Positions 1-64,000 of a DNA stretch of 64,000 nt are shown here, piece after piece. Location: NCBI GenBank assembly GCA_016930515.1, contig JAFGGO010000108.1, forward strand, positions 1 to 64,000, in the 5' to 3' direction. This DNA comes from Promethearchaeota archaeon. Lineage in GTDB: Archaea > Asgardarchaeota > Lokiarchaeia > Sigyniarchaeales > SOKP01. Each line of letters begins with the position of its first letter. Positions within the stretch are counted from its first letter, which is position 1. The translations under genes were made by a program, and so were the position numbers. Under the pieces are notes generated by a model that saw only the letters and a list, made by a program, of their open reading frames with translations, did not search any database and was not told the origin of the DNA.

Positions 1-1310
1 ATTTCCTTGATTTTGTTTTCAATATTTTTAAATCTTTCCTTGATCTTATCAAGAGCTGAAATAATTTCTTTCTTGACATCTGCATCTTTTTCTCGTGCCA
101 AGGCTTTCTTTAATTCAATAGTTGTCCAAACGGTAATTTTTTTATTGTTTAATATAAAGCAAATATTCTGGAGTAGCATTATCGTTTTTTGTCGCTCTCT
201 CCAATATTTTGAATCTAACTTGTATAATATCTTGATGATTTCGTTCTCGATTTCAACTTGATATTCCTCGAATAATCTTTTAAAAACCAAGGCAATCCCG
301 TCTCGGACGTTTTCAGATGGATTTTCAAATTCCTCAAAGATGTAGTTAAAAATCGTTCCTATTTTCTTCTGGCTCAAGTGATATAGAGCGTGTATCAAGT
401 TAGATCTATGTTCTTTATTGCTAGTTTCCAACAACTCGTGAATGAGATTGGACCAGATTTGGTCGAAGTTATTTTCAGCAATACTCACCAAAGCGTCAAT
501 AACTTTAATTTGAATTCGATACTCATCTTCTTCAAGTAGTTTTATGAGTTTCGGGATTATTGGTATCACTTCAGATGATTTTTCCTTTCCAATTTCTCCG
601 AATAACCATATAATAAGCTCTTTTACCCGGGATTCTTCGTTGTAAAGAAGGTTCAAGAGCACGTAAAATATTTTATCTTTAGATAAAAAATAAGTGCTAA
701 GGATTTTTAATAGTTCTGCTGCTGATCTGGCAACATCGTCGTCCTCGTCGCGCAAGTTAAGGATGGCGATAGATAATAAAGGTTCTAAATCTTTTAATTT
801 GGTATAATCTTGATTGAGAATGTTTTGCAAGGTTTTTATAACATTAAGTTTTACCTTCCAATCGTTATCCATTAATTTTTCTGTGAATTCGTCGATCATT
901 TTTTGCAAATCGCTTTTGTCGATGTGTAGAGATAGGATGAGGTTACCAACAATTTTTACTGCGAGTCTCCGCACAATAGCTTCTTGATCGTAATAACGCC
1001 CCTTGATTTTTTCAATAAGCTCAATCAATAAATTTGGTCTATACATCGAAATTTGATAGAGGATTTCAAGCGTAACCAACCGTATCCATGAATCGTTGTT
1101 ATTTATGAATTTTGTAACGTGATTGACCACTTCAAGCGCAATGGCAGGTGTTTTATCGCAAATCTGATTTAAAAGGTTCAGACTCTTATAAATTATTTCC
1201 GAATCTGTTTGAGATTCGATTAATTCAAAAATATTTTCGGTTGCCTTCTCGTAATTTCCCAGCAATATGAGTTTTTTTATACCTTTGGTATTTACAGCTA
1301 AAGACGTCAC
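1..1310 (-). CDS. HEAT-repeat (alpha-solenoid) protein, runs off the left window edge; absent from the ORF track
   Basis: GTG at 1310 (MTSLAVNTKGIKKLILLG...); same frame is still open at the window edge; HEAT-like units NDSWIRLVTLEIL, DQEAIVRRLAVKIVGNL, DNDWKVKL, DEDDDVARSAAELL, NEESRVKE. Confidence 0.8.
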   Translation of the reverse strand, partial: MTSLAVNTKGIKKLILLGNYEKATENIFELIESQTDSEIIYKSLNLLNQICDKTPAIALEVVNHVTKFINNNDSWIRLVTLEILYQISMYRPNLLIELIEKIKGRYYDQEAIVRRLAVKIVGNLILSLHIDKSDLQKMIDEFTEKLMDNDWKVKLNVIKTLQNILNQDYTKLKDLEPLLSIAILNLRDEDDDVARSAAELLKILSTYFLSKDKIFYVLLNLLYNEESRVKELIIWLFGEIGKEKSSEVIPIIPKLIKLLEEDEYRIQIKVIDALVSIAENNFDQIWSNLIHELLETSNKEHRSNLIHALYHLSQKKIGTIFNYIFEEFENPSENVRDGIALVFKRLFEEYQVEIENEIIKILYKLDSKYWRERQKTIMLLQNICFILNNKKITVWTTIELKKALAREKDADVKKEIISALDKIKERFKNIENKIKE

Positions 1311-1458
1311 GATCGCTTCGTTCGAGGGGTGATTGATAATTTACCGTTATAATTTCATTTTTGAAAATTCAAATACTATAATTAATCTCACTAAGAAGTA
1401 TATATAAATTTATAATTTTATAATTACTCGAAAATTGAATGGATTCACGAGTTGAATC

Positions 1459-2235
1459 TTATGGATCGCTTTTTTTGGACAATAGTACGGGATGGAACCT
1501 GGTATAATACTTTTCTTGAGGATTATCTGAATTAAAATAACTTAAAATCCTTGTATTCAAGCATGAACCGTTTATTAAAATGCAAGAAATCCCATATTTA
1601 TCTATAAGAGTGGTAGCGTAATGATCCAAAGGTTTTGAGGACTTCAAGCAGTTTTTTCTGGTGGTAATTGATGATAGCATTTCGTTATTAACAAAATATA
1701 GAAATTCTTTGGAAGAAAAGTCTCGTTTTATAATATCTTCTTCACCTGATTTAATAAACACACCATCAATATTTTTGATTAAAAAACATTCTTTTAACCC
1801 TAAATTGTGGGCTAGATAGATCGCGATAGAATCCGAGGTAACGTCCCAAGAATGGGGGAGTGCGTCCTCGTGCCGCATCCATTCGTAAGGGAGAAAAAAG
1901 AGCATCTCCTCCAAATTCTGAGCTTTTAAGCGTTCTTTTAGACTTTTAATATTCCTCACACAATGTAAGCGTGTTATTTTCTCACATGCCTCAGTTCCGT
2001 TTCGATCCATGGCGTAAATTGCCATCCAATGAGCGAGTTCGTCTCCAAGACCAAACTCTTTATCCATTTCTCTTACAAAATTCGCTCTGGTACCTCCTCC
2101 AGGAACAAAGATCACTGTTGAGATGGTCCTTTTTTTTATTAAAGAATAAAACTGCTCGATTGTATTTTTCAAGTTATCGATGGTTTCTAGTATTGATCCT
2201 CCAAGTTTTGCAACTATTACTTTTTGACTAATTAT
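1459..2235 (-). CDS. mfnE: amino-acid-kinase family protein, MfnE-like (methanofuran biosynthesis)
   Basis: In-frame extension upstream of the track start gives IISQKVIVAKLGGS; motifs VPGGG..AN.VR, AHWMAI.AMD, LPHSWDVTSDSIA; next to mfnF. Start is probably ATA/ATT at 2235/2232. Confidence 0.75.
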   Translation of the reverse strand: MISQKVIVAKLGGSILETIDNLKNTIEQFYSLIKKRTISTVIFVPGGGTRANFVREMDKEFGLGDELAHWMAIYAMDRNGTEACEKITRLHCVRNIKSLKERLKAQNLEEMLFFLPYEWMRHEDALPHSWDVTSDSIAIYLAHNLGLKECFLIKNIDGVFIKSGEEDIIKRDFSSKEFLYFVNNEMLSSITTRKNCLKSSKPLDHYATTLIDKYGISCILINGSCLNTRILSYFNSDNPQEKYYTRFHPVLLSKKSDP

Positions 2236-3330
2236 CTATCCCCTATATAATGATTTATAATAAAATGCGCAACCAACAGCAAGGGCCGAAGAACTGATGC
2301 GATCGTGAATGTGGACCACATCTTCAAATCTTATAATATTGAGAATTCCGAGCATGTTCAATACTTTTTTAATTAAAAATTCACCCGCCAAACCAGTAAT
2401 AACAAATTTGATATCACTTTTATTAAAAACAGATAATCTTTCTTTTAATTCATTCAAAAACGCTATTAACTCGTCCTTTATTATTTTTAATTGAGCATTA
2501 TATATATACAATGCAATTGTTTCAAGTTCTTTTTGAGTAATTGTTTCTTTATCGAGACATATTACTCGAGCGAGTCTTGCGTAGCAATCTTCAATCGATT
2601 TCGTTCGATTGTCTGCGGTTTCTATAAAGTATTCTTTTTCTGATATGTATCCCAGAACTCTATGCACATCAGCAATTAACGCAAATTTTTCAAAGGATAT
2701 CCTTAAATGCTTACCCTTATAAGGTACGAAATGGGTTATCGAGGGGATAGTAGCTCTCAAACCACCAGTGTAAACCAACTCGTGGTGCATGATTCGAGAT
2801 ACATCGTCTTGTCCTACAGTAACGGGAAGAGAATCTAAAATTGGGATGATATCAATTGTTGTTGATCCTGCGTCTATTAAAACGCATAGGGGCTCGTAAT
2901 GACCAAGAAATAACGCTGTTGAAACCCAATTCGCAGCCGCAAGACTAAGATAGGATTTTCTCGCTTCTTCGATTCTGAGATATTCGTTTTTATTGCTTAT
3001 AAAGCGTAGTTTATCTGCTTTAAAAACTTGTTCTAACACATTGAGTATTCTTAGGATTCCTTCCTTTTTCGTTTGAAACGCATCGGAAAGTTCCGCAGTG
3101 ATGGAAACACATACAAAATCGAAATTATTCTCGTCGATATTAAAACCATGCGTGCAATTTGCAGTAATTATTTTTAGCATCCTTGGAATATCATTCAAAT
3201 TATTTTCCCAAAAGGGAAAATATTCTATACAAGAATAAGAATTCACGATTTCACCGTTTTTAAAGCTAACAATCGCGGCTTTTGTATTTGCACCCCCAAT
3301 ATCTAAACCCAAGATTATTGGATCTTTCAT
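2236..3330 (-). CDS. mfnF: hydantoinase A/oxoprolinase-family protein, MfnF-like (H4MPT/methanofuran-linked C1 pathway)
   Basis: LGLDIGGANTK, TAELSDAF.TK.EG, AAANW, DAGSTTIDIIP, ELVYTG.LR, ARLARVIC.D. Confidence 0.8.
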   Translation of the reverse strand: MKDPIILGLDIGGANTKAAIVSFKNGEIVNSYSCIEYFPFWENNLNDIPRMLKIITANCTHGFNIDENNFDFVCVSITAELSDAFQTKKEGILRILNVLEQVFKADKLRFISNKNEYLRIEEARKSYLSLAAANWVSTALFLGHYEPLCVLIDAGSTTIDIIPILDSLPVTVGQDDVSRIMHHELVYTGGLRATIPSITHFVPYKGKHLRISFEKFALIADVHRVLGYISEKEYFIETADNRTKSIEDCYARLARVICLDKETITQKELETIALYIYNAQLKIIKDELIAFLNELKERLSVFNKSDIKFVITGLAGEFLIKKVLNMLGILNIIRFEDVVHIHDRISSSALAVGCAFYYKSLYRG

Positions 3331-4370
3331 TGTTCAAATCTCTCTTGCAAGTGAAGAATTAATTCTTGCGAATTTTCTCCCGTTAAGGCATTTGTCAAAA
3401 AATAACTTCCTTTTTTTAAATTAATTCTTTCAATAAGGTGATTAATTTCGGATTCTTTGGCCAAATCCATTTTGTTCAAGACGACAATGATTTCAATGTT
3501 TCCGTCTTTCGAAAAATTTTGCGTAATTTCTTGGTATAAATCCAATTGGGAATTCACACTATAACCAGAAGAAGGTGTCGGATCAAAAACGAAGATAATA
3601 ACATCAGCAATGAGCTTTAATGCTAATATGGCTTGTAATTCAATGGCGTTTCTTTCTGACATGGGGCGATCTAATATACCTGGAGTGTCCATTATTTGAA
3701 CTCGAATCTCTTCGAACCGCTTTTTGATGATCAAGTGTCCAAGAATTAATTTTTTCGTCGTAAATGGATATTCTTGTACTTCAATTTTTTTATTAGTTGA
3801 AATGAGCTTTACTAAGCTGCTCTTACCAACATTCGGCGCTCCTGCACACACGACGCACGGTTGCGTGTAATCTAACGAGGGGATGCTTCTTAAGGCTCCT
3901 CTTAACCCGTTGAGATATTTTAAATTCTTATCTTGCTTATATAATATCGACGAAACCCTTCCAAACGTCGCCCTCCTGATTTGATCTCCTTCTTTCGGTC
4001 GTTCTATCTTGTTCAATTGTTTGACGGATTCCCTTTCAATCTTACTAAGAACTGGTAATATTCCATTTAATTTTCCCAAGGTTAATTTTAACTCGTCAGC
4101 ATCAACAAGGATCGAAGCGAGTTCCCTGTAGAAATCTGGAAGTTCGTCAATTATTGGAACGCTTTTAATAATCTTTAATATTTTATCGATAATAACCTTT
4201 ATAGCAACCTTGATTCGTTCGCCTTCTTTTTTCTTTGCCTTAATGAGAATCGGAGCATTAGTTGAAACCTGAGTAGAACTTCTCATGGCTTTTTTAAACG
4301 CAATATCGAGCACTTTTTGGGAGGTTGGTAAGTACGCAAAATTAAGGAAGGGATTGTCCATTATTCTCAC
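3327..4370 (-). CDS. NOG1-family (Obg-like) GTPase, ribosome biogenesis
   Basis: N-terminal helical domain (PDFYREL, FGRVSS); GAPNVGKSS, YPFTTK, DTPGILDRP, ERNAIE.QAILAL, NKMD; ATG at 4361 is an alternative start; ATGA overlap with mfnF. Confidence 0.9.
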   Translation of the reverse strand: MRIMDNPFLNFAYLPTSQKVLDIAFKKAMRSSTQVSTNAPILIKAKKKEGERIKVAIKVIIDKILKIIKSVPIIDELPDFYRELASILVDADELKLTLGKLNGILPVLSKIERESVKQLNKIERPKEGDQIRRATFGRVSSILYKQDKNLKYLNGLRGALRSIPSLDYTQPCVVCAGAPNVGKSSLVKLISTNKKIEVQEYPFTTKKLILGHLIIKKRFEEIRVQIMDTPGILDRPMSERNAIELQAILALKLIADVIIFVFDPTPSSGYSVNSQLDLYQEITQNFSKDGNIEIIVVLNKMDLAKESEINHLIERINLKKGSYFLTNALTGENSQELILHLQERFEQ

Positions 4371-4609
4371 GAATCGTGTTATTTATCTTACTAGATATAA
4401 AGTAGCATTCAATATTACTTTTTTGCTTTTTTCAATTACTTCAATCCCTTGGCTCCAAAGCGATGTACTTCGTTCCATGTTTATCATGACAACTCGGACA
4501 GAAAATAATAATGATGTTATTCTGATTTACCTAAATTAGAAAAATTAAAAAATTTTAGAATATTATATATTTCAAATAAAGAACTAGTCAATTAGGAATT
4601 TGAAAGCAA

Positions 4610-5698
4610 ATGGAAAAAACTAAAATTGGAATTTTAGGAGCAACGGGAGTAGTAGGTCAAAATTACATCAAGCTACTCTTAGATCACCCGTGGTTTGAAA
4701 TTATTGATGTTGCTGCTTCTCCAAGATCTGCTGGTAAGACTTATCTTGAGGCTGTAAAGGATAAATGGCAAATGCTTGTCCCAATTCCAGAAAATTTGAA
4801 AGGATTAATTGTTCGAGACGTGCAGGATTTTAACTCTTTGAGCAAGGATGTAAGTTTCGTGTTTTCTGCAATGGATCTGCCAAAAAAGGAAGAAACTCGA
4901 GAAGTGGAATTCAAATACGCTCAAAAAGGTATCCCCGTCATAAGTAATAGTTCAGCAAATAGATGGACTCCAGACGTACCAATGTTAATCGGCGAAATAA
5001 ATTACGAGCATGTGAATGTAATTCCCATTCAAAAAAAGAACCGGGGATTTACAGATGGATTCGTTGCGGTAAAACCAAACTGCTCGCTCCAAAGTTATCT
5101 CACTGCGATTTACGCGTTGGAAAAAGCGGGATTCAAGGTGAAAAAACTCATCATAACGACGCTTCAGGCAGTTTCAGGTGCGGGATATCCAGGAGTACCC
5201 TCTCTTGACATGATCGACAACATCGTACCTTATATTGGTGGAGAAGAAGAAAAAACCGAACAGGAACCCATGAAAATCTTGGGAACTATTGGAGATTCAG
5301 GTATTATAAACGACGAATCGATTAAAATTAGTGCGAATTGTACACGCGTTCCCGTGACGGACGGTCATACGGCTTGTGTTAATGTGAAATTTAAGGATAA
5401 GATTCCCTCAAGCGAAGAAATAATCAGAATCTGGAAAGAATTTAGATCCGTCCCCCAAGAATTAGACTTGCCTTTTGCACCAAAACAACCAATCATATAC
5501 TTAGACAATGATAATCGACCACAACCTAAAAAGGATAGGAATAACGATAAGGGAATGGCAGTTACCGTAGGACGCTTGAGAAAAGACACGGTATTCGATT
5601 ATAAATTCATCGCCATGAGTCATAATACTATTAGAGGTGCTGCGGGAGGAGGAATTCTGAACGCAGAGTTGTTAAAAGCGAAAGGATTCATAAAATAA
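4610..5698 (+). CDS. asd: aspartate-semialdehyde dehydrogenase
   Basis: GILGATGVVGQ, PNCS catalytic Cys, QAVSGAGYPG, CTRVPVTDGH, HNTIRGAAGG. Confidence 0.95.
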   Translation: MEKTKIGILGATGVVGQNYIKLLLDHPWFEIIDVAASPRSAGKTYLEAVKDKWQMLVPIPENLKGLIVRDVQDFNSLSKDVSFVFSAMDLPKKEETREVEFKYAQKGIPVISNSSANRWTPDVPMLIGEINYEHVNVIPIQKKNRGFTDGFVAVKPNCSLQSYLTAIYALEKAGFKVKKLIITTLQAVSGAGYPGVPSLDMIDNIVPYIGGEEEKTEQEPMKILGTIGDSGIINDESIKISANCTRVPVTDGHTACVNVKFKDKIPSSEEIIRIWKEFRSVPQELDLPFAPKQPIIYLDNDNRPQPKKDRNNDKGMAVTVGRLRKDTVFDYKFIAMSHNTIRGAAGGGILNAELLKAKGFIK

Positions 5699-6000
5699 TC
5701 AAGTTCTACCCCTTTTTTATTTTTAGTTAATAATTTTAGATGATGTCCTCTTTTTATCTTAAATGCGCTTGTTTATATAATAAAGTAAGAGAATAAAGAA
5801 GTCAAGGATAAAATCGAAATAATTAAGATCAGGGAAAACAACACTATTACAAGTCCAATAGCGTACATGAATGAAAGGATTTGCTCGTGATATTAAAATA
5901 ATTTAACCGCGTGAATCGCACGAGGATTTAAATTCGGTCAAGATTTATCTTGATTTTTGGAAACTATGAATTAGCCTTTATAATATAATAAATTTCTTTT

Positions 6001-7575
6001 TTAAAATTCGTGTTTGTCTATGACAATCGAAGATAAAACCTTGAGAATCTTGAAAGAACCCGAATTTTTAAAGAAAGTTATAAATGGAGTCTTTGGATGC
6101 GTGTTGAAGTAATTATCGTTCCGCATTAATTTTAAAATCCTTATAATATTCAAAAAATTTAAAGTTGGTGTCTGAAAAACGAGAAGATGAATTATTTTCG
6201 TCAATAATAATTTATCTATCTTGAGAATTAAAGATGGTGTGCCGTGGATTTCCGAAACTCTGAATCTTATTGCGGCTAAACTATTATTCTCACCATCAAT
6301 GATTATTTTATCTTTATTAACTGAGTGTATCTTCCTTAAGGCACCATTTTCAAAATCAAACAAGATACTTCTGACTAAACTAGACATTATATTGTTTTTT
6401 CCTTTATTTCCATGAATATCGGTGAATAAAACTAGTATTTTAGCGTTTAAGCCGAACGAACTAAAAATGGCTTGAAAAAAAGTAGTTGGAATCGACCAAT
6501 GCGATAATTTCTTGATATTTAAGTTAAGACCTAAAATTCTCAAGAAAAATCGCTTTAAATTGAATAAAGCTATTCTTGGAGCTCGAAACCAGCGATTCTC
6601 GTAGCTACGCAATCCGAACAGGATCTTTTGCGCAAATAGTTGAAGCACTTCTTTATTTAATGGAAAATCAAGCCCAAACAAATCTAGTGCAATAGATATT
6701 ATGTCCTTAAATTGAAATTGAAAGGCAACATTTAGCTCTTCTTTCTTGAGGATCGTATTCATCGTTTCTTGAGGCTTATCAAGGATGTACTTCATTTTTA
6801 TATCATTAATTGGCGTTATTTTTACTTCAAATGGGATTTTTCCTGAAAAATATTTTCCTTTCGAAAGCTTCATTAAAAAATCGCCTTTTTCATGTCCAAT
6901 TAAAAATCCAATAGATGCTTGGGGTAATAACTCCCCAATCAAGAGGGCCAATTCGGACAGGCGAATATTAGAGAGGATTGATAAGAGATCTTCGAGAAAC
7001 ATTATGACATTTGGTTTAGGATAGAACCAAATCAATTCGTTTTCAACTGCTTCCTGAACGAAATTGAAAAAGTTACGATAATACTCGAGAGTAGAATCAT
7101 AAATATTAGCCGAATATAAATTATTTATCGCAATAAAAATATTTTCTTTAAAAACTCGAATGGAGCTTATTTTTACCTGTCTCTGATTAATAAATATCTG
7201 TTGGAGCTGGGTAAATAACAGTTCCTTATTTTTAAGATCAATATTTTGGTAAGGTGACTTATTATCATTGAATAATTGTAAGGGTATCTTTTCTAATGAG
7301 TCGTGAACTCCTGATTTTTTTGTTTTATATAAGAATGCGTGGGTAATCTTATCTTCATTCTGAGAGATAACGATGTCTAAAATGTTTTGCTGGTCGCTAA
7401 TAAATTTAGGATAAAGGATCTTGGACAGTAAATAAAGTACTGAAGCATTTGCATCTATTGGAGTTAGTGGAATTCGCACTTCAACATCTTCTATCTGTTC
7501 TTTTGACTGAGTTCTTTTTCCGTTATATTCCAAAATCGTTTTCCAGATATTTTTAAATTCCTGATTTATCTCCAT
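6001..7575 (-). CDS. hypothetical protein (524 aa), abuts the DUF362 gene
   Basis: Long ORF; start directly follows the upstream stop; no recognised motif. Confidence 0.75.
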   Translation of the reverse strand: MEINQEFKNIWKTILEYNGKRTQSKEQIEDVEVRIPLTPIDANASVLYLLSKILYPKFISDQQNILDIVISQNEDKITHAFLYKTKKSGVHDSLEKIPLQLFNDNKSPYQNIDLKNKELLFTQLQQIFINQRQVKISSIRVFKENIFIAINNLYSANIYDSTLEYYRNFFNFVQEAVENELIWFYPKPNVIMFLEDLLSILSNIRLSELALLIGELLPQASIGFLIGHEKGDFLMKLSKGKYFSGKIPFEVKITPINDIKMKYILDKPQETMNTILKKEELNVAFQFQFKDIISIALDLFGLDFPLNKEVLQLFAQKILFGLRSYENRWFRAPRIALFNLKRFFLRILGLNLNIKKLSHWSIPTTFFQAIFSSFGLNAKILVLFTDIHGNKGKNNIMSSLVRSILFDFENGALRKIHSVNKDKIIIDGENNSLAAIRFRVSEIHGTPSLILKIDKLLLTKIIHLLVFQTPTLNFLNIIRILKLMRNDNYFNTHPKTPFITFFKNSGSFKILKVLSSIVIDKHEF

Positions 7576-8958
7576 TTAGTTGGTCTCCCCTTTATTTTTC
7601 TTTAATTTTTGACTACATAAAGAGTTTAGAAGCGTCAGTACTGGCATGTTATTCTCGCGAAAATGTTCAAGAAATTGAGGTAAAGCATTTAAAGCCGTTG
7701 GTGGACAACCTTTAATCTCCAAGACATTTTTATTTGGTTTTAATTTTTGTTTTTTCTTTTTTGTTATTTTATCAACCCTAAAATCGCTATCTTTGGTCGA
7801 TTTTATAGCACAATCTCCAAACACAATTATGTTATTTGATTGAGATACTGGTATAGGTGGTTTATCACCAAGTAGAAAAGATGTTTCTGACATGTATTTT
7901 AAGTCCTTTAAAAGTATTGTTTTCAAGAAGTTTAACAAGTAATAAGCTTGCACATGGCATCCAGAACACATCTGACCTTGCAGCACATTAATTTCATTAA
8001 TATGAATGTCCGAGAGTATTTTTTGGCAGGGTTCTACAATTACCCCATAATCCTTGAGAGTACCATCAAGTTGGATTTTTGATAGATCAAAAGAACCCAA
8101 GCCTCTTTGATGGGCTTCGTTTAAAATTTCGTCATTTTCTGGAGCAACATTCAATAAATTTGATGTTATCAAATCCACGCTAAACGCGTCGTTTCCCACT
8201 ACGATTGTTCCCGTTTTTACCATGTTAGAGTCTTTAAAAACGAAGGGTCCTGCGCCTTCTAATATGTAAAAGAGATCGTTTATTATCAAGGTTGGAATTT
8301 TTATCGAATACACATCTACGATTTTGGCCACCATTTCTTTCTTATATTGATCGGTTGCAAGGTATTCTGTATCACATGCTTTGTTACACTTGACTTCTTG
8401 GTCTTCGGGTGATATCAATGAATACGAGTTTAATATTGATGATGTGTGGTGAAAAAGCGGATGGACTTTAACTTGATTGAAAGAGATCAGTTTGTTAGAT
8501 TCTAAAACCGTTTTTGGAATGTAAAAAAGGCGATTGTTCGCGAATATCTTCTCGGAGGTTTGCGATTTCAAAAATTTCTTCTTATCGTCTGTATCTGATA
8601 ATCTATTACTATTATCTAGATAAGCTAGTTCTACGCCAATTTCTTTGAATAATCCTTCCAATCCTAAGGTTTCAGAAATATCCTTGATTGAGGTTCCTTC
8701 ATAAGGAAAACTGCCAACATTGATTTTATTGGCTCCGGCATTTCGACACGCATCAATTAATTCCTTTAATGCGTCAAGATTAACGGTAGTCGGATAAGAT
8801 TTAGGTAAATCCAAGGTAACCTTGATAAAGACATTATCTCCTTTGTCGATATGATTCTGAATTCCACCAATTCTTTCAAGACCTTTTAAAACGCTTTCTT
8901 GAGGCGTTTGTTCTCTAACGATCGCAACAATGGGTTGTTTTAAGTTCGTCGTGGCCAT
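7576..8958 (-). CDS. DUF362-domain Fe-S protein
   Basis: GDNVFIK, N..KVH, EGAGP, D.FSVD; C-terminal CSGC...FGDC...GCPP Cys set. Confidence 0.8.
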   Translation of the reverse strand: MATTNLKQPIVAIVREQTPQESVLKGLERIGGIQNHIDKGDNVFIKVTLDLPKSYPTTVNLDALKELIDACRNAGANKINVGSFPYEGTSIKDISETLGLEGLFKEIGVELAYLDNSNRLSDTDDKKKFLKSQTSEKIFANNRLFYIPKTVLESNKLISFNQVKVHPLFHHTSSILNSYSLISPEDQEVKCNKACDTEYLATDQYKKEMVAKIVDVYSIKIPTLIINDLFYILEGAGPFVFKDSNMVKTGTIVVGNDAFSVDLITSNLLNVAPENDEILNEAHQRGLGSFDLSKIQLDGTLKDYGVIVEPCQKILSDIHINEINVLQGQMCSGCHVQAYYLLNFLKTILLKDLKYMSETSFLLGDKPPIPVSQSNNIIVFGDCAIKSTKDSDFRVDKITKKKKQKLKPNKNVLEIKGCPPTALNALPQFLEHFRENNMPVLTLLNSLCSQKLKKNKGETN

Positions 8959-9616
8959 GTTAAATACTCGAAATAATTTTTATGTATAATTATAGTAGTT
9001 CCAAGTAATTTAATTCTTATTTTTGTGTTTTTTTACACTGGTTTTTTTATTGAAGCTTTTTCATTAACAAAAGTTATATATCTCACAACTCCTATCTATA
9101 ATTGACCCATTTATAGTGTTTTCACGAGGAATTACGATGAATGAAAATCTCCCAATGGGCCAAAAGGGAGCCTTTATTGGCTCCTGCCATATTTGTTTGT
9201 TTCTTAAAGGAAATATGCAATTAATGAATTTTCTTATACTAAATATCAATAAAAAAAAGAGCTCAAGATGTTTTCCGCTTGAAAAAAAAAGAAATACTTA
9301 TATTGGGAGAATTATATTTTCCCAAGGATTTCCTGGAAGCTCCTAGTTCTGGTTGTAGATAATAAACAAGTGTATAGTTTTCTTAATCGATCTTATGCAT
9401 AAAAAACTAAATTATAATACATAACAGGCAATAATTTTTTAAGAAAAAGAGTTATTGAGAATGTGATCATTCACTTTTCTACCATAAACATTTATAAATA
9501 AACGCGATAAATAGTTTTATAAAGCTATAATGTAATTAACCAATTAGCTGCGTGCAAATTCAGAACCTTTCTTATTAATATTAGTGAATGGTTTTTCTTG
9601 CTCTACTAGCGCGCCT

Positions 9617-9630
9617 TAAACACGTGTTTA
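9617..9630. promoter_or_regulatory. perfect 14-bp palindrome TAAACACGTGTTTA immediately before the ATG at 9632
   Basis: Seen directly; function inferred. Confidence 0.35.
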
Positions 9631-9631
9631 T

Positions 9632-10141
9632 ATGAAAAAGGAAGGAAACGACTCATTAGAAATAAAGATATCTAAAGGAGTCTATGTTGATGGGGGGATT
9701 GCAAGATTTATTAAAAATTTCAATAAATGGGGATATACGACGAAAATGTCTTGTTCTGCAATGATATCGGATGGACACAACATAAAGCTCGGATATAGAC
9801 CATTTATCTCGTTTGAGCGCCCATCAGAAGAAGAAAGCAATCCCGAAGTCTATTTCAGATTTTTAGTATCTGTATTCAAGGAAGTCAATTATCTTGAAGA
9901 ACTTCGATTACCCTACGACCCGGAACTAAGGGCATATTGGTACCTCAATTTCCAACCTTTAAATTCTAAAGATTTATCCGAAGTAAAAGGTCTTAATGCT
10001 TATTTACCTTACGGCATGCCTGACGATAAGATTTTCGAAAAATTCAAGGAATTACACTCTTTTTTACGACAAAAAGACTTTTTCAAGAAACTTTCGAGAA
10101 AGGAAACTAAGGACGGCGAAGATATAATTCAGATATTATAA
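9632..10141 (+). CDS. hypothetical protein with a TYW3-N-terminus-like motif
   Basis: VDGGIARFIKNFNKWGYTTKMSCS...GH resembles the D.xI..L...N......T.SSC.G pattern. Confidence 0.6.
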   Translation: MKKEGNDSLEIKISKGVYVDGGIARFIKNFNKWGYTTKMSCSAMISDGHNIKLGYRPFISFERPSEEESNPEVYFRFLVSVFKEVNYLEELRLPYDPELRAYWYLNFQPLNSKDLSEVKGLNAYLPYGMPDDKIFEKFKELHSFLRQKDFFKKLSRKETKDGEDIIQIL

Positions 10142-10301
10142 TGATTTTCTTAAAAATTTCACATACCATCAACAATCTGTGAATATTTCAAATCAAATCT
10201 TTTTTGCCTCCTACAAATTAAGCAATTTTTTATAAAATATTGGAAAAAAACTTATTAGGTTTTAATAATTGCTCTATTCATACACAGCAAGAATAAATTG
10301 A

Positions 10302-10832
10302 ATGTACATGGCGATAAAAAAAGGAGATATAATCATGGTTCATTATGTTGGAACCTTTGACGATGGATCGGTGTTCGACAGTTCTGAAACACTCGGACGA
10401 CCCTTCAAGTTCGAAGTAGGTGCAGGACACATAATTAAAGGTTTCGACGATTCGGTCCTTGGCAAGGAAGTAGGCGACGAATACTCGATCAGGTTAAAAC
10501 CAAGCGAAGCTTATGGGGAATATCAAAAAGACTTGTTGGGTAAAGTACCAATTAGCAAATTTCCTAAAGACGCAGAGTTAGAACCAGGTATGATGCTACA
10601 AATTATAGATCAACATGGTAACGGTCATTTTGCCACCATAACGGAAGTCACGGAATTAGATGTGAGTTACGATATGAACCACCCAATGGCTGGTAAAACC
10701 CTAAACTTTCAAATTAATATCTTGGAGACTGGATGCGAACCCGACTTTTTCAGCTCTGGTTTCGAAAATGAAAGCCACGACCATTCTGATTGTGGAGATG
10801 GGTGTTGCGACGATTGTGGGCACAATCATTAA
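10302..10832 (+). CDS. slyD: FKBP-type peptidyl-prolyl isomerase, SlyD-like, with His/Cys metal-binding tail
   Basis: VHYVGTFDDGSVFDSS, P.EAYG, DMNHPMAGKTLNF; tail HDHSDCGDGCCDDCGHNH. Confidence 0.93.
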   Translation: MYMAIKKGDIIMVHYVGTFDDGSVFDSSETLGRPFKFEVGAGHIIKGFDDSVLGKEVGDEYSIRLKPSEAYGEYQKDLLGKVPISKFPKDAELEPGMMLQIIDQHGNGHFATITEVTELDVSYDMNHPMAGKTLNFQINILETGCEPDFFSSGFENESHDHSDCGDGCCDDCGHNH

Positions 10833-10923
10833 TTATTTTTTATTTATACTTTTTATTGCTCTCATTATTAAAATTAATTTACAAATGAAATTTCTAAATC
10901 TCAATTAGATATAACAAATCAAA

Positions 10924-11252
10924 GGGGTCGAACCTATTATTACTTATAAAATTCTATCCATTACACATGAAAATAGGAGATGCGTGTCGATTATTGCAGG
11001 TAACAAAAGTTTCCCTTTATAAATATCAGAAAGAAGGGAAGATCTCGGGACACGAGCTTCCTAATGGTTATTGGAATTGGGATGATGAATTGATATATTC
11101 CTATTTTAATAAAAGTGTTAGTTCCCACAGCCTTCACTGGCAATGGAATAGCGGCGATGGTGTTATCTCCCCGAATTATTAAAATTTGCTGATATTTCCC
11201 GATTTTATACGATTCTTAATAGAACTTTATAAGTTAAACGGGTTCTAATAAC
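10924..11252 (+). mobile_element. internally deleted IS607-like element (tnpA N-terminus joined to tnpB C-terminus); ends approximate
   Basis: 10967-~11118 encodes a MerR-like HTH typical of IS607 TnpA (MKIGDACRLLQVT..SLYKY.KEGKI....LPNGYWNWDDE.IY); the +1 frame at 11121-11192 reads VPTAFTGNGIAAMVLSPRIIKIC*, like a TnpB C-terminus; TTATA-containing repeats near both ends. Confidence 0.7.
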
Positions 11253-11281
11253 ATTATAAGAAATAGGAAAAAAATTAAGTA

Positions 11282-11305
11282 TTAATTGTCAAATTTGACA
11301 ACTAA
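11282..11305 (-). terminator. hairpin in the histone 3' region followed by a T-tract
   Basis: Perfect 16-bp palindrome TTGTCAAATTTGACAA at 11286-11301, extendable with a G.U pair; on the minus strand a T-run follows. Confidence 0.55.
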
Positions 11306-11315
11306 GTAATGTTGT

Positions 11316-11534
11316 TTATTTGTACTTGATCGCCAAGAGAAGGTCGTTCTTCGTGATCTTCTTTCTGTTTGCGTGCATGGTGAACGCTCGAGCTTGTTCG
11401 GTAAGTCCAGTTGCAGTTTTCTCCAAGTGATCAATTAACAAGTCAACTGCGTTTCGGGCCACGATAGAAGCTCCTTGTTGTTTCATGAGTCGTCTGATTG
11501 GCGACCACGCAAAACTGTGTTTCTTTTTTGCCAT
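11316..11534 (-). CDS. archaeal histone (HMf-like fold) with a short basic N-terminal extension
   Basis: PIRRLMKQQGA.IVA..AV...HANRKKITKNDLLLAI; GGAGG SD; 72 aa. Confidence 0.95.
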   Translation of the reverse strand: MAKKKHSFAWSPIRRLMKQQGASIVARNAVDLLIDHLEKTATGLTEQARAFTMHANRKKITKNDLLLAIKYK

Positions 11535-12013
11535 AATTCATTCCTCCAATTTTTTTTTTAAAACGTTAGTTTTTAATTTATTTTTAATTTATTTTTTATA
11601 GTTCTTAGTTAATAATATATGGGAAGAGATATTTAAATGTTTTGTAGGGTTACGGTAAAATTTCGGAACTTTAACGAAAAAATTACGACAATATTTTTTT
11701 GAACATCATTAAAGGGCAATTTTTCTGCCAACATTCCATTGGTGATCACCAAAAAAAGCATGCATAATTTATTTTTAACATGGGTCGATCCACGCTCGAA
11801 CAAGGTTATATCGCCATTAGACACTTTTTTCTTAGAATAGTTAGGACCGATAAAAAAAATAAGATCAAGAAAAATTGCATTACTATGAAATAAAAATGCG
11901 AATTTCGTGATCGTTCAAATCAAGTTATGATGGATATTGCATTTATGAATTATACATATCTTGGAGACTATTGTCTAGAATATAGTGCCTATAGAGATCA
12001 TAATAAAAGTTAG

Positions 12014-12163
12014 AAAATTAAAGATGTTTTCATCAATCATATATTAATATTAAAAGTCATAAACAATTCACAAGGACATATTTGGGTTGAAGATAGGATA
12101 AAAGGAGACCATTCAAGAGGAAGTAATTTCGTAATAATCCTTCCAGATAAATTAAATCACTAA
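12014..12163 (+). pseudogene. remnant of a sensor histidine kinase HATPase_c C-terminus
   Basis: Start-less frame KIKDVFINH...GHIWVEDRIKGDHSRGSNFVIILP*. Confidence 0.7.
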
Positions 12164-12437
12164 ATTACATTTATAAATTCAAAAATCAACCAGAGTATTT
12201 TTATACAACAAGAACAATTAGCTAAATAATATTCTAAAAATAATGGAAAGATTATATATTACGATAATGAGGATCATGTAAACCTTAGAGAAACATTAAA
12301 AAAATATGACTATGAAATAAACCCTAGAATGGAGAAAATTGTCCTTGAAATAGAAAAAATCGATAAGATGCTCATTGATTCGTCTTTAACACCTCTGGAA
12401 AAAAGATATTTCTCGAAAAAAAAAAAACAACATTAGG
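12164..12437 (+). pseudogene. decayed hypothetical ORF with an internal TAA
   Basis: Coding-like frame ...QQEQLAK*YSKNNGKIIYYDNEDHVNLRETLKKYDYEINPRMEKIV...; no start codon. Confidence 0.35.
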
Positions 12438-12453
12438 GAGCATCATAAAAAGT

Positions 12454-13260
12454 ATGATAAAAGATAAAAATAAGCTTGAAATCTATAAAAGGCAATCATG
12501 TGCTCAAATTCCATTGAAAAAAGAATTTTTTTTATTAGACGGATCAGAGAAAAAATCAAAAGACGAGCTATATGAATTAATTGCATACGAAAGTAAAAAT
12601 AAGGAAGAAATAACCATCTTTTGTCCTGGTAAGGGAACGCTCGAGGATCCGCTAATAATTACACTGCCTAAGGATTTTCCTTGCAACAACATCGAATTCC
12701 GATTCGTGCCAGAATTTGTTGTTTTCAAGAACTCAGACTTCAATTCTGGAGAATGTATCATAATAATGTGCGATAATTTCACGATTATAAATTGCCAATT
12801 TTTTAAATTAAGCTTGAATCTATGTAAGGATGGACTCAATCTTGACAATGTAAAAGTGAATAACTTAATGAATATAGATGACACATTTAATTGTTTTTTA
12901 AAAGACTGTGATATAAATGGTTTGGTTCTAAAACATTCTTTTAGAAATCGATTACTTAATTGTACTATTGGAACAGTTAAAAAAAATGTTAACAACAGGG
13001 AAAATGTGTTTGAAGGGTTGAAAACAAGCGAAGAAGAGGCACAAAAAATATTGAAAACACAATATTACCCTAATTATCTAAAAATTACATGTTGGCCTAT
13101 TATTGCATTTATATTTTTCATATTTCTGTACAATGCGGGGGTAACTATTTTCATAATACCTATAGGAATTGTTTTGGTAATGCTTTTTGTATTAATTTTA
13201 GATTTCCACACATTTAAGAAATCTAATAGCGAATATTCAGGAAATAAAATTCGAATATGA
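12454..13260 (+). CDS. membrane-anchored protein with beta-helix-like repeats and two C-terminal TM segments
   Basis: GKGTLEDPLII (G.GT..DP..I motif); repeats such as CDNFTIINCQF and NCFLKDCDI; hydrophobic C-terminus. Confidence 0.65.
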   Translation: MIKDKNKLEIYKRQSCAQIPLKKEFFLLDGSEKKSKDELYELIAYESKNKEEITIFCPGKGTLEDPLIITLPKDFPCNNIEFRFVPEFVVFKNSDFNSGECIIIMCDNFTIINCQFFKLSLNLCKDGLNLDNVKVNNLMNIDDTFNCFLKDCDINGLVLKHSFRNRLLNCTIGTVKKNVNNRENVFEGLKTSEEEAQKILKTQYYPNYLKITCWPIIAFIFFIFLYNAGVTIFIIPIGIVLVMLFVLILDFHTFKKSNSEYSGNKIRI

Positions 13261-13450
13261 TTGTGTTTTATTAAAATTCGATTTCTCAATTTTTTATTAA
13301 TTAATTTCAAGAATAGCATAAAATTGATAGATTAAAGAATTAATATCACCAATTTTATAATTTTTAAAAGGAAAATTTTAATTAATTCTCGTGTATTATA
13401 AAACTAAAGTTATAAAGAAAACGAAATACTAAAAATATAAGGTTCGAAAA

Positions 13451-14065
13451 ATGGGAGAAATAATGGTACCGGGCGCTGCGGGCGTGGCAATAAAGTGCAA
13501 GGATGGCGTGGTGCTGGCAAACGATAATCGCGCAACATGGGGATACACTGTTTCGAATAAAAACACGAAAAAAGTGTTTAAAATCACGGAAAACATAGGA
13601 ATGACCGCTTATGGATTAATTGGTGATTATCAAATGCTCGTGAAGATATTAAGAGCTCAAGCAAACTTGTACACGCTCGATGCGGGTGATAAAATAACCA
13701 CCAAAAGCATGGGAAAAATGGTTTCAAATTTTCTATATTCCAGAAAGATGTACCCTCTTTACACTAATCTCGTCATTGCAGGTGTAGACGATGATGGTCC
13801 AAAGTTGTACACCCTCGACGCGATAGGGTCCTTGATTCCGGATGATTACGGCACGACGGGCACGAGCATGCTATTGTCGATCGGTATTTTAGAAGCAGAA
13901 TACAAGCCCGACTTGACCGTGGCTCAAGGAGAAAAGCTTGTAGAAAAAACAGTTCGAAACTCAATTAAAAGGGATGCCATGTCTGGTAATGGAATCGACA
14001 TCCTCACGATCACGGCTTCGGGAGCCAAGGAAAAATTTATTGAAATTAAAGAACTTGGAGAGTAA
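13451..14065 (+). CDS. psmB: 20S proteasome beta subunit, non-catalytic type (Thr1 replaced by Ala)
   Basis: GVAIKCKDGVVLA.D.RAT.G, KKVFKI, LVIAGVD..GPKLYTLDAIGS, RDAMSGNGID; PGAAG where active subunits have GTTT. Confidence 0.93.
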   Translation: MGEIMVPGAAGVAIKCKDGVVLANDNRATWGYTVSNKNTKKVFKITENIGMTAYGLIGDYQMLVKILRAQANLYTLDAGDKITTKSMGKMVSNFLYSRKMYPLYTNLVIAGVDDDGPKLYTLDAIGSLIPDDYGTTGTSMLLSIGILEAEYKPDLTVAQGEKLVEKTVRNSIKRDAMSGNGIDILTITASGAKEKFIEIKELGE

Positions 14066-14156
14066 TCTCTTTTATTACCTTTATTCAATCCCAAAAGAAT
14101 TTATTTTATGTACTTTTACATTATTTAATTTCGTTAAAATATCCAGGTAATTAGAT

Positions 14157-16208
14157 TTGAATGTCTCTAACTATTTTTCATCCAACGAAAAGTGGCAGAT
14201 TAACAACTTTTCAAAAGATGAACTGCTCGGAGTTAAACAAAAACTTGTCGATCTGAAAGAAAAAAGCACGGATAAACAAGAAATTGACGAATTTGTCGAA
14301 CAAAGCTTATTCAATCAACAAATACTCGAAAGGTTCACGCGTTATCTCTCTTATGCTGATGAACTCACTCGTTATTTAAAACAAAAGAATTACAGGCTTC
14401 CTTTAACAGTTCTCACAGGTCAATTGAAGGATCAAATTGAACTCATATTAAAAAGTCTTTCCAATCTTATTCAAAACGCCCGAAATATAAAAAGATTCTT
14501 AAAAGACACCTCCTTTATAGATGAATTGCTAAAGCCAAGCCAAATCATGTCAGATAAATGTAAAGAAATGATCTTGGAACTCGATACTTTTAAAAACTAC
14601 GAAAATCCAATATCTTCTGATGATATTGAATTATGGATCGATATAAATAAGATAAAAGACAATAATATAACACTTCAAGGCATACCTGATACTTTAAAGG
14701 CTTGGGACGAAATTCTCGAAATTAAGAATTATTTTGAATCTCTCACCAATATAGACAATAAGAAGAAAAAAAAAGGTATTGTTCATTCAATACGATTTTC
14801 AGACCTTTTCGATTTTCTCGTAACTAAATCAAAAGAACAAAAAAAAATTTTTGCTAATTTCGTTTACTTGCTACGAGAACAGGATATAATTCGCGAGTTC
14901 GAAGATGAGTTTATAAATGTCCATTTAAAAAAGGAAATTACTAAAGCTCTGAAGGATTTAATCGTTCCCATTTTTTCCAAAGTTGTTAAGGAAAAACTAA
15001 ATGTTATCGTGGAAGAAACAATGGATGTCGACAAGCTTGCACCTCTTGGTGAAGATCAACAACATTTAGATGCAAGAGAATTACTAGAACAAAAATTAAG
15101 TGCTTTCCTCCCCCACCTTGCTTCATATTATTGTACTGGGCTTGAAAAAAAATATCAAGATATTATTAACGAAGTTGACGATTTAAATGAATTTAACAAC
15201 ATAATCGAGAATTACTCCTCTAAGATCGATATTTTCATTTCTATTATCAATTCAATTGAAGGAAAAGTCAAAATATTAGAATATTTACTCGAACCATACA
15301 AAAAAATAACGGAATCACTACGGAAAATTCTAACAAACTTGATTTCTGAGTTAGAAAGGAGGAAAAGCGAATACGAATATTATTTGAAAACCATAAAAAA
15401 GGAACGGTTAAGGGACAACATTAACTCTTTTGTTTCTGACCAAATTAAAAAACTCAACGAATATATTAGCGAATACGAGGACCAAACATCACTATTGATT
15501 CGAGAAGAATTTCCCCAAATAAAAAAAATGAGAAAAATCCTTGGTAATTGCAAAGAAAACATCCAGGAACTCAAAGCCGAGATTCACGCAAAATTAGATT
15601 CAGTAAAAAATAAAGACCTCGATATTCACCAAATAATTAAGCGATGGGAAGACAATTATAACAAGAAGAAAAATCAATTAAATTTCCTTTTATCGCTTAT
15701 GTTTACAAAAATATTTAAAAATTTCAAAGAAATCATCGAAGAGGAAGAATCCTTTTTTGATAATATCGCAGATATCACTAATCAAGACAATTCTCTTGAT
15801 GATTTGCCGCTTAATTTTACTTTATCGAGCGTTGTTGCGGATAAGATGACTGACGAAGAATTAAAAGACCGGTTAACTGAATTAAAAGCACGAATTAGCA
15901 AGAACGAAAAGACCATTGAACTTTATCAGAAAGAAATGTCAAAAATGGAAGATATCTTAGAAACTCGCGTGAAGTTGAGAGAAGGTATCACGGACTCAAA
16001 TGTAAAATGCGCTGTATGCCATCAACTAATTAAGTTTGGAAAAGAAAACCTCATAAAATGTCCGTTCTGTGAGAGTGCCTACCACTATCTCTGCGTGGCC
16101 TCTTGGTTAGCAAAACACAATGCTTGCCCTACCTGCCAGAATGTATTTTTGGATCCAAATTCAAACTTCTTCGATGTGCAAGAAGAAGAAGAAAATAGCC
16201 ATATATAA
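14157..16208 (+). CDS. long coiled-coil protein with a C-terminal RING finger (putative E3 ligase)
   Basis: C-x2-C-x13-C-x2-C-x4-H-x2-C-(VASWL)-CPTC. Confidence 0.8.
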   Translation: MNVSNYFSSNEKWQINNFSKDELLGVKQKLVDLKEKSTDKQEIDEFVEQSLFNQQILERFTRYLSYADELTRYLKQKNYRLPLTVLTGQLKDQIELILKSLSNLIQNARNIKRFLKDTSFIDELLKPSQIMSDKCKEMILELDTFKNYENPISSDDIELWIDINKIKDNNITLQGIPDTLKAWDEILEIKNYFESLTNIDNKKKKKGIVHSIRFSDLFDFLVTKSKEQKKIFANFVYLLREQDIIREFEDEFINVHLKKEITKALKDLIVPIFSKVVKEKLNVIVEETMDVDKLAPLGEDQQHLDARELLEQKLSAFLPHLASYYCTGLEKKYQDIINEVDDLNEFNNIIENYSSKIDIFISIINSIEGKVKILEYLLEPYKKITESLRKILTNLISELERRKSEYEYYLKTIKKERLRDNINSFVSDQIKKLNEYISEYEDQTSLLIREEFPQIKKMRKILGNCKENIQELKAEIHAKLDSVKNKDLDIHQIIKRWEDNYNKKKNQLNFLLSLMFTKIFKNFKEIIEEEESFFDNIADITNQDNSLDDLPLNFTLSSVVADKMTDEELKDRLTELKARISKNEKTIELYQKEMSKMEDILETRVKLREGITDSNVKCAVCHQLIKFGKENLIKCPFCESAYHYLCVASWLAKHNACPTCQNVFLDPNSNFFDVQEEEENSHI

Positions 16209-16250
16209 ACCATAATATATAGCTGTTTTATTAATATTTATACATGAAAA

Positions 16251-16427
16251 TTAAAAAATTGGAAAATCTCTTCGTATTTGGATCTCTCTTTTGAAGTATT
16301 TAATTTGCTCGGCTATAAACTCACGTGGTTTATGTTCCATCTTATCTCCAAACTTATTCAAATGATCTTCTAAAATATTTGCTGCTTTTTCCAAACCATC
16401 GATTCTTTCTTCAATTTGTCTAAGCAT
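16251..16427 (-). CDS. small helical protein, 58 aa (not in the track)
   Basis: MLRQIEERIDGLEKAANILEDHLNKFGDKMEHKPREFIAEQIKYFKREIQIRRDFPIF*; SD GAGGTGAT just upstream; 11 nt after the 96-aa gene. Confidence 0.75.
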   Translation of the reverse strand: MLRQIEERIDGLEKAANILEDHLNKFGDKMEHKPREFIAEQIKYFKREIQIRRDFPIF

Positions 16428-16438
16428 TTTATCACCTC

Positions 16439-16729
16439 TTAAATTAGAGAAGATTCCTTCTTATTCCGTGTGTTTTCTTGAATCGAGACATGTTCTGAGA
16501 CTTCTCTTGCGCGAACCGTAAATGAAGCATCTAAATACATGGTAAGGGCGTGTATAGTTCCTTTTTCTCCCAAGTGGCAATATACATAAGGCATTGGCCA
16601 ACTCCTCACCGTACTTTTATCAATCTCGCTAAGATTAAGATCCTTACCGTAAATGTGTTTTTTACATTGTGGACATATGGTCAAGAGCCGGCTCAAGAGC
16701 GCTCTCGATTCGTATCTTTCATTTTCCAC
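16439..16729 (-). CDS. small putative Zn-binding hypothetical protein
   Basis: CPQC ... H-x6-H, YLDASF.VR; AGGTG SD; GTG start. Confidence 0.7.
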   Translation of the reverse strand: MENERYESRALLSRLLTICPQCKKHIYGKDLNLSEIDKSTVRSWPMPYVYCHLGEKGTIHALTMYLDASFTVRAREVSEHVSIQENTRNKKESSLI

Positions 16730-16954
16730 TATCTACACCTGAAATGTGAAATAAGTATGATCAAAAAAAAAAAAATATGGTTTAATTAATGGTGTGGTAT
16801 GCATATATTACAATTTGGGCTTTAATTCAACTAGAATTTTAAAATAATATGCCAAATTAAACACACTAAAGTACAGAAAAATTAAATTTCAATCGGTATT
16901 TATGGTAAATAGAACGAGTTTAAAAAAAAAAAGAAAAATTTATGTGAATTTACA

Positions 16955-18211
16955 ATGTCGATCAAAAACGAATTGAAAATAATAGGAGAATATGCTAAAA
17001 AAGCGGCTTTTGAATTAAAGAACACTCCTACATCAATTAAGGACAATGCTTTACTTCGGATGGCCGATCTTCTAGAAGATAAAGCGAAATTAATTATTGA
17101 AGCAAACAAAATAGATCTTCAAAATGCCCGTAATAACGGTCTCGAACAAGCTAAAGTCGATAGACTTGTCTTGAACACTGATAAAATCCATAAGATAGCG
17201 GAAGGTTTGAGAGAAGTATCTGCTCTCCCTGATCCAATCAACGAAGTAATCTCGATGTGGAGAAGACCAAATGGATTGGATATTGGACTTATACGAGTTC
17301 CATTGGGCGTCATCGGTATTATTTACGAATCAAGACCGAATGTGACTGCCGAAAGTACTAGCTTGGCTTTAAAAGCAGGGAATGCCATCGTTTTAAGAGG
17401 TGGTAGCGAAGCTATTAATTCAAATATCGCTATTGCAGATATACTCCACGAGGCTGCAACACTAGAAGGCTTGCCCGAACATTGCATTCAAATTGTCCGC
17501 AAGACTGATAGGGCTTATGTAGGCGAAATGCTTCGCTTAAAAGATTATATCGATGTCATTATTCCAAGAGGTGGTGCTTCACTGATACAAAGGGTCGTGC
17601 AACACTCTTTAGTTCCAACAATAGAAACGGGGATAGGTATCGTGAGTTTGTTTGTAAATAAGGATGCAGATTTAGATATAGCAGAAAAAATCGTTATAAA
17701 TTCTAAATGCTCGTATCCCGCAGTTTGCAACGCTTTAGATAAACTCTTATTGCATGAGGATTTAAAGGAATCTTTCGTGGAAAGAATCGTCAAATCTTTA
17801 AGAAATAACGGCGTAGAGGTTATGGGATGTGAACAAACTCAAAAAATTGTCGCCGATGTGATACCTGCAACGGAGGATGACTGGGGGGCAGAATATTTGT
17901 CGTTAAAAATTTGCATTCGGATCGTTAAGGATATTGACGAGGCCATACAAATAATAACCAAATACGATTCAAAACACACGGAATCTATCATTACTGAGAA
18001 TTACAAAGACGCAAGAAAATTCTTAGACCGGGTTGACGCCGCAGCCGTCTATGTAAATGCCGCAACCCGTCTAACTGATGGTGGTGTTTTTGGTTTAGGA
18101 GCAGAAATAGGCATCTCAACGCAAAAACTTCACGCAAGGGGTCCAATGGGAGTGAAGCAACTCACTTCTACAAAATACATAATCTACGGAAGCGGTCAAA
18201 TTCGAGAGTAA
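16955..18211 (+). CDS. proA: gamma-glutamyl phosphate reductase
   Basis: VPLGVIGIIYESRPNVT, LRGGSEA, IPRGG, VCNA, GAEIGISTQKLHARGPMG. Confidence 0.97.
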   Translation: MSIKNELKIIGEYAKKAAFELKNTPTSIKDNALLRMADLLEDKAKLIIEANKIDLQNARNNGLEQAKVDRLVLNTDKIHKIAEGLREVSALPDPINEVISMWRRPNGLDIGLIRVPLGVIGIIYESRPNVTAESTSLALKAGNAIVLRGGSEAINSNIAIADILHEAATLEGLPEHCIQIVRKTDRAYVGEMLRLKDYIDVIIPRGGASLIQRVVQHSLVPTIETGIGIVSLFVNKDADLDIAEKIVINSKCSYPAVCNALDKLLLHEDLKESFVERIVKSLRNNGVEVMGCEQTQKIVADVIPATEDDWGAEYLSLKICIRIVKDIDEAIQIITKYDSKHTESIITENYKDARKFLDRVDAAAVYVNAATRLTDGGVFGLGAEIGISTQKLHARGPMGVKQLTSTKYIIYGSGQIRE

Positions 18212-18232
18212 ATAGCACAAGGCTGTTTTTAA

Positions 18233-18889
18233 ATGTTAGAAATATTTCTTTTTTCTTTTTTAGTTGCCCTAACTGGTGCGTTATCGCCTGGCCCCGTAAT
18301 GACATTTACTGTTTATAAATCTCTACGAGAAAAAAAAGGGTATCTTTCGGGATTGTTCATAACATTGGGACACGCAAGCTTGGAATTTCTTCTCGTCATA
18401 CTATTGTTATTAGGTGCTCAAGTCTTTTTTCAAAACCAGATTGTATTGTTGATAATTGGAATCGTTGGAGGTACTGTATTGGTAATTTTTGGTATCATGA
18501 CAATTCAAGGTATTCGATCCAAGAATTACGAAATCGATTTTTTTCAAGAGCAAGAAGAATTAAAGGGATTTCGGGGTAATAGTTTTTTAGGAGGTATCGT
18601 GGTAAGCCTATCGAATCCTTTTTGGACATTTTGGTGGGCAGTAATTGGGTTGGGATTTATGATTAATTTTAACATTAGTTTTAGTAATCCTTTAGGTTTA
18701 TTGTTATTTTATCTCGGGCACGAGCTTGGAGATCTCGTCTTTTATGTACCATTATCTGCTTTTACTTATTTAGGTGGCAAGTCGCTCAACCCAAGGGTTT
18801 ACAAGTGGGTGCTCATCATCTGTGCAGGTTTTATGATTTTTTTTGGGGTATACATGGTGTTTAACATCGTATTTTTTCCCCCTTATTAG
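18233..18889 (+). CDS. LysE-family exporter
   Basis: ALSPGP, LGH...E, SLSNPFW..WW; ~6 TM. Confidence 0.88.
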   Translation: MLEIFLFSFLVALTGALSPGPVMTFTVYKSLREKKGYLSGLFITLGHASLEFLLVILLLLGAQVFFQNQIVLLIIGIVGGTVLVIFGIMTIQGIRSKNYEIDFFQEQEELKGFRGNSFLGGIVVSLSNPFWTFWWAVIGLGFMINFNISFSNPLGLLLFYLGHELGDLVFYVPLSAFTYLGGKSLNPRVYKWVLIICAGFMIFFGVYMVFNIVFFPPY

Positions 18890-18911
18890 AATTGTCTTAA
18901 TTTGAAGAAAG

Positions 18912-19208
18912 GTGTTATTGTTGCGATATTTAAATAAAATATTTCCTGGGGAGTATCTTAAGATAACAAGTACTATTTCGCCACATCTTAAGGTTGGAAA
19001 GATTTTGAAATATAAACAAGATGGTCATATCGTCTATAATTTGGATTCAAAACATTAATGCTGGCAAAAGGCCAAGGGAAAGTACGAACAGCAATATTAT
19101 TCAAATCTTTCAGAAAATTTAGCTAATATAAAGGAGCAGATGATTAAGAGCGAAGAGCTTCTCTTATCGATGCCCAGAATCCCAAGTGGACCTAATTATG
19201 GAGATTGA
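18912..19208 (+). pseudogene. decayed ORF, possibly an ArsR-like winged-helix remnant
   Basis: 99-codon frame from GTG with one internal TAA (19056-19058); TSTISPHLK...KQDGHIVYNL resembles ArsR helix/wing. Confidence 0.35.
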
Positions 19209-19250
19209 ACGAAAATAAAAAAGTTAGTTCAAGATATTTTTTAAAAATCT

Positions 19251-22200
19251 TTAAACCCGATACAGTTCAAATACTTCGTCGACTAAGTATCCAGCGTTAC
19301 TGAAGGATGTGAGTTCTCCCCTCCAGTTTTTCAAGTTGGATTTATAATATTTTTCAAACTTTGTTACGAATATCTTTTGTTTTTCCCGAATCCACTCGGA
19401 TCCCTTCCCGTCAATAAATAACGCAACTAGGATATTCTCGCCTTGTTCTAACATGATTTCAAATTCTTGGTAGGCCATTTTTTCAATAGGGATTCTCTTT
19501 TTTTTAATCTCGAGACTGAAGTCTTGAATTGCTGTTAAAAACCCCCCAATTAGATCAGAGTCTACTTGCCAGTCTCCTAATTTCCTATTATATATGGTTG
19601 CACCTACTTGGTTGTGGATGACAATAATATATCTCAACCCTAAAATTTCTTTCTTAATAGGATCCTTTTCCTTGATAATCTTGTCTTTCATTGCGTTCTT
19701 TTTTATTGTTGATAATTCTTCGAGTTGTCCCATCAACCTTAGCGTATTATTCTTAGAGTCAAGTTCCCCAAATAAGCGAGCGTTTGAAATCAGGTCAATC
19801 AGTTTGAGTTTTAATTGTTTGGGTTTTACTTTCATCATCTCGCTTAAGGAATGCAAGTCAATCCGCTTTCCCTTGAAAGCGTTAACATAATATTCCACCT
19901 TTTTAATGAAAAATATCTCGCTAATTTTATAAAATATGGTATCAACAGAGAGCTCTATTGAGGATTTAGAAGATTTCCATTGGTCTATCTCTTTTTCAAC
20001 AGAACTTTTAAATGTTTTATAGTTCCTCGATTCCAATTTAATATAATCCTTGATTGTATCGTCTAAGCTTTTGATCAAATTTTTAATATGTGCGACTTCG
20101 GAATTGAATTTAAGTTCAAAATCACCGATATTTCTCTTAAATTTAAGAACTTCGCTATAATTGGCTTCGAGTTGGGTTATCTTTTTTTCAATCTCTCCTT
20201 TTCCTGAGCTAATTAATTCGCTTAATTCTGATTTCTTTTCGATAGATCCGGTCGTGTCTAGTTCTCGTGCTAAAAGCTGCTCAATTTCATCTAATTCAAC
20301 TGAAATCTTTTCCTTTTCGTTTTCCCAATGGGTGATTAACTCCTTTTCAATTTCACTGATCCCACTGAATTGTTCGATAGATTCCTGGAGGAACAATTTA
20401 AAATCTCTGTCGTAAATTTTAAGTTTTTGATTAATTTCGATTTGCATTTCTTTTCTCTTTGTTTCTGCGTCGTTAAAATTCTTTACCTTTATTAATGCCT
20501 CAGTCGTTAATTTCAAGTTCTCCATGAGCCATTTTAAGTCTCCCTCGTAATCATCAAGTTTTTTAAATAATTCTTCTCTACGGACAATATCCAAGCCTGA
20601 ATATATCCTATTACCCAATTCCTCAGAGATTTGCTTCCATTTTACTTCTTCTTCCTTTAATTTTTCGTCCCAATTAATCTTGAGATCCGATGAATAATTA
20701 GAAAAAATTTCGACTTTTTGCTCGATACCTGAAAGGAGTTGAAAAAACGCCTCGTTTTCGACTTGACTTAAATTCTTAAAATTTTCGTTCCTCTCGTTTA
20801 AAAAATCTGAGCTTTTTTTTAGCTCGTTATTATTAATTAAACTAATTATCTGGATGCTGTTATCGTCAAAAAAATGCTGTAGCTTTAATATCTTACTTGA
20901 GATATATTTTTTTACTTCCTTGCGGTTTTTTATTACTTGTTCGTATAAATCTAAATGTCTTTCAGCGTTTAGTTTTATTCCGTTCCAAGAGTTCTTTACT
21001 TCTTCTAATCTTTTTTTATAAGTATCAAATTTCAATGTAGGGGATATGGCTGAAATTTTCGATGTTATATCGAGGTTTGCTTTCTTGATAAACTCTGTAA
21101 GAGTATGAGCTAGTTTCTCAGAGGCTTTTTTCTCGGTTAATTCGATGAGGAATCGTAGTTTTTCAGAGACTTGATCTTTCTGATTCTCTAATTGGTCAAT
21201 AGAAGAGAATTCCTTGCTTTTCTTCGTTCTCTCCGCTATATATTCCTCTTTTTCCTTAATTTCCTCGACTAAATCCTTTATTTCTCTTTTAAGGATACCT
21301 TGAATTATCTTTTTATCCACTTCCCAATCCAACTCTAAATTCGATATAACAAAGGTTGAATTTACAAAACGATGATTAGATTTAACTTGATAAATGAGAC
21401 TATCAATTTTTCTGGTTCTTATTCCAATATATTCTCCCATTTCGTTAACTTTTTCTTTTGCTTCAAAAATATTTTCAGAATCGATCGATAAACGAGATTG
21501 ATTTGCTTGGAAATCGATATATTCAACGGAGTGATGTTGTATGTTCCTCAATTGTAAGATAATATCCTTTATACGCATTTTTTCGCCAAGTATCTCTCGA
21601 TAAAGAACGGGCGATTCAAGGTGGATATATTCTTTTAAAACAGCAAAATCCACAAAAAGGCTTTTCTTTCTCGAGGATTGAATGTTTCCCATTAAAAAAT
21701 TATTTATTAGCAGGTCGTTTATTACTAATTTCACGCGTTCTAAAGCGTTAGAAAAGGAAAATTGCTTGCTAAACTCGTTTAAATCGATCTGCTTGCTCTT
21801 TGGATTTTTTATTATAAATTCCATGAGCTTCGTAATTATTTCTCTGGGGATAATATTTTGGAAATTGAGATATTTGTCGTAGAGGGATTCTTTATCTAAT
21901 ATCGTTCCTTCTAACCATTTATTTGAAATAAGCCAATTTGCGATGTTTTTAACGAGTTCTGGACTCACCAAATAATTCTTACTGATTGGAAAGAAATAGA
22001 TATTAGCTTTTTCTCGCGAAGAAAGCACGATTTCGGTTTCAATCATATCTATTATTTCGTTCCAGATGTAATACATCACGAGAATGGCTCTCGTACTACT
22101 AACTAGATCTTGTTCCTTTACGCTAATGCTGGTGTATTGATTGGTAAATCCTCCATTATCTTGTTGCATCGTTTTTAAAAAGTGAATTAGGTCTCTAAAA

Positions 22201-22961
22201 TCAACACCTTTTAATTTGCCAATTAAACCCAATAATGTTATGGCCCAATATAAATATTCCACTGAAGGATACTCGTCACTTATTTTAAGTCCGAGTTTAA
22301 ATATTTTCAATTTTTGAATTTTTTTATCAATATTAATTCCTTCAATATCTTCAAGTAATATTAGGCAAAATAAGTGATAAAAAGATTCAATATCATTTAT
22401 TGGTTTAAATTTTTTCAAAAAAGAAGTTATCTTTCGCTTATTAATCTTTTTCACTCCATTCAATAGGTATAGAGCGGAAAGAGAGTAAAAAGTAGCTTTT
22501 ATTGAGGATGTACCTTGACAATCTATCGGGCATTGACTTGAAGTACAATGAATAAATCCCCCATCCTCTTTTGACTCTATCTTTTGTGATTTTAGCACAT
22601 ATATAATGTCTTTTTGTTCGATAAAGTCATCAAATCCCAATAGTTTTAATGTTCCAATGCAATAAAAGGTGCTATAAATATCTGCTTGGTCCGAAGAAAC
22701 AGAAGCCCTGTGGCCTCCTAAAGGATGTTTTAAATCTACGATATATTTTTTAACGAGATTCTTGTTGGTAATTAGATCTATTTTATCCATTTGAGAAAGT
22801 AAAAGTACTGTCCAGAACAGAGATTCGCTAGAATTGTACATGTTTCCATTTAAAATGTTGTTTTGAACGAATTCCATTGCTTTTTCAATATTAATTGGGA
22901 TTGGTAACTTATTTTCACAATACATAAGTTCTGGAATCCAAGGAATATGGAATGAAATCAT
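19251..22961 (-). CDS. multidomain protein: prenyltransferase-beta (alpha/alpha barrel) repeats + winged-helix/PCI-like motifs + coiled coil + C-terminal longin domain
   Basis: Repeats HPLGGH..ADIYSTFYCIGTLKLLG, Q..EDGGF..IKATFYSLSALYLL, QQDNGGF..DLVSST; WH motif RIDLHSLSEMM...LIDLISNARLFGELD; longin YIIVIHNQVGATIY...DSDLIGGFLTAIQDFSLEI. Confidence 0.8.
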   Translation of the reverse strand: MISFHIPWIPELMYCENKLPIPINIEKAMEFVQNNILNGNMYNSSESLFWTVLLLSQMDKIDLITNKNLVKKYIVDLKHPLGGHRASVSSDQADIYSTFYCIGTLKLLGFDDFIEQKDIIYVLKSQKIESKEDGGFIHCTSSQCPIDCQGTSSIKATFYSLSALYLLNGVKKINKRKITSFLKKFKPINDIESFYHLFCLILLEDIEGINIDKKIQKLKIFKLGLKISDEYPSVEYLYWAITLLGLIGKLKGVDFRDLIHFLKTMQQDNGGFTNQYTSISVKEQDLVSSTRAILVMYYIWNEIIDMIETEIVLSSREKANIYFFPISKNYLVSPELVKNIANWLISNKWLEGTILDKESLYDKYLNFQNIIPREIITKLMEFIIKNPKSKQIDLNEFSKQFSFSNALERVKLVINDLLINNFLMGNIQSSRKKSLFVDFAVLKEYIHLESPVLYREILGEKMRIKDIILQLRNIQHHSVEYIDFQANQSRLSIDSENIFEAKEKVNEMGEYIGIRTRKIDSLIYQVKSNHRFVNSTFVISNLELDWEVDKKIIQGILKREIKDLVEEIKEKEEYIAERTKKSKEFSSIDQLENQKDQVSEKLRFLIELTEKKASEKLAHTLTEFIKKANLDITSKISAISPTLKFDTYKKRLEEVKNSWNGIKLNAERHLDLYEQVIKNRKEVKKYISSKILKLQHFFDDNSIQIISLINNNELKKSSDFLNERNENFKNLSQVENEAFFQLLSGIEQKVEIFSNYSSDLKINWDEKLKEEEVKWKQISEELGNRIYSGLDIVRREELFKKLDDYEGDLKWLMENLKLTTEALIKVKNFNDAETKRKEMQIEINQKLKIYDRDFKLFLQESIEQFSGISEIEKELITHWENEKEKISVELDEIEQLLARELDTTGSIEKKSELSELISSGKGEIEKKITQLEANYSEVLKFKRNIGDFELKFNSEVAHIKNLIKSLDDTIKDYIKLESRNYKTFKSSVEKEIDQWKSSKSSIELSVDTIFYKISEIFFIKKVEYYVNAFKGKRIDLHSLSEMMKVKPKQLKLKLIDLISNARLFGELDSKNNTLRLMGQLEELSTIKKNAMKDKIIKEKDPIKKEILGLRYIIVIHNQVGATIYNRKLGDWQVDSDLIGGFLTAIQDFSLEIKKKRIPIEKMAYQEFEIMLEQGENILVALFIDGKGSEWIREKQKIFVTKFEKYYKSNLKNWRGELTSFSNAGYLVDEVFELYRV

Positions 22962-23131
22962 TAGTGCGACCTACTCTAAGCACGATGCGAGTTTTTTTTT
23001 TTCAATATAATTACTATAGGTTTTGAAGCTTATAATTATTATAGTAAAATATCATTGTGAAGATATTGCTCTTGAAGTATTTTTATTGTGCCTTCTTCCT
23101 TGAAATATGATACTTTGTAATATTTATAATT

Positions 23132-23923
23132 TTATTTTTGAGCATTAAAAAAAGTACCTTTCTCTTCTCCAGTTAGAATTTTTTTTATAATAGATTCTTC
23201 ATCAAATGAGGTTATTATCGCTGGAATGCCAATATTCGTTAACTTCTTTATTGCGTTGATTTTGCTTTTCATTCCTCCAAATGTGATTCCTCCGTCGATG
23301 TCATCAACTACTTTTTCGATGTCCTCGGTGATACTATTTACATTTGTTATTAATTTTGCTCCAAGGTGTTTTTTTGGATTTTTATCGTATAAACCATTAA
23401 CATCTGTAAGGATAATCAATAAATCAACATATAATAGTGTTGCGACTAAAGCCGAAAGAGTGTCATTATCTCCGTGTCGGAGTTCCTCAATTGCAACGGA
23501 GTCGTTTTCATTAATGATTGGTACAATATTTTTTTCAAGAAGAACCTCGAGAGTATTCCTCACATTAGATCTTCTCTTAGCATCCTTAGTATCGTCTGCG
23601 GTAAGTAATATTTGACCAATGTTCAAGCCGTACTTGTTGAATTCATTTTGATAAGTACTCATTAAGGCGATTTGACCCACTGAAGCAAGCGCCTGAAGCA
23701 TTTTAAAATCCTTTGGACGATTTATCAAACCTAATCGAGCTAGTCCACATCCTATAGCCCCACTACTGACTATTACAACGGAACGCCCTTCAAGAACTAT
23801 CTCAGATACTTCCTTGACCAATTTGCTTATTTTATCCTCATATATTCTTGCCTTTCCGTCAGTAATGAGTTGGGTGCTCACTTTAATGACTATAGTCTTA
23901 ACATTTGAAAGAACGCTTCTCAT
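23132..23923 (-). CDS. proB: glutamate 5-kinase (no PUA domain)
   Basis: VSSGAI, ASVGQ, GQILLT, VPIINENDSV, GDNDTLSALVA, GGMKSKI. Confidence 0.95.
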   Translation of the reverse strand: MRSVLSNVKTIVIKVSTQLITDGKARIYEDKISKLVKEVSEIVLEGRSVVIVSSGAIGCGLARLGLINRPKDFKMLQALASVGQIALMSTYQNEFNKYGLNIGQILLTADDTKDAKRRSNVRNTLEVLLEKNIVPIINENDSVAIEELRHGDNDTLSALVATLLYVDLLIILTDVNGLYDKNPKKHLGAKLITNVNSITEDIEKVVDDIDGGITFGGMKSKINAIKKLTNIGIPAIITSFDEESIIKKILTGEEKGTFFNAQK

Positions 23924-23951
23924 TTTTAAATGTGGTGTGTATTTAAGGATT

Positions 23952-24413
23952 TTAAAAAAGTTTATTCACAACTGCCAAAACGACGACTACAATTATAACT
24001 ACTGGTAAAACGAGCAAAAGCCCGATTATGTAATATTTTAAAAAGCCCCTTTCTAAAGTCTTCATTCCTTTCGAAAAGTCTTCTCTGGTTTTATCCTGCC
24101 ATTGTTCGAAATCTTGCTTTATCTTAATTTTTTGAGCTTCTAATTGTTCAATCGAAACATCTCCGTAATCCTTGATGTCCTTGATAGTTTTTTCCAAACG
24201 TTCGTCCCATTTTTTCTTGGCGTCCGCAAAGAATTTGGATGCTTTATCCTTATTTTGATCCCATTGTTCCTTGTTTTTGTGAGCCTGTTGTTCCATGTTG
24301 GTTTGGAACTTTTTAAATCCCTCTTGAAGTCCCGAAGTAAAGTCTTTCCATCCTTTTTGGAAGATATTTTCTTTTGTAACTTTCTCTTGATCGTTCGAAT
24401 TATTGTTGCTCAT
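23952..24413 (-). CDS. amphipathic-repeat protein with a C-terminal TM anchor
   Basis: Charged helical repeats with periodic W/F (GWKDF, EQWDQ, KKWDE, EQWQD); hydrophobic C-terminus. Confidence 0.75.
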   Translation of the reverse strand: MSNNNSNDQEKVTKENIFQKGWKDFTSGLQEGFKKFQTNMEQQAHKNKEQWDQNKDKASKFFADAKKKWDERLEKTIKDIKDYGDVSIEQLEAQKIKIKQDFEQWQDKTREDFSKGMKTLERGFLKYYIIGLLLVLPVVIIVVVVLAVVNKLF

Positions 24414-24504
24414 AGTGATGATATATGATCTGTTTTATTTTAAATTGACTGATACATATAAATTTATGAAAAGAAAAAGTAAAAAAAATAGTATGGAAAT
24501 GTTT

Positions 24505-24771
24505 TTAAGTTACCGACATCGCAATAATAGATTGCGTCTTGATGAGTTCCATGACTAATGTCCTGACAAGGTTATTAATGTCTTTCATATTCAATCGTTC
24601 CAAGCGTTCTCTTAATTGATCCTGAAATACATTTTTCAAGTCCCTAACTGAAATGTTATCCGGGTTCTTTCCAGCTTGCTTGATGCTCAAACGTATTAAA
24701 CCCGCACAGGGTACTGCGCTCAATCCCGTTTTTTCCGATAATATTGATCCGAAATATTGAGGGATATTCAT
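24505..24771 (-). CDS. small cytoplasmic hypothetical protein, coupled to the upstream membrane protein
   Basis: 88 aa; 2 nt after the 7TM gene stop; GGAGG SD inside the upstream gene end. Confidence 0.75.
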   Translation of the reverse strand: MNIPQYFGSILSEKTGLSAVPCAGLIRLSIKQAGKNPDNISVRDLKNVFQDQLRERLERLNMKDINNLVRTLVMELIKTQSIIAMSVT

Positions 24772-24773
24772 AA

Positions 24774-25604
24774 TTAATTCCCTCCTTTTGATAATTCTTT
24801 CATTATCTCTTCTTCGGTCATTTCTTCCTCTGGTGATACCCTCTCCTTTTTAGAGAAAATACTCATCAAACGCGATACGATAGTAGGCAAGACCCATGCG
24901 ATGAAATCGATTATAATTGCACTTAGTGTTAACCAGTAGGTTATATCTGTATTAAACTGCGTGAAATCTGCATTAAACGGATCGGTCAAAATATAGATCA
25001 TGTTTACTCCAACAGCGAAATAAATGATCCTGACGATAATGACCGCAAGATACCTGCCTTTTACCCATAATTTGACCATCTTTGATTTAGCTATTCTAAC
25101 TAACGCTTCTATCATGGCAATTGCTAAAACGGTGGAGACGGTTATAAGTAAAATACCAAAGAATAGAAGTGAAGCAACCCGCGATGCACTACCAATATGT
25201 CCGTTTATTCCAGGTGTTCCAGAAGGATAGATACTTCCTAAGAATTGGCAATAAATACTAAGCAATATAAATAATAACCACATTATGGCGAGTATCCAGA
25301 GTCCACGTTTTGCTCCTTTTCTTTCCTGGAAGAATACCAAGTATAAGAATAGGATCGTAGGAAGGTAACTAAACATGCCAAGACCATAAATAGTTAATCC
25401 AGATGGGAAATCTGTTCCTTTATCTGTAAGTAGAACGATTATGCTTGGAAGATAGGAAAGACCTAGTAACATGAAATTTAATGCCAAATAGAAAAAGGGT
25501 TTTTGGTCAGATTTATGTGCAACATAGATTAGGGATATTGCAATTAATAATCTCAATATTAGATTAGTAAATTGTAACCAATCGTTTAGACTTTCTATTA
25601 CCAT
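24774..25604 (-). CDS. polytopic (~7 TM) membrane protein with an acidic cytoplasmic tail
   Basis: About seven hydrophobic segments; AWVLP after the last TM; tail EEEMTEEEIM. Confidence 0.75.
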   Translation of the reverse strand: MVIESLNDWLQFTNLILRLLIAISLIYVAHKSDQKPFFYLALNFMLLGLSYLPSIIVLLTDKGTDFPSGLTIYGLGMFSYLPTILFLYLVFFQERKGAKRGLWILAIMWLLFILLSIYCQFLGSIYPSGTPGINGHIGSASRVASLLFFGILLITVSTVLAIAMIEALVRIAKSKMVKLWVKGRYLAVIIVRIIYFAVGVNMIYILTDPFNADFTQFNTDITYWLTLSAIIIDFIAWVLPTIVSRLMSIFSKKERVSPEEEMTEEEIMKELSKGGN

Positions 25605-25882
25605 CTTTTATATACCTTTTTGTATTGAAGATTAATACCATTATTGAGAAAGAATTTGTATTTAAATATATTTCAAAGTATATTTTTTTCTTTTCTATTT
25701 TATTTTTGAGAGTATTGTTCAATGTTCATTTTATTTATCTTCAATCAAATAATATCTTAAATTAATGTTTAACTTTTTCATATATTTGACTAGGATCTAG
25801 ACATTCGTTCAAAATCGATAAGCTTTTTAGCAATTTTGTATATTAATTCTTAATTTAATCTGAAAAAATTGAAAGTACAATT

Positions 25883-27262
25883 ATGAATTTTAAAATACTA
25901 ATAAAAACACCATTATGGGATGCTTTTTCTGACTTAGGACGGCGTATCTTTTTGCCTGAAGGTATTTTTTATTGGTCAGGAAGGGCTAAAAAGGAGGCTG
26001 AACTTAACGCAACTATAGGCTCGGCTTATGGATACGAAAGAGATTTTATAGAAGGTGGCACTGAGGAATGGTTACCCTGCTACTTGGATGCCATCAAACC
26101 ATATTCGAACTTAAAAATCGATTCTTTAGTACCCTACGCATCCATAGGTGGTGTTCAAGCAATTCGAGAAATTTGGAAAAAGTGGATTATAAAAAAATCC
26201 CTGTATGATATATTGAACGAAAAGGATAAACTTGGGCTGTTGGAAAAATACACTACTACTCCTATAGTTACTCAAGGTGTAACAAATGGAATATTTTTAT
26301 GTTGTTCTCTATTTTTAAGTCCTAGTGAATATATTATATCTCCAAATAAGAGGTGGGGAAATTACGACAATATCATCAACAAGTTCCTTGGAGCTAACAT
26401 CAAATCATTTGAATTTTTTGTTAATCAGGAGATCAACCTTCAAGGCATGAAGGATGTCATTCTCGATGTTGCCAAATATCAAGAAAAAATAATCATCATC
26501 TTAAACTTTCCTAATAATCCCACGGGATACACTCCTAAGCGAGCAGAAATTGAAAAAATCGTTAACACTCTCAAGGAAAGTCAAAAGCAGATTAAAAAAC
26601 CAATAATTGTACTAGTTGATGATGCGTATGAACCCTATGTATATAACGAAGGAGAAATCAGTCGATCGTTGTTTTACGACTTGATTGAGGTTCAAGAAGA
26701 TGTAATCCCCATAAAACTAGATGGTATTACGAAGGAATTGTTGATATATGGTGGTAGGGTAGGATTTGCAACTTTCGGATTAAAACCTGCGTGGGTAAAT
26801 AACGATGAAGAACTCGAAGTTCTTAAGGAAGAATTAAATAATAAGCTCGAAGGTATCACTAGAAGCACGATTTCAAACACGAATCATTTTTATCAAGCAC
26901 TTACCGTTCAAATCTTTCAAGATAAAGGAATGGACGATATTGTTAAAGAACGAGATAAGGTTAGGAGACTATTGAAATCGCGTTATAAAAAAATAAATGA
27001 GGAATTATCTTCTTTGGAATTACCAGATATATCTATCGATCCAAACTCTGGAGGATTTTTCCTTTTCATTAATCTAAATCCAAATAAAATCAAAGCTTCA
27101 GAATTCGCAGATCACCTACTTAAAAAATACAAAATAGGTGTTATCCCCATAGAAAAATTAAACGATAATATAAACGGGATCAGAATCGCTTACGCATCAA
27201 TCGATTTAGAGAAAATTTCCGAATTCGTAACCCGAATCCGTCAAGCGCTCAAGGATTTCTAA
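25883..27262 (+). CDS. PLP-dependent aminotransferase class I/II
   Basis: NFPNNPTGY, DDAY, KLDGITKE...GGRVGF, GGFF, GIRIAYA. Confidence 0.9.
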   Translation: MNFKILIKTPLWDAFSDLGRRIFLPEGIFYWSGRAKKEAELNATIGSAYGYERDFIEGGTEEWLPCYLDAIKPYSNLKIDSLVPYASIGGVQAIREIWKKWIIKKSLYDILNEKDKLGLLEKYTTTPIVTQGVTNGIFLCCSLFLSPSEYIISPNKRWGNYDNIINKFLGANIKSFEFFVNQEINLQGMKDVILDVAKYQEKIIIILNFPNNPTGYTPKRAEIEKIVNTLKESQKQIKKPIIVLVDDAYEPYVYNEGEISRSLFYDLIEVQEDVIPIKLDGITKELLIYGGRVGFATFGLKPAWVNNDEELEVLKEELNNKLEGITRSTISNTNHFYQALTVQIFQDKGMDDIVKERDKVRRLLKSRYKKINEELSSLELPDISIDPNSGGFFLFINLNPNKIKASEFADHLLKKYKIGVIPIEKLNDNINGIRIAYASIDLEKISEFVTRIRQALKDF

Positions 27263-27460
27263 TAATTTTTCTTTATTTTTCATAGAACTAATATTTAATC
27301 AATTAATATCTAATCTTTATTTTTAGATGAGATTGTTATAGAGCTCGGAAAAAAAATCTTTTAACATGTGGTTCGCCTAGGCTATTAAGAACATTTTTAT
27401 AGAGATTACTTTATAATATTTATAACTTTTAAATTTAAAAAAATCTAAAGTTGATAAAAA

Positions 27461-28450
27461 ATGAAGATTTATTTAGTCGACAAGGGAGAACTCAAGCAAA
27501 TTGACAAGTTAGTGTTTTCTACAGGCGATGTATACTTAATCGACGACGAAAAGACCATTTTCATATGGATTGGGAGCAAGTGTAGCGTTGACGAGAAAAC
27601 TAGTGGTGCCGCTCAAGCACGAAAGCTCGATCAAGAGCGTGGAGGTGCGGCTAAGATAATAACGGTTGATCAAAATCAAGAAACTGCTGAATTCCTCAAG
27701 CTCATTGCGAGCAAGGGTACTATGAAAATCGTGGAAAAAAATATTGCCAAGACTATGTTGAAAGATGTGATGACAGGCGATTTTGCTGGTTTTACAGAAC
27801 ATGTAAATGTACTTTATCGGGTTTCCTCCGAAGAGTTCGAAGACATCAATGCGATGAAAATGATACAAGTTCCGTTTTCGAAAGACTCGTTGGATTCCGA
27901 AGATTGTTTCGTGTTAGATATGGGTACGGATGTGTATGTTTGGCAAGGAAATGCTTGCAATGTAAAGGAAAGGGTCAAATCTGGCCAATGGGCAAGACAA
28001 ATTGATGCGGATCGCGCAGGAGAGCAAAACAAAACCATTTGTGAAGAAGGCGACGATGCGGCTTTTCTTTCAGCTTTAAGCAAGGGTGAACACTACAAGG
28101 AATCTGACGCCGTCCAACTTTCTGCTGATTCTGATTTAGAAAAGGAATCCGAGATGGACAAAATCGCAGCATCCGTTCATAAAGAACACGAGGCGACAAT
28201 TAGTGACGCCGCTCCCGAAACCTCAGAATCAAGCGCGTCTTCTGCCGGACCCGGCATACCCGGATCGTCTGATGGATTACTTACCATCGAAAAGATGGAA
28301 GGTCGTCGGAGGTGTCCAAATTGTGGAAACGAAAACAAGTCTTTAATTCACGAATCTGTTGACAAGGGAAATATTATTCTCGATTATCCACGAATGTATG
28401 GTAAAAAATACAAGTGTGGAGAATGTGGTCAAGAGTGGAGAGAAAAATAA
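27461..28450 (+). CDS. two-domain gelsolin (Asgard 2DGel-like) with an acidic linker and C-terminal Zn ribbon
   Basis: GDVYLID...IFIWIGSKCSVDEK; SLDSEDCFVLDMG.DVYVWQG.ACN.KER; CPNC...CGEC. Confidence 0.9.
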   Translation: MKIYLVDKGELKQIDKLVFSTGDVYLIDDEKTIFIWIGSKCSVDEKTSGAAQARKLDQERGGAAKIITVDQNQETAEFLKLIASKGTMKIVEKNIAKTMLKDVMTGDFAGFTEHVNVLYRVSSEEFEDINAMKMIQVPFSKDSLDSEDCFVLDMGTDVYVWQGNACNVKERVKSGQWARQIDADRAGEQNKTICEEGDDAAFLSALSKGEHYKESDAVQLSADSDLEKESEMDKIAASVHKEHEATISDAAPETSESSASSAGPGIPGSSDGLLTIEKMEGRRRCPNCGNENKSLIHESVDKGNIILDYPRMYGKKYKCGECGQEWREK

Positions 28451-28538
28451 AATTATAACTCGTAGTTATTTTCATTTTTTACTTTTTATTTAATTAAATA
28501 TATAAAAAAGTTGCTAAGAATAAGATACTATCGTAGAA

Positions 28539-29759
28539 TTATGATTTAAATAAATCTCTACGCAATAATTTTATCTTCTTTTTTAATTCAACGATTTCTT
28601 TTTCTTTTTCCTCTAATCTATTCTCAAAAACAAGAGCGTTATCTTTTTGTGATTGTAGATCCGATAATATTTTATCTTCGATTTTTTCTGCTTCAACAAT
28701 CTTATTTCGCAATTTATTATTGTTTTCCTTCAATTGGTTAAGTTCTTGTTCTTTTTCTTGTAATTGGGCAATATCGATCTCATATTTCGTAACTACTCTC
28801 TGAGAGTCTCCTATCTTTGTTTCTAGTCTACTAATTTGTTCGGAATTATCTTTTTCCTTTTGTTTCAAGGTTTCAATTTCGTTAATTAGAGACTTTATTC
28901 GTTCTTCTTTCTTTTCTATTTCTTTTTTTGCCAAGCTAAATGTTTCTAATTGTTGCTGCATGCCATTTAATTTTTGATTTAAGGACTCAATAGTGCTGTT
29001 AAGTTCGAAAATGTTCTTTTCTTTTTCCGTTATTATTTCGTCTTTTTTTTCGACAAGTAATTCGAGTTTATCGTATTTTGATTTCTGGATGGTATCGTTT
29101 TCGAGATATTGAATTTGTTCCATTAATTCTTTTATTTTAAGGTCTTTATCTTCAAAGTCTTTCGCTCTTGACGACTGTTCTACCTTGATTTGGTCGATTT
29201 GGGTTGTCATTACCTGTATGATTTCGTCTTTTTTTTGCATTGAAGTATTTATTTGTTCTATGGTTTTTGATTGATCATATAATTGGGAGTATAATTGTTC
29301 TATTTCTTGGTCCTTAGTGCTGATTAAGGTCTTTAAATCTTCTGGATCAGTACCAGAATTATCTGTTGTCCCGTTTGAGACTTTAGAAAGCCTTTCTATC
29401 TCTAATTCCAAGTTGTGAATTATGTTTTCTTTTTCTTGAACGACTTTCTTCTTTAAATTCCTCTCGCCCTCAATTTCCTTGCGAAGTTCTTCTATTACAA
29501 TTTCTCGTTCGTTAATTTGATTTGTTAAATCTTGTTTTTCCCTTATTAATTGTGAAATATCCTTATTTGCTTTCTCCTTATCTAAAGAACTCTGTCGCAA
29601 TTTTTCGGATAATTCCTTGTTTTGCACCTTGAGGAAATTTAATTGTTCGATAAGCGAACCTTCCTCGTTATCGTGTTCCTCTTCTTTTTCTTCAACCCAC
29701 CCCAAGGTGGAGAGGGCGTCTACGATTGACTTTTCTTCGTCGTCGCGATCGTCGGGCAT
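28539..29759 (-). CDS. long coiled-coil protein
   Basis: Near-continuous E/K/Q/L heptads; no catalytic motif. Confidence 0.8.
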   Translation of the reverse strand: MPDDRDDEEKSIVDALSTLGWVEEKEEEHDNEEGSLIEQLNFLKVQNKELSEKLRQSSLDKEKANKDISQLIREKQDLTNQINEREIVIEELRKEIEGERNLKKKVVQEKENIIHNLELEIERLSKVSNGTTDNSGTDPEDLKTLISTKDQEIEQLYSQLYDQSKTIEQINTSMQKKDEIIQVMTTQIDQIKVEQSSRAKDFEDKDLKIKELMEQIQYLENDTIQKSKYDKLELLVEKKDEIITEKEKNIFELNSTIESLNQKLNGMQQQLETFSLAKKEIEKKEERIKSLINEIETLKQKEKDNSEQISRLETKIGDSQRVVTKYEIDIAQLQEKEQELNQLKENNNKLRNKIVEAEKIEDKILSDLQSQKDNALVFENRLEEKEKEIVELKKKIKLLRRDLFKS

Positions 29760-29858
29760 ATGTTAAAGATCACCATTCTTTCTATTAAATTTTTTCTTTC
29801 TATTTGTTAGAATAAATTTAGACATTGTTTCATGGATTTTGAATGATTGTATCTTTCT

Positions 29859-30380
29859 CTAATTTAAGGTGTTGTAATCCTTCGTGAACACATATTTTCT
29901 ATCTAAAAAGAACTTTACAGTGTATCCAATAACTAAAGCCACGATCATGCTAAGTTCCAACGGGCTATTAACAAAGTTTGTCATTAGAAATTGAATTCCA
30001 ATGTTTAGAAGAGTTGTGAGAATGGCAAAAGCAAAATACTTAAAAAATTCCTGAGAAGTATCCTTGATGTTACTACCACTTTTTTTAAAGACCACATATT
30101 TATCCAAGAAAAATTTTATAATATAACATATACCAACAGCAACAATAGACCCTAAAAGTTCTGCCATATTAATTGGATCAATGGAACAATAGAGAGTGTG
30201 GATGAATTCCAAATGACCAAAATTGTTACATATATATGGATAAAGAAATATCTGGTTGGTTTTCTGTATCAAGTAATTAAGTACAATCATTAAAAGAGCA
30301 AATATTAAGTAAATAACCAGTTGCTTATGTACTTCTCTTTCTCGTAAAACGCCCCAATTAATTCCTTTTTCTTTTGACAT
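29859..30380 (-). CDS. GtrA-family membrane protein
   Basis: Duplicated KFFLDKYVVF / KFFLDRKYVF; EFFKYF.FA. Confidence 0.85.
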   Translation of the reverse strand: MSKEKGINWGVLREREVHKQLVIYLIFALLMIVLNYLIQKTNQIFLYPYICNNFGHLEFIHTLYCSIDPINMAELLGSIVAVGICYIIKFFLDKYVVFKKSGSNIKDTSQEFFKYFAFAILTTLLNIGIQFLMTNFVNSPLELSMIVALVIGYTVKFFLDRKYVFTKDYNTLN

Positions 30381-30394
30381 GGTTTATCAATTGT

Positions 30395-31024
30395 TTATAG
30401 AATTCTCTTTTTCCAAGAATCGCTAGTATTAACATCATTAGTGTCATCTGCTATGTGATCAATTTCTTCGGTTTTGGAGAAATTATTCTGTAATATTGGC
30501 CCGCGAATATTCACTCGATTTATCTCGTCATCTTCTCTTCCCATGATCTGTTTGATTATCGAAGTCTTCTTGTCTTCCTTACCTGTAAGCTTTAAATAAA
30601 ACTTTTTTACACCATAAAATAATAGCGACAACCCGATGGCAAATAAGAAATAAAGAGCTGCCCAACCGCTACCAAAAAATAATATTGGAAACGGAAAAAT
30701 TCCAGATCGATAATTAAAAAATACAAAATTATCGAGTATGAAGAATAAAATGAGGAAAACAATACACCTCCCACAGGCAGGTATCAATTGCTTTTTCACC
30801 ATGGATTTCATCAATTGGGTGACCTCCGTCTGCAATTGGCGCATCATGTAAGGATCGTTCAATATCTGAGCGTTGTGCATCCTCTCTTGAAGATTCTTGG
30901 TCTTCTCTCTAAATTCTTTTAACTTTTCTGGATTTTGACCTATAAATTTATTGAGAATTTTGTTAATTAAAATAAATACCAAAGTTATAAAGAAAACAGC
31001 GAGTATTATCAATTCGATTTCCAT
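30395..31024 (-). CDS. EMC3/TMCO1/DUF106 (Oxa1-superfamily) membrane insertase-like protein
   Basis: TM1 - cytosolic coiled coil with Met-rich end (MMRQLQ..QLMKSM) - TM2; PFPILFFGSGWAALYFL. Confidence 0.8.
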   Translation of the reverse strand: MEIELIILAVFFITLVFILINKILNKFIGQNPEKLKEFREKTKNLQERMHNAQILNDPYMMRQLQTEVTQLMKSMVKKQLIPACGRCIVFLILFFILDNFVFFNYRSGIFPFPILFFGSGWAALYFLFAIGLSLLFYGVKKFYLKLTGKEDKKTSIIKQIMGREDDEINRVNIRGPILQNNFSKTEEIDHIADDTNDVNTSDSWKKRIL

Positions 31025-31177
31025 TTTTCGTACACCAGATTAAGAAATCTTGAATAAAATTAAAATTTTTCTTTACTTTTCCGTTGCGATCTTTATATTG
31101 ATGTTTTTATCAATCGCTAAAAAGTTCTATTTAAATAGAAAGGAATCTAAAGATATAATTATTAAAATTTATTTTAA

Positions 31178-32128
31178 ATGCAAATTTTAGGGGACATTCA
31201 GTTGCGTAGAGTTAAAATTAAATTATATGAACTTGAAGATTATAGGTGGTGTCCTAAAATATTACGCGTTTTTCTTTCGAAATATCTAGGATACCTTCAA
31301 AAAAAAATGGAAATATACGATCCAATCGTTCCTAAGATCGTTCACTTGTTAAAAACAACGAGTTCAAATACTATTATTGATATGTGTAGCGGATCGTTTG
31401 GTGAACACATATACCAAAAGTTAAGCGAGATAGACGATTCAATTATTGTTAAATTGACGGATAAATTTCCAGAGCCAGATATAATTGAACACATTAATCG
31501 AAGTAATTCGAAATTATCTTACGAATCAAAACCATTAGACGCAATGAACATGCCTAGATCTCTTAAGGGACTCAGGACGATGTTTACTGCTTTTCATCAT
31601 TTTCCTCCCTTTAAGGCAAGGAAAATATTACAAGATGCCGTCGATTCTAACCAACCCATCGCAATTTTCGAAATGTCTGAATTAAACATGAAGGGGTTTG
31701 TGGCAACGCTATTTTCTCCTTTTATAACGATGGCTTTAGTGAGAAAGTTTGCAAGGGAGTTTAAGTTAGGATGGAAAGCGTATGTATTCACGTGGATCTT
31801 ACCCGCTTTTCAGGCCATAGTGTTATGGGACGGTCTTGTTTCTGCGTTAAGGACATATAGCGTCCATCAGATGAGAAAATTGGTTGACTCTATAAACGGT
31901 TCAAATTATTACTGGGAAATTCAAAGGATCTCCAAGTCGATGCCCGTTATATACCTCGCAGGATATTCAAAGAACTATATTCGAAATTATCCCGAAAATG
32001 CGTGCCGATTTTGTGGAAGAGAATTATCCGAATTGGAGGCGATATTGTGTAATAGATGCAAACCATTATTTACCAAAAAGATTAGCCTCGTCAAAGATTC
32101 TAATAAAGAAATTAATTTACGAAAATAA
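31178..32128 (+). CDS. class I SAM-dependent methyltransferase-like protein with a C-terminal Zn finger
   Basis: IIDMCSGS.G, LTDKFP, DA, GLRTMF.AFHHF.P; tail CRFC..CNRC. Confidence 0.75.
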   Translation: MQILGDIQLRRVKIKLYELEDYRWCPKILRVFLSKYLGYLQKKMEIYDPIVPKIVHLLKTTSSNTIIDMCSGSFGEHIYQKLSEIDDSIIVKLTDKFPEPDIIEHINRSNSKLSYESKPLDAMNMPRSLKGLRTMFTAFHHFPPFKARKILQDAVDSNQPIAIFEMSELNMKGFVATLFSPFITMALVRKFAREFKLGWKAYVFTWILPAFQAIVLWDGLVSALRTYSVHQMRKLVDSINGSNYYWEIQRISKSMPVIYLAGYSKNYIRNYPENACRFCGRELSELEAILCNRCKPLFTKKISLVKDSNKEINLRK

Positions 32129-32203
32129 TTCGCTTAATTTATGAATAAAAAAACTTAAAAACCCAAATTTTTTTATTTTTTTAAAAAAAAAAGTGTTTGT
32201 AAT

Positions 32204-32566
32204 ATGATGGAAACAGTTGGGAAATGGGAGAATTACAAGGGACAACAAATTCTCATATGCGATTATAGAAATTTAAGAGGAAAAGAGTATATAGCCGCAA
32301 TCGAAGAGAATTTATCTAATGCTAGACGATCTAATAGAACAGATCTCTTGATTTTAACGGATATCAGGGATAGTGTCGTAGATGTAGAGGTTTCTAACAA
32401 GTTAAAAGAGTTAGCAGGTGACATAAAAAAAATCACAAAAAAAATGGCCATTGTTGGATTAACTGGTTTGAAGAAGTTAATGCTGAAATTCCTCAACAAG
32501 GTAGCTTCGATGAATATTAAACCTTTCGAGGATATAAATGTTGCTAAAGAGTGGTTAATTCAATAA
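32204..32566 (+). CDS. STAS/SEC14 (SpoIIAA-like) domain protein
   Basis: YKG..IL..DY..L, LILTD, K.AIVGLTG.K, F....AKEWL. Confidence 0.75.
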   Translation: MMETVGKWENYKGQQILICDYRNLRGKEYIAAIEENLSNARRSNRTDLLILTDIRDSVVDVEVSNKLKELAGDIKKITKKMAIVGLTGLKKLMLKFLNKVASMNIKPFEDINVAKEWLIQ

Positions 32567-32636
32567 TCCATTGTTTAAAATTTTATTTTTTTATTTCAAT
32601 TTCAAAGTATGGTAATCTCATAAAAAATGTTCTTTC

Positions 32637-33737
32637 TCAATTTAAATTTCCATTTAAAAAACCCGCGAGATATTTGGCGTAAAGAGTTTTCCATCGGGCA
32701 GGCATGCTTGAAGCTATAGCACAACCTAATCTACATCCACTACAAAAATCGTAATTATCTTTTACTTTCATCATATCTGCTACTTCTTTTGACCTATATA
32801 TTCGGGCAATAGAGTATTTTAAAGCGTTGAAACTCCTTACAGGATGGATCTTGCATGGATAATCCACTTTTCCATCGTATCTTACGAATAAATAAGCCTC
32901 AACGACGTGACATCTTAAAATATTTTGGTAATATGTGTGGGTGTTATTTTTTTGTCTTCCAAAACCCCCATTTTCAATAACTTGAATCGTAACGGGATCT
33001 GTTATGATGTTCTTATATTCTTTTCTAAGAGATCTCACCGTACTTGCCCACTTGGAAATATCGGGAATCATATCCTTGAGATCGTCTATTTGATAAGTTT
33101 CATCCTGAAATTCACGAATGATATCCTCGCAAGGATCCATTTCGACGCAACAATTTAATTCTTTAGCTAACTCACAAATTTGCCCCAAGTATTTTATATT
33201 ATCTTTCATGACAACAGTGCTGATGACAACTTTAATGTTTTTTTTTGTAGCCAGCTTTATCGATTCGATGACTTTTTCGTAGATATTAAGCCCTCGAAAC
33301 TCATTGTGAAGGCGTGCCCTTGGATAATCTAAGGATAAAACCAAATAATCAAGTTCGTTTATTTTATTCTTTTTTAACAAGCTGGGGAGGAGATATCCGT
33401 TGCTGACTAGTCCAGTTAAGAGGTCTTGCTTTACACTGGAATGGTGAATCAATTCTGGTAAGTCTTTTCTAAGTGTGGGTTCGCCACCAGTAAACGAAAG
33501 AGATACAACTCCTAAATCTGCGATTTGAGTAGTAATATTTTTAATTTGATCCGTTGTCATTTCTTTACTCTGTTTAACCAGCGACTGAGGTAATGAATGC
33601 AACGAACAAAATGAACATTTAGCGTTGCACCTGAGTGTGATTTCTATTTGAGCGGAATATGGGATTTTTATGTTCGTAAAATTACTTAAAAAGAAATTCT
33701 TAACATAATGTAAAGCGTTTTTTGCACTGATATGCAT
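32637..33737 (-). CDS. radical SAM protein with a C-terminal Cys cluster (SPASM/twitch-like)
   Basis: CNAKCSFC, FTGGEP.LR.D, SNG, SLD; YPC...CSGC..GC. Confidence 0.9.
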   Translation of the reverse strand: MHISAKNALHYVKNFFLSNFTNIKIPYSAQIEITLRCNAKCSFCSLHSLPQSLVKQSKEMTTDQIKNITTQIADLGVVSLSFTGGEPTLRKDLPELIHHSSVKQDLLTGLVSNGYLLPSLLKKNKINELDYLVLSLDYPRARLHNEFRGLNIYEKVIESIKLATKKNIKVVISTVVMKDNIKYLGQICELAKELNCCVEMDPCEDIIREFQDETYQIDDLKDMIPDISKWASTVRSLRKEYKNIITDPVTIQVIENGGFGRQKNNTHTYYQNILRCHVVEAYLFVRYDGKVDYPCKIHPVRSFNALKYSIARIYRSKEVADMMKVKDNYDFCSGCRLGCAIASSMPARWKTLYAKYLAGFLNGNLN

Positions 33738-33888
33738 GGTAGATCTAAAGCTAAATAGTTAGGATCAGAAGGTATCTGTTTATTAAAAATATAATTAATT
33801 AAATTATCCACGAGAAAAAATTCTTCGGATATATTATGCTTTTCTAAACTTTTATATTAGCTTATTTTTATTACAGATTAAAAATAAA

Positions 33889-33965
33889 ATTCAATAATTG
33901 AGAATAGATAATCCCATGTTTGTACGAAATGGGTTAATTAAAACTTGTCTCAAATAATATTGAAT
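33889..33965 (+). promoter_or_regulatory. nested hairpin in the probable 5' leader of the 33999 gene
   Basis: ATTCAATA/TATTGAAT, TTGAGA/TCTCAA and CCCAT/ATGGG nested stems. Confidence 0.4.
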
Positions 33966-33998
33966 GTATTTTAAACTCGTATATTAAGGAGATTCAAT

Positions 33999-34373
33999 TT
34001 GTCAGAATTCGAACAAAATGTAATACAAAAATTAAACGAGATAAACCAAAAGCTTGATAAATTATTAATTCAAAAACCCCCTACGCCCGCACCTGCGGTT
34101 GCAACCACTGTCCCTGTTTCGCAAACATCTACTTCAACTCAAGTATCTGCTTCACAACCTACAAATGTGAGCCCATCAGCCGTTGTAGAAAGGCAGATTG
34201 AGGAAGAAAAGTTGGTTGAAAAGCCTCCCGTTGAGGGAAGGCGAGTGTGCCCGGATTGCGGGAACACTACATTTAACCAAATTGAGGATAAGACACAAGT
34301 CCTTTCCATGATGGGAGGGATTAAGATCTATGCTAAAAAATATGTTTGTAAGAAATGCGGTAAAGAGATGTAA
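33999..34373 (+). CDS. short coiled coil + Pro/Thr/Ser linker + Zn ribbon (same ribbon type as the gelsolin tail)
   Basis: EGRRVCPDCG...EDKT...IYAKKYVCKKCGKE; AAGGAG SD; TTG start. Confidence 0.8.
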   Translation: MSEFEQNVIQKLNEINQKLDKLLIQKPPTPAPAVATTVPVSQTSTSTQVSASQPTNVSPSAVVERQIEEEKLVEKPPVEGRRVCPDCGNTTFNQIEDKTQVLSMMGGIKIYAKKYVCKKCGKEM

Positions 34374-34489
34374 GATCACCTAAATTCCACTTTTTTTATT
34401 AAGTGTTTTTTTCCCTTTTATATTAACATATAAAACATTAAAAACCACCAATCCTTGAGAGATCATACACATTAAATACGGTGAATTAA

Positions 34490-35137
34490 ATGAGTTTGCT
34501 ATTAGATAAAATTAAAGGCTTAATTGGAGGAAACGAACTACAAGAAATCATAAAGGATTTTAGCGATATAATCAAAATTGAAACTAATATGATAAAATCC
34601 TCAAAGGAACGGATCTCAAGTCTTCAAAATTACGCTAAAGTCGAGACACCAACTCTCAGAGAAGCAATAGAGTCCTTAGGAGAAACCTTCGAAAATATCG
34701 ACGGTGCAAGGGAAGAAAAGATCGACCAAATGCACGATAAGTTCTTAACACCATTGAACGATTTATTGGAAGAATTTAAGGAGTTATCTACGGAGTTAAA
34801 AGAATCGGAGAAGGCCAAAAAAGACTTGGAGAAAGCAAAATCCAAGCTTACCAAGCTTAAATCAAAACCCAAGGAAAAATTAAAGCCGGGTCAAATGGAA
34901 AGCGCAGAAACTGCCGTAAAGGATGGTGAAACAAAAGTACAGAAAGAAGAAACTGAAGCCAAAGAAGCGAGCGTACAATTTAATCGGAAAAAAGTATCAA
35001 TCTTAAAGGCCGTTCTTGAAGATATTATAACCATCGAAAAAACTTTTCACGAAAAAGTAATTAATTTGATTAATCCCGCCCAAGAAAAAGCTAAAGCAAT
35101 CGATTTAGATGAAAAACCTGCAGAAGTTCCTGAATAA
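34490..35137 (+). CDS. BAR-domain protein, FAM92/CIBAR-like
   Basis: 215-aa three-helix pattern; YAKVETPTLR, KFLTPL kink, Lys-rich tip, FNRKK...IITIEKTFHEK...IDLDE. Confidence 0.75.
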   Translation: MSLLLDKIKGLIGGNELQEIIKDFSDIIKIETNMIKSSKERISSLQNYAKVETPTLREAIESLGETFENIDGAREEKIDQMHDKFLTPLNDLLEEFKELSTELKESEKAKKDLEKAKSKLTKLKSKPKEKLKPGQMESAETAVKDGETKVQKEETEAKEASVQFNRKKVSILKAVLEDIITIEKTFHEKVINLINPAQEKAKAIDLDEKPAEVPE

Positions 35138-35417
35138 TATTTTCGGCTAATATTTCAAGCATGTTATTATAACGTTTTATTTTTCTATTCTTTTAGGCAC
35201 TTTATTTAATAATCATCCCAAGATTTAATTTTATATCCATAAACAACAAATCATTATAAAAACAATTTTAACTAATAAAGATTCTTTTTATTTTTCGACA
35301 TGTTTAAATTAAAGTTGTCTTATTAAGTTAGCAACTAAAATATATGGAGTAAATGATAAATCTACAGTTTATTCATATTAATAAAACACTCCTAATTAAA
35401 ATATGAGGTATTAAAAA

Positions 35418-35930
35418 ATGGACAAACAAAATATTGGCCCTTCTATGGCGATAATTGGTGCCCTCCTTTTATTCATAGGTGCAATTTTTTTAATAAGCGA
35501 GGGCATAGCTCGTGATTTACTTATAGGTGTCTATACATTGACTTGGGATAGAATTAGTGTAGATCCGACACCAATAATCGTTAGTTTCGTAATGACTCTT
35601 ACCTTAGCAATTCTTACAATAATTATTGCATTAATTGCTCATAAAAAAATAAAGATAGGAGGAATTGCTATTGCTATTATAGGTGCTTTTGCAATTATAG
35701 CCATGTTTATCCCAATTGGAACACTTGACATCTCATCTTATCTATATCCTCCTGGTATTCCCCTTGTTGGTGGTACACCTGTCCTCGGCGAAAAACCTAT
35801 TCTAACATGTAATCTTGTTGCGACGGGAATTGCTAACGGAATTTTACTTTATAGCGTAACTTACATTCTCTATTTAGGGCCATTTCTCATCCTTGGAGGT
35901 GGACTTTTAAGTATATTCTTAAAAGAGTAA
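35418..35930 (+). CDS. 4-TM membrane protein
   Basis: Four hydrophobic segments; GPFLILGGG; GAGGT SD. Confidence 0.75.
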   Translation: MDKQNIGPSMAIIGALLLFIGAIFLISEGIARDLLIGVYTLTWDRISVDPTPIIVSFVMTLTLAILTIIIALIAHKKIKIGGIAIAIIGAFAIIAMFIPIGTLDISSYLYPPGIPLVGGTPVLGEKPILTCNLVATGIANGILLYSVTYILYLGPFLILGGGLLSIFLKE

Positions 35931-36054
35931 TTTCTTTAATAATTGATTCTTCTTTTTTTTAATATATTTTTAGCTTTTTAGATTTCGTTATATTAAAAAT
36001 TGAATATCAATCTAGAAAGTAAATTTAAAAAATAAAAAAATAAAAATTGATATC

Positions 36055-36474
36055 TTATAGTGGTTCAAATCCAAGATCAATTCGTGGATTCTCTCCTGGA
36101 AGGGGCGTTTCTAAAAACTTAACTTTTACGGGTGTATCTATTTCGATTGTTTCTGGTTTTGACTCGTCCACTCCTACGAGTTGAGCAGACACCATCGGTC
36201 CTTCGTCAAGCTTAATAACGCTAAAACAGTACGGTTTATTTTTCGAATAACCCTTATCAACGAAAAATTTAGTTCCCACGCTAATGCACGTAAAGGCGGC
36301 TATTTTTCCCTTTCCCGACATTTCGGTCCATTCCATCTCAGTAGAACCACATTTCGTACAGAGTTTTCTTGGAGGTGCAAATAATTCCCCGCAACTTTTG
36401 CATTTCGAACCCATTAACTTCTTTTGGTTAATATAATCCAAGTAATTATATACAGTTATTTCTTTTTCAGACAT
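36055..36474 (-). CDS. DUF35/ChsH2-type Zn-ribbon OB-fold protein (thiolase partner)
   Basis: KCKSCG..FAPPR.LC.KC, SGKG.I..FT, KLDEGP; AGGTGA SD favours ATG 36474. Confidence 0.9.
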   Translation of the reverse strand: MSEKEITVYNYLDYINQKKLMGSKCKSCGELFAPPRKLCTKCGSTEMEWTEMSGKGKIAAFTCISVGTKFFVDKGYSKNKPYCFSVIKLDEGPMVSAQLVGVDESKPETIEIDTPVKVKFLETPLPGENPRIDLGFEPL

Positions 36475-36487
36475 TCTTTGCATCACC

Positions 36488-37747
36488 TTATTTTTGATAT
36501 ATTGTGACCACGCAAGTTCCTCCAGAACCTCCTAAATTATGCGTTAAGGCTCTTTCGACATCAAATTTAACTTGACGGTTTCGTTCGGCTCGTCCTCTCA
36601 TTTGCTTGAAAATCTCGACCGCTTGTGCGGCACCAGTGGCTCCAACGGGATGCCCCTTCGATTTCAAACCTCCAGAAGTGTTGATAGGGCGCACTCCGTC
36701 TCGTCGACTTTCCCCATTCTTCACGGCTTCGGCTGCTTTTCCTTTCTCATAAAAACCCAAGTCTTCCATTGCTAATATTTCTGCAATCGTAAAGCAATCG
36801 TGTACCTCAGCAATTTGCATGTCTTTAGGTCCGAGACCGGACATTGAATAGGCTTGCTTTGAAGCTTCTTTCGTTGCGATAAAACTCGTTAAGGTATCTC
36901 GGTCGTGTAGCGATAATGCCGCGCTTCCCTGTCCCGTACCGGTGATCCATAGGGGCGTGTCCGTGAACTTTCTTGCCAACTCTTCCGAGGCGAGGAACAC
37001 GCACGCTCCGCCGTCCGTAATTAATGAACAATCGAACAATCGTAATGGAGAAGCGATATAAGGATTAGCCGAACTTGAAAGAAAATCAATCTCGTCTTTC
37101 CAGTAGGGGACTTGCTGACCTTGACTTTCCGCTCTTTTTATTTTGCTTTCCATTATGTCTTTTATGCTTTGCTGCATTTGAGCAAAGGGGTTTTCCTTGC
37201 CGTTTTCATGGTTTTTTATTCCCACTCTCATGAGATCTTCTGGTTTTGTGCCATATTTATGAAAGTGAGCGGACGCAACAGCTGCATATAATCCTGGGAA
37301 TGTTGCTCCTGCAGGATATTCGTAAGTTGCATCTGCTGCTGCCGCCAATGCGTCAGTCACCATGGTCGTAGGTACTTCCGACATTGTTTCAATACCACAT
37401 ACGGCAATTAATTCGTGAACACCGGAAGCTATGCCCAAGATTGCTTGCCTCAAAGCTATTCCGCTGCTTGCGCAAGCACCTTCAAATCGGGGTGCTGGTT
37501 TTGGTGTAAGACCTACTAAATTCGCCATATTTGGACCTAAATGCCCCTGGTGATTAAATAGATCTGCAGTGAAATTTCCCACGTAGCAGGCGTCCACATC
37601 TTTGGCTTCAATACCATTATCAACACTTTTCACGGCGTCAATCCAAGCATCGACCCACAAATCGGGATTCCTCTTTACGGGAAAGTGCTGTCCGAACTTA
37701 CTCATTCCGGCACCGATCATCGCTACTTTTCTTGCTAATTTTCCCAT
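36488..37747 (-). CDS. thiolase-domain protein (SCP2/archaeal acetyl-CoA C-acyltransferase type)
   Basis: EGACASSG, DCSLITDG, EVHDCFT, NTSGGLKSKGHPVGATG, HNLGG. Confidence 0.93.
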   Translation of the reverse strand: MGKLARKVAMIGAGMSKFGQHFPVKRNPDLWVDAWIDAVKSVDNGIEAKDVDACYVGNFTADLFNHQGHLGPNMANLVGLTPKPAPRFEGACASSGIALRQAILGIASGVHELIAVCGIETMSEVPTTMVTDALAAAADATYEYPAGATFPGLYAAVASAHFHKYGTKPEDLMRVGIKNHENGKENPFAQMQQSIKDIMESKIKRAESQGQQVPYWKDEIDFLSSSANPYIASPLRLFDCSLITDGGACVFLASEELARKFTDTPLWITGTGQGSAALSLHDRDTLTSFIATKEASKQAYSMSGLGPKDMQIAEVHDCFTIAEILAMEDLGFYEKGKAAEAVKNGESRRDGVRPINTSGGLKSKGHPVGATGAAQAVEIFKQMRGRAERNRQVKFDVERALTHNLGGSGGTCVVTIYQK

Positions 37748-37849
37748 TTTTATTTACCAATAATTAATTTTCTAGTTTTAGTAATTGTCCAAAAATTAAA
37801 ATTCTTACAGTTTTTAATAATAGTTCTATCTTTTTTTAAAAAAGAGAGT

Positions 37850-40180
37850 TTAATTCCTTTCTTTTACTGGCATAAATATTTTAAAAAAATCCCGTTTTAC
37901 CTTGACATTACCTTGAAAGTTAACAATCATCCGATTACCTGAAAGGTTAACGGCGTGGAAACTACTGTAATTTCGCCCAAATCCTATAAAAGTAACAATA
38001 TCTCCATTATTTAGATTAGAGTCCAATTTAGAGGAATCTTTTATTCTTAAAAAGGTTCCAGATTTCAAATCTTCGAGCGAATTGATATTATGAATCGTTG
38101 CGAAAGAAAAAGAACCCGAATAATTTTCAAAAATGTAATCGTGAAGTTGCTTAAGTGGTTTTTTTTCGATTTTAATGGTTTCTCCCTTGATTCCCCTTTT
38201 TGCTATCAATAATGCCGCAATGGCGTGATCCACGAAACCTTTTGCTCTCACTTCGTTCACCAACTTGCCTTGTTGTAAATGAAACATTGCTTCTTTAGTC
38301 GTTTTAAATTCGTCTACTAAAAAGATATCGGGCGGTTCGAAGCGATTTTTTAGAGGTACATTTTCTTGTTCCATTCCTTCTAAATCGTTCAGGTTAGATT
38401 TTACGCAGGATAAATTATCGCAAGGTATACCAAAATATTCAATGAAAAAATCGATGATAAAATCGGAACCAGGACCGTGCCCCACGAAAATCTTGTTGAT
38501 CAATTCCTTTTTTTCGCTAAAAAACAACCCGAGTTCTTCTTCGATTTGCTGTTTTGCAACGCTTTGAGATCTAAGGTCCTTGATGTTGCTCTTTAAATTC
38601 ACATACCATAGTTCTGGCAATTCTCCGTGTTGGATGAGACAAAATCCAAAATGTCTCGTCCCAGGATCTACGGCTAATATCACTTCTTTTTGCTTAAATG
38701 TAAAGAGGTTGATGTCTGCCTTTCCTTTAGATATTTTCATCAATGAATTGAAAAAAGGTTCGAACTCTTGGTTTTTAATTTGTAGAAAAAAATCATGAGC
38801 TTGACTTTGGTAAAGCACTTCGATGTTGTATTTTTCGATTAAGGAAAAAAGATCGTGGTAATTTTCAACTTTCACAATGATATCTTGGCGAGGATCTATT
38901 TTAATTATTTTAACTTTCTCTACTGCTTTTGCTATGGCTTGGGCAATGTCGTCCTCGTTCTTTCCCGAAAGAATGTCCACATGAAGTCCGTCTAGATGGA
39001 ACGCTTCGTAAGCCGTCGAAGCACCTAGTAAATCGAAAAGTCTCTTTTCTTGGTTCCCCCCTCTTGAGATTGTTAATTTTTTTCTCGTTCGTGGGAAGAT
39101 TCTCACGCTTGCCGAGTTATATTTCCCCTTGCTAGGTGCATTTATCGTGATGACTCCTTTTAATTTTGAACTAATTACTTTAAATTCAATGAGATCTTCT
39201 AATTTCTCCTTTATGAAATCGAATTGGAGATCGCCAAGAACTAATATGTTAATATTTTTATTGTTTACAAAGAAATCAAAGGATGTAATTACTTTTTTCA
39301 GGTTTTCAAGGATCTCTGTCGCAATCTTAAATTTTTCGGGATCGTCAATATTAATTACGAATTCCTTGCGAGGATGTAAGTTGGACAAAAGCCCTGTTGT
39401 CTTGGGTGGTATGAATTTGCCATCATGATATTGGGTTCCTAGTTCAAACTCATTTTTTACATTTAGGCTAATCGTGACAATTTCGCCTTCAAGTGCCTGC
39501 TTTAAAGGAGAATTAGCCAGAGAAACCACTTGTCTTATCTTGATTTTATCGTTTAACCATTGTCCTGATTTTAAGGCTCCAGAAGTAAGACCAATGTTCA
39601 GCATCTCGCCAAGACCTTTCCGTTGTTTAAATCCTAATATTACAAAGGCCAATTCAGAATTTTCAAACTCTCTTTTTTTAAGATGAACGGAAATCCTTTC
39701 AATTAAATTCTCAATCCCCGTGATCTTTTTTGCAGATGTTTGGATTATCGGAATTCTTTCTTTCCCAAGCTTTTTTAACTCTGAATTGATTCTTTCAACA
39801 TTCGAATTAGGTAAATCCATTTTTGTTGCTGCGATGATGATAGGTAAATCTCTTTCCCGAGCTTTTTCGTAAAGCCAGTGTGTTCTAGCTTGGAAACCGT
39901 CCGTTCCAGAAATAACCAGTACTAAAAGGTCTGCAAATTCCAATCCCAAGGCAATACCTCCTTGAAAGTCGGCGTGACCCGGAGTGTCTAAAAAATTAAG
40001 CGTTAAGCTTTGTCGTTTCAAAACGAACTGAATGACCTTGAGGGACACCGTCGTACCGTGAGAAAGCTCGTAATCTAAATTATCGGGAAACTTTCCTACT
40101 ATTGCCTCAATCAAGCTTGATTTGCCGTGTTGAGCGTGTCCAGCAACTAGAACATTTAAAATTCTTTCCTTAGTAACCAT
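37850..40180 (-). CDS. translational GTPase (compact EF-G/EF-2-like domains I-V) fused to a YqgF/RuvX-like RNase H-fold domain
   Basis: GHAQHGKS, E..HGTT, DTPGHADF, TKMD, TSAK; domain III LGDLQFDFIKEKL; ILAVDPGTRHFGFCL, VGHGPGS, VDEFKTTKEA, VDHAIAALLIA. Confidence 0.85.
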   Translation of the reverse strand: MVTKERILNVLVAGHAQHGKSSLIEAIVGKFPDNLDYELSHGTTVSLKVIQFVLKRQSLTLNFLDTPGHADFQGGIALGLEFADLLVLVISGTDGFQARTHWLYEKARERDLPIIIAATKMDLPNSNVERINSELKKLGKERIPIIQTSAKKITGIENLIERISVHLKKREFENSELAFVILGFKQRKGLGEMLNIGLTSGALKSGQWLNDKIKIRQVVSLANSPLKQALEGEIVTISLNVKNEFELGTQYHDGKFIPPKTTGLLSNLHPRKEFVINIDDPEKFKIATEILENLKKVITSFDFFVNNKNINILVLGDLQFDFIKEKLEDLIEFKVISSKLKGVITINAPSKGKYNSASVRIFPRTRKKLTISRGGNQEKRLFDLLGASTAYEAFHLDGLHVDILSGKNEDDIAQAIAKAVEKVKIIKIDPRQDIIVKVENYHDLFSLIEKYNIEVLYQSQAHDFFLQIKNQEFEPFFNSLMKISKGKADINLFTFKQKEVILAVDPGTRHFGFCLIQHGELPELWYVNLKSNIKDLRSQSVAKQQIEEELGLFFSEKKELINKIFVGHGPGSDFIIDFFIEYFGIPCDNLSCVKSNLNDLEGMEQENVPLKNRFEPPDIFLVDEFKTTKEAMFHLQQGKLVNEVRAKGFVDHAIAALLIAKRGIKGETIKIEKKPLKQLHDYIFENYSGSFSFATIHNINSLEDLKSGTFLRIKDSSKLDSNLNNGDIVTFIGFGRNYSSFHAVNLSGNRMIVNFQGNVKVKRDFFKIFMPVKERN

Positions 40181-40231
40181 TTTTATCTTACGACAATGTA
40201 TTATTTAGTAATTTTAGAATAAGATTATTTA

Positions 40232-40708
40232 TTAAATCTCTCTTCGGAACCCTTCAATAGCTTCAAAATAATCCAAGATAGATTCCCTCAACTCAACGGC
40301 GGGAACAATGTTCCTAACTCTTCTTACATATTCAACAGCTTGAGACCAGCTCCATTCTGGATGTTCCTTTAATAACCACGCAACACAAATAGCTCCGCTC
40401 CGAGAAATACCCATAGCACAATGGACCAAAAGTTTTCTATTATCTTCTTTAATCTTCTTGTTGATAAAAGAGAGTACCTCCGCTATTATTTCGTGAGATG
40501 GATATGTGTTATCTGGAAAACCTCTAAATAAATATTCGAACTTTCCTCTAGGGGGTTGATAATGCTTGTATTCCATCAGGTTAACTATAGCAGTAATTCC
40601 TTCTTCTTCCATCTTCTTAAAATTTAGCCTGGGCCAATACGCACCAATGTATAAATGTTCATTTATCTTGTATATCTCGTCAAGCTCGGGATTTTTATAT
40701 TCTGACAA
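40232..40708 (-). CDS. dual-specificity protein phosphatase
   Basis: INEHLYIG, GITAIVNL, FPD, VHCAMGISRS, A..YVR..R. Confidence 0.92.
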   Translation of the reverse strand: MSEYKNPELDEIYKINEHLYIGAYWPRLNFKKMEEEGITAIVNLMEYKHYQPPRGKFEYLFRGFPDNTYPSHEIIAEVLSFINKKIKEDNRKLLVHCAMGISRSGAICVAWLLKEHPEWSWSQAVEYVRRVRNIVPAVELRESILDYFEAIEGFRREI

Positions 40709-40825
40709 TATTCATAAACCAAAATTTATTAACCACTCTTACTAAAGAAAAATTTTGAGAAGTAATGAATTTTGCTATTAAACAATGTAAAGAAAAAAAT
40801 GATGATGATGAAAAAAAAAATGAGG

Positions 40826-42421
40826 TTATAATTTCTTTTTTCGTATCCTATAGAGGACAAAAGAAATTCCACATAAACCCGCTAATCCAATTAACCAAGG
40901 TTCATAACCAGGAATTCCCCCATTCTCTCCTGTTATTGCTGATGTATAGGCCGTAAAAGTGGGATCCTGCTCTATTGTCCCTCCAGCCCAATCTGGGAAG
41001 CAGGTAACATAATAAAATCCCACACTCACGCTAGATAGATGGCTTAAAATATAAGCAGCTAATAACACCCGAATACCGGCTCTTGTTTCAGTAAGATTTC
41101 CAATAAATCCCGCAATAAATGCGCCAAAACCCAAGATAGTTCCAAAATTAATAGGTGTCGAGACTAAGCCTCTACCCACAACAAATGTTGTAGATTCATG
41201 TTCTTCCGTGCCGTCGAGAGTATAATTGCTCGTTTCATCAAAGTTTAACTTATAAACTGGATGTCCATTAATATAACAAGTGGCTGCTGGGATTTCATGT
41301 GTTATTTGACCGATTGTGGAACCAGTAGAATTTTGAAATCCTATTTCGCTTCCTGAACCTTCGTCTATGTTGAATCTCATGATATTTACCGTATTGATAA
41401 CTGCAAGACTAAAACCTGGATATATCCCAAATCCACTTAACCTTGCTCCGATTCCTCCTCCAGCAGAATTGTTATAGTAACCTAGATAATAACCGCTACC
41501 TAAATTAAGAGAATCTCCTCCAATAGCTGTAGAGATAATTTCTTCCCATTGTGAAAATACCCACAGATTAGTCATTTCACCAATGTTGTATTTGACTCTC
41601 GTAGTGACTTTTCCGTTATCTATTGTAGTGATATATGTGAAATTGAGCTCCTCTATGACAGAGGCCGCAACAATGTTTCCCAAATTAGTAGACGAACTAT
41701 CTAAACCTGCTGATACGCTTAATGGTTGCCATAAAGTAAATACATTTTTATACGACATTCCATAGCTATATTCTGCACCAGTTGATGTTGTAGTTTTTTT
41801 CAAATTTATTGGTATTGCTTCAGTTTCAATTGAAGGATCGACGTGCATCCACGAAGGGGCTCCTGCATCATTAAGTCTTTCGTTAAGTAAAAGTCTATGA
41901 TATCCTGAATAAAACGACCATCCCAAGAACATGTGATTTCTATTGCTAGGAAGTTCCGCTGGATCTGTTTTATAATCATAGTATGCCATCAATCCTAAAA
42001 ACCTGTTCACAACAAATAAATGCGTCGCTGGATCGCCTCCAGGATTAAAATGCTGAACTAACAGCTGAAATGGTGCACACGCATATTCGCTTGAGTTATA
42101 TCCATTGTCAAGATCCCAAGAAAAATTCTGCATTGCAATATATAGGGATTGAACACCCCCAACATTTGTATAGGTTTGATAGAACTTTGAATCAACATCT
42201 GTGATTGAATCGTTGTGAGTTGCTGTTCCGTTATAAACGCCGGGTTTGTAATCTTCTTCTAATTGAAATCCTAAAAAATCGTATGACACATCCCAATATT
42301 CTTCTGCAAACGAATGGTCGTAGAGGTTCTCTCCTGCAGCAGCTACTAATGGTGTGGCAAACGAAAGCATTAAAATGGATACAATGGTCATGCTTAATAA
42401 TTTCTGTTTAAAATTTGCCAT
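40826..42421 (-). CDS. secreted surface/S-layer-like glycoprotein with a C-terminal sorting signal
   Basis: N-terminal signal peptide; many N-x-S/T sites; QDPTF; IPGYE + TM + RIRKKKL. Confidence 0.8.
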   Translation of the reverse strand: MANFKQKLLSMTIVSILMLSFATPLVAAAGENLYDHSFAEEYWDVSYDFLGFQLEEDYKPGVYNGTATHNDSITDVDSKFYQTYTNVGGVQSLYIAMQNFSWDLDNGYNSSEYACAPFQLLVQHFNPGGDPATHLFVVNRFLGLMAYYDYKTDPAELPSNRNHMFLGWSFYSGYHRLLLNERLNDAGAPSWMHVDPSIETEAIPINLKKTTTSTGAEYSYGMSYKNVFTLWQPLSVSAGLDSSSTNLGNIVAASVIEELNFTYITTIDNGKVTTRVKYNIGEMTNLWVFSQWEEIISTAIGGDSLNLGSGYYLGYYNNSAGGGIGARLSGFGIYPGFSLAVINTVNIMRFNIDEGSGSEIGFQNSTGSTIGQITHEIPAATCYINGHPVYKLNFDETSNYTLDGTEEHESTTFVVGRGLVSTPINFGTILGFGAFIAGFIGNLTETRAGIRVLLAAYILSHLSSVSVGFYYVTCFPDWAGGTIEQDPTFTAYTSAITGENGGIPGYEPWLIGLAGLCGISFVLYRIRKKKL

Positions 42422-42585
42422 TTTTGTTCAAATTTATTGCTAATAGTTTGGATATATTTTTTATGGAAATTCAAGCATAAAAATATAACCCATAAATTAG
42501 AGCCTTAAGTTCTAAACAATGAATTAAAACCAAGCAAACATGATTGGTTTTATAAAATACACCTTCTTTACGATTTATTTTTTGA

Positions 42586-42966
42586 TTAGATTTTGGCTAA
42601 ATCTCGGCTTGCTATCACACTTGCATCAAGACCCAAAACATCTTTAACGAGCACTTGTCCCATTATTAGCGGTGCTTCAATTTCTAGCGTGGCAATTTCT
42701 CTCAAGACATCGTCTAATTTCTCCTTAGGAATGGGTACATTGGTTCTCACGGGAACGAGAGGCAACAGCCCGTTTTTCACGCGCATCGTGGTAGTTAGAA
42801 TTCGTTTTGGAGAGATAAATTCCTCTTTAGCGTATTCTTCACCTCTCTTGCAGGTGTGTCCTTCCACGATGAGCTCTCCATTCACATTTTTCACATGAAT
42901 CTCGCATCCTGTTGGGCAAACAATACAACGCACGGTTTTTTCTCCTTCTGGTAAAACTTCAGTCAT
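42586..42966 (-). CDS. DUF1667 protein (third gene of the glpA-type operon)
   Basis: CIVCP.GC, G.TC.RG..YA..E...PKR.LTTT; AGGAGG SD favours an internal ATG. Confidence 0.88.
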   Translation of the reverse strand: MTEVLPEGEKTVRCIVCPTGCEIHVKNVNGELIVEGHTCKRGEEYAKEEFISPKRILTTTMRVKNGLLPLVPVRTNVPIPKEKLDDVLREIATLEIEAPLIMGQVLVKDVLGLDASVIASRDLAKI

Positions 42967-42982
42967 TTTCATCATTCCTCCT

Positions 42983-44311
42983 TTATATTGAGTTCCTCCA
43001 CTTTTCAAAACCATTCCGATTATTGATGAGAACTTCTGGTTCTGGAATCACTTCTATCTCCATTGCTTTAGTTTCTTGGTTCAAGCCAATCTCTTCTAAA
43101 TTCACATTTAATTCGATCATTTCGCTCGGTAAGACATATCTCCTCTTTTTTTTAAAAAAGACCTTGTTATTGTCGTCTTTAAATTGTATTAAAACCCTTC
43201 GTTCGGGGTGTTTTACTCGAAACGAAAAAATTACATCCTTTGAAAGGTCTTTCGTGTTTATCAAGTCCGGCTTCACGTAATTCACGTTTTCTCCTGCGCT
43301 ACACTTTATTTTTCTCTTTTTTTCGGAACACTTTCCAAACTTGTTGTCGATGTAATCAACAGCATTTAATCCTGCTCGTTTTGCTTCAGCGACCACTAGA
43401 TCCACGAGGTCGTGTACCTGTAATACGTTACCGCACGCAAAAATACCCTCTGAGGTGGTTTGAAGGTTATTATCTATTGTCGGCCCTCCATTTGAAGATA
43501 TTTCCGCACCGCAATTTTGTGTGAGTTCGTTTTCTGGAATCAAACCAACTGACAAGAGCAAGGTATCACATTCAATAAAGCGGTCAGTTCCGATGATTCT
43601 ATCAAACTTGCGATCAACTTTTGAGATCGTCACCCCCTTGACTCGATTTCTTCCATGAATCTTGGTTACGGTATAACTCGTGATGAGTGGAATGTCGTAA
43701 TCCTCCAAGCACTGGACTTGATTTCTTAAGAGTCCGCTGACGTATGGTTGAATCTCGACAACTGCTTTTACTTGACACCCTTCCCATGTCAATCTCCTCG
43801 CCATGATCATTCCAATATCCCCGCTTCCTAAAATCACATAAGTCCTCCCTGGAAGGTAGCCTTCAATGTTGACGAATCTTTGCGCCTGACCTGCCGTATA
43901 AATTCCCGAGGGTCTAAATCCTGGCATGTTAATCGAACCTCGAGTTCTTTCGCGACATCCCATGCTTAGTATGATCGCCTTGGCATTTATCTCAATAAGT
44001 CCCTCGTCCTTATTTATAGCGTGAATGACCTTGTCTTCTGATAGCTTTATGACCATTGTTTCTAACTTGTAGGGAATTTCAAGTCGTTTAACCTCGTTGA
44101 TGAATCTTTGAACGAACTCAGGTCCAGTCAGTTCCTCTTTAAATTCGTGAAGTCCAAATCCGTTGTGAATACATTGAAGCGTAATTCCTCCCAATTCCTT
44201 GTCTCTTTCGAGTATGAGGACGTTCTTGTTCTCCTTTTTTACGACTATTGCAGCTGCTAACCCTGCAGAACCACCACCTATGATCGCTACATCTGTCTCG
44301 TATTTTTTCAC
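42983..44311 (-). CDS. FAD/NAD(P)-dependent oxidoreductase, partner of the GlpA-like subunit
   Basis: GGGSAGLAAA, QCIHNGFG, LTGPE, GCRER.RG, GSGDIGMIMARR, GIFACGNV.QVHDLVD. Confidence 0.9.
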   Translation of the reverse strand: MKKYETDVAIIGGGSAGLAAAIVVKKENKNVLILERDKELGGITLQCIHNGFGLHEFKEELTGPEFVQRFINEVKRLEIPYKLETMVIKLSEDKVIHAINKDEGLIEINAKAIILSMGCRERTRGSINMPGFRPSGIYTAGQAQRFVNIEGYLPGRTYVILGSGDIGMIMARRLTWEGCQVKAVVEIQPYVSGLLRNQVQCLEDYDIPLITSYTVTKIHGRNRVKGVTISKVDRKFDRIIGTDRFIECDTLLLSVGLIPENELTQNCGAEISSNGGPTIDNNLQTTSEGIFACGNVLQVHDLVDLVVAEAKRAGLNAVDYIDNKFGKCSEKKRKIKCSAGENVNYVKPDLINTKDLSKDVIFSFRVKHPERRVLIQFKDDNNKVFFKKKRRYVLPSEMIELNVNLEEIGLNQETKAMEIEVIPEPEVLINNRNGFEKWRNSI

Positions 44312-44314
44312 GAT

Positions 44315-45832
44315 TTATAAAGCCCCCTTTCGTTTGAGTTCAGTTAAAATCCTATCCTTTGTCCTGCATACAACTATGTTTGTATCATCTCCTCTTTTAG
44401 TGATTTCTTCATATGGGAGGTTTAATTCCTTGGATAAAAGTTCTATGATTCGTGGTCTGCAAAAACCGCCTTGACATCTTCCCATGCCTGGTCTGCAACG
44501 AAACTTTACGCCATCAACAGTTCTTGCTCCAACAGGAGCTCGAATTGCGTTTAAAATTTCCTTTTCTGGAACCGTTTCGCACCGACACACAATCCTACCC
44601 CATGAGGGGTCTTCTTTTATTTTTAAATCTATTTCATCATTTGAAAAATTCACGAAACGTTCGGGTTTTGGTCGATATGGATTATAATCTTCTTTTTTCT
44701 TCATGGTTAAGCCGAGTAGTTCAAGAAATTCTTGTACTTTCTCGGCAATAGAAAAACAGGAAGAAAGTCCGGGGGATAATATTCCAGCAACATTAATAAA
44801 TCCGTAAACATCCGTGTTATCAATAATAAAATCCATTGATTCTGGTACAGCTCTCAAACCAGCAAAATTTCTAATCGTGCTTTTCAACGGCAAGTTAGGA
44901 ACGAGTTTCATTCCTCCCTCCAATACTTCCTTTAATCCTGCAGTTGTTGTGGACAGATCGTCTATATCAACTATATTTTGGGCGTTTGGTCCTGCAAATG
45001 TGTTTCCGTGTATTGTTGGACATACCAAAATACCTTTCGATACTTTAGTCGGGGATGGAAATAGGATTTTATTTAGTCGAATGGAATTTCTATCAAATAA
45101 AATATATTCTCCCTTGCGCGGTATGATGTCAAAATAATCCAAACCAAGCATCTTGGATATCCTTGAAGAATAAAGTCCCGCAGCGTTGATTAGGTGACTT
45201 CCTTGAAACTCTTCCGTTCTGGTTTTAACGTGAAACACATAATCCTGGTGCTTGATCTTAATTACTTCTTGATTACGGAAAAATTTAACTCCATTTGTAG
45301 CGGCATTTTCTGCCAAGGCAAAGGTCATTTCGTAGGGACTTACGATACCAGCAGAAGGGGCGTGAAGGACAGCAACAACCTCGGGTGTTAAATTTGGTTC
45401 CATCTTTAGAATTTTTTCCTTATCGAAAATCACTTCCAAACCAGGAATACCGTCTTGTATGCCGTTTTTTCGATAAGTTTCCAATTCTTCTATTTGATAA
45501 TCTTCCAATGCAACCACGAAAGATCCTATCCTTCGAAGAGGAAAATTCAATTCCTCTTGTGCTTTAGTATACAATTGATTACCATGTATACAGAGATTCC
45601 GCTTGGTATATTTTCTATCTGCCGCGTAACCTGCGTGTACCACTCCTGAGTTAGCCTTCGTCGTTCCCGAAGCGATATCTGCTTCTTTTTCCAATAATGC
45701 AATGTTAATATCGTACTTCGAAAGAGTTCGAGCTATAGCACAACCTATTACCCCTCCACCTACGATGATCACGTCATAAATCAATTGAACGATTACCCAA
45801 TAGTCGAGTGTTTTATTTATCTTATGATACAA
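44315..45832 (-). CDS. glpA: glycerol-3-phosphate dehydrogenase-like flavoprotein (GlpA/LhgO family) with a BFD-like [2Fe-2S] domain
   Basis: DVIIVGGGVIG, GTTKANSGVVHAG, PRKGEY, CRCE...GMGRCQGGFC; the true start is probably near 45784. Confidence 0.8.
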   Translation of the reverse strand: MYHKINKTLDYWVIVQLIYDVIIVGGGVIGCAIARTLSKYDINIALLEKEADIASGTTKANSGVVHAGYAADRKYTKRNLCIHGNQLYTKAQEELNFPLRRIGSFVVALEDYQIEELETYRKNGIQDGIPGLEVIFDKEKILKMEPNLTPEVVAVLHAPSAGIVSPYEMTFALAENAATNGVKFFRNQEVIKIKHQDYVFHVKTRTEEFQGSHLINAAGLYSSRISKMLGLDYFDIIPRKGEYILFDRNSIRLNKILFPSPTKVSKGILVCPTIHGNTFAGPNAQNIVDIDDLSTTTAGLKEVLEGGMKLVPNLPLKSTIRNFAGLRAVPESMDFIIDNTDVYGFINVAGILSPGLSSCFSIAEKVQEFLELLGLTMKKKEDYNPYRPKPERFVNFSNDEIDLKIKEDPSWGRIVCRCETVPEKEILNAIRAPVGARTVDGVKFRCRPGMGRCQGGFCRPRIIELLSKELNLPYEEITKRGDDTNIVVCRTKDRILTELKRKGAL

Positions 45833-45969
45833 TAAGTAGTAAATAAATTATTAGTTTTTTCTTCGTTTTTTTCTAAATGGTTTAGAATAATCAAAATCTA
45901 GAAAATCTTGCTATATCCTAACGAGTAATTATGGACTTATTTTTAACATGAATTGGGTGTATTCAAATA

Positions 45970-47229
45970 TTACGGGAGGATATAATCCTTTCCAAATGTT
46001 TTATCTGTGAAAATATATATTTTATCGGCTCCAGAGGTTGTTGGAACTCCATTTACCTTCAATTCAATTATCAAATTTTTCTTATTTGTTCCCCTCGGCG
46101 TTTTCTTAACTTCATTTCCCTCGAGCTTTAACATTTCGACCTTTTGATGAATGTAAGTGTCAGTTGTTCTTCCCATTATTATTATATCGTCATTTTGAGC
46201 TAAATAACCGTTATTAAGCGATATCAATGCAGTATTAGGTGGTTTATAATCAATCACGCTCCCAACTCTTATGTAACGATAATGTGAAAGGTTAGATGGT
46301 GACCTATGCTGTTGATCCTCCTCCGTTACTCTTTTAAAATAAAAACCCGTTGTAAATCCTCTATTGTACACTTTTTTTAATTCGGTCACCCACTTACCAG
46401 CCTTTTTTTTTGAAAAAGATCCATCGTAATATGCATCAATAGCTTCTCGATATACCTTGCTCACGACTTCAACATAATGTGGGTGCCTCATCCTTCCTTC
46501 TATCTTAAAACAATCAATATTAGCTTCGATTAATTCGGGTATATGGGCGATCGTACATAACTCACGCGAATTCATAAAGCGAACACCATCGTATATATAT
46601 TCCGTACCCTCTTCTTCTCTTACCCACCACCGCCTTCTGCACGGTTGAACGCAACTTCCCCTATTTGCAGATTTTTCTTCGGTACCACAAATATCCTGCG
46701 AAAAATAGCATCTCCCGCTCACCGAACTACACATGGCCCCGTGAACGAAAACCTCGATTTCAGAACTTGTTAAATTGCGCTTGACTTCCTTGATTTTCTC
46801 TAAGGAAAGTTCTCTTGCTAGAATGATCCTTCTTGCGCCCAAATTCTCGTAAAATTTAGCTGACAAAGAATTCGAGACATTACATTGCGTAGAAATGTGA
46901 AAAGGCACTTCTAATTGTCGTGCCATTTCTAATATGGCAATATCGTGAATAATAACGGCGTCAATTCCTGCCTCACTCGCTCTTGTTATGAGGTCCCTAA
47001 TAGATTCGATCTCGTTGTCGTAAACAAGGATATTCGTTGCCAAATAGGCTTTAAGCTCGTTATCGTGGCAAAAATTAACAACTTTATTAATATCTTCTAA
47101 CGAAAAATTTTCAGAACGGATTCTCATGTTATAATTGTCAACACCAAAATACACGGAATCTGCAAAACCAATTGCCGCCTTAATCGCTTTTAAATTCTTA
47201 GCAGGTGCGAGCAGTTCTACCCTTTTCAT
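45970..47229 (-). CDS. peptidase U32-family Fe-S protein (TrhP/RlhA-like RNA hydroxylase family)
   Basis: ELLAPA, HISTQ, ILARELS, FVHGAMC..VSGRC...NRGSC.QPCR, KIEGR. Confidence 0.9.
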   Translation of the reverse strand: MKRVELLAPAKNLKAIKAAIGFADSVYFGVDNYNMRIRSENFSLEDINKVVNFCHDNELKAYLATNILVYDNEIESIRDLITRASEAGIDAVIIHDIAILEMARQLEVPFHISTQCNVSNSLSAKFYENLGARRIILARELSLEKIKEVKRNLTSSEIEVFVHGAMCSSVSGRCYFSQDICGTEEKSANRGSCVQPCRRRWWVREEEGTEYIYDGVRFMNSRELCTIAHIPELIEANIDCFKIEGRMRHPHYVEVVSKVYREAIDAYYDGSFSKKKAGKWVTELKKVYNRGFTTGFYFKRVTEEDQQHRSPSNLSHYRYIRVGSVIDYKPPNTALISLNNGYLAQNDDIIIMGRTTDTYIHQKVEMLKLEGNEVKKTPRGTNKKNLIIELKVNGVPTTSGADKIYIFTDKTFGKDYILP

Positions 47230-47282
47230 TTTTAGAATCCGTCTTAATCGATAATATAAAGAAAAAGCACGATTTTTTGGTT

Positions 47283-47819
47283 TTAATTCAAATGAATTTT
47301 ATTTTTTAGAGCAGCTTTTTTTGTAAGCTCGGTAAAGGCTTCCTCAACGCTTTGACCTGTTTTTGCTGATGTCTGGATGTAAATGCTATTCTTTTCGTTG
47401 GCAAACTCAAGAGCCTTGTTTTTCTTTATTGTAGAACCGATCTCTTTAATTAAATCTAGTTTATTCCCAATCAGAATGAATGGTACATCATTCCCACAGT
47501 ATTTAAGCAATTCAGGATACCAAGTATTTATAACTTTTTGAAAGGTGTCTGGACGAGTAAGATCAAAAATTAATAAAGCACCGCTCGTTCCACTATAATA
47601 ATTACTACGCATGGTTTTAAACCTTTCCTGTCCTCCAACATCCCAAATTGTTAGCGTAACCTCGTCTTCTTTAAACTTTACCTTTTTATTCAAGAAATCA
47701 ACGCCCATCGTCATTCTATACGATTGACTAAACTGATTGTTGATGAATCGGTTAAGAAGGCTCGTTTTTCCTACTGACCCTGGTCCGAGAAGCGTCAGTT
47801 TTAAGTGATATTCTACCAT
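47283..47819 (-). CDS. Rab-like small GTPase
   Basis: GPGSVGKTS, TMGVDF, IWDVGGQERF..MR.NYY.G, GNKLD, TSAKTG. Confidence 0.93.
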   Translation of the reverse strand: MVEYHLKLTLLGPGSVGKTSLLNRFINNQFSQSYRMTMGVDFLNKKVKFKEDEVTLTIWDVGGQERFKTMRSNYYSGTSGALLIFDLTRPDTFQKVINTWYPELLKYCGNDVPFILIGNKLDLIKEIGSTIKKNKALEFANEKNSIYIQTSAKTGQSVEEAFTELTKKAALKNKIHLN

Positions 47820-47995
47820 GTTTTTCCAAGAATCTCCTGTTTTCTTTTTTGTTATTTTATTAAAGATTTAATAGTATATAAAATCCATATAGAGCAGTAA
47901 AAAAATCCGAAAATAAATATTTAAGTGATATTAAGGATTGAATTTCTCAACTCGATCCGATTTTTTTAAAATCACAATAATAGAGTGGTTAAATT

Positions 47996-48469
47996 ATGGA
48001 GGAGCAAAAACATGAGCGCATCTCTGAAAAAGATTATTTTATGAAAATTGCAGAGGTTGTTGCCCAAAGGTCCACCTGCATAAGAAGATCTGTAGGCGCT
48101 GTTCTCGTGAAGGATTCTCATATTATTTCGACGGGATACAACGGCGCGCCGTCAGGGTTTAAACATTGTACGGAAGAATCGTGTGTTAGGAAAAACCTCA
48201 AGAGTGGAGTGAATCACGAGCTTTGTCGGGGGGTGCATGCCGAGATCAACTGCATCATTCAAGCGGCACTTCACGGGACTTTGATCCAAGGTAATACAAC
48301 ACTCTATTGTACTACATTTCCTTGCATGAGTTGTTTGAAACTGATCATTAACGCGGGTATTAAAAACATCGTTTATAAGGAAGGATATAACATGGAAAAT
48401 CAGATCAAGCAGGATTTGATAAAAGAATCTGATTTAAACATTGAAAAATATATTCTGGAGGGGCACTAA
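47996..48469 (+). CDS. dCMP deaminase (ComEB-like)
   Basis: RSTC.RR.VGA, TGYNG, HAE.N, PCMSC. Confidence 0.92.
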   Translation: MEEQKHERISEKDYFMKIAEVVAQRSTCIRRSVGAVLVKDSHIISTGYNGAPSGFKHCTEESCVRKNLKSGVNHELCRGVHAEINCIIQAALHGTLIQGNTTLYCTTFPCMSCLKLIINAGIKNIVYKEGYNMENQIKQDLIKESDLNIEKYILEGH

Positions 48470-48557
48470 TAATTCAACTAACAGAACAGGTCCAACTTAA
48501 AAAAACGCCCGAACTATCTCATGTCTGCCATTTGGCAAAAAACCTTTATAATAGCAG

Positions 48558-48893
48558 TTATTTAATGTATTTTTTCATTATATAGATATCAGCAAGCTCT
48601 TCTTTAATAAAAGCAATATGTTCGATATCCATCATAATTTCATCAATTTTTATTGCATTTTTTAAATTTTCTATGGCCTTATCGTAATTATTTTCTGATT
48701 TAAATAGCAATCCAAGGTTAGTAAATAAAATACGATTATTAAGTTTATTTCCCATTTTATCATTGAGTTTAATTGCTTCCTCGTAAAAAGGTAACGCTTG
48801 GTCAGTACCGCCAGCTCGATGATAATTAATCGCAATATTTGATAAAATACCAGCTTTCTGTATTAAATCTCCCGTGTTTTCAGGATATTTCAA
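48558..48893 (-). pseudogene. N-terminally truncated TPR protein
   Basis: Two to three TPR motifs (LSNIA...A...YEEA; NLG....NYDKA...LKNA); starts mid-repeat. Confidence 0.55.
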
Positions 48894-48980
48894 CGCCTTA
48901 AAACACTTGTATAAATCAAATTTTCCTTTATTTAGATTGGTTTAATTTGTTGAATAAGTCTAATTTTTTTTTAAACTTCA

Positions 48981-49862
48981 CTAATTTATTTTTTCAGCGA
49001 TGATAAAAATGTGATGCTCGGGGACTAATGGTTCGTCAATGCCAACATAATCCGTTTGAATTATTTGAAATCCACACGAATTTAGAATCTTTTTCCACTC
49101 CTCTATTTTTAGAAAATTAAGAGGTACATTGATGTCTTGATGCCCTATCACTCGATTGTAAAACCAGTCAAAAAAACTATTTGTCATGTAAATTTTATCG
49201 TCGTCAATATATGCCTCTTTAATGATTAACCTATTTTTTGTAACTCTTGTTGCTTCTTCTAATAACTGCTTGGGATTATTCGAATGATGTAAAACAGTAT
49301 ATAAAATTGTAGTGTCTACTTCGTTATTTTTTAACGGTAATTCCGCTTCTGGTTTGCATAAAATAAGTGGTAAACCAGATTCGTTATAATCGACAACATC
49401 AACCAAAATTACTTCTTTTGCAAGATTTATTTTTATTTGTAAGGCTAATAATCCGTCGCCTGCTCCGAGATCAAGAATTCTTTCCCCGGTGAGATACTTT
49501 CTGATATTTTCAAAATTTAATTTAGCTCTATTGAATGCAATGTGTTTTGTGTTTATTTCTCCGTTAGCACGCTTTTTAATGAATGCACGTAAAATACATT
49601 CTATTTCAAGAAGAGATTTTCTTGCTTTTACGCCCTTGGATATAACTCGATTTACATAAAACCAAAAAATTGAGCTTTTTAAAGAGCTTATATTAGCATT
49701 TTTCATTGCTGATAATAATAAGGATCTAATTTCTTCCAAATAATGTTTGGTTTGTTTATTTTTTTTAGAAAATATGAGATTTACTAGTTGTTCTGGTTTA
49801 CTCACATCATTGTTGTCAGTAGGATTATTAAATATGATTACTTCTCCTGCCTTTTGAGTCAT
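48981..49862 (-). CDS. class I SAM-dependent methyltransferase
   Basis: ILDLGAGDG, LVDV.D, LYTVLHH...P..LL.EA.RV; ATG 49862 avoids overlap with tetR. Confidence 0.85.
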   Translation of the reverse strand: MTQKAGEVIIFNNPTDNNDVSKPEQLVNLIFSKKNKQTKHYLEEIRSLLLSAMKNANISSLKSSIFWFYVNRVISKGVKARKSLLEIECILRAFIKKRANGEINTKHIAFNRAKLNFENIRKYLTGERILDLGAGDGLLALQIKINLAKEVILVDVVDYNESGLPLILCKPEAELPLKNNEVDTTILYTVLHHSNNPKQLLEEATRVTKNRLIIKEAYIDDDKIYMTNSFFDWFYNRVIGHQDINVPLNFLKIEEWKKILNSCGFQIIQTDYVGIDEPLVPEHHIFIIAEKIN

Positions 49863-49894
49863 TTTTTTATAAAATATTATATTGATTTTAGTAA

Positions 49895-49937
49895 ATGAGT
49901 TTTTGCTCACTTATAAACTTTATGAGCAATTGCTCAT
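49895..49937. promoter_or_regulatory. two TetR-type operator candidates in the divergent promoter
   Basis: Perfect ATGAGCAATTGCTCAT (49922-49937) and imperfect ATGAGTTTTTGCTCAC (49895-49910). Confidence 0.7.
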
Positions 49938-49951
49938 TTAAAGTAATTGTC

Positions 49952-50566
49952 ATGTCAAACAAAAAATTTAGTCGAAATAAAGAGGAAAAAATAGAGCTGA
50001 TCTATGAAACTTTCTTTAATCTAGTCCTAAAAAAAGGATATCATAAAATAAGTACAAATCACATAGCTAAAACTGCAAAAATTAGCATTGGTACGATATA
50101 TAAATATTTTCCTAAAGGGAAAGAAGATATTATGAGAAAATATTTCGAAACTTCAATGGAAGAAATATTAAATATTAACGATTTAATTGTTATAAATGAT
50201 GATAATATTAGATCGTTCCTCAATCGATTTATTATGGATTTATATAAGAACCATGAAAAAAAGGTAGGATATAATTTAGCTTTAAGATCTGCTATACAAG
50301 CTGATAAGCAATTGCTTGAAGCTCATAAAAACAAGATTGAACTTACATTTAAAGAAATTGCTCAGCATTTGAGAAAGAAAAACAATAATTTTAGGCAAAT
50401 ACCCGAGGAAAAATTGATTGAAATTTTTATTTTTTTATATAATCTCATAAATGCGATTATTTACCATCACTTAGCAATAATGAAATTATTTGAAAGTAGT
50501 GATAGATTGGTTGTTTACCTTTCAAACTTAGTGGCTTTTTCCTTGGATTATTTAAGTAAATCTTAA
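49952..50566 (+). CDS. TetR/AcrR-family regulator
   Basis: GY..ISTNHIA..AKISIGTIYKYF..GKEDI; start moved to MSNKK. Confidence 0.9.
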   Translation: MSNKKFSRNKEEKIELIYETFFNLVLKKGYHKISTNHIAKTAKISIGTIYKYFPKGKEDIMRKYFETSMEEILNINDLIVINDDNIRSFLNRFIMDLYKNHEKKVGYNLALRSAIQADKQLLEAHKNKIELTFKEIAQHLRKKNNNFRQIPEEKLIEIFIFLYNLINAIIYHHLAIMKLFESSDRLVVYLSNLVAFSLDYLSKS

Positions 50567-50742
50567 TCTAGAAACTGCCTTTTTAATGTATTTTATATGA
50601 AATTTCTTAGATTCATTGCTCTTTTTCGTATGATATACTGGGAATATTAATAAATTCAAAAAAACTTCAGTATATGATATTTTGATTATATCAATCAAAA
50701 ATAACTATAATTATTGCAATTTAATATGAAATGAATTTTTAG

Positions 50743-51660
50743 ATGAATGGTAAAAAAGGATTAATTCATAAAGTAGAGAGATTTTCCCTTCACGATGGTC
50801 CAGGCATTAGGACTTTGGTCATAATGAAAGGATGCCCCTTAAAATGCTCCTGGTGTTCCTCCCCTTATACACAAAGTCCCAATCCCGAAATTCTTTATAT
50901 AAAGAGTAAATGTACGGGGTGCGGTCGGTGTATTGAAACCTGCCAACAAAGTGCAATAACATGGGATGTAAATCTCTCTCAAGTAATAACGGATAGAACA
51001 TTATGTATTGGTTGTGGTAAGTGCGTCAGTGTTTGTCTTAATGCCGCTCGTGAGTTATCAGGTAGGTCTTATACGATACAGCAATTATTCCAAGAAGTTG
51101 AAAAGGATGCGATCTTTTATCGTCGAAGTGGGGGTGGAATTACCATAGGTGGTGGGGAACCAACATTACAGGCCGAATTTGTTGGTGAATTTCTATCTAT
51201 ATGCCAATCACATTTTTTTCACACAGCCATGGAAACATGCGCCCTTACCTCTTGGGAAAAATTTGCCCCCCTCTTGGATTTGCTCGATCTTGTTTATATT
51301 GATCTCAAACACATGAATGATAGTTATCATATTGCATGGACAGGAGCTTCCAATCGTGAGATTCTAAAAAATATTAGAAAAGCCGCCCAGAAAAATCAAA
51401 TAATATTACGAATTCCCTTAATTCCTGGATTTAACGATTCTACGGAAAATATCACAGAGAGCGCAAGATTTGCGAAACAACTCGGAAAGAACATTATACG
51501 CCTGGAACTTTTACCTTATCATCAATTCGGTATTCATAAATACGAAGAATTAGAAAGAACATATACAATTGAATCCATTCAACCCCCTTCGGAGGATGAT
51601 ATGGTAAATTTACAGGATATTGTCAGATCTTTCGGTATTGAAGTAAAAATAGGCGGCTGA
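50743..51660 (+). CDS. glycyl-radical enzyme activating enzyme with a 2x[4Fe-4S] ferredoxin insert
   Basis: HDGPGIRT, GCPLKCSWC, CTGCGRC..TC, CIGCGKC...C, GGEP, LLPYH. Confidence 0.95.
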   Translation: MNGKKGLIHKVERFSLHDGPGIRTLVIMKGCPLKCSWCSSPYTQSPNPEILYIKSKCTGCGRCIETCQQSAITWDVNLSQVITDRTLCIGCGKCVSVCLNAARELSGRSYTIQQLFQEVEKDAIFYRRSGGGITIGGGEPTLQAEFVGEFLSICQSHFFHTAMETCALTSWEKFAPLLDLLDLVYIDLKHMNDSYHIAWTGASNREILKNIRKAAQKNQIILRIPLIPGFNDSTENITESARFAKQLGKNIIRLELLPYHQFGIHKYEELERTYTIESIQPPSEDDMVNLQDIVRSFGIEVKIGG

Positions 51661-51709
51661 GATGTGACATATCAGAACATCATTAACGAATAAAAAAAAA
51701 GGTATTTGT

Positions 51710-54157
51710 ATGAAATTAGGTCATAACTATCATAATCTACGGTACCCAGTACCTTCTGAACAATCAGCCGTTTTTTACCAAGAACATATTGAACGATTGA
51801 GAGAGAACCATCTGAATACTAAAAATACAGCTTCTATTGATAGGTTACGGATCGAGACACGTGTGATGAAAGATACAGAAGGTGAACCAATGGCAATCCG
51901 CAGGGCCAAGGTCTTTGCTAGGATCTGTCGGGAGATGCCAATTGAGATCTGGCCAGATGAACTAATTTTCGGTCATACGGGCGTGCGTCCTCTTTGTCGG
52001 GATGTGATTCCCGATGACTGCCCGGTCCTCCTGAAAGGACAGCGTTTAACGTCCCTCATGGTGGATACAATTGAATTTGAATTAAAAGATTTTGATCCCG
52101 CCGACCAGAAGGAATTAATCGAGGAAATCGCTCCGTATTGGAAGGGAAATGGTGATTGGGAGAGAACTCATGCAGGTAGCAATTTCCAGGCTTTACCGGA
52201 TTATTTAAAAGATCTTCTCTTCGAGGATACATGCACCTTTCCCCTGAAACAATCATTAATATACACGCCTTTTTTCATTTCGGGAGGACATTACGGGCAT
52301 AATTCAATCTCTTACCCTGAGGTTCTAAAAAAAGGACTCTTAGGTATCAAGAAAGAAGTTGAAGCGAAGTTTAAAACGACAATGGAAAGCGATAATGGTT
52401 CAAGAACTTTTTTAAAAGCGGTTATCTTAGCCTTGGAAGCGTCCATTGATGTAGGCAAGAGGTTCGCGGATAAAGCAAGGGAAATTGCCAAGAAGATAGA
52501 AGATCCCGTACGTAAATCTGAACTCGAAAAAATTGCAACGATTTGCGACACTGTTCCTGCTTATCCCGCCCGAACATTTCATGAGGCACTACAATCAATT
52601 TTTATGACCCAAGTCCTTCTCAATTGGGAATCGCCAATGATTCTTTCACAGACTACAGGGAGGATCGATCAATACCTGCTCCGATACTTTGAAGAAGATA
52701 TGCAACATGGGATTCTCACGGTTGATATTGCTCAGGAACTGTTGGACTGTTATCTAATAAAGTTAAATCATATCAACCGAGGGAACCATCTTGCAGTGGG
52801 GGGATACAAAGCTAATGGCCGTGATGGCACGAATATGCTTTCCTACATGTTGATCGAGGCCATGAAACACGTCCGTCTTGCGCATCCTTTTATAAGCGTG
52901 CTTCTCCACGCTCGAACGCCCCAAAAGTTGCTGATTAAAGCGGCGGAGTTATCTGCTCTCGGAACGGGGCATCCTGTTTTTCTCAATGCTGATACCTTAA
53001 CTACAATGATGTTGGCACGTGGGAATATAGGGGGCTTTCCTATCACCCTAGAGCTTGCTCGAACCGCCACACCTGTCGGTTGCTACGAACCAGTCATCAT
53101 GGGTCTGGATTCAGGATATATGTACGGTGGTTATTTCAATTTAGCAGCCATTTGCGAATTAGTTCTCACAAATGGATACAGCAGGCGCTATGGAAAAAAC
53201 ATAGGGCTACAAACTGGTGATCCTCGGAAATTCACCTCTTTTAAAGAATTTAAAGAAGCTTACAATGCTCAACTTTCATTCATGATAAAGAATTTTTCTT
53301 CTGCAACTGATATTTTTGAACGAGTGTTATCCAATCTCCTGCCAACACCATTCGAATCGAGTCTCATTAAAGATTGTATTTCTAAAGGGAAATCACGTGA
53401 AGACGGAGGTGCGCGGTTTAATTTCAGGACGATAATCGGGGCTGGATCGAGTGATACTGGAGATTCACTAACTGCCATATCTAAACTCATTTTTGATGAG
53501 AAGAAAATTACAATGGATGAATTATGTCGTGCATTAGAAGCCAATTTTGAAGGATATGAAAATATCCGGAATATTTTATGCGCTGTACCCAAGTTTGGAA
53601 ATGATGATGATATTGCCGATGAACAGGTTGCGTGGGTTAGTCACGTGTTCGCTAAAGAGGTATCTAAGCAAAAAAATACCCGAGGCGGTCACGCCGTTCC
53701 TATGGGTGCCCCCTTGCAGTATTACATGTTTGGAGGATGGGTTGTAGGGGCCTTACCCTCGGGAAGAAAAGCATGGGAACCATTATCGGACGCTTGGTCA
53801 CTATGTGCAGGAAGCGATGTTAATGGTCCAACGGCCGTTTTTAATAGCATGGGAAAAGTTAACAATGCAGAACTTTCAGCTGGCGTCACTCTCAATCTGC
53901 GTTTAGATCCTTCGATTTTCAGAAGCGATGATGGCATTCTAAGATTCGTTAACTTTATTAGAGCCTTTGTTGATCAAGGAATCTTCCAAGTTCAGTTCAA
54001 CATCATAGATACAAAAACGCTCCGAGAGGCGCAAAAAGAGCCGGAAAAATATAGAGATTTAATCGTAAAAGTTGCAGGGTATAGCGCTTATTTTACGCAG
54101 CTTATTAAATCATTACAGGATGGAGTCATTACTAGAACGGAACATAAACTTTTATAA
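51710..54157 (+). CDS. glycyl-radical enzyme (PFL-like family), substrate unknown
   Basis: Cys loop PVGCYEP; Gly loop LIVKVAGYSAYF; GRIDQY, PKFGND. Confidence 0.92.
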   Translation: MKLGHNYHNLRYPVPSEQSAVFYQEHIERLRENHLNTKNTASIDRLRIETRVMKDTEGEPMAIRRAKVFARICREMPIEIWPDELIFGHTGVRPLCRDVIPDDCPVLLKGQRLTSLMVDTIEFELKDFDPADQKELIEEIAPYWKGNGDWERTHAGSNFQALPDYLKDLLFEDTCTFPLKQSLIYTPFFISGGHYGHNSISYPEVLKKGLLGIKKEVEAKFKTTMESDNGSRTFLKAVILALEASIDVGKRFADKAREIAKKIEDPVRKSELEKIATICDTVPAYPARTFHEALQSIFMTQVLLNWESPMILSQTTGRIDQYLLRYFEEDMQHGILTVDIAQELLDCYLIKLNHINRGNHLAVGGYKANGRDGTNMLSYMLIEAMKHVRLAHPFISVLLHARTPQKLLIKAAELSALGTGHPVFLNADTLTTMMLARGNIGGFPITLELARTATPVGCYEPVIMGLDSGYMYGGYFNLAAICELVLTNGYSRRYGKNIGLQTGDPRKFTSFKEFKEAYNAQLSFMIKNFSSATDIFERVLSNLLPTPFESSLIKDCISKGKSREDGGARFNFRTIIGAGSSDTGDSLTAISKLIFDEKKITMDELCRALEANFEGYENIRNILCAVPKFGNDDDIADEQVAWVSHVFAKEVSKQKNTRGGHAVPMGAPLQYYMFGGWVVGALPSGRKAWEPLSDAWSLCAGSDVNGPTAVFNSMGKVNNAELSAGVTLNLRLDPSIFRSDDGILRFVNFIRAFVDQGIFQVQFNIIDTKTLREAQKEPEKYRDLIVKVAGYSAYFTQLIKSLQDGVITRTEHKLL

Positions 54158-54182
54158 TAAATCCATTAAAAAAGTAAAAAAA

Positions 54183-56693
54183 ATGATAGATTTGAACGAA
54201 AAATTTATAACAATTCAACCTACAGCACGCATGAAAAGGTTAAGAGCATTTTATATTGAAAATTCAAAACAAGATGAACCATTTTACACTATATATTTCG
54301 ATCGTGCAATCGCTAGAGTCATGAAGGAGACCGAAGGAGAACCAATGGTTTTACATAGGGCCAAGGCTTTTGCCGCAGCAGTAGAAGCTATACCGGTCGA
54401 AATATTTCCTGATGAACCTTTTGTGGGATGGATTGGAGGTAGTCCTACTGCCATTCCATTGGGCGCAGAACAACTGGGAGCTAGATTAGAAATCGAGCTG
54501 GATTTCTATAAAAACATGAATGCTGAAGATCGGAATATTGTACGAGAGGAAATTATTCCTTATTGGAAGGGTAGTGGTGATTGGAAACGCCATTGGTTCC
54601 ATCAAAATTATCAGATGCTTCCCCCTGAGACGCGTAATCTTCTCTACGGAGATCCCGATCCAGACCTTAAAAAAATAGGAATTATAACGCGATCAAGACC
54701 ACCAGCTTTACCTCGGATCGAGATGAATGAAGTTTCGGATGAGACGGATGGTTTGGGGCGGGGATTTATCAGCGATGGCATGAATCGCCACCATATAGGT
54801 CATTGTTCCTATGGATACAAAAAGGTGCTGAAAAAAGGTTTTCTTGGTATTAAAAAGGATGCAGAGGATCGACTGGCTCGAATTGATTGGACCAATACAG
54901 AAGATCAAAAAAAGGTACCTTTCCTCAAGAGCGTGATAATTGCAATGGATGCTGCTGCGAAAGTTGGGACGAAATTTGCAGTTAGCGCTCGAAAAACAGC
55001 CGAAAAAGAAACGGAACTGGGCCGTAAAGGCGAATTGGAAAAGATCGCCCGGATATGTGAGCGTGTTCCTGCTCTTCCTGCTCGTACTTTTCATGAAGCC
55101 CTCCAATCTGTCTGGTTTACTCAAATTTTAAATTGGTGTGAAGTTCCAATAATTTTTGCTGTATCTCCAGGCAAAGTTGATCAATACCTTTATCCGTTTT
55201 ACGAAAAAGATATTCGTGAAGGTAATCTAACAAAGCAGGACGCCCAGGAATTAATTGATTGCTGGCTAATGAGATTCACGCAGGGGGTGTCGCCGTTCAT
55301 TCCCCAATCCGGTGCCGCCTATCACATGGATGTCGGGGGTTTAAAAGAAGATGGGAGCGATGCTACCAACGAATTATCATACATGTTTATTGAAGCCATG
55401 ATCCACACGCGAATGGTCGAACCAAATTTCGGAGTTTTTGTCCATAGTAAAACTCCAGAGGATTTGTTGATTAAGGCCTGTCAACTCTGCGTTCTAGGAA
55501 CAGGACATCCCATGTTTCTAAATAATGATGTTTTTGTCGAAAACTTTTTAGCACGTGGGACTTTGGGCGGACCTTCCGTTCCGCTGGAGTTAGCTCGAAC
55601 TAGTGGTGCTATTGGTTGTAATGAACCTCATGTGACAAATTACGACTCTGAATTCAATGTGGGGCCATTTCTCCTCTTACCACATGTTTTAGAATTGACC
55701 CTATCGAATGGATGGAGTCGAATCCATAATAAATATATGGGTCTGCGTACCGGAGATCCAAGGGAATTCAAAACTTTTGCTGACCTACAAGACGCTTACT
55801 TAAAACAATTGGCGTATTTAACAACACAATGCGAGATCGCTAATAATAATTCTGAAATTACTCTAGCCCAGCGATATCCTACAATTTACGCATCTGCGTT
55901 AATTGAAGATTGCATCGAAAATGGGCTTACACGAGAAGAGGGTGGGGCACGGTTTAATTTTGGTCCTTGTATCGCCACAGCTGGTGCAACGGATGTTGGA
56001 GACTCCCTTGCTGTAATCAAAATGCTAGTATACGATAAGCAGGAGATAACAATGTCTGAACTTCTCGACGCCTTAAAGACTAATTTTGAAGAACACAATT
56101 CATTGCGTGAAAAACTACTTCAGGTGCCTAAGTTTGGAAACGATATAGATTATGTCGACGAGATTGTCTCTTGGGTCATGAAAACCTATTGCGATGAAAT
56201 CATCAAACACGAAAACACGCGTGGGGGACATTTAGTTCCTTATCAAAATCCTCTTGCTTGGTATGTGAGTACCGGCAGATCTGTCGGAGCTCTTCCTTCG
56301 GGAAGAAAAGCTGGAGAACCACTTTCAGACGGGATCTCCCCTACACGCGGGGTGGATGTCAGTGGACCCACGGCCGTGTTTAATTCCGTCAGTAAAATTG
56401 ATAACATCTCAATTTTTTTTGGAGAGACCCTAAACATGCGGCTCAACATGGATGTTTTCGCAAATGACGCAGGAATCCATAGGCTGGCTACAATGATTAG
56501 GACCTTTGTCGATCTTAAGATTCATCATTGCCAATTTAATCTTGTCTCTTCAGAAATTCTAAGGAAAGCACAGCAGAATCCAAGTGAATATCAAGATCTT
56601 ACAGTACGAGTGGCTGGTTATGTTGCTTACTTCACTAGGTTAAGCAAGTCAGTACAAGACAGCATAATCGCCCGTACAGAGCATGGTGGTTAA
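54183..56693 (+). CDS. glycyl-radical enzyme, paralog of the preceding gene, substrate unknown
   Basis: Cys loop AIGCNEP; Gly loop VRVAGYVAYF; ATG 54183 (MIDLNEK) avoids overlap. Confidence 0.92.
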   Translation: MIDLNEKFITIQPTARMKRLRAFYIENSKQDEPFYTIYFDRAIARVMKETEGEPMVLHRAKAFAAAVEAIPVEIFPDEPFVGWIGGSPTAIPLGAEQLGARLEIELDFYKNMNAEDRNIVREEIIPYWKGSGDWKRHWFHQNYQMLPPETRNLLYGDPDPDLKKIGIITRSRPPALPRIEMNEVSDETDGLGRGFISDGMNRHHIGHCSYGYKKVLKKGFLGIKKDAEDRLARIDWTNTEDQKKVPFLKSVIIAMDAAAKVGTKFAVSARKTAEKETELGRKGELEKIARICERVPALPARTFHEALQSVWFTQILNWCEVPIIFAVSPGKVDQYLYPFYEKDIREGNLTKQDAQELIDCWLMRFTQGVSPFIPQSGAAYHMDVGGLKEDGSDATNELSYMFIEAMIHTRMVEPNFGVFVHSKTPEDLLIKACQLCVLGTGHPMFLNNDVFVENFLARGTLGGPSVPLELARTSGAIGCNEPHVTNYDSEFNVGPFLLLPHVLELTLSNGWSRIHNKYMGLRTGDPREFKTFADLQDAYLKQLAYLTTQCEIANNNSEITLAQRYPTIYASALIEDCIENGLTREEGGARFNFGPCIATAGATDVGDSLAVIKMLVYDKQEITMSELLDALKTNFEEHNSLREKLLQVPKFGNDIDYVDEIVSWVMKTYCDEIIKHENTRGGHLVPYQNPLAWYVSTGRSVGALPSGRKAGEPLSDGISPTRGVDVSGPTAVFNSVSKIDNISIFFGETLNMRLNMDVFANDAGIHRLATMIRTFVDLKIHHCQFNLVSSEILRKAQQNPSEYQDLTVRVAGYVAYFTRLSKSVQDSIIARTEHGG

Positions 56694-56870
56694 ATTAGTA
56701 TTTAAAACATTCATTCATTCTTTTTATTAATTATTTTTCTAAGAATCTTTAGCTATTTCTAAATGAAATATGAAATCTAAAGTTCATTTATTAGAATATA
56801 AAAAAACCAGACTACATAACGAAATATTCGATCTTTATATTAAATAATTAAAAAAAAAGGTAATTATTGT

Positions 56871-59324
56871 CTAAAATTCACTGAAAACGGTTCTTGCGAT
56901 GATATCGTCTTGAAGGTTTTTACTAAGATCTATAAAACGAGCAGAATAACCCGAAACCTTGACTGAAAGATCGGGGTATCTTTCTGGATGAGCCTGTGCG
57001 TCCTTCAACGTTTCAGAGCTTACAGGATTAATCTGAAGTTCTCTCCCTCCTAATTCAAAGTATGCTTCAACTATAGAAGTGAGTTGGTCTATTCCTTTGT
57101 CATTATCTATCAAGCTTGGATTAATTCTCACGTTTAACGCAACTCCATTGGTAAGAAGGGCATCGCGCGAAGCTAAAGCTACTGATCGGAGTGCCATGGT
57201 AAGACCATTCTTTTCCGTGCCGTTTACGGGAGAAAGTCCATTCGATACGGCTTCGCCTTGTATTCTTCCATCTGGAGTGGCTCCTAACATTTTACCCTCC
57301 AAAACCTGCGTTCCCGCTGCAGATACGAGGCTAGATCGATATATACCATCACCCCCCCTCACGTGATATTTTCTTGGAATGTTGCTAAAAAGCTCCATGA
57401 CCCATTTTGCAAGTTCGTCTACCTCTTCGTCGCCATTACCGTATTTGGGCGCTTTATTTCTTAATTGTTGCTTGAGTGCTTCTGCGCCCTTGAAATTATT
57501 ACGAAGATGTTTAACCAATTCTTCCATTGTTATCAATTTTTGCTCGAAAACTGCCCAACGAATTGCCGCAAGCGAGTTAACAACCGTTCCTAAGGCTTGT
57601 CCATTCATACAACTATTATTGTAGCGTGCCCCGCTTCGGGTAATATCGTTTCCACTCTCCAAACAACCCTCTATCGTGGATGATATTAATGGAGAAGGAA
57701 ATTCTTCTGCAAATACCTTGTCTTTCAATTCTGCCATTTTCACGACTTTATCTATTGAAAAAGCAAGTTGATCAGCAAAGGCTTTCTTTACATCTTCAAA
57801 AGATTTAAAAGTACTTGGATCGGGGGTTTTTGCACCTACTTGTTTTTCTCCCAATAAAAGAACCCTTCCCTCGTTTAAAGCCATGTTAAGAACGACCGCC
57901 ATAAAAATACCGTTACCTCCGGTATAGGAAAAATCGTTACCTGTACCTGTGGGTTCTACACACCCCACGATTGAATAATCTCGAGCATCTTCTAGTGAAT
58001 AACCGTCTTTTTGAAGTTGTGGTATTAATATCTCGTCGTTATGAATGGCCATTCCCGCAGTAAATCGAAAAGTTTCAATAACTCTTTTAAAAAATTCCCG
58101 TGGCGTTTTAGAAGAGATCCGTATTGACAAAGTGTTTAATAAACTTTTTACGTTTGCAATAGCTTCAAGAAACATGAAAGATACATCGTTTGTTGCGTCG
58201 TTTCCGTCATTATCTACGCCCCCAATCGTTATGTTATTCTGTCCTGCTATGACAACGGAAGCAAGTTTAACTAAATATTCTTCAATCGCTCCTAAAGCTT
58301 GCTTATAAGTAATCCTTCCTTCTTCTAAATCCGCTGCGTAAAAAGGATAAAGATATTGGTCCACTCGTCCTTGAGAAAATATGTTCATGTCGCCATAACT
58401 CATTTCCATGACGACATTAGTCATCCATACGGATTGAATTGCTTCCATGAAAGATGTAGGTGGGAGTGCTGGCACTCTTCTTGCACGTTCTGCAATTTTT
58501 AAAAGTACTACTTTTCTTTCTTCGTTAGCATTTTCAGCCATTTTCACGGCAAGTTCCGCATATCGGTTTGAATAATCGCAAACGGCTTTAGAAGTTACCA
58601 AAACTGCTTCGTAAAAATCTTTGCGTTGTTCGTAATTCTCGTCCGTTTCTTTGAGTTTCGCAAGACCTTCGGTCGCCATTTTTTCTATTCCTTTAAATCC
58701 TAGTTCTAATACTCGTTTATATCCTGGAATGACATGTCCTTGCATGTCGGCTAATAATGCATAAGTACCGGGATTTTGTGCAAGTAATCTACCGAGTATT
58801 GCGGCCATTGGTCCTGTCAAATCTTCAAATAATCCTGCTTCTTTCAAGCGTTCAACTTTCCGATTACTTAAAGTTTTACCCTTCCAGAACGGAATGATGT
58901 TATTTTTCAAATCATTGCGCTCTTGTTCTGTAAAAGGAGCATAACGTTCAAGGTGATTCAACTGTCCCATTAACATTTTTTTAATGCTTTCATCGACTTG
59001 ATCGCTTAAGAGAACTTCGTATATGCTAACATGGGTTCCAAGTTCTATTTCGAATGGATCAGCTCTGATTTTACTAGATTTTTTTCCTACAAGCAGCTCA
59101 TTATCATCAATCCTTATCGGAAGACACCGTAAGAATTCCTCTAATGCTTTAGCTTTCCGCAGGCAAGGTGGTGATCCCTCCATTTGCTTCCAGATTCTTG
59201 TATAACATCGAGCTCGCTCAATGTCATATTCAAAAGGACTAGATAACATCTTATCCCTTATTTTTCGAACCCTCTCTGAAGGTATCCCTTGTAGAGGTTT
59301 CATGGTTAATTCTTGGATCGTCAT
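56871..59324 (-). CDS. glycyl-radical enzyme (third, convergent), substrate unknown
   Basis: Cys loop YSIVGCVEP; Gly loop VKVSGYSARF; probable start MTIQEL. Confidence 0.92.
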   Translation of the reverse strand: MTIQELTMKPLQGIPSERVRKIRDKMLSSPFEYDIERARCYTRIWKQMEGSPPCLRKAKALEEFLRCLPIRIDDNELLVGKKSSKIRADPFEIELGTHVSIYEVLLSDQVDESIKKMLMGQLNHLERYAPFTEQERNDLKNNIIPFWKGKTLSNRKVERLKEAGLFEDLTGPMAAILGRLLAQNPGTYALLADMQGHVIPGYKRVLELGFKGIEKMATEGLAKLKETDENYEQRKDFYEAVLVTSKAVCDYSNRYAELAVKMAENANEERKVVLLKIAERARRVPALPPTSFMEAIQSVWMTNVVMEMSYGDMNIFSQGRVDQYLYPFYAADLEEGRITYKQALGAIEEYLVKLASVVIAGQNNITIGGVDNDGNDATNDVSFMFLEAIANVKSLLNTLSIRISSKTPREFFKRVIETFRFTAGMAIHNDEILIPQLQKDGYSLEDARDYSIVGCVEPTGTGNDFSYTGGNGIFMAVVLNMALNEGRVLLLGEKQVGAKTPDPSTFKSFEDVKKAFADQLAFSIDKVVKMAELKDKVFAEEFPSPLISSTIEGCLESGNDITRSGARYNNSCMNGQALGTVVNSLAAIRWAVFEQKLITMEELVKHLRNNFKGAEALKQQLRNKAPKYGNGDEEVDELAKWVMELFSNIPRKYHVRGGDGIYRSSLVSAAGTQVLEGKMLGATPDGRIQGEAVSNGLSPVNGTEKNGLTMALRSVALASRDALLTNGVALNVRINPSLIDNDKGIDQLTSIVEAYFELGGRELQINPVSSETLKDAQAHPERYPDLSVKVSGYSARFIDLSKNLQDDIIARTVFSEF

Positions 59325-59562
59325 ATATAAATTAATGACCGTCGTGCATTTAAAGATTTTTGTCATTAATGCAAGATTTAAAAATTCGATTTTATATTTT
59401 CAAAGCTGATTTTGAAAAAATGGCTATATTTTCTTAATAAAATGATGATTTAGGTCATATAATATCTTAAAAACCAAACGAGTAAAAAGATTCTTTGAGT
59501 GGTAAGTTTTTTTGTGAACCTCTCTTATGTTTAAGAAAAATTCACTTGTATTAAAACGATAT

Positions 59563-60657
59563 TTAAAATAAATGATCTTCTATTATTTTTGAACCATAGT
59601 CCGCTTGTTTTACTTTCACGATATCGCTTTCAGGAATTCCAATGTCTCCTAAAAAACCTTGAACTCCTTCAATATCTTCAGTTCTGCAAAAACAATGGAT
59701 GTTTGGTCCCGCATCGACAGTAAAATAGCATTCGATTCCCTCTTTTTCTTTTTGTTTCACGCCTTCTTTAAGTAATTTAGCAGTTTGAAAATATTGATAT
59801 CTTAGTTTTGTAACCCGTTTCATAACTCGTAAAGTGTTAGGATTCCAATAAAACAAGGGCGGATCAGATGTCATCATCACACTATGCATGTACAAGCAAT
59901 TTTTCTCTGTTATTTTCCCCACCGTAGTAAAATCGTCGTTCATGATTGCTTCCCTGATTTCCACGCATTGTCTTTCGGATTCTTTAATTTTTATGGGATT
60001 AAACACGCTCGAATGTGCTGAATCGTGTCCAACATTTGATATGACTTCTTTTTCCTCTCGGTTTATTACAGCTATGACGGCGGCAATGTTAAATTCGTTG
60101 CAGGCACATATTTGTTCAGCGTAAGATGTGTCATGAGAGTTTCCCTTTTTCCACCATACAAACCCGCCGTGAATCGAGCGAGCTGCAGAACCAGAACCCA
60201 GTCGTGCGTATTTTGATAGTTCGGTATTGTCTAAACCTAGATTTAAAGCATTACTAGTACACGTCGCAAGTGCTGCAAACGCTGAAGCCGAAGAAGCTAA
60301 ACCCGCTGCCGTTGGGAACTTGTTCTCGCTTACCATTTTAAAATGTAGATCTACATTAGCTAACTCTTTTAATGGATTTACCACTGCCAAAATTCGTTTC
60401 ATTTGGCTTTGATCAAACACGCTCAATTCATTATTTGTTTTTAAAAAAGCAGTGTCTTTGCTAAAGTTTTCTGAAAATTCTATTGTTGTGTGTGTGATAA
60501 GGTCAATTCCCGTTTTGGAACTTTCAATGGATTCTTTCGTCATGCTAACAGTATCGTTCGTGGGAATGTTAAGGTACGATGGATGATCGACGGCGCGACC
60601 CCAATATTTTATTAAGGCTATATTTGGATGTGCTACAGCTGAAGATTTCAATTTCAT
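59563..60657 (-). CDS. mvaD: mevalonate (di)phosphate decarboxylase (GHMP family)
   Basis: HPNIALIKYWG, FPTAAGLASSAS, ARLGSGSAARS, FTVDAGPN.H. Confidence 0.92.
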   Translation of the reverse strand: MKLKSSAVAHPNIALIKYWGRAVDHPSYLNIPTNDTVSMTKESIESSKTGIDLITHTTIEFSENFSKDTAFLKTNNELSVFDQSQMKRILAVVNPLKELANVDLHFKMVSENKFPTAAGLASSASAFAALATCTSNALNLGLDNTELSKYARLGSGSAARSIHGGFVWWKKGNSHDTSYAEQICACNEFNIAAVIAVINREEKEVISNVGHDSAHSSVFNPIKIKESERQCVEIREAIMNDDFTTVGKITEKNCLYMHSVMMTSDPPLFYWNPNTLRVMKRVTKLRYQYFQTAKLLKEGVKQKEKEGIECYFTVDAGPNIHCFCRTEDIEGVQGFLGDIGIPESDIVKVKQADYGSKIIEDHLF

Positions 60658-60781
60658 GTTAAACCACTTTTATATTATAGAAATTTGTATTCAAGGAATT
60701 ATAAATTTGGTTTTGTTTTTAAAGAAACTGTTTATAGATTAGAACTTAATCTTTAAATAACAAGGAAAAATAAATGCAAGT

Positions 60782-61945
60782 ATGAACGAGTATTCTTCAG
60801 AGATATCGGGTTTCCATAAGCTCTCTATCGAAGAGAGGTTAAAAATAATCAAGGAAAAAGTAGGTCTTAACGACGAGGAAACTGATATTCTCCAGAATTT
60901 TGGATATTTTGAACCCCAAGCAATGGACATGCTCATTGAAAATGTTATAGGAAGTTATCAATTACCTTATTCAATCGCATGCAACTTTAAAATAAATGGA
61001 AACGATTACCTCGTTCCAATGGTCTTGGAAGAACCTTCGGTTGTAGCTGCTGCTTCAAATGTGGCGAGGATGGCGAGAAAATATGGTGGGTTTCACTGCG
61101 AAAAAATTCGTCAAGTCATGATAGGTCAAATTCAGATCGTGAATCTTAAAGCAGTTGAAGATGCTGTAAAAAATATTGAGGTAAACAAGGAAAAAATTAT
61201 TCGTCTCGCAAACGACCAAGATCCTATTCTCATTAAATTTGGAGGAGGTGCAGTTGATTTAGAAGTAAGACCAATCGATACTATTAAAGGACCGATGATA
61301 ATCGTCCACTTGCTCGTCAATGTACTGGATGCAATGGGTGCTAACGCCGTGAACACGATGGCCGAGGCAATAGCACCGCTTTTGGAAGAATTATCCCGTG
61401 GAAAAGTCTTGCTCAGGATTATTTCGAATCTTGCTACTCATAGAATCGCAAAATGCAAGGCTACTTTTGATAAGGACATGCTAGGGGGTGCTGAAGTGGT
61501 TGAGGGCATATTAAATGCTTATGCGTTTGCTAAGGCAGATCCTTTCAGATGTGCAACTCATAATAAAGGAATAATGAACGGGATAATAGCTCTTACTTTA
61601 GCAACGGGAAACGATACACGGGCTATCGAGGCAGGAGCGCACGCTTATGCGGCTTTAAACGGATATTCCCCTCTCAGTTGTTTTGAAGTGGATCCTTTTG
61701 GTAATCTAGTAGGAGAACTTGAGCTTCCAATGGCGTTGGGAATCATTGGAGGACTCACGAAAACGCATCCGTTAGCAAGGATTTCGCTAAAGATTCTGGG
61801 GATAAAAAAAGCAGAAGAATTGGCTCAAGTTGCCGTTGCGCTTGGGCTCTGCCAGAATGTGGCGGCTTTAAGGGCACTTGCTGCCGAAGGCATACAAGCG
61901 GGGCACATGAAGTTGCACAAAAGAAAAGCAGAAAAAATAGATTGA
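60782..61945 (+). CDS. mvaA: class II HMG-CoA reductase, short C-terminus
   Basis: ENVIG, EEPSVVAAAS, DAMGAN.VNT, THNKGIMNGI, GNDTRA.EA, EGIQAGHMKLH. Confidence 0.93.
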   Translation: MNEYSSEISGFHKLSIEERLKIIKEKVGLNDEETDILQNFGYFEPQAMDMLIENVIGSYQLPYSIACNFKINGNDYLVPMVLEEPSVVAAASNVARMARKYGGFHCEKIRQVMIGQIQIVNLKAVEDAVKNIEVNKEKIIRLANDQDPILIKFGGGAVDLEVRPIDTIKGPMIIVHLLVNVLDAMGANAVNTMAEAIAPLLEELSRGKVLLRIISNLATHRIAKCKATFDKDMLGGAEVVEGILNAYAFAKADPFRCATHNKGIMNGIIALTLATGNDTRAIEAGAHAYAALNGYSPLSCFEVDPFGNLVGELELPMALGIIGGLTKTHPLARISLKILGIKKAEELAQVAVALGLCQNVAALRALAAEGIQAGHMKLHKRKAEKID

Positions 61946-61990
61946 TATCCATTATTATTGACTTGTATTTGCTTAATAAGGCTTAAAGGA

Positions 61991-62323
61991 TCATATGATT
62001 GAAAGACTCCTTGTTTTTTCAAGACCTTTTGCAAATTTAGACATTTTAAATTGGACGCAATCGTTTGTTTGAATGATCTTTATCGCCCATTGGGGAATAA
62101 AGCTATTATACTTTACTTCCATGATGCATGTTCCCGGAGGAACGATAAATTTTGAACCTCCTCCGTAATGAAGATCGAGATTATAATTTCGAACTACCAT
62201 GTTTGTGTCAAAAGTAAGCCTGAAATTTCTTTCCATTATCGATACATACGGTTGTCTTTTATAAGAAACACAACATTCGGGTTTCAAGTTTAATCTTTTT
62301 ATAAGAAACCAATTCTCTTCCAA
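61991..62323 (-). pseudogene. C-terminal fragment of a VTC (polyphosphate polymerase) domain protein
   Basis: P...VSYKR.PY, RLTFD, IMEVKY...IP.W, SKF..G; the frame closes at TGA 62378-62380, so the N-terminal half is missing. Confidence 0.7.
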
Positions 62324-62551
62324 TGTTTTTTTATCTTGATTGGTATTAAATTCAAGCCAAAATTGAAAAATGAATCTTCAATGAATTTAATGAAAAGATC
62401 TTCAATCATATGTTTAGAAATTGAAATATTATTTAAAAACCAGTTGGAGTGTTGCTGGAATATTGATATGTTCTATTCTCTTATTCTGAAAATACAAAAA
62501 CATTATATAAATATCTTCGTGTTGGAATAAATGATAAAAATGAGAGAAGAT

Positions 62552-64000
62552 TCATTTATTTTTTTTCATTGCTACCTTTTTAACATCTTTTGTGATCTTT
62601 TCACAAGCAAGTTGAGCAGAAATGATGGAAACTGGGACTCCCACACCGGGATGAGTATAATGTCCGGCGTAATACAGGTTTTTAACCTTCTTGCTTTTAT
62701 GATGAGGTCTAAACACGGCAGTTTGTCGCAAGGTATGAGCTAATCCAAGTGCCGTACCCTTGAAAGCGTGAAATGTATTTTTAAAATGCTCGTGCGCAAC
62801 AATCCGTTTTACAACGATAGAGTCCTTAATCGATTCTCCCGTTAGTTTTTCAACCTTTTCAAGGACTTTATCAAAATATTGCTCTCGGAAGGATTCAATA
62901 TCGTCAAGATCGGGAGAAACTAAAACAAGAATGGTCATGAGCTCTCCTCCCTCAGGAATTAGGGACGGATCTGACTTTGAAGGGACGGTAATATAAATAG
63001 ATGGATCTTCTGGCCATTGTGGGTTTGATCCAAAAATCTTATTGAAGTAATCGTCCCAATCGGGGTTAAAATAAAAATTATGATGCAAGAAATTGTTTAA
63101 TTTCTTGTTCAACCCAAGATAAACCAAGAACGCCGCTGGAGCAATTATTTTCTTCTTCCAATACTTCTCTTTATATGTTCTATATTTTTCCTCTATTAAT
63201 TTCATTTCTCCATGTTCGTAATCTCCTGTGTTTAAAATGATGTCCGCTTGAAAATTTCCATTACTTGTTAGCAATCTCTTTCCCATTTTGTCTTTTACTT
63301 CTATTTTAAACACTTCAGTATTAAACTTGAAATCTACTCCTTTTTCTACTCCTAAATTTTTAATTGCGTCAACAATGGCTCCAAAACCCCCCAATGGATA
63401 CCAAATTCCAAGGTTCATATCACAATGAGCTAAAATAGAATAAACCGCGGGGCTAATGGGCGGGGAGGCACCAACAAAAGCTACGCTATATTGGACAATT
63501 TTTTGAGCTTTATCGCTTTTAAAATATTTTTTTACGAACTTATCAAGTTTCGTGAGAATTTTAAGCTTTAATCCCTTAAAAATCAGCGATCTATCCAAAA
63601 AATCAAGGATATTCCAATAATCCTTATAGAGAAAATGATCGAAAACGATATCGTACATTGCTTTCGAGCGTTCGATAAATTTTCGTAATTTTTTACCTCC
63701 TTCCTTTTCGAATGTATCAAAAAGTTTGTAATTTTCGTTTATATCTGCCTTGATATCTAAAGAATCGTTTTCACCGAAATGAACTCGATAAGAGGGATCT
63801 ATACGCACTGTTTTATAATAATCTTCGGGTTTTTTTCCAAAGAGGGCGAAAAAATTGTCAAACGCATCAATCATCATGTACCACGAGGGTCCCATATCAA
63901 AGACGTAACCTTTTTCTTGCCAAACCATGCCTCGACCTCCAGGCTTGTCGTTTTTCTCGAGTACCGTGACTTCGAAGCCTTCTTTTGCTAAAATAGCTGC
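62552..64000 (-). CDS. crtI: phytoene desaturase (CrtI)-family flavoprotein, 5'-partial at the window edge
   Basis: Frame open to 64000 (AAILAKEGFEVTVLEKNDKPGGRG); FDMGPSWY, WYPLGG, GTALGLAHTL.QT..FRP, NLYYAG.YTHPG.GVP..IISA. Confidence 0.85.
   Translation of the reverse strand, partial: AAILAKEGFEVTVLEKNDKPGGRGMVWQEKGYVFDMGPSWYMMIDAFDNFFALFGKKPEDYYKTVRIDPSYRVHFGENDSLDIKADINENYKLFDTFEKEGGKKLRKFIERSKAMYDIVFDHFLYKDYWNILDFLDRSLIFKGLKLKILTKLDKFVKKYFKSDKAQKIVQYSVAFVGASPPISPAVYSILAHCDMNLGIWYPLGGFGAIVDAIKNLGVEKGVDFKFNTEVFKIEVKDKMGKRLLTSNGNFQADIILNTGDYEHGEMKLIEEKYRTYKEKYWKKKIIAPAAFLVYLGLNKKLNNFLHHNFYFNPDWDDYFNKIFGSNPQWPEDPSIYITVPSKSDPSLIPEGGELMTILVLVSPDLDDIESFREQYFDKVLEKVEKLTGESIKDSIVVKRIVAHEHFKNTFHAFKGTALGLAHTLRQTAVFRPHHKSKKVKNLYYAGHYTHPGVGVPVSIISAQLACEKITKDVKKVAMKKNK

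Follow-up and report, generated by a model that had tools for sequence, protein, structure and literature searches.

A prenyltransferase-like barrel joined to winged helices, a repeat stalk and a longin domain in a Loki-type Asgard archaeon: a candidate scaffold or tether

The gene, its conservation and its distribution

The window analysed here is a 64,000-nucleotide stretch of DNA from a Loki-type Asgard archaeon. Among its genes is an uninterrupted open reading frame with no internal stops, whose product combines an α/α toroid related to RabGGTase β, two winged helices, a long helical stalk, a third winged helix and a C-terminal longin domain (Table 1). The component folds are already known; the architecture is new, and no publication describing the protein was found. 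Many eukaryote-like trafficking components, among them small GTPases, longin domains and roadblock domains, are encoded in Asgard genomes, and we know of no cellular job for them. Here, one polypeptide unites a RabGGTase-β-type barrel, PCI winged helices and a longin platform.

Table 1. Features of the gene and its product, with positions in the window
Feature	Position	Strand	Basis
Whole gene (P0001), stop codon included	19251..22961	-	1236 aa, single ORF
α/α toroid, pseudo-prenyltransferase head, aa 20-315	22017..22904	-	AF2, Foldseek, VIA, Pfam PF00432
HCx4Cx3C cluster (HCTSSQCPIDC), putative Zn knuckle, aa 138-148, loop of barrel repeat 2	22518..22550	-	Alignment of homologues
SVEYLYW, counterpart of the RabGGTB Zn-ligand motif DVCYSWW, aa 233-239	22245..22265	-	Profile alignment to 6o60_B
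First winged helix, aa 318-357, ends KWLEGTI	21891..22010	-	Model elements E320-322, H323-329, H334-346, E352-356; pLDDT >90
Second winged helix, long wing, NFLMGNI, aa 358-450	21612..21890	-	Model elements and invariant columns
Helical stalk, five tandem ~113-aa repeats, aa 477-1040	19842..21533	-	hhalign of repeat sub-alignments
Third winged helix, PCI type, RLFGEL, aa 1027-1078	19728..19883	-	Pfam PF01399, VIA
Linker, low-confidence, variable, aa 1079-1106	19644..19727	-	pLDDT <50, variable columns
Longin domain, best-conserved part, aa 1107-1236	19254..19643	-	VIA, homodimer model, profile

At least 18 further assemblies from Asgard archaea of the Loki, Hel and Hermod types encode full-length relatives (38-86% identity), and the Loki-type class appears to take in the relatives labelled Hel and Hermod. 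The order of parts is identical in 19 full-length homologues (1191-1368 aa) from independent samples and lineages. Mean column identity in their alignment is 51% over the full length and 80% within the longin domain. Orthologues are present in all five genomes of the genus and also in other families of the class, on contigs that reach 1.48 Mb. When 400 Asgard genomes were searched, strong matches were restricted to the window's own (Loki-type) class, with a single weak 299-aa match elsewhere in the phylum.

The genome of the window is assembled in 190 contigs and is 94% complete with 5.3% estimated contamination. The contig number and the contamination are the only formal point in favour of the fusion being an artefact of assembly or gene calling, or a decaying pseudogene. 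This explanation is vanishingly improbable, given the uninterrupted frame and an architecture common to 19 proteins at the conservation described above; these homologues, together with the orthologues on large contigs, rule out an assembly or gene-calling artefact. The fusion proposed in an earlier, sequence-only reading of the locus is genuine and conserved. The neighbourhoods of the gene gave no functional hint: it adjoins proB in the window, is flanked by proB and proA in a relative of 39% identity, and lies among purine genes in a Hel relative. No GTPase gene was found among the adjacent or syntenic genes.

The barrel head and the loss of its catalytic features

Based on the AF2 model (pLDDT 87.8, pTM 0.86), the head is a complete and strongly conserved six-hairpin α/α toroid of PF00432 repeats. 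In VIA, residues 20-302 align with RabGGTase β (1dce_B, chain residues 15-304) at a Z of 26.2, with an rmsd of 2.5 Å over 263 aligned residues and 21% identity, ahead of GGTase-I β (Z 24.7) and FTase β (Z ~23). Foldseek matched the head to 1ltx_B (E 1e-7), and Pfam PF00432 (Prenyltrans) was detected both in the whole protein (E 3e-13) and in residues 1-320 (E 2.6e-15). The family profile recovered human RabGGTase β at E 1e-17, and in the ESM Atlas, eukaryotic RabGGTB clusters are the closest in shape. The RabGGTase-β-like N-terminus recognized from the letters was therefore confirmed. Compared with RABGGTB, the β subunit of Rab geranylgeranyltransferase (GGTase-II/III; 1dce_B, 6j74_B and 6o60_B), the head has the same complete toroid with an identical helix order, but it carries the HCx4Cx3C insertion in repeat 2 and is fused to ~920 more residues.

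The zinc ligands of RabGGTB are D238, C240 and H290 (rat numbering), and its diphosphate is bound by R232, K235 and H190. A profile alignment to 6o60_B, collinear over query residues 153-275 and chain residues 145-282, places the RabGGTB segment LPDVCY on YPSVEY, with D238 replaced by S233 and C240 by E235. From the offset of the structural alignment, the equivalent of H290 is S288 in DLVSST. All three zinc ligands are thus substituted, as had been suspected, and the family columns at these positions hold no Cys or His (S/T for D238, variable for C240 and S/T/N for H290). R232 aligns with I227, in a column that is I/S across the family, K235 aligns with E230, a position where some homologues have Lys, and the loop bearing H190 is deleted. 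A search of the 94%-complete genome for a PPTA α subunit with PF01239 gave nothing above the cut-off; the hits below it were all ordinary TPR proteins, the best candidate being one of 270 aa, and the α subunit is likely absent from this genome. Additionally, the last five residues lack Cys in every one of the genome's 46 top-scoring Ras/Rab-like GTPase matches. Judging from these sequence comparisons, the head is not a canonical protein prenyltransferase, because the zinc triad and the diphosphate residues are lost and both the α subunit and Cys-ended GTPases (among the 46) are missing. It clearly exemplifies the reuse of a prenyltransferase β barrel that has neither its catalytic site nor an α subunit, and this reuse bears on the origin of the eukaryotic protein-prenylation enzymes.

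The inserted HCTSSQCPIDC cluster, also pointed out by the sequence-only reading, is a putative Zn knuckle. Its residues H138, C139, C144 and C148 are invariant across the 19 homologues, and the pattern HCx4Cx1-3C is conserved in three paralogue types, including TM-type and third-type proteins from other genomes. The knuckle is predicted to lie at the barrel mouth, where its sequence position is given by the alignment and its spatial position is inferred.

Winged helices, stalk and longin domain

The three winged-helix or PCI-like motifs noted earlier (KWLEGTI, NFLMGNI and RLFGEL) all fall within winged-helix elements of the models. In the second winged helix these elements are H370-385, E391-393, H394-398, H406-419 and E423-448, and the stretch from F397 to I427 is the best conserved of the N-terminal half. 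The third winged helix matches Pfam PF01399 over residues 1032-1074 (E 5e-6, 27.1 bits against a cut-off of 22), a match that covers only profile positions 38-80 of 84, and in VIA it resembles the winged helices of PCID2, CSN and the proteasome lid at Z 9-10. MarR-type and Z-DNA-binding winged helices are also matched, at Z 8.5-9. Like the PCI proteins (PCID2, COP9 signalosome and proteasome lid), the third winged helix passes the Pfam PCI cut-off, and the first two share the PCI sequence pattern. However, the N-terminal helical-repeat half of PCI was not identified in the Asgard protein, and its winged helices sit within another architecture.

A rod of ~550 residues leading to the longin domain had been read as a long coiled coil. 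The long helical stalk, which lies between the second and third winged helices, was upheld, but it is not a featureless coiled coil, since hhalign divides it into five repeats that align in register (R3-R4 94.9%, E 5e-8; R4-R5 95.8%, E 8e-9; R1-R4 61%; R2-R4 66%). Every repeat has an F-x11-14-W motif with conserved aromatics (W546, W659, W764, W879 and W995), and Gly/Pro breaks are limited to ~1 per repeat. Insertions of 122 columns in homologues amount to about one repeat unit. The repeat length and the conserved Trp are suggestive of a spectrin-type repeat, a three-helix bundle of ~106 aa; the only spectrin match, to Spectrin_SYNE1 and in one of nine proteins, scored 18.3 bits where the cut-off is 35.

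The C-terminal longin domain expected from the sequence was supported by both the order of its secondary structure (β-β-α-β-β-β-α-α in the AF2 model) and its structure matches. Nearly all VIA matches of residues 1107-1236 are longin domains, at Z 8.9-11.4 over 120-130 residues, including Fuzzy (7q3d_C, Z 11.4), VAMP7, Mon1-Ccz1, sedlin, Sec22 and a Loki longin (8yqg_B, Z 8.9). The AF2 model of this part is weak (pLDDT ~45-80), and dimer runs with ESMFold2 reach 86-87. The Asgard domain therefore has the same fold and order of elements as the eukaryotic longins (Fuzzy of CPLANE, Mon1-Ccz1, HPS1/4, TRAPP sedlin and synbindin, VAMP7 and Sec22), and a like fold to the solved Lokiarchaeota longin dimer 8yqg_B. 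It differs from the solved longins in its sequence, with just 6-11% identity, in terminating a very long stalk, and in having no Pfam longin model above the cut-off: residues 1095-1236 of P0001 gave zero Pfam matches, and its homologue P0017 gave a weak match to Fuz_longin_1 (E 0.098). PF19036 is present in 22% of the members of a neighbouring atlas cluster (score 0.88). A profile search with the longin part returned 2693 cluster representatives, and the module recurs widely as a terminal domain, joined to TPR, HTH and Ig-like regions.

The longin domain is predicted to homodimerize in the roadblock/longin manner. The predicted pair scored an ipSAE of 0.67 against 0.01 for the best control, where the ipSAE mark is reached by 20 of 30 proteins solved as pairs and by 1 of 23 solved as single chains. 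Its pLDDT is at least 86, and contacts agree from run to run by at least 97%. The predicted interface comprises residues 1131-1153 and 1157-1167, that is, helix α1 and the following edge strand. The prediction may have its source in a likeness to solved longin/roadblock dimers.

A scaffold or tether, and its alternatives

In P0170 (G000 contig C57, 1475 aa), a paralogue in the window's genome, homology covers the barrel, the two N-terminal winged helices, the end of the stalk and the final PCI winged helix; identity is 25% over residues 27-505 (E 5e-18) and over residues 874-1068 (E 4e-5). Where the 1236-aa protein has its linker and longin domain, P0170 carries a C-terminal hairpin of two transmembrane helices with a KKKK tail. 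The TM-type paralogue has likewise lost the Zn triad and has a longer stalk than the 1236-aa protein; its knuckle in P0170 is kept without the last Cys (HCx4C), while the other paralogue types keep the whole motif. It is much more widespread than the longin-ended protein, being present in 8 further genomes inspected, and about 50 genomes of the family have matches of ~1470 aa. Two longin genes flank P0170 in the window's genome, but this is not so in 10 other genomes. By analogy, the TM-ended paralogue suggests that the C-terminus of the 1236-aa protein is its anchoring end, and this membrane-anchored sister family turns the question of which end is anchored into a concrete, testable hypothesis.

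We tentatively propose, with a probability of about 0.45, that the 1236-aa protein serves, probably as a homodimer, as a scaffold or tether with no catalytic activity; on present sampling it is almost confined to the Loki-type class, and this function is inferred from the architecture alone. The longin domains would pair through helix α1 and the next edge strand, like roadblock/longin platforms. The longin dimer would then form the docking end at a membrane-proximal site, because the same-headed paralogue swaps the longin domain for a C-terminal transmembrane hairpin. Its docking partner could be one of many Ras-superfamily small GTPases, of which the genome has 72 matches with no candidate singled out, or another longin or roadblock protein. 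The stalk would keep the two barrels at a distance from the docking site, and the barrels would bind a hydrophobic ligand or peptide rather than work as transferases. The sequence-only reading had suggested an isoprenoid-binding tether or GTPase regulator. A tether or regulator fits the anatomy and is strengthened by the paralogue with its membrane hairpin; the isoprenoid-binding part is weakened, as R232 and H190, and partly K235, are not kept. The further suggestion of that reading, an origin earlier than protein prenylation, finds no support: among the 400 Asgard genomes, strong matches stay within the Loki-type class.

With the His-Cys3 site predicted at the mouth of the barrel, there is room for a non-canonical catalytic role, in which this metal site would replace Asp-Cys-His. 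The head would then alkylate, for example prenylate, a thiol with no α subunit, on a substrate brought in through the winged helices or by the longin domain. The barrel is complete and strongly conserved, the four residues are invariant and the motif is found in all paralogue types but P0170, and the cluster lies in a loop before an inner helix of repeat 2, the kind of position that the Zn ligands have in repeats 4 and 5 of RabGGTB. However, a Zn ion bound by four protein ligands would have its coordination filled, as is usual in structural knuckles, and the barrel of the relatives L036 and L037 has extra zinc-ribbon-like Cys pairs. Given also the missing R232 and H190, the lack of an α subunit and the absence of Cys-terminated GTPases among the 46 best matches, an active transferase is very unlikely.

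It is also conceivable, but unlikely, that the protein is a sensor-coupled GTPase regulator rather than a tether, with the longin dimer acting as GEF or GAP for an Asgard Rag/Arf/Rab-like GTPase and the barrel sensing a metabolite or lipid and acting through the stalk. The nearest longin structures are subunits of GEF/GAP platforms (Fuzzy, Mon1-Ccz1, HPS1/4 and TRAPP), the predicted dimer has platform geometry, Ras-superfamily proteins are plentiful in the genome, and related longin modules end many signalling-type architectures. Nevertheless, the GTPase genes are neither adjacent nor syntenic, and a stalk of ~560 aa is unusual for allosteric coupling. Since the TM-ended paralogue retains head and stalk without the longin domain, the function of head and stalk would be independent of GTPase regulation. 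Highly improbable is a structural role on chromosomes or nucleic acids, with winged helices binding DNA or RNA and an SMC/Rad50-like stalk. One source does label a homologue 'DNA repair exonuclease SbcCD ATPase subunit', owing to the stalk, and the matches to MarR-type and Z-DNA-binding winged helices point the same way, but the ATPase head is absent, the best winged-helix matches and the Pfam match are of the PCI type, which serves protein-protein assembly, and P0170 is membrane-anchored.

The layout of the proposed tether is reminiscent of the golgins, which include the TM-anchored giantin, golgin-84 and CASP and the GTPase-anchored GRIP/GRAB golgins. In golgins too, a long helical stalk connects a capture module at the N-terminus with a C-terminus anchored by a TM segment or through a small GTPase, and these two anchoring modes would, by analogy, be mirrored by the two Asgard paralogue types. 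They differ in that their head and anchor have no sequence or fold homology to the Asgard protein, and we know of no endomembrane system in these archaea. It is distinctly unlikely, though worth stating, that Loki-type archaea own a golgin-like tether pair with a RabGGTase-β-derived head that captures lipid or peptide, one member anchored by a TM hairpin and the other by a longin dimer and GTPase, and that the link between the RabGGTase-β fold and longins existed before eukaryotes. In eukaryotes, GGTase-III (RabGGTB) acts on the longin SNARE Ykt6, and PDB entries 6j74 and 6j7x are among the structure matches.

Fusion and a head lacking canonical catalytic features

The gene of P0001, the protein under study, is a single open frame whose start codon is agreed on by homologues, and the surrounding window is AT-rich, with a GC content of approximately 31-43% in 2-kb blocks. 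A search of 5.8 billion proteins returned 18 more relatives of full length, with identities of 38-86% and lengths of 1191-1368 aa, annotated in their sources as, for example, "hypothetical"; the source labels of the named ones are Promethearchaeota, Helarchaeota or Hermodarchaeota. All 18 align end to end with P0001 and keep its parts in the same order, and therefore the fusion is real and the misassembly against which the sequence-only reading had cautioned is excluded. No paper describing this architecture was found in full-text literature searches.

The sequence-only reading had placed a barrel resembling the β subunit of Rab geranylgeranyltransferase (RabGGTase) at the N-terminus, and this is what was found. 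The head matches the Pfam prenyltransferase α/α toroid PF00432 (E 3e-13 with the whole protein, 2.6e-15 with aa 1-320), and the AlphaFold2 (AF2) model of aa 1-470, built from an alignment of 19 full-length family members, is confident (pLDDT 87.8, pTM 0.86). RabGGTase β chains rank first in Foldseek (1ltx_B, E 1e-7), and a second structural aligner superimposed residues 20-302 on residues 15-304 of rat RabGGTB with a Z-score of 26.2 (rmsd 2.5 Å, 263 aligned residues, 21% identity), ahead of GGTase-I β (Z 24.7) and FTase β (Z about 23). Eukaryotic RabGGTB clusters are also the nearest shapes in the ESM Atlas. No stand-alone relative of the head (228-830 aa) turned up at E ≤ 1e-5 when searched for by words. 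The N-terminal peptide (W8, K18) is also conserved.

The family profile is collinear with human RabGGTB (E 1e-17). In the numbering of the rat enzyme, Asp238, Cys240 and His290 are the zinc ligands, and Arg232 and His190 are diphosphate sites. The RabGGTB motif LPDVCYSWW aligns to YPSVEYLYW in P0001, so that Asp238 becomes Ser233 and Cys240 becomes Glu235, and the equivalent of His290, placed through the offset of the structural alignment, is Ser288. Across the family and its paralogues the Asp238 column is Ser/Thr and the Cys240 column is variable, with Cys in neither, while the His290 column holds Ser, Thr or Asn. The replacement of the zinc ligands proposed earlier is thus borne out. In the profile alignment, the diphosphate-binding Arg232 gives way to Ile/Ser, and the loop that carries His190 is missing. 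No PPTA-repeat α subunit was found in the genome, the best candidates being ordinary TPR proteins (PPTA-like matches on contig C150 were rejected on this ground), and among its Ras/Rab-like matches the 46 with the best scores all lack a C-terminal motif containing Cys. The head, although of the prenyltransferase fold, thus fails the enzyme's defining features. The 365 residues of a PF00432 protein from contig C130 were also considered as a stand-alone β subunit and rejected: a signal peptide and a C-terminal transmembrane (TM) segment place this protein outside the cell, and it matches the head profile weakly (65% probability).

The extra His-Cys cluster that had been noticed in the barrel is an invariant feature, with H138, C139, C144 and C148 unchanged in all 19 aligned sequences. 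It lies in the loop ahead of an inner helix of repeat 2, and its pattern, HCx4Cx(1-3)C, is preserved among distant orthologues as well as in paralogues of two types from other genomes. Two longin-ended orthologues, L036 and L037, carry an insertion of about 70 residues with several zinc-ribbon-like CxxC pairs between the helices of barrel repeat 1-2, and L037 is without the HCx4C motif. We regard the cluster as a putative structural zinc knuckle.

Winged helices, stalk and longin

The second of the two winged helices behind the head is the most conserved stretch in the N-terminal half. A long rod had been expected to follow, and a helical region of about 560 residues is indeed present, although it is not uniform. 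It consists of five units of about 113 residues (R1-R5), marked by a recurring, conserved F...W pair (W546, W659, W764, W879 and W995), and profile-profile comparison matched the units in register (R3-R4 94.9%, R4-R5 95.8%, R1-R4 61%, R2-R4 66%). Insertions of 122 columns, approximately one unit, occur in three homologues. Parts of every unit show strong heptad periodicity, and Gly/Pro breaks number about one per unit. The stalk gave no meaningful match in PDB sequences, Pfam or a protein atlas, and a spectrin-like fold was considered and found unsupported by the Pfam and PDB-sequence searches. At its end, a third winged helix scores above the Pfam PCI cut-off, and its model matches winged helices of the same type in PCID2, the COP9 signalosome and the proteasome lid at Z 9-10. 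A variable linker then leads to the longin.

The C-terminal domain is the best-conserved part of the protein (80% mean column identity). Its AF2 model is weak, yet the order of secondary-structure elements is that of a longin, and an exhaustive structural search returned almost exclusively longin domains, in agreement with the earlier assignment: Fuzzy (Z 11.4), VAMP7 (11.0), Mon1-Ccz1 (10.5) and a solved Lokiarchaeota longin (8yqg_B, 8.9), together with sedlin, Sec22, synbindin, BLOC-3 and adaptin σ/μ. Pfam and NCBIfam gave no match to this part, and searching PDB sequences with a profile of the longin alignment produced only chance-level matches to Bcl-2 A1. The longin profile finds 2693 cluster representatives, in which the domain is usually C-terminal behind diverse N-terminal parts (TPR, HTH, Ig-like). 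Such reuse is in line with the shuffling of Asgard roadblock/longin domains that Liu et al. describe (bioRxiv 10.1101/2020.10.19.343400) and with a structural survey by Tran et al. (PMC10933270).

Prediction with two longin copies gave an ipSAE of 0.67 against 0.01 for the best control; among proteins of solved structure, 20 of 30 pairs and 1 of 23 single chains reach the ipSAE mark. The partners had a pLDDT of at least 86, with at least 97% contact agreement between runs. The longin is thus predicted to form a homodimer by symmetric pairing of helix α1 and the next strand (aa 1131-1153 and 1157-1167). This is the known roadblock/longin mode, and therefore the passing of the controls may partly reflect likeness to solved dimers.

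Features of P0001, its window and related loci
Feature	Location	Strand	Remarks
P0001 gene	window 19251-22961	-	1236 codons
Head	P0001 aa 20-315
First winged helix	P0001 aa 318-357		pLDDT >90, AF2 model
Second winged helix	P0001 aa 358-450		pLDDT >90, AF2 model
Stalk	P0001 aa 477-1040
Pfam PCI match in third winged helix	P0001 aa 1032-1074
Longin	P0001 aa 1107-1236
proB	window 23132-23923	-	282 bits
Likely proA	window 16955-18211	+	aldehyde-dehydrogenase family
Gelsolin protein	window 27461-28450	+	two repeats, E 3e-30
RING-H2-like protein	window 14157-16208	+	683 aa, finger below Pfam cut-off
Rab-like GTPase	window 47283-47819	-	178 aa, E 1.6e-50
Ras-like domain protein	window 37850-40180	-	776 aa, domain N-terminal
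Weaker Ras-superfamily match	window 3327-4370	-	347-aa ORF
P0170, TM-ended paralogue	contig C57, L018:4000-8427	+	1475 aa
Longin gene upstream of P0170	L018:2497-3879	+	E 1.5e-14 to P0001 longin profile
Second longin gene flanking P0170	L018:8462-9031	-	E 2.5e-9 to P0001 longin profile
L036, longin-ended orthologue	G125:C315		1338 aa
L037, longin-ended orthologue	G123:C186		1310 aa
L038, third paralogue type	G128:C2:134400-138800		1291 aa
PF00432-ABC protein	contig C76, L016:2696-5977	+	1093 aa
P0169	contig C137, L017:2069-5089	-	1006 aa

Paralogues, distribution and proposed role

The paralogue P0170 has the head, the winged helices, a longer stalk and the last PCI-like winged helix. Its homology to P0001 takes in the barrel together with the two winged helices that follow (25% identity, E 5e-18) and, separately, the end of the stalk with the final winged helix (E 4e-5); the last Cys of the His-Cys motif is missing, and the C-terminus is a two-helix TM hairpin followed by a KKKK tail. 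Among 400 genomes of the phylum, proteins of this type (about 1470 aa) occur in about 50 of the family's genomes and are far commoner there than the longin-ended type. Strong P0001 orthologues were found in each of the genus's five other genomes, in three genomes from a second genus and in another three families belonging to the class, with a single weak match outside the class. This narrow distribution does not favour the suggestion that the family predates protein prenylation. The third paralogue type has the head with HCx4CxC and neither ending, in a genome that also encodes the longin and TM types.

We infer, with a probability of roughly 0.45, that P0001 is a dimeric scaffold or tether. 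Its C-terminal end would serve as the anchor, through a longin platform in P0001 and the TM hairpin in the paralogue, and the N-terminal barrels may bind a ligand or peptide. Such a protein would work like the golgins of eukaryotes while standing outside that group. That P0001 is instead a sensor-coupled GTPase regulator seems rather unlikely. A non-canonical enzyme that uses the His-Cys3 site, described here as a putative zinc knuckle, we consider improbable; a nucleic-acid-associated scaffold appears slightly less probable still. Almost no weight can be given to an artefact, against which the collinear full-length relatives speak.

Genomic surroundings

The gene directly upstream of P0001 is proB (glutamate 5-kinase); its reading as an isopentenyl phosphate kinase was rejected, as that profile scores 53.6 bits against 282 for proB. 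The likely proA lies two genes off and points the other way. At L020, in a relative of 39% identity, proB and proA enclose the P0001-type gene and all three run in one direction, and in a Hel relative the gene sits amid purine genes. The neighbourhood is uninformative on function. The longin genes flanking P0170, the upstream one of which also encodes TPRs, were rejected as conserved partners, being absent at the TM-paralogue loci of 10 other genomes, where the shared neighbours are GlcD/GlcF-like and helicase genes.

The eukaryote-like gelsolin-repeat and RING-finger (C-terminal) genes near P0001 are typical of Asgard. The window also holds three Ras-superfamily matches, and the genome has 72. 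Further PF00432 proteins are encoded elsewhere in the genome: one combines the repeats (E 4e-29) with an ABC-transporter ATPase domain, and P0169, whose PF00432 repeats (E 5.6e-16) lie between a signal/TM segment at the N-terminus and a TM segment at the C-terminus, is an extracellular toroid protein of a layout unrelated to P0001.

Follow-up and report, generated by a model that had tools for sequence, protein, structure and literature searches.

A Lokiarchaeial BAR-domain protein with kinship to the eukaryotic CIBAR/FAM92 family

Background

The gene at positions 34490 to 35137 of the window (the whole stretch of 64,000 nt that was analysed) very probably encodes a stand-alone classical BAR protein; its family is Lokiarchaeial (Promethearchaeota) and, outside the archaea, is most closely related to the eukaryotic CIBAR/FAM92 proteins. 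The BAR domain is the banana-shaped dimer by which eukaryotes sense and bend membranes. Eukaryotes have few means of shaping membranes, BAR proteins being one of them, and CIBAR/FAM92 is the member of this group that belongs to the ciliary base and the mitochondrial inner membrane. Loki cells form outward, actin-filled protrusions, and a central question is whether the archaeal host in eukaryogenesis was already able to shape its membrane. Reports of BAR proteins in Loki-type archaea go back to 2015. A "putative BAR domain protein" of Lokiarchaeum is published (PMC4917890), so the earlier note on this DNA was right that BAR-like proteins had been noted in Lokiarchaeum; Lokiarchaeal BAR proteins are known as a class, and what the sequence comparisons presented here appear to add is the specific CIBAR/FAM92 kinship of a family of the Loki order. 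A literature search for this kinship found no paper pairing FAM92/CIBAR with archaea or Asgard. CIBAR1/FAM92A and CIBAR2/FAM92B are eukaryotic classical BAR proteins (PF06730; PDB 9uhd and 8ceg; PMC12269497, PMC11266426) and offer a concrete comparator: their structures are solved and the residues for dimerisation and lipid binding have been mapped, so that precise mutants can be designed.

Results and discussion

The gene and its product

The gene, present as a single copy in the genome, was recognised from its open reading frame, Pfam, structure matches and hhalign.

34490..35137 (+), BAR-domain protein gene, CIBAR/FAM92-like, 215 aa

It forms an open frame of 215 codons with an ATG start, preceded at a distance of 5 nt by the sequence GGTGA (34480-34484), and the product is overall acidic (net charge -6). 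The gene is located on a contig of 96 kb and its synteny is kept in several Promethearchaeota MAGs, which together with the genome counts for Pfam FAM92, above cut-off in 20 of 301 from Asgard archaea and in none of 14 controls, indicates that it is genuinely archaeal; the host is a Loki-type Asgard archaeon and the ORF is a real gene. A search with Rfam gave zero RNA families anywhere in the 64,000-nt window.

Alignments of the protein revealed position-specific conservation in 19 close and ~60 distant homologues. In the close-family alignment the columns E52, P54, R74, P88 and L89 are invariant, as is Y48, and R74 is the sole near-invariant column in the wide-family alignment. The segments used for comparison below are located at residues 1-14 (MSLLLDKIKGLIGG), 48-57 (YAKVETPTLR), 84-89 (KFLTPL), 117-132 (KSKLTKLKSKPKEKLK), 164-168 (FNRKK), 179-189 (IITIEKTFHEK) and 203-208 (AIDLDE).

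Kinship to CIBAR/FAM92

When the 215-aa protein was compared with Pfam, as the earlier note had suggested, significant matches above the curated cut-offs were found for both FAM92 (PF06730; 39.6 bits, cut-off 23.6, E=5.3e-10) and BAR (PF03114; 39.7 bits, cut-off 28.5, E=5.8e-10). The FAM92 match extends over residues 16-208 (193 residues) and profile positions 30-222 of 225, while the BAR match covers 147 residues, and a six-frame search of the genome with Pfam FAM92 gave 38.6 bits. Vps5 (PF09325) was absent from the 23 Pfam families listed for the protein at E<=10 and had no match in the genome carrying the gene, nor any above cut-off in a six-frame search of the 301 Asgard genomes; IMD (PF08397) scored below its cut-off (17.4 bits vs 26.2, E=0.0033).

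Against the CIBAR1 structures phmmer gave E=2.9e-9 (8ceg) and 3.7e-9 (9uhd). A profile made from the 19 close homologues and run against PDB found CIBAR1 at 5.4e-15 and 1.3e-13 with amphiphysin (0.029) and endophilin (0.06) as the next BAR proteins, a gap of 12 orders of magnitude, and among solved BAR proteins the family-level link drawn in the earlier note is thereby specific to CIBAR1. The alignment of archaeal against eukaryotic CIBAR sequences with hhalign (99.3%, E=8.4e-21, 195 columns) supports homology across almost the whole domain, at an identity of 17-24% between the archaeal protein and eukaryotic CIBARs. The FAM92A strings given in the earlier note (YAATETPHLK, KVVEPL, FERQK, FITIEMLFHGK and NIDEDE) are all present in PDB 8ceg_A and stand column for column with the archaeal segments, the motifs in common being Y-x-x-x-E-T-P, P-L, F-x-R-x-K, I-T-I-E-x-x-F-H-x-K and I-D-x-D-E.

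An exhaustive phmmer search of 1.84 billion proteins yielded 89 clusters. In a scan of 20 of the weakest tail matches, 18 exceeded the Pfam FAM92 cut-off, reaching up to 352 bits, one was another kind of BAR (P0105) and two were without any match. Those tail matches that bear organism names are all from eukaryotes (Haliotis, fishes, bat, acoel, Didymoeca, Pigoraptor and Pygsuia). It is well supported that the closest eukaryotic relatives of the archaeal BAR protein are the CIBAR/FAM92 proteins; the archaeal protein is a relative of the CIBAR family and not a CIBAR orthologue.

Distribution and phylogeny

In a sample of 301 Asgard genomes, members of the family occurred in two families only, both of one order (20 of 68 genomes in f1, 4 of 7 in f2), and none was found in the 225 genomes sampled from 28 other families, with the same picture for Pfam FAM92, absence in MAGs being weak evidence on distribution. 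The archaeal family is deep and diverse: its lowest pairwise identities are about 22-25%, and some members are tandem, HEAT-fused or paired-gene forms.

A phylogeny, likewise suggested earlier, placed the 20 eukaryotic CIBAR sequences in one clade (SH-aLRT 100) on a long stem of 1.89 changes per column, with all archaeal rows outside. The tree had P0105 alone as outgroup, on a long branch, since the Vps5 search of the 301 genomes yielded none above cut-off. A free quick tree had placed the eukaryotic sequences inside a 50-row archaeal set (SH-aLRT 99), a reading that was dropped because archaeal monophyly was not rejected by the AU test (p-AU 0.66), the constrained tree being 7.2 lnL units better.

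Vertical ancestry of eukaryotic CIBAR and transfer are both compatible with this tree. It is possible, if rather unlikely, that the kinship is real but arose when the gene passed horizontally between the Lokiarchaeial order and a eukaryote, whichever of them was the donor, and CIBAR would then not be a vertical eukaryotic signature protein from an Asgard ancestor. The confinement to two families of a single order would fit such an event, as would the long eukaryotic stem, the root not being fixed by the tree, and the restriction of the named eukaryotic matches to Obazoa, but the list of eukaryotes is bounded by what can be reached from an archaeal query and does not give the eukaryotic range of CIBAR, and the MAG absences weigh little. 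The depth and the several architectures of the archaeal family argue against a recent import, and the eukaryotic sequences are not scattered among the archaeal ones.

Predicted fold and homodimer

The monomer was modelled with AF2 (pLDDT 92.4, pTM 0.79), and the model supports a three-helix BAR fold with the helices as follows.

34529..34636 (+), BAR helix 1, residues 14-49, central dimer interface (AF2 model; predicted interface residues 10-63)

34649..34861 (+), BAR helix 2, residues 54-124 (AF2), with the ETP turn just ahead of it and the R74 and P88-L89 motifs

34892..35095 (+), BAR helix 3, residues 135-202 (AF2), its C-terminal half forming the second dimer interface, residues 161-210

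In Foldseek the first match was 9uhd, the FAM92A BAR domain (TM 0.80/0.81, rmsd 3.1), followed by 8ceg, and at least the top 50 matches were all BAR-superfamily domains. Sorted by class, the TM values were 0.7-0.8 for classical BARs, about 0.5 (0.47-0.53) for I-BAR and 0.3-0.5 for F-BAR.

The homodimer prediction gave an ipSAE of 0.75 in three runs against 0.00 for the best control, with a contact agreement of at least 91% and a partner pLDDT of at least 85. The ipSAE mark was attained by 20 of 30 one-chain pairs of known structure and by 1 of 23 proteins solved as single chains, and the pass may partly reflect memory of BAR dimers already solved. The predicted homodimer is symmetric and antiparallel and is joined through helix 1 and, in helix 3, through its C-terminal half, and the models agree with the earlier note, which had expected a three-helix antiparallel dimer.

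To compare the interfaces the mapped dimer residues of FAM92A, L113, L120, Y127, F256, I257 and H264 (numbering of PMC12269497), were located in the phmmer alignment. L113, Y127, F256, I257 and H264 correspond to the archaeal M34, Y48, I179, I180 and H187, all five inside the predicted interface, while L120 aligns with R41, so that five of six dimer positions are equivalent. In the predicted dimer H187 meets H187 on the two-fold axis.

Charged and possibly membrane-facing segments

Three further segments of the protein were defined by charge and by the model.

34490..34531 (+), N-terminal short helix with K-I-K motif, residues 1-14, candidate H0-type membrane-inserting segment (AF2 and muH; putative function)

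34832..34891 (+), Lys-rich distal tip, residues 115-134, net charge +8, the most positive 20-mer, at the turn between helices 2 and 3 of the model

35096..35134 (+), acidic C-terminal tail AIDLDEKPAEVPE, conserved in the closest subclade, net charge -4

The Lys-rich tip was already pointed out in the earlier note and is borne out both by its charge, the highest of any 20-mer in the protein, and by its place at the helix 2/helix 3 turn; the close family shows no variation at K115, K119, K122, K126, K130 and K132. The distal lipid-binding residues R201, R203 and R205 of FAM92A (region 2) correspond to K122, K124 and K126, i.e. three of three are basic in the archaeal protein. The most intense positive region of FAM92A is its central patch of R108, K109, R112, R114 and K116 (PMC12269497), and of these five columns (region 1) one is basic in the archaeal protein (K29), with K36, K39 and R41 at neighbouring columns. 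In the other lipid-binding regions the aligned columns are basic in two of three cases (region 4) and in one of three (region 3), while region 5 lies beyond the alignment. In the alignment the acidic tail coincides with the I-D-E-D-E with which the FAM92A BAR domain ends.

The same note had proposed an amphipathic, H0-like N-terminal helix. A helix is predicted at residues 2-11, but its pLDDT is 44 and its amphipathicity moderate (muH 0.42, mean hydrophobicity 0.31, rank 85 of 205 11-mers), which leaves "H0-like" plausible; as a firm feature the amphipathic H0 was rejected on account of this unremarkable hydrophobic moment, and it is kept as a possibility. The motif [K/R]-hydrophobic-[K/R] within the first 16 residues was found in 42 of 71 archaeal members and in 0 of 20 eukaryotic ones.

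Compared with CIBAR1/2, the archaeal protein shares a colinear homology of ~195 residues, the three-helix BAR fold, a dimer predicted via the same helices, five of the six dimer residues, among them the histidine at the two-fold axis, as well as the distal basic cluster and the acidic I-D-x-D-E end. It differs in that the archaeal proteins are without long disordered N- or C-terminal extensions, in the conserved short K-x-K helix, absent in all 20 eukaryotic sequences, and in the central Arg/Lys lipid-binding patch of FAM92A, which is out of register in the archaeal protein.

The upstream Zn-ribbon gene

Directly upstream of the BAR gene a small gene is found, separated from it by a spacer, and a gene ending in the same Zn-ribbon module occurs further away in the window.

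33999..34373 (+), gene of a 124-aa Zn-ribbon protein, conserved neighbour and candidate partner or adaptor of the BAR protein

34374..34489 (+), intergenic spacer with T7 runs at 34391-34397 and 34406-34412, an AT-rich TATA-like stretch at 34417-34435 and GGTGA at 34480-34484

27461..28450 (+), two-repeat gelsolin ending in the same Zn-ribbon module (Pfam Gelsolin E=2.9e-30), loosely associated

In the 124-aa protein a helix of 22 aa at the N-terminus is followed by a Pro/Thr/Ser linker and, at the C-terminus, by a zinc ribbon (CPxCG...CxxCG). Its gene precedes the BAR gene directly in the window and in the loci L002, L004, L006 and L013, despite rearranged flanks, so that this gene order holds throughout the closest subclade. 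It lies ~2.5 kb upstream in L009 and L010, and in L039 a distant tandem BAR is directly preceded by the gene of a 521-aa paralogue with the same ribbon at its end. Within the flanks examined the neighbour was not found in the clade of 36-43% identity, nor in L038 or L040. When analysing the spacer, the GGTGA and the AT-rich part were found to be conserved in three relatives, and the T-runs and the likely promoter stand between the two genes, a sequence arrangement which suggests that the BAR gene has its own promoter.

The Zn-ribbon module is present in 12 copies in the genome. In the gelsolin gene the match lies at 28295-28435, and in the relative L002 a gelsolin is found at the same relative place.

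Two candidate fusions of BAR and Zn-ribbon were rejected. P0095, named "Zn-ribbon protein" in its source, proved to be a FAM92 of eukaryote-like type that has an acidic tail of low complexity and no ribbon, and L032, with a weak Vps5-like match and the ribbon in one ORF, is a Gln-rich coiled coil with no BAR.

Chibby (CBY1), the 15-kDa partner of CIBAR, binds the BAR dimer with its N-terminal 22 residues and dimerises by a C-terminal coiled coil (PMC12269497). The upstream 124-aa protein is of similar size and layout, with a short N-terminal helix, a disordered linker and a structured C-terminal module, but it is without sequence similarity to Chibby, Pfam Chibby gives no match on it, and its C-terminal module is a zinc ribbon and not a coiled coil, so that the likeness is one of analogy only. 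The best match to Chibby in the genome has E=0.46 and 12.2 bits against a cut-off of 24.8, with control genomes scoring alike, i.e. a Chibby homologue is absent, and in further difference from CIBAR1/2 the archaeal host is without cilium or mitochondrion.

Proposed function

A membrane-binding role is put forward on the grounds of family membership. The dimer would bind anionic archaeal membranes via its Lys-rich tips (K115-K132), possibly assisted by the conserved N-terminal K-I-K helix, and once bound may sense or stabilise curved membrane, e.g. at the necks or bases of actin-filled protrusions. More speculatively, the upstream small Zn-ribbon protein, the first candidate partner by virtue of its conservation as a neighbour, could be an adaptor that recruits or regulates the BAR protein and would then, by analogy, take the role that Chibby has for CIBAR, though unrelated to Chibby.

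An unlikely alternative is that the protein, with the same BAR fold, is no classical curvature-binding crescent but serves chiefly as a scaffold for the cytoskeleton or for proteins, or forms protrusions in the manner of I-BAR/IMD domains, binding actin and membrane of negative curvature. The outward protrusions of Loki cells, the weak Pfam IMD match, the central basic patch of FAM92A that is not kept, and the Zn-ribbon that the candidate upstream partner has in common with gelsolin would agree with this, as would two L. ossiferum BAR-domain proteins, possibly of the same family, that were detected below significance in a Lokiactin co-immunoprecipitation (PMC13716822). Against it, the IMD match lies under the gathering score, the model superposes far better on classical BARs than on I-BAR/IMD domains, and the distal lipid-binding basic cluster of FAM92A is conserved as Lys.

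The proposal can be carried further, to an improbable extended form in which the archaeal family would be the direct ancestor of CIBAR and the Zn-ribbon protein a functional Chibby-like adaptor, its N-terminal helix resting on the BAR dimer and its ribbon, found also on gelsolin and ten other proteins, tying the scaffold to the network regulating Lokiactin. If true, the curvature of the membrane would be linked to the dynamics of actin in the protrusions of Asgard cells, and the pair would be a prokaryotic forerunner of the CBY-CIBAR module of the ciliary base.

Comparison with other BAR proteins

To address the specificity of the kinship the matches to other BAR groups were weighed against those to CIBAR/FAM92. 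For the 215-aa sequence by itself the Pfam BAR score equals that of FAM92, among 65 wide-family members (E<=0.001) BAR and BAR_3 are found in 25 each and FAM92 in 32, and the Foldseek E-values of SNX, APPL and amphiphysin differ by at most two orders of magnitude from that of FAM92A, all of which might be expected of a generic BAR protein for which FAM92 is simply the best-tolerating BAR profile. That there is no special kinship to CIBAR/FAM92 is nevertheless very improbable in view of the whole-domain extent of the FAM92 match, the family profile that separates CIBAR1 from amphiphysin and endophilin, the hhalign result, the weakest tail of the phmmer search, where 18 of 20 were FAM92 and just one another BAR, and the motif-level identity with FAM92A. 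An artefact of coiled coil or composition, or an ORF that is not a real gene, has next to no probability: the protein is Lys/Glu-rich and all-helical and several low-scoring coiled-coil families occur in its Pfam tail, but the conservation is position-specific over 19 close and about 60 distant homologues, the E-values go as low as 1e-21 at low bias, the fold is predicted with confidence and the synteny of the gene is conserved.

The N-BAR proteins amphiphysin/BIN and endophilin share with the archaeal protein the classical BAR fold (TM 0.71-0.77), a Pfam BAR match above cut-off and a short basic, hydrophobic N-terminal segment ahead of helix 1, but their sequence kinship is far weaker (profile E=0.03-0.06) and the archaeal protein is without SH3 or other added domain. 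A Thorarchaeial Vps5-BAR, sometimes fused to Vps28, has been reported as a retromer-like eukaryotic signature protein of Asgard archaea (Eme et al. 2023, PMC10307638). It is likewise an Asgard BAR-superfamily protein, but of another subfamily and another lineage, the CIBAR-like family being found, among the 301 sampled genomes, in the Loki-type order only.

Within the CIBAR-like family, tandem BAR-BAR proteins include NEF87_003839 of Ca. Lokiarchaeum ossiferum, plus others. The likeness of the 215-aa protein to this Lokiarchaeial tandem is high (P0022, E=9e-42), each half of P0022 aligning to the whole of the 215-aa protein, which differs in being the single-domain form, in belonging to a different genus and in needing a second copy to dimerise. 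Since Ca. Lokiarchaeum ossiferum, which carries the tandem form, is in culture, the localisation of the protein relative to the actin-filled protrusions could be imaged there. A model of the tandem BAR-BAR protein reached a pTM of 0.78 over 451 residues.

Relationship of the BAR protein to CIBAR/FAM92

The BAR gene is present in one copy in the source genome, a MAG of 4.0 Mb in 190 contigs (94% complete, 5.3% contamination). The closest homologues bear the label Promethearchaeota archaeon, and the host is accordingly a Loki-type Asgard archaeon. In the window, which has a G+C content of 33%, the sequence GGTGA is located 5 nt 5' of its start codon.

34490..35137, + strand: BAR gene, open reading frame of 215 codons with ATG start

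When the reading frame was translated, every protein segment quoted in the earlier note was found where that note had placed it, and the FAM92A strings it had given for comparison occur in the human structure 8ceg_A, aligned with exactly those segments. The Pfam comparison it had proposed placed both FAM92 (PF06730; E=5.3e-10, 39.6 bits, gathering score 23.6; profile positions 30-222 of 225 against residues 16-208) and BAR (PF03114; E=5.8e-10, 39.7 bits, gathering score 28.5; residues 48-194) above their gathering scores, with IMD below threshold. Among all PDB sequences the sole strong phmmer matches to the single sequence were two CIBAR1/FAM92A BAR domains (2.9e-9 and 3.7e-9), and a profile of 19 close homologues brought their E-values down to 5.4e-15 and 1.3e-13, with amphiphysin and endophilin-B1 next among BAR proteins at 0.03-0.06. 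An exhaustive phmmer search of 1.84 billion representatives gave 89 clusters, 55 of them below 1e-10. When 20 among the weakest matches were scanned with Pfam, 18 exceeded the FAM92 cut-off, with scores of up to 352 bits, the rest of the scanned tail being P0105, of another BAR type, and two without any Pfam match; the named matches are CIBAR1/2 or FAM92 from abalone, fishes, bat, an acoel, the choanoflagellate Didymoeca, Pigoraptor and the breviate Pygsuia. Alignment of the archaeal profile with that of 20 eukaryotic CIBARs by hhalign was nearly gapless over 195 columns (99.3% probability, E=8.4e-21). Since the Pfam, PDB, profile, phmmer-tail and hhalign results agree, the family-level link to CIBAR/FAM92 suggested in the earlier note is, as judged from sequence, real and specific.

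Citations of a "putative BAR domain protein" from Lokiarchaeum go back to 2015-2016 (PMC4917890), as the earlier note correctly remarked, an ESP listing includes a Thorarchaeial Vps5-BAR (PMC10307638), and two proteins with a BAR domain were detected, below significance, in a Lokiactin co-IP of L. ossiferum (PMC13716822). In databases the L. ossiferum protein is labelled "BAR domain-containing protein" (UniRef) and the distant member P0058 "FAM92 protein" (JGI), and PF06730 is already among the precomputed Pfam hits for archaeal family members. Because BAR proteins have been published for Lokiarchaea and family members are tagged in databases, the protein belongs to an already known class; the finding of a CIBAR-like BAR protein is confirmed and well characterised. 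A literature search found no paper pairing FAM92/CIBAR with archaea.

Predicted fold and dimer

The AlphaFold2 monomer, run on a 65-row alignment, was modelled with pLDDT 92.4 and pTM 0.79 and contains long helices at residues 14-49, 54-124 and 135-202 and a short helix at 2-11 (pLDDT 44). Foldseek against PDB ranked the mouse FAM92A BAR domain 9uhd first (TM 0.80/0.81, rmsd 3.1 Å) and human FAM92A1 (8ceg) second, and the remaining matches listed were BAR-superfamily domains throughout, with TM of 0.7-0.8 for classical BARs, ~0.5 for I-BARs and 0.3-0.5 for F-BARs. The homodimer model proposed in the earlier note gave the three-helix BAR fold as a symmetric pair, the three runs reaching ipSAE 0.75 (best control 0.00) with contact agreement of at least 91% and partner pLDDT of at least 85; of the proteins solved as one-chain pairs 20 of 30 attained this ipSAE mark, versus 1 of 23 solved as single chains, and because BAR dimers have already been solved this prediction shows likeness to them, short of proof that this copy binds. 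The predicted interface is symmetric (30:30, 187:187); helix 1 and the C-terminal half of helix 3 (residues 10-63 and 161-210) make it up, an arrangement also seen in BAR dimers. The predicted pairing is independently supported by tandem BAR-BAR proteins that occur naturally in this family: Ca. Lokiarchaeum ossiferum has the 451-aa NEF87_003839, modelled with pTM 0.78 across both halves, and there are other forms of 444-553 aa.

Conserved residues and proposed mode of action

Dimer and lipid-binding residues have been named for mouse FAM92A (JBC 2025; PMC12269497). As the 9uhd chain index + 65 reproduces every named residue, the phmmer alignment to this structure could be read in mouse numbering.

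Residues of mouse FAM92A and their counterparts in the BAR protein
Dimer, L113, Y127, F256, I257, H264: M34, Y48 (invariant), I179, I180, H187; kept, all in the predicted interface
Dimer, L120: R41; not kept
Region 1 (central patch), R108, K109, R112, R114, K116: in register only K29; 1/5
Region 2 (distal cluster), R201, R203, R205: K122, K124, K126; 3/3 basic
Region 3, K176, K178, R179: K97, L99, S100; 1/3
Region 4, K169, K183, K194: N90, K104, K115; 2/3

Overall the protein is acidic (net charge -6), and its most positive 20-mer, residues 115-134 with charge +8, lies in the model at the helix 2/3 turn, the tip of each arm, where a Lys-rich tip had been proposed. A [K/R]-hydrophobic-[K/R] motif occurs within the first 16 residues in 42/71 archaeal members and 0/20 eukaryotic ones. 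The amphipathic, H0-like N-terminal helix of the earlier note would correspond to the short modelled helix, whose K-I-K segment is conserved and whose hydrophobic moment is ordinary; an H0 role is plausible and tentative.

Computed comparisons and predictions support CIBAR homology, a BAR fold, a putative antiparallel homodimer and conservation of dimer and distal basic residues. By analogy with classical BAR domains (PMC12269497) the dimer would bind anionic membrane via its basic tips, possibly also via the N-terminal helix, and would sense or stabilise positive curvature. This mechanism is put forward with caution, mainly in view of the weakly conserved central patch and of the charge of the concave face. 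The visible membrane specialisations of such cells are actin-filled protrusions (PMC9834061, PMC13716822), and the protein would probably act at necks, bases or constrictions rather than within the shafts.

Distribution and evolution

When 301 Asgard genomes were searched with a profile, 25 proved to carry the family, all within two families of one order (excluding the source genome, 20/68 in one and 4/7 in the other, the latter with tandem forms); the search of 225 genomes from 28 other Asgard families did not find it. The eukaryote-built FAM92 profile picks up these loci too, scoring above cut-off in 20 genomes against 0/14 controls. A maximum-likelihood tree (85 rows, LG+C20+F+G4, quick search, single outgroup) groups the 20 eukaryotic sequences in a single clade (SH-aLRT 100) on a long stem, placed by the single outgroup inside the archaeal diversity; archaeal monophyly was not rejected by an AU test (p-AU 0.66), the constrained tree being 7.2 lnL units better. 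Metagenomic members near the eukaryotic clade are found on compact contigs with the Asgard hallmarks Roadblock/LC7, Arf-family GTPase, Urm1 and Cdc6. It is a sound conclusion that CIBAR and the archaeal family are mutually closest relatives, a kinship that may reflect either vertical descent into eukaryotes or an old transfer.

Genomic neighbourhood

Directly upstream of the BAR gene is a zinc-ribbon gene, and the same module ends a gelsolin in the window:

33999-34373, + strand: 124-aa protein; N-terminal helix of 22 residues (conserved), then a Pro/Thr/Ser linker, and at the C-terminus a CPxCG...CxxCG zinc ribbon
27461-28450, + strand: two-repeat gelsolin ending in the zinc-ribbon module (Pfam E=2.9e-30)

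The 124-aa gene holds the same position in four related loci (L002, L004, L006, L013) despite rearranged flanking genes, is located ~2.5 kb upstream of the BAR gene in L009/L010, and in L039 a distant tandem BAR gene has, directly upstream, a 521-aa coiled-coil paralogue with the same ribbon at its end. In the ESM Atlas the family of the 124-aa protein is confined to Promethearchaeota; the module itself is multi-copy (12 in the source genome, mostly C-terminal on coiled-coil proteins of 239-447 aa). Two observations speak against a tight link: the spacer between the genes contains two T7 runs and a TATA-like stretch, and the neighbour is missing from the examined flanks of the 36-43% identity clade. 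A physical partnership with this candidate is possible, though less likely than not. No homologue of Chibby, the partner of eukaryotic CIBAR, was found in the source genome.

A thiolase (419 aa) paired with a DUF35/OB-fold zf-ChsH2 protein (143 aa; 36055-37747, - strand) stays beside the zinc-ribbon and BAR genes in four related loci, whichever the orientation, and a DSPc phosphatase is often present too; this proximity may simply be shared synteny. The protein encoded at 37850-40180 (- strand; 776 aa) begins with an EF-Tu-type GTPase domain (Pfam E=6e-29), has a long, unassigned C-terminal part, and is conserved in L002 and missing from the syntenic L004/L006. A weak EMC3/TMCO1-like membrane protein (30395-31024, - strand; 22 bits, below cut-off) adjoins a GtrA-family protein (29859-30380, - strand), both kept in L002, and a 120-aa protein (32204-32566, + strand) is borderline SpoIIAA-like (STAS; 24.8 bits, cut-off 25).

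The distant member P0058 has Roadblock/LC7 genes on either side (L038, 8798-9145 and 10814-11191), and the metagenomic P0057 (467 aa) has N-terminal HEAT repeats (Pfam E=1e-39) fused to a C-terminal BAR domain of the archaeal family. The 553-aa tandem BAR gene of L039 has an Arf-family small GTPase gene 1.8 kb downstream (11441-12049, - strand) and Urm1 1.7 kb upstream. In L040 two BAR-family paralogues are separate adjacent genes 43 nt apart (7110-7790 and 7834-8334, + strand), which may represent a heterodimer pair or a step preceding or following tandem fusion.

Follow-up and report, generated by a model that had tools for sequence, protein, structure and literature searches.

The open reading frame at 37850–40180 on the minus strand of the window (the whole 64,000-nucleotide stretch of DNA analyzed here) encodes a protein of 776 amino acids plus stop codon, in which a body built like the ribosome-binding factor EF-G continues in frame into a YqgF/RuvX-type nuclease, apparently intact, and then a small beta-barrel of basic charge. 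All features described below lie on this strand. The ORF list and the translation agree with the original prediction of a single reading frame here, and every motif it quoted was found in its place: GHAQHGKS at residues 14–21, HGTT at 41–44, DTPGH at 65–69, TKMD at 119–122, LGDLQF at 315–320, IIKIDP at 425–430, LAVDPG at 501–506, VDEFKTTKEA at 622–631, and VDHAIAALLI at 650–659. The YqgF-like part also falls where it had been placed, at approximately 38165–38695. There are about 85 full-length homologues with 57–88% identity, and distant relatives with only 31–36% identity have the same architecture. The key residues of the protein are invariant in all 54 aligned sequences, and sequence conservation is high and even along its whole length with all modules conserved about equally. 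These features of the reading frame are far above chance.

The N-terminal half of the protein (residues 1–495) is a translational GTPase in which the G' insert is missing and domains III, IV, and V are shortened. The G domain (residues 1–170; 39671–40180) contains the motifs G1 GHAQHGKS, G2 HGTT, G3 DTPGH, G4 TKMD, and G5 SAK, and matches Pfam GTP_EFTU (PF00009) over residues 5–167 with 101.3 bits (cut-off 26.5; E 6.4e-29). Invariant residues in this domain are G19, K20, S21, T44, D65, G68, H69, K120, D122, and S149. His69 (codon at 39974–39976) occupies, within DTPGH, the position of the catalytic histidine of translational GTPases and is unchanged in 54 of 54 sequences as well as in the distant relatives. 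A catalytic role for the histidine of DxPGH is established for EF-Tu and EF-G and is a candidate role for His69. The G domain is followed by the domain II beta-barrel (residues 171–262; 39395–39670), which is all-beta over residues 178–257 of the model (pLDDT 86–93), is aligned by hhalign, and is matched by Pfam EF-G_D2 in the Methanopyrus homologue (31.4 bits; cut-off 27).

Domain III (residues 263–340; 39161–39394) has a beta-alpha-beta-beta-alpha-beta topology in the model. Comparison by hhalign with an alignment of the EF2 family (E 0.0022, 137 columns) places domains II and III in register with the EDPxL...GxGxLHLEI motif. A single-sequence alignment to E. coli EF-G also pairs the domain III motif, with PSFD...LGDLQFDFIKEKLE opposite EDPSF...GMGELHLDII. 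From the topology of the model (four strands, helix, strand, helix) and the VIA alignments we infer that residues 341–423 (38912–39160) are a short domain IV of about 83 residues. The tip loops of domain IV in EF-2 carry the motifs HxDxxHRG and SPHKHN (PMC6143161). These translocase motifs are absent from the translation and from the family alignment, and the Pfam search gave no EFG_IV match. Domain V (residues 424–495; 38696–38911) is placed by the model, by alignments to Snu114 that extend to residue 494, and by a weak EFG_C match in the Methanopyrus homologue (residues 426–485, E 0.013).

Structural comparisons of this half are consistent with these assignments. The AlphaFold model of the N-terminal half has a pLDDT of 84.6, and Foldseek matched it to EF-G, aEF-2, LepA, and TetM with E 2e-26. 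VIA aligned 332 residues of the model with EF-G at 2.6 A (Z 33.0) and 423 residues with aEF-2 (Z 32.9), pairing model residues 1–429 with aEF-2 residues 6–622. Snu114 was also a top structural match (Z ~33) and LepA was among the best. The best NCBIfam and PDB sequence matches were to IF-2, LepA, Tet, SelB, and EF-G. Together, Foldseek, VIA, and hhalign support the compressed five-domain EF-G/EF-2 layout lacking a G' insert that had been proposed from the sequence.

We also built a tree from the G domain and domain II (22 rows, unrooted). The family is monophyletic (100/99) and branches off where the EF2 family (99/95) meets IF2 plus EF1/SelB (93/87). On this unrooted 22-row tree, the family appears as its own deep lineage that is not nested in the EF2 family, and the tree does not support the EF-G/EF-2-like kinship put forward originally. 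A literature search found no paper on this family and no characterized precedent for such a fusion, in line with the earlier statement that no characterized translational GTPase has a nuclease. To our knowledge, the characterized translational GTPases all act by binding and conformational change, and none carries an RNA-cutting enzyme.

Judged from its sequence, the segment at residues 496–672 (38165–38695) appears to be an RNase H-fold domain of the YqgF/RuvX type with its nuclease center intact, as originally predicted. In D. radiodurans YqgF, mutating the carboxylates in beta1, at the end of beta5, and in alpha3 abolishes RNase activity, and E. coli YqgF reportedly cuts pre-16S rRNA only within 70S ribosomes (PMC9601230). 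The three corresponding positions here are Asp505 in the DPG motif of beta1 (codon at 38666–38668), Glu624 in the VDE motif at the end of beta5 (38309–38311), and Asp651 in the VDHA motif of alpha3 (38228–38230), with positions assigned according to PMC9601230. Glu624 pairs with the DE of DERLSTVEA in E. coli YqgF and Asp651 pairs with VDSAS of the same protein. All three are invariant, including in the relatives at 31–36% identity. Pfam RuvX (PF03652) weakly matches 53 of the 54 members. The score for the window protein is 13.7–16.6 bits, which is under the cut-off of 29.2, and the Lokiarchaeial members carry a variable insert of 15–33 amino acids before beta5 of this domain. Four relatives that have no insert (P0122, P0123, P0124, and P0138) score 29.2–31.1 bits against the same cut-off, and in P0122, P0124, and P0138 the match covers the whole domain (profile positions 2–128 of 134).

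Other searches with this domain gave results of varying strength. With hhalign, a comparison to an enterobacterial RuvX alignment, a shallow template of close enterobacterial sequences only, aligned only the C-terminal motif block (E 0.032). A language-model feature search with residues 495–776 returned top clusters that were all of the YqgF/RuvX type (scores 0.75–0.77), which we treat as leads only. A PDB sequence search with a profile of the C-terminal half found nothing meaningful; its best match was protein kinase C eta at chance level (E 0.38). We found no other RuvX-like match in the same genome.

The order of elements in the model is RNase H-like (beta1–3, alpha1, beta4, alpha2, beta5, alpha3), and its fold matches with Z 6.7–9.5 include the YqgF structures 1vhx and 1nmn, the YqgF domains of Tex and Spt6, RuvC, the MOC1 resolvase, and other RNase H-like proteins. 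The region bearing E624 and D651 has a model pLDDT below 50. In shape searches with the C-terminal half, YqgF/RuvC nucleases, ASKHA half-domains, and Pelota/eRF1 central domains all fell at Z 6.5–9.5, and single ASKHA half-domains were slightly above YqgF-type domains (Z 9.5 versus 7.4–8.6). Because shape cannot separate these folds, the assignment to the YqgF-type family rests on sequence. Two other identities were considered and rejected. In RuvC (PF02075) a catalytic glutamate closes beta4 and alpha3 carries two acidic residues, whereas beta4 here (KIFVGHGPG) has no acidic residue; the carboxylate pattern is that of YqgF, and a weak RuvC match occurs in just 4 of the 54 members. An ATPase of the ASKHA type (actin, Hsp70, or sugar kinase) needs two RNase H-like domains that enclose the nucleotide site, whereas the model has one followed by the linker and the barrel. 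The Pfam search found no ASKHA family, and the ASKHA shape matches span a single half-domain.

The nuclease domain is followed by a helical linker (residues 673–702; 38075–38164) that forms two helices in the model and is the best-conserved segment of the protein (majority fraction 0.78). The protein ends in a small, net basic beta-barrel (residues 703–776; 37853–38074), which the model resolves as five strands with pLDDT ~90, in agreement with the small C-terminal beta domain predicted originally. The net charge of the barrel is +4 to +9 in all relatives, including the otherwise acidic Methanopyrus protein. By shape it matches an integron cassette protein (Z 7.4) as well as the C-terminal domain of integrases, which is SH3-like, and the barrel is probably a nucleic-acid-binding module. 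A language-model feature search with the barrel alone gave no usable match.

We surveyed the distribution of the gene, which also bears on whether the fusion could be a misassembly. The fusion is conserved across the approximately 85 full-length homologues and is thus no misassembly; it occurs in about 85 Lokiarchaeial clusters and in relatives of the Odin/Asgardarchaeum type, Baldr, and Methanopyrus. When the whole library was searched with a profile, the architecture turned up in Lokiarchaeia, two small Asgard families (Odin/Asgardarchaeum-type), and Methanopyri, and nowhere else. The family extends beyond Asgard, and the gene was found in six of six Methanopyri genomes searched. Short matches in the whole-library search that might have been split forms were rejected as fragments, since the start of P0121 is 88 nt away from the end of its contig and P0125, on a contig of 1.4 kb, overlaps with an ORF upstream of it. 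Within the family to which the genome of the window belongs, the gene was found in 33 of 134 genomes. In three genomes of the same genus the two flanking genes are kept and the site between them is cleanly empty, which shows that these close relatives can do without the gene. Within Lokiarchaeia as a whole its occurrence is patchy.

The chromosomal position of the gene is fixed and upstream synteny is conserved across genera. A dual-specificity phosphatase ORF (40232–40708; Pfam DSPc 5e-19) ends 51 bp upstream on the same strand, as previously described. We rejected an operon or functional link with this ORF; it is absent beside the distant homologues and is kept where the GTPase-nuclease gene is deleted. 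No repair or recombination genes were found nearby in the six contexts examined, and no defense-island, mobile-element, or candidate immunity genes were nearby in the contexts examined. In a search of PADLOC-DB, no family matched the window protein, and its relatives matched only the G domain of LeoA.

We give an even chance to the reading that this protein is an EF-G-like GTPase whose fused, predicted metal-dependent nuclease is delivered under GTP control to ribosome-bound RNA in a conditional role. With GTP bound, the EF-G-like body would settle, like its structural relatives, where factors bind the ribosome, at the sarcin-ricin loop and stalk base. Docking would bring the nuclease and barrel to ribosome-bound RNA, which could be rRNA or pre-rRNA, mRNA, or tRNA, and GTP hydrolysis triggered through His69 would lead to release of the factor. 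The factor may, for example, process or clear certain ribosomes, or RNAs bound to them, during stress or quality control. Because the gene has been cleanly lost in some species, a conditional role of this kind is likelier than an obligatory step in ribosome maturation. A patchy and dispensable gene fits poorly with a core maturation role, and its dispensability and patchiness within Lokiarchaeia argue against ribosome maturation as the core function, which had been one of the proposals. A bolder idea, tentative and in our view somewhat doubtful, is that no translational GTPase before this one has had a catalytic effector domain of its own, and that the protein docks at the ribosomal GTPase center and makes GTP-gated cuts in mRNA, tRNA, or rRNA close to the factor site.

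As a separate observation, an EF-2-like body can work off the ribosome. This is so for Snu114, which is among the best structural matches, and it counts against GTP-gated delivery to ribosome-bound RNA. Further points against that reading are the position of the family on the tree, the RuvX score of the window protein under the cut-off, the low model confidence around E624 and D651, the overlap in shape with ASKHA half-domains, and the YqgF domains of Tex and Spt6, for which no activity is known.

Three other explanations were weighed. The protein could be a GTPase associated with the ribosome in which the YqgF domain and the barrel serve for RNA binding only, with no cleavage, making it an assembly or remodeling factor like LepA or BipA with the YqgF domain serving as a scaffold as in Tex and Spt6. 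The extra C-terminal domains of LepA and BipA contact tRNA or rRNA. LepA, another protein with no G' insert, ranks with the best structural matches, the Tex and Spt6 YqgF domains match the model at Z 7.7–8.6, Tex in the ESM Atlas aligns over the YqgF, linker, and barrel regions with a low TM-score, and the barrel is basic. However, a pure scaffold would not need the three catalytic positions that are invariant at 31–36% identity, and the same residues are required for RNase activity in D. radiodurans YqgF (PMC9601230). We consider this explanation unlikely.

Cutting of some other substrate has also been considered. Some YqgF/RuvX proteins (from M. tuberculosis and H. pylori) resolve Holliday junctions in vitro (PMC9601230). 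This raises the idea of an off-ribosome factor acting on DNA or branched nucleic acids, with a RuvX-like junction or flap nuclease under a GTP-driven switch comparable to Snu114 in the spliceosome. Snu114 being a top structural match and the NCBI name of one partial homologue ('Holliday junction resolvase RuvX') are in keeping with it. It is nonetheless improbable given that the complete motif set of translational GTPases has been kept, with a histidine in the catalytic position and a domain II–V body, that repair and recombination genes are absent in the six contexts, and that the RuvC-type glutamate is missing at the end of beta4. Even less probable, in our estimate, is a stress- or infection-triggered nuclease of the abortive-infection or toxin type that inactivates ribosomes, its EF-G-like body reaching the factor-binding site where rRNA would be cut. 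The gene is patchy in Lokiarchaeia with a clean presence/absence difference within one genus, and the nuclease comes after domain V, which in EF-G adjoins the sarcin-ricin loop and stalk base. By contrast, the window protein has no PADLOC family match, and the fixed position with conserved upstream synteny, the surroundings free of defense, mobile-element, and immunity genes in the contexts examined, the presence in all six Methanopyri genomes, and the high, even sequence conservation all speak against this type.

If GTP-gated cutting at the ribosome is true, it would let some archaea clear ribosomes or mRNA conditionally by means of a single protein. The fusion of a conserved EF-G-like body with an apparently intact YqgF nuclease suggests nucleotide-controlled targeting of a nuclease to the ribosome, and it bears on how archaea process and dispose of ribosomes and ribosome-bound RNAs. 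For several of these steps, no archaeal nuclease is known. With this family, the superfamily of translational GTPases also gains a deep lineage that had not been listed before. The family is in all six Methanopyri genomes searched, and one of these genomes looks complete, so it should be feasible to obtain a heat-stable version of the protein for biochemistry and cryo-EM.

As a comparison, EF-G/aEF-2, Tet(M), and Snu114 of the EF2 family share the order G, II, III, IV, V with this protein, as well as the G1–G5 motifs, the histidine of DxPGH, and a domain III motif in register. Relative to them, the body of the family is about 200 residues shorter with no G' insert, and its short domain IV does not have the tip-loop motifs of the translocases EF-G/EF-2. 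None of EF-G/aEF-2, Tet(M), or Snu114 has the 280-residue extension of nuclease and barrel. LepA (EF4) and BipA/TypA, which are non-translocase and largely dispensable factors, likewise lack G' in a compact G domain (Foldseek TM-score by target 0.52) and have an extra family-specific C-terminal module after domain V. They differ in having no domain IV, in C-terminal domains that are not nucleases, in being bacterial or organellar, and in showing no orthology to the family in the tree. In Tex and Spt6, a YqgF fold (Z 7.7–8.6) is also followed by helices and a small beta-barrel, and Tex models in the ESM Atlas align over residues 1–280 of the model of the C-terminal half (YqgF, linker, and barrel) with low TM-scores (0.37–0.39). 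Tex_N, HHH_3, and S1 matches are absent from our protein in Pfam, and the N-terminal partner here is a GTPase. YqgF/RuvX shares the motifs D-x-G-x-[KR]-x-x-G, DE-x-x-[ST]-T-x-EA, and VD-x-A-x-A and the three carboxylates in beta1, at the end of beta5, and in alpha3. The Lokiarchaeial forms differ from it by the variable insert before beta5 and a score under the Pfam cut-off, and what is a stand-alone protein of 140 amino acids in bacteria is here one domain of a predicted nuclease within a 776-amino-acid archaeal protein.

The GTPase-nuclease gene is a single ORF of 776 aa on the minus strand (window 37850–40180; ORF list and translation), and every GTPase and YqgF motif quoted in the original prediction was found at its residues in the translation. 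A word-indexed search returned approximately 85 full-length proteins of 760–783 aa with 57–88% identity. All are from Promethearchaeota (Lokiarchaeia) except one labelled Hermodarchaeota, and below them there was a sharp drop to matches limited to the G domain. We also searched 1.84 billion representative proteins with a profile that omits the G domain. This search matched 15 proteins in total, including the cluster of Lokiarchaeial proteins, five relatives that are full-length at 735–744 aa (Odinarchaeota, Ca. Asgardarchaeum, and Asgardarchaeia among the source names) plus one from Methanopyrus sp., and one Baldrarchaeial fragment; the remaining matches were short fragments at contig ends or beside frameshifts. 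No natural split form was seen among these 15. The approximately 85 full-length homologues and the distant full-length relatives show that the fusion is not a misassembly. Conservation was about equal across all modules, which are co-conserved over deep divergence.

Within the phylum, a profile of the C-terminal half matched 36 of 400 genomes, with 33 of the 134 in the window's own family and single genomes of two other families. Presence within the window's family was patchy even among genomes rated 95–100% complete. The gene was present in all six Methanopyri-class genomes, one of which looks complete (first contig at least 1.58 Mb of 1.7 Mb). A pattern scan of species-representative genomes found four Methanopyri/Methanobacteriota MAGs, Ca. 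Asgardarchaeum abyssi, and approximately 28 Promethearchaeota.

The N-terminal half is a complete translational GTPase with the domain order of EF-G. Pfam GTP_EFTU matched residues 5–167 (6.4e-29), and the strongest sequence matches in NCBIfam and the PDB (IF-2, LepA, Tet proteins, SelB, EF-G) did not extend beyond the G domain and the first part of domain II. The G1–G5 residues, switch-I Thr44, and His69 of DTPGH were invariant in 54 homologues. As predicted, the Lokiarchaeial G1 and G4 motifs are substituted (GHAQHGKS and TKMD). The more distant relatives have a canonical G1 (GHVDHGKS), with NKMD as G4 in the Methanopyrus protein. Since Rac, Cdc42, and other working GTPases use TKxD as G4, these substitutions are no argument against GTP binding. 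An AlphaFold model of residues 1–500, based on the alignment of 54 homologues (pLDDT 84.6, pTM 0.76), contained a G domain without a G' insert (residues 1–170), a domain II barrel (178–257), a domain III of beta-alpha-beta-beta-alpha-beta order (272–340), a domain IV of four strands, helix, strand, and helix (343–421), and an alpha/beta domain V (425–484). Foldseek matched this model to full-length EF-G, archaeal EF-2, EF-G2, LepA, and TetM (E ~1e-26 to 1e-23). With VIA-align, Z was 33.0 against E. coli EF-G (332 residues aligned, 2.6 Å) and 32.9 against Methanoperedens aEF-2 (423 residues aligned, model 1–429 on chain 6–622). These data support the compressed translocase layout that had been proposed. 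EF-2 domain IV carries described translocase tip-loop motifs (PMC6143161). Because these are absent from the 776-aa protein, we do not regard it as a translocase.

A family profile (residues 172–776) matched an alignment of six EF2-family sequences (E. coli EF-G, LepA, BipA, and RF3 and the two EF-2 proteins of the same genome) at E 0.0022 over 137 columns. The match covered domain II and the whole of domain III, with PSFD...GDLQFDFIKE placed on EDPSF...GELHLDII. In the Methanopyrus homologue, Pfam EF-G_D2 was above cut-off and EFG_C matched weakly at residues 426–485. The genome also encodes aEF1A, two EF-2 proteins, aIF5B, and two further factors (473 and 537 aa), and since the usual set is already there, the GTPase-nuclease is an extra paralogue. 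The EF-2-type proteins (~714 and ~753 aa; G000:C67:34576-35163 and G000:C40:28827-29552, loci L010 and L011 of the window's genome) fit the pair of EF-2 paralogues described in most Asgard archaea (PMC6143161). We built a maximum-likelihood tree of the G domain and domain II from 22 rows (nine family members, six own-genome paralogues, and seven E. coli factors). The GTPase-nuclease family was monophyletic (100/99). It branched from the central node, with the EF2 family (99/95) on one side and the IF2 plus EF1/SelB group (93/87) on the other, and thus forms a deep lineage of its own. The architecture of domains III–V points to the EF2 family, although this small, unrooted tree does not place the GTPase-nuclease family within it.

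In the model of residues 488–776 (pLDDT 69.8, poor over 624–671 and a variable insert), the elements have the order of an RNase H-like fold, after which come two helices and a barrel of five strands. Fold searches returned RNase H-like folds only, with Z of 6.5–9.5: ASKHA half-domains, MOC1 resolvase, Tex/Spt6 YqgF domains, YqgF (1vhx, 1nmn), RuvC, the RuvC domains of Cas9 and IscB, and the central domains of Pelota and eRF1. Because the matches are spread over so many families, shape settles the fold and not the family. Pfam RuvX matched 53 of 54 homologues individually (best E 1e-4). The Lokiarchaeial proteins carry an insert of 15–33 aa, variable in length and sequence, before beta5 (residues ~585–617, window ~38330–38428, minus strand), and this accounts for the low RuvX scores and the low model confidence in the region. 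The Odin/Asgardarchaeum-type and Methanopyrus relatives lack the insert; distant members without it scored 29.2–31.1 bits against a cut-off of 29.2, and the match spanned profile positions 2–128 of 134 in three of four. One partial homologue is named RuvX by NCBI. With hhalign, VDEFKTTKEA...KGFVDHAIAALL was aligned on HDERLSTVEA...KGKVDSASAVII of E. coli YqgF. In D. radiodurans YqgF, crystallography and biochemistry place the active site at an Asp in beta1, a Glu where beta5 ends, and an Asp in alpha3, and mutations there impair or abolish Mn2+-dependent RNase activity (PMC9601230). The same paper notes that E. coli YqgF was reported to process pre-16S rRNA only within 70S ribosomes. The counterparts D505, E624, and D651, which lie in the three acidic motifs originally noted, were unchanged in all 54 Lokiarchaeial sequences (54 of 54) as well as in relatives at 31–36% identity. 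Judged from sequence, the YqgF catalytic set is apparently intact.

The small C-terminal beta domain that had been predicted is the five-stranded barrel (pLDDT ~90). It matched best to an integron cassette protein (Z 7.4) and, in retroviral integrases, to their SH3-like C-terminal domain. All relatives have a barrel with a net charge of +4 to +9, including the Methanopyrus protein, in which every GTPase domain from G to V is acidic. This constant basic charge suggests that the barrel binds nucleic acid.

A dual-specificity phosphatase ORF (40232–40708, minus strand; Pfam DSPc 5e-19) does lie 51 bp upstream on the same strand, but it is not a functional partner. It is directly upstream in some genomes only, is missing beside the Asgardarchaeum and Methanopyrus homologues, and is retained where the GTPase-nuclease is lost. 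The 51-bp intergenic region is AT-rich with a TATA-like TAAATAATA ~25 nt before the GTPase-nuclease ATG, a T run follows the stop codon, and on this reading of the DNA alone the gene looks like a separate transcription unit. Downstream are a thiolase (419 aa) and, directly after it, a DUF35/ChsH2-type zinc-ribbon and OB-fold protein (143 aa; 36055–37747, minus strand; Pfam), which are typically paired in the acetoacetyl-CoA thiolase complex of archaea and belong to lipid and mevalonate metabolism. A 215-aa BAR/FAM92-like protein of eukaryote-type families is encoded at 34490–35137 on the plus strand (Pfam FAM92 5.3e-10, BAR 5.8e-10). Upstream of the phosphatase, a 531-aa ORF (40826–42421, minus strand) had no Pfam or PADLOC family match, and GlpA-like genes (DAO-type oxidoreductase, Pyr_redox_2, and DUF1667) occupy 42586–44311 on the minus strand. 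The latter also lie upstream of the gene in several other Lokiarchaeial genera (L004–L006). On the Methanopyrus sp. contig, a 227-aa ORF (L001:8229-8912, plus strand) that has no Pfam family overlaps the homologue's stop codon by 4 nt and is followed by a dCTP deaminase-like gene and a metallo-beta-lactamase-fold gene; this arrangement may be co-transcribed.

In three congeneric genomes (G153, G154, and G156), collinear with the window around the empty site, the 2.4-kb gene is absent and the phosphatase and thiolase genes are 47–91 bp apart; the thiolase/DUF35 pair still adjoins the phosphatase. The order GlpA-like genes, DUF1667, phosphatase, GTPase-nuclease is repeated in other Lokiarchaeial genera. 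From this synteny we consider the locus vertically inherited, with presence probably ancestral and the empty sites probably deletions. The GTPase-nuclease is non-essential in Lokiarchaeia.

We propose that the EF-G-like body would dock on the ribosome at the factor site used by its structural relatives and that His69 would be activated there. The nuclease, placed after domain V, would be held on nearby RNA, with the sarcin-ricin loop or stalk base, the A-site side, and mRNA as candidate targets. Since the gene is missing from close relatives, we favor a conditional role in processing or quality control over an obligatory maturation step. It is unlikely that the C-terminal half binds RNA without catalysis, as in Tex and Spt6; domains of both are among its fold matches, and its three carboxylates are invariant. 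A DNA or junction nuclease working off the ribosome, its GTPase body used much as in Snu114, is less likely still. Here VIA-align gave Z ~32 against Snu114, with alignments extending to model residue 494, and the Glu at the end of beta4 typical of RuvC is absent from the translation. More doubtful again is a ribosome-inactivating nuclease of stress or defense. Such an enzyme could act from the same factor site; no defense, mobile-element, or repair genes were seen in any context examined, and PADLOC found nothing.

A survey of translational GTPases (Atkinson; PMC4342817) makes no mention of a nuclease, YqgF, or Methanopyrus, and a study of archaeal EF-2 paralogues mentions neither nuclease nor YqgF and reports no further paralogues at the threshold used (PMC6143161). 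Full-text searches that paired YqgF or RuvX with archaea, with Asgard, with GTPase, or with fusion returned nothing relevant, and no characterized translational GTPase with a nuclease turned up in the literature searched, as had been supposed. Public records label the protein 'GTP-binding protein'. We class the family as a new lineage of translational GTPases with a fused effector, predicted to be a nuclease of the YqgF type.
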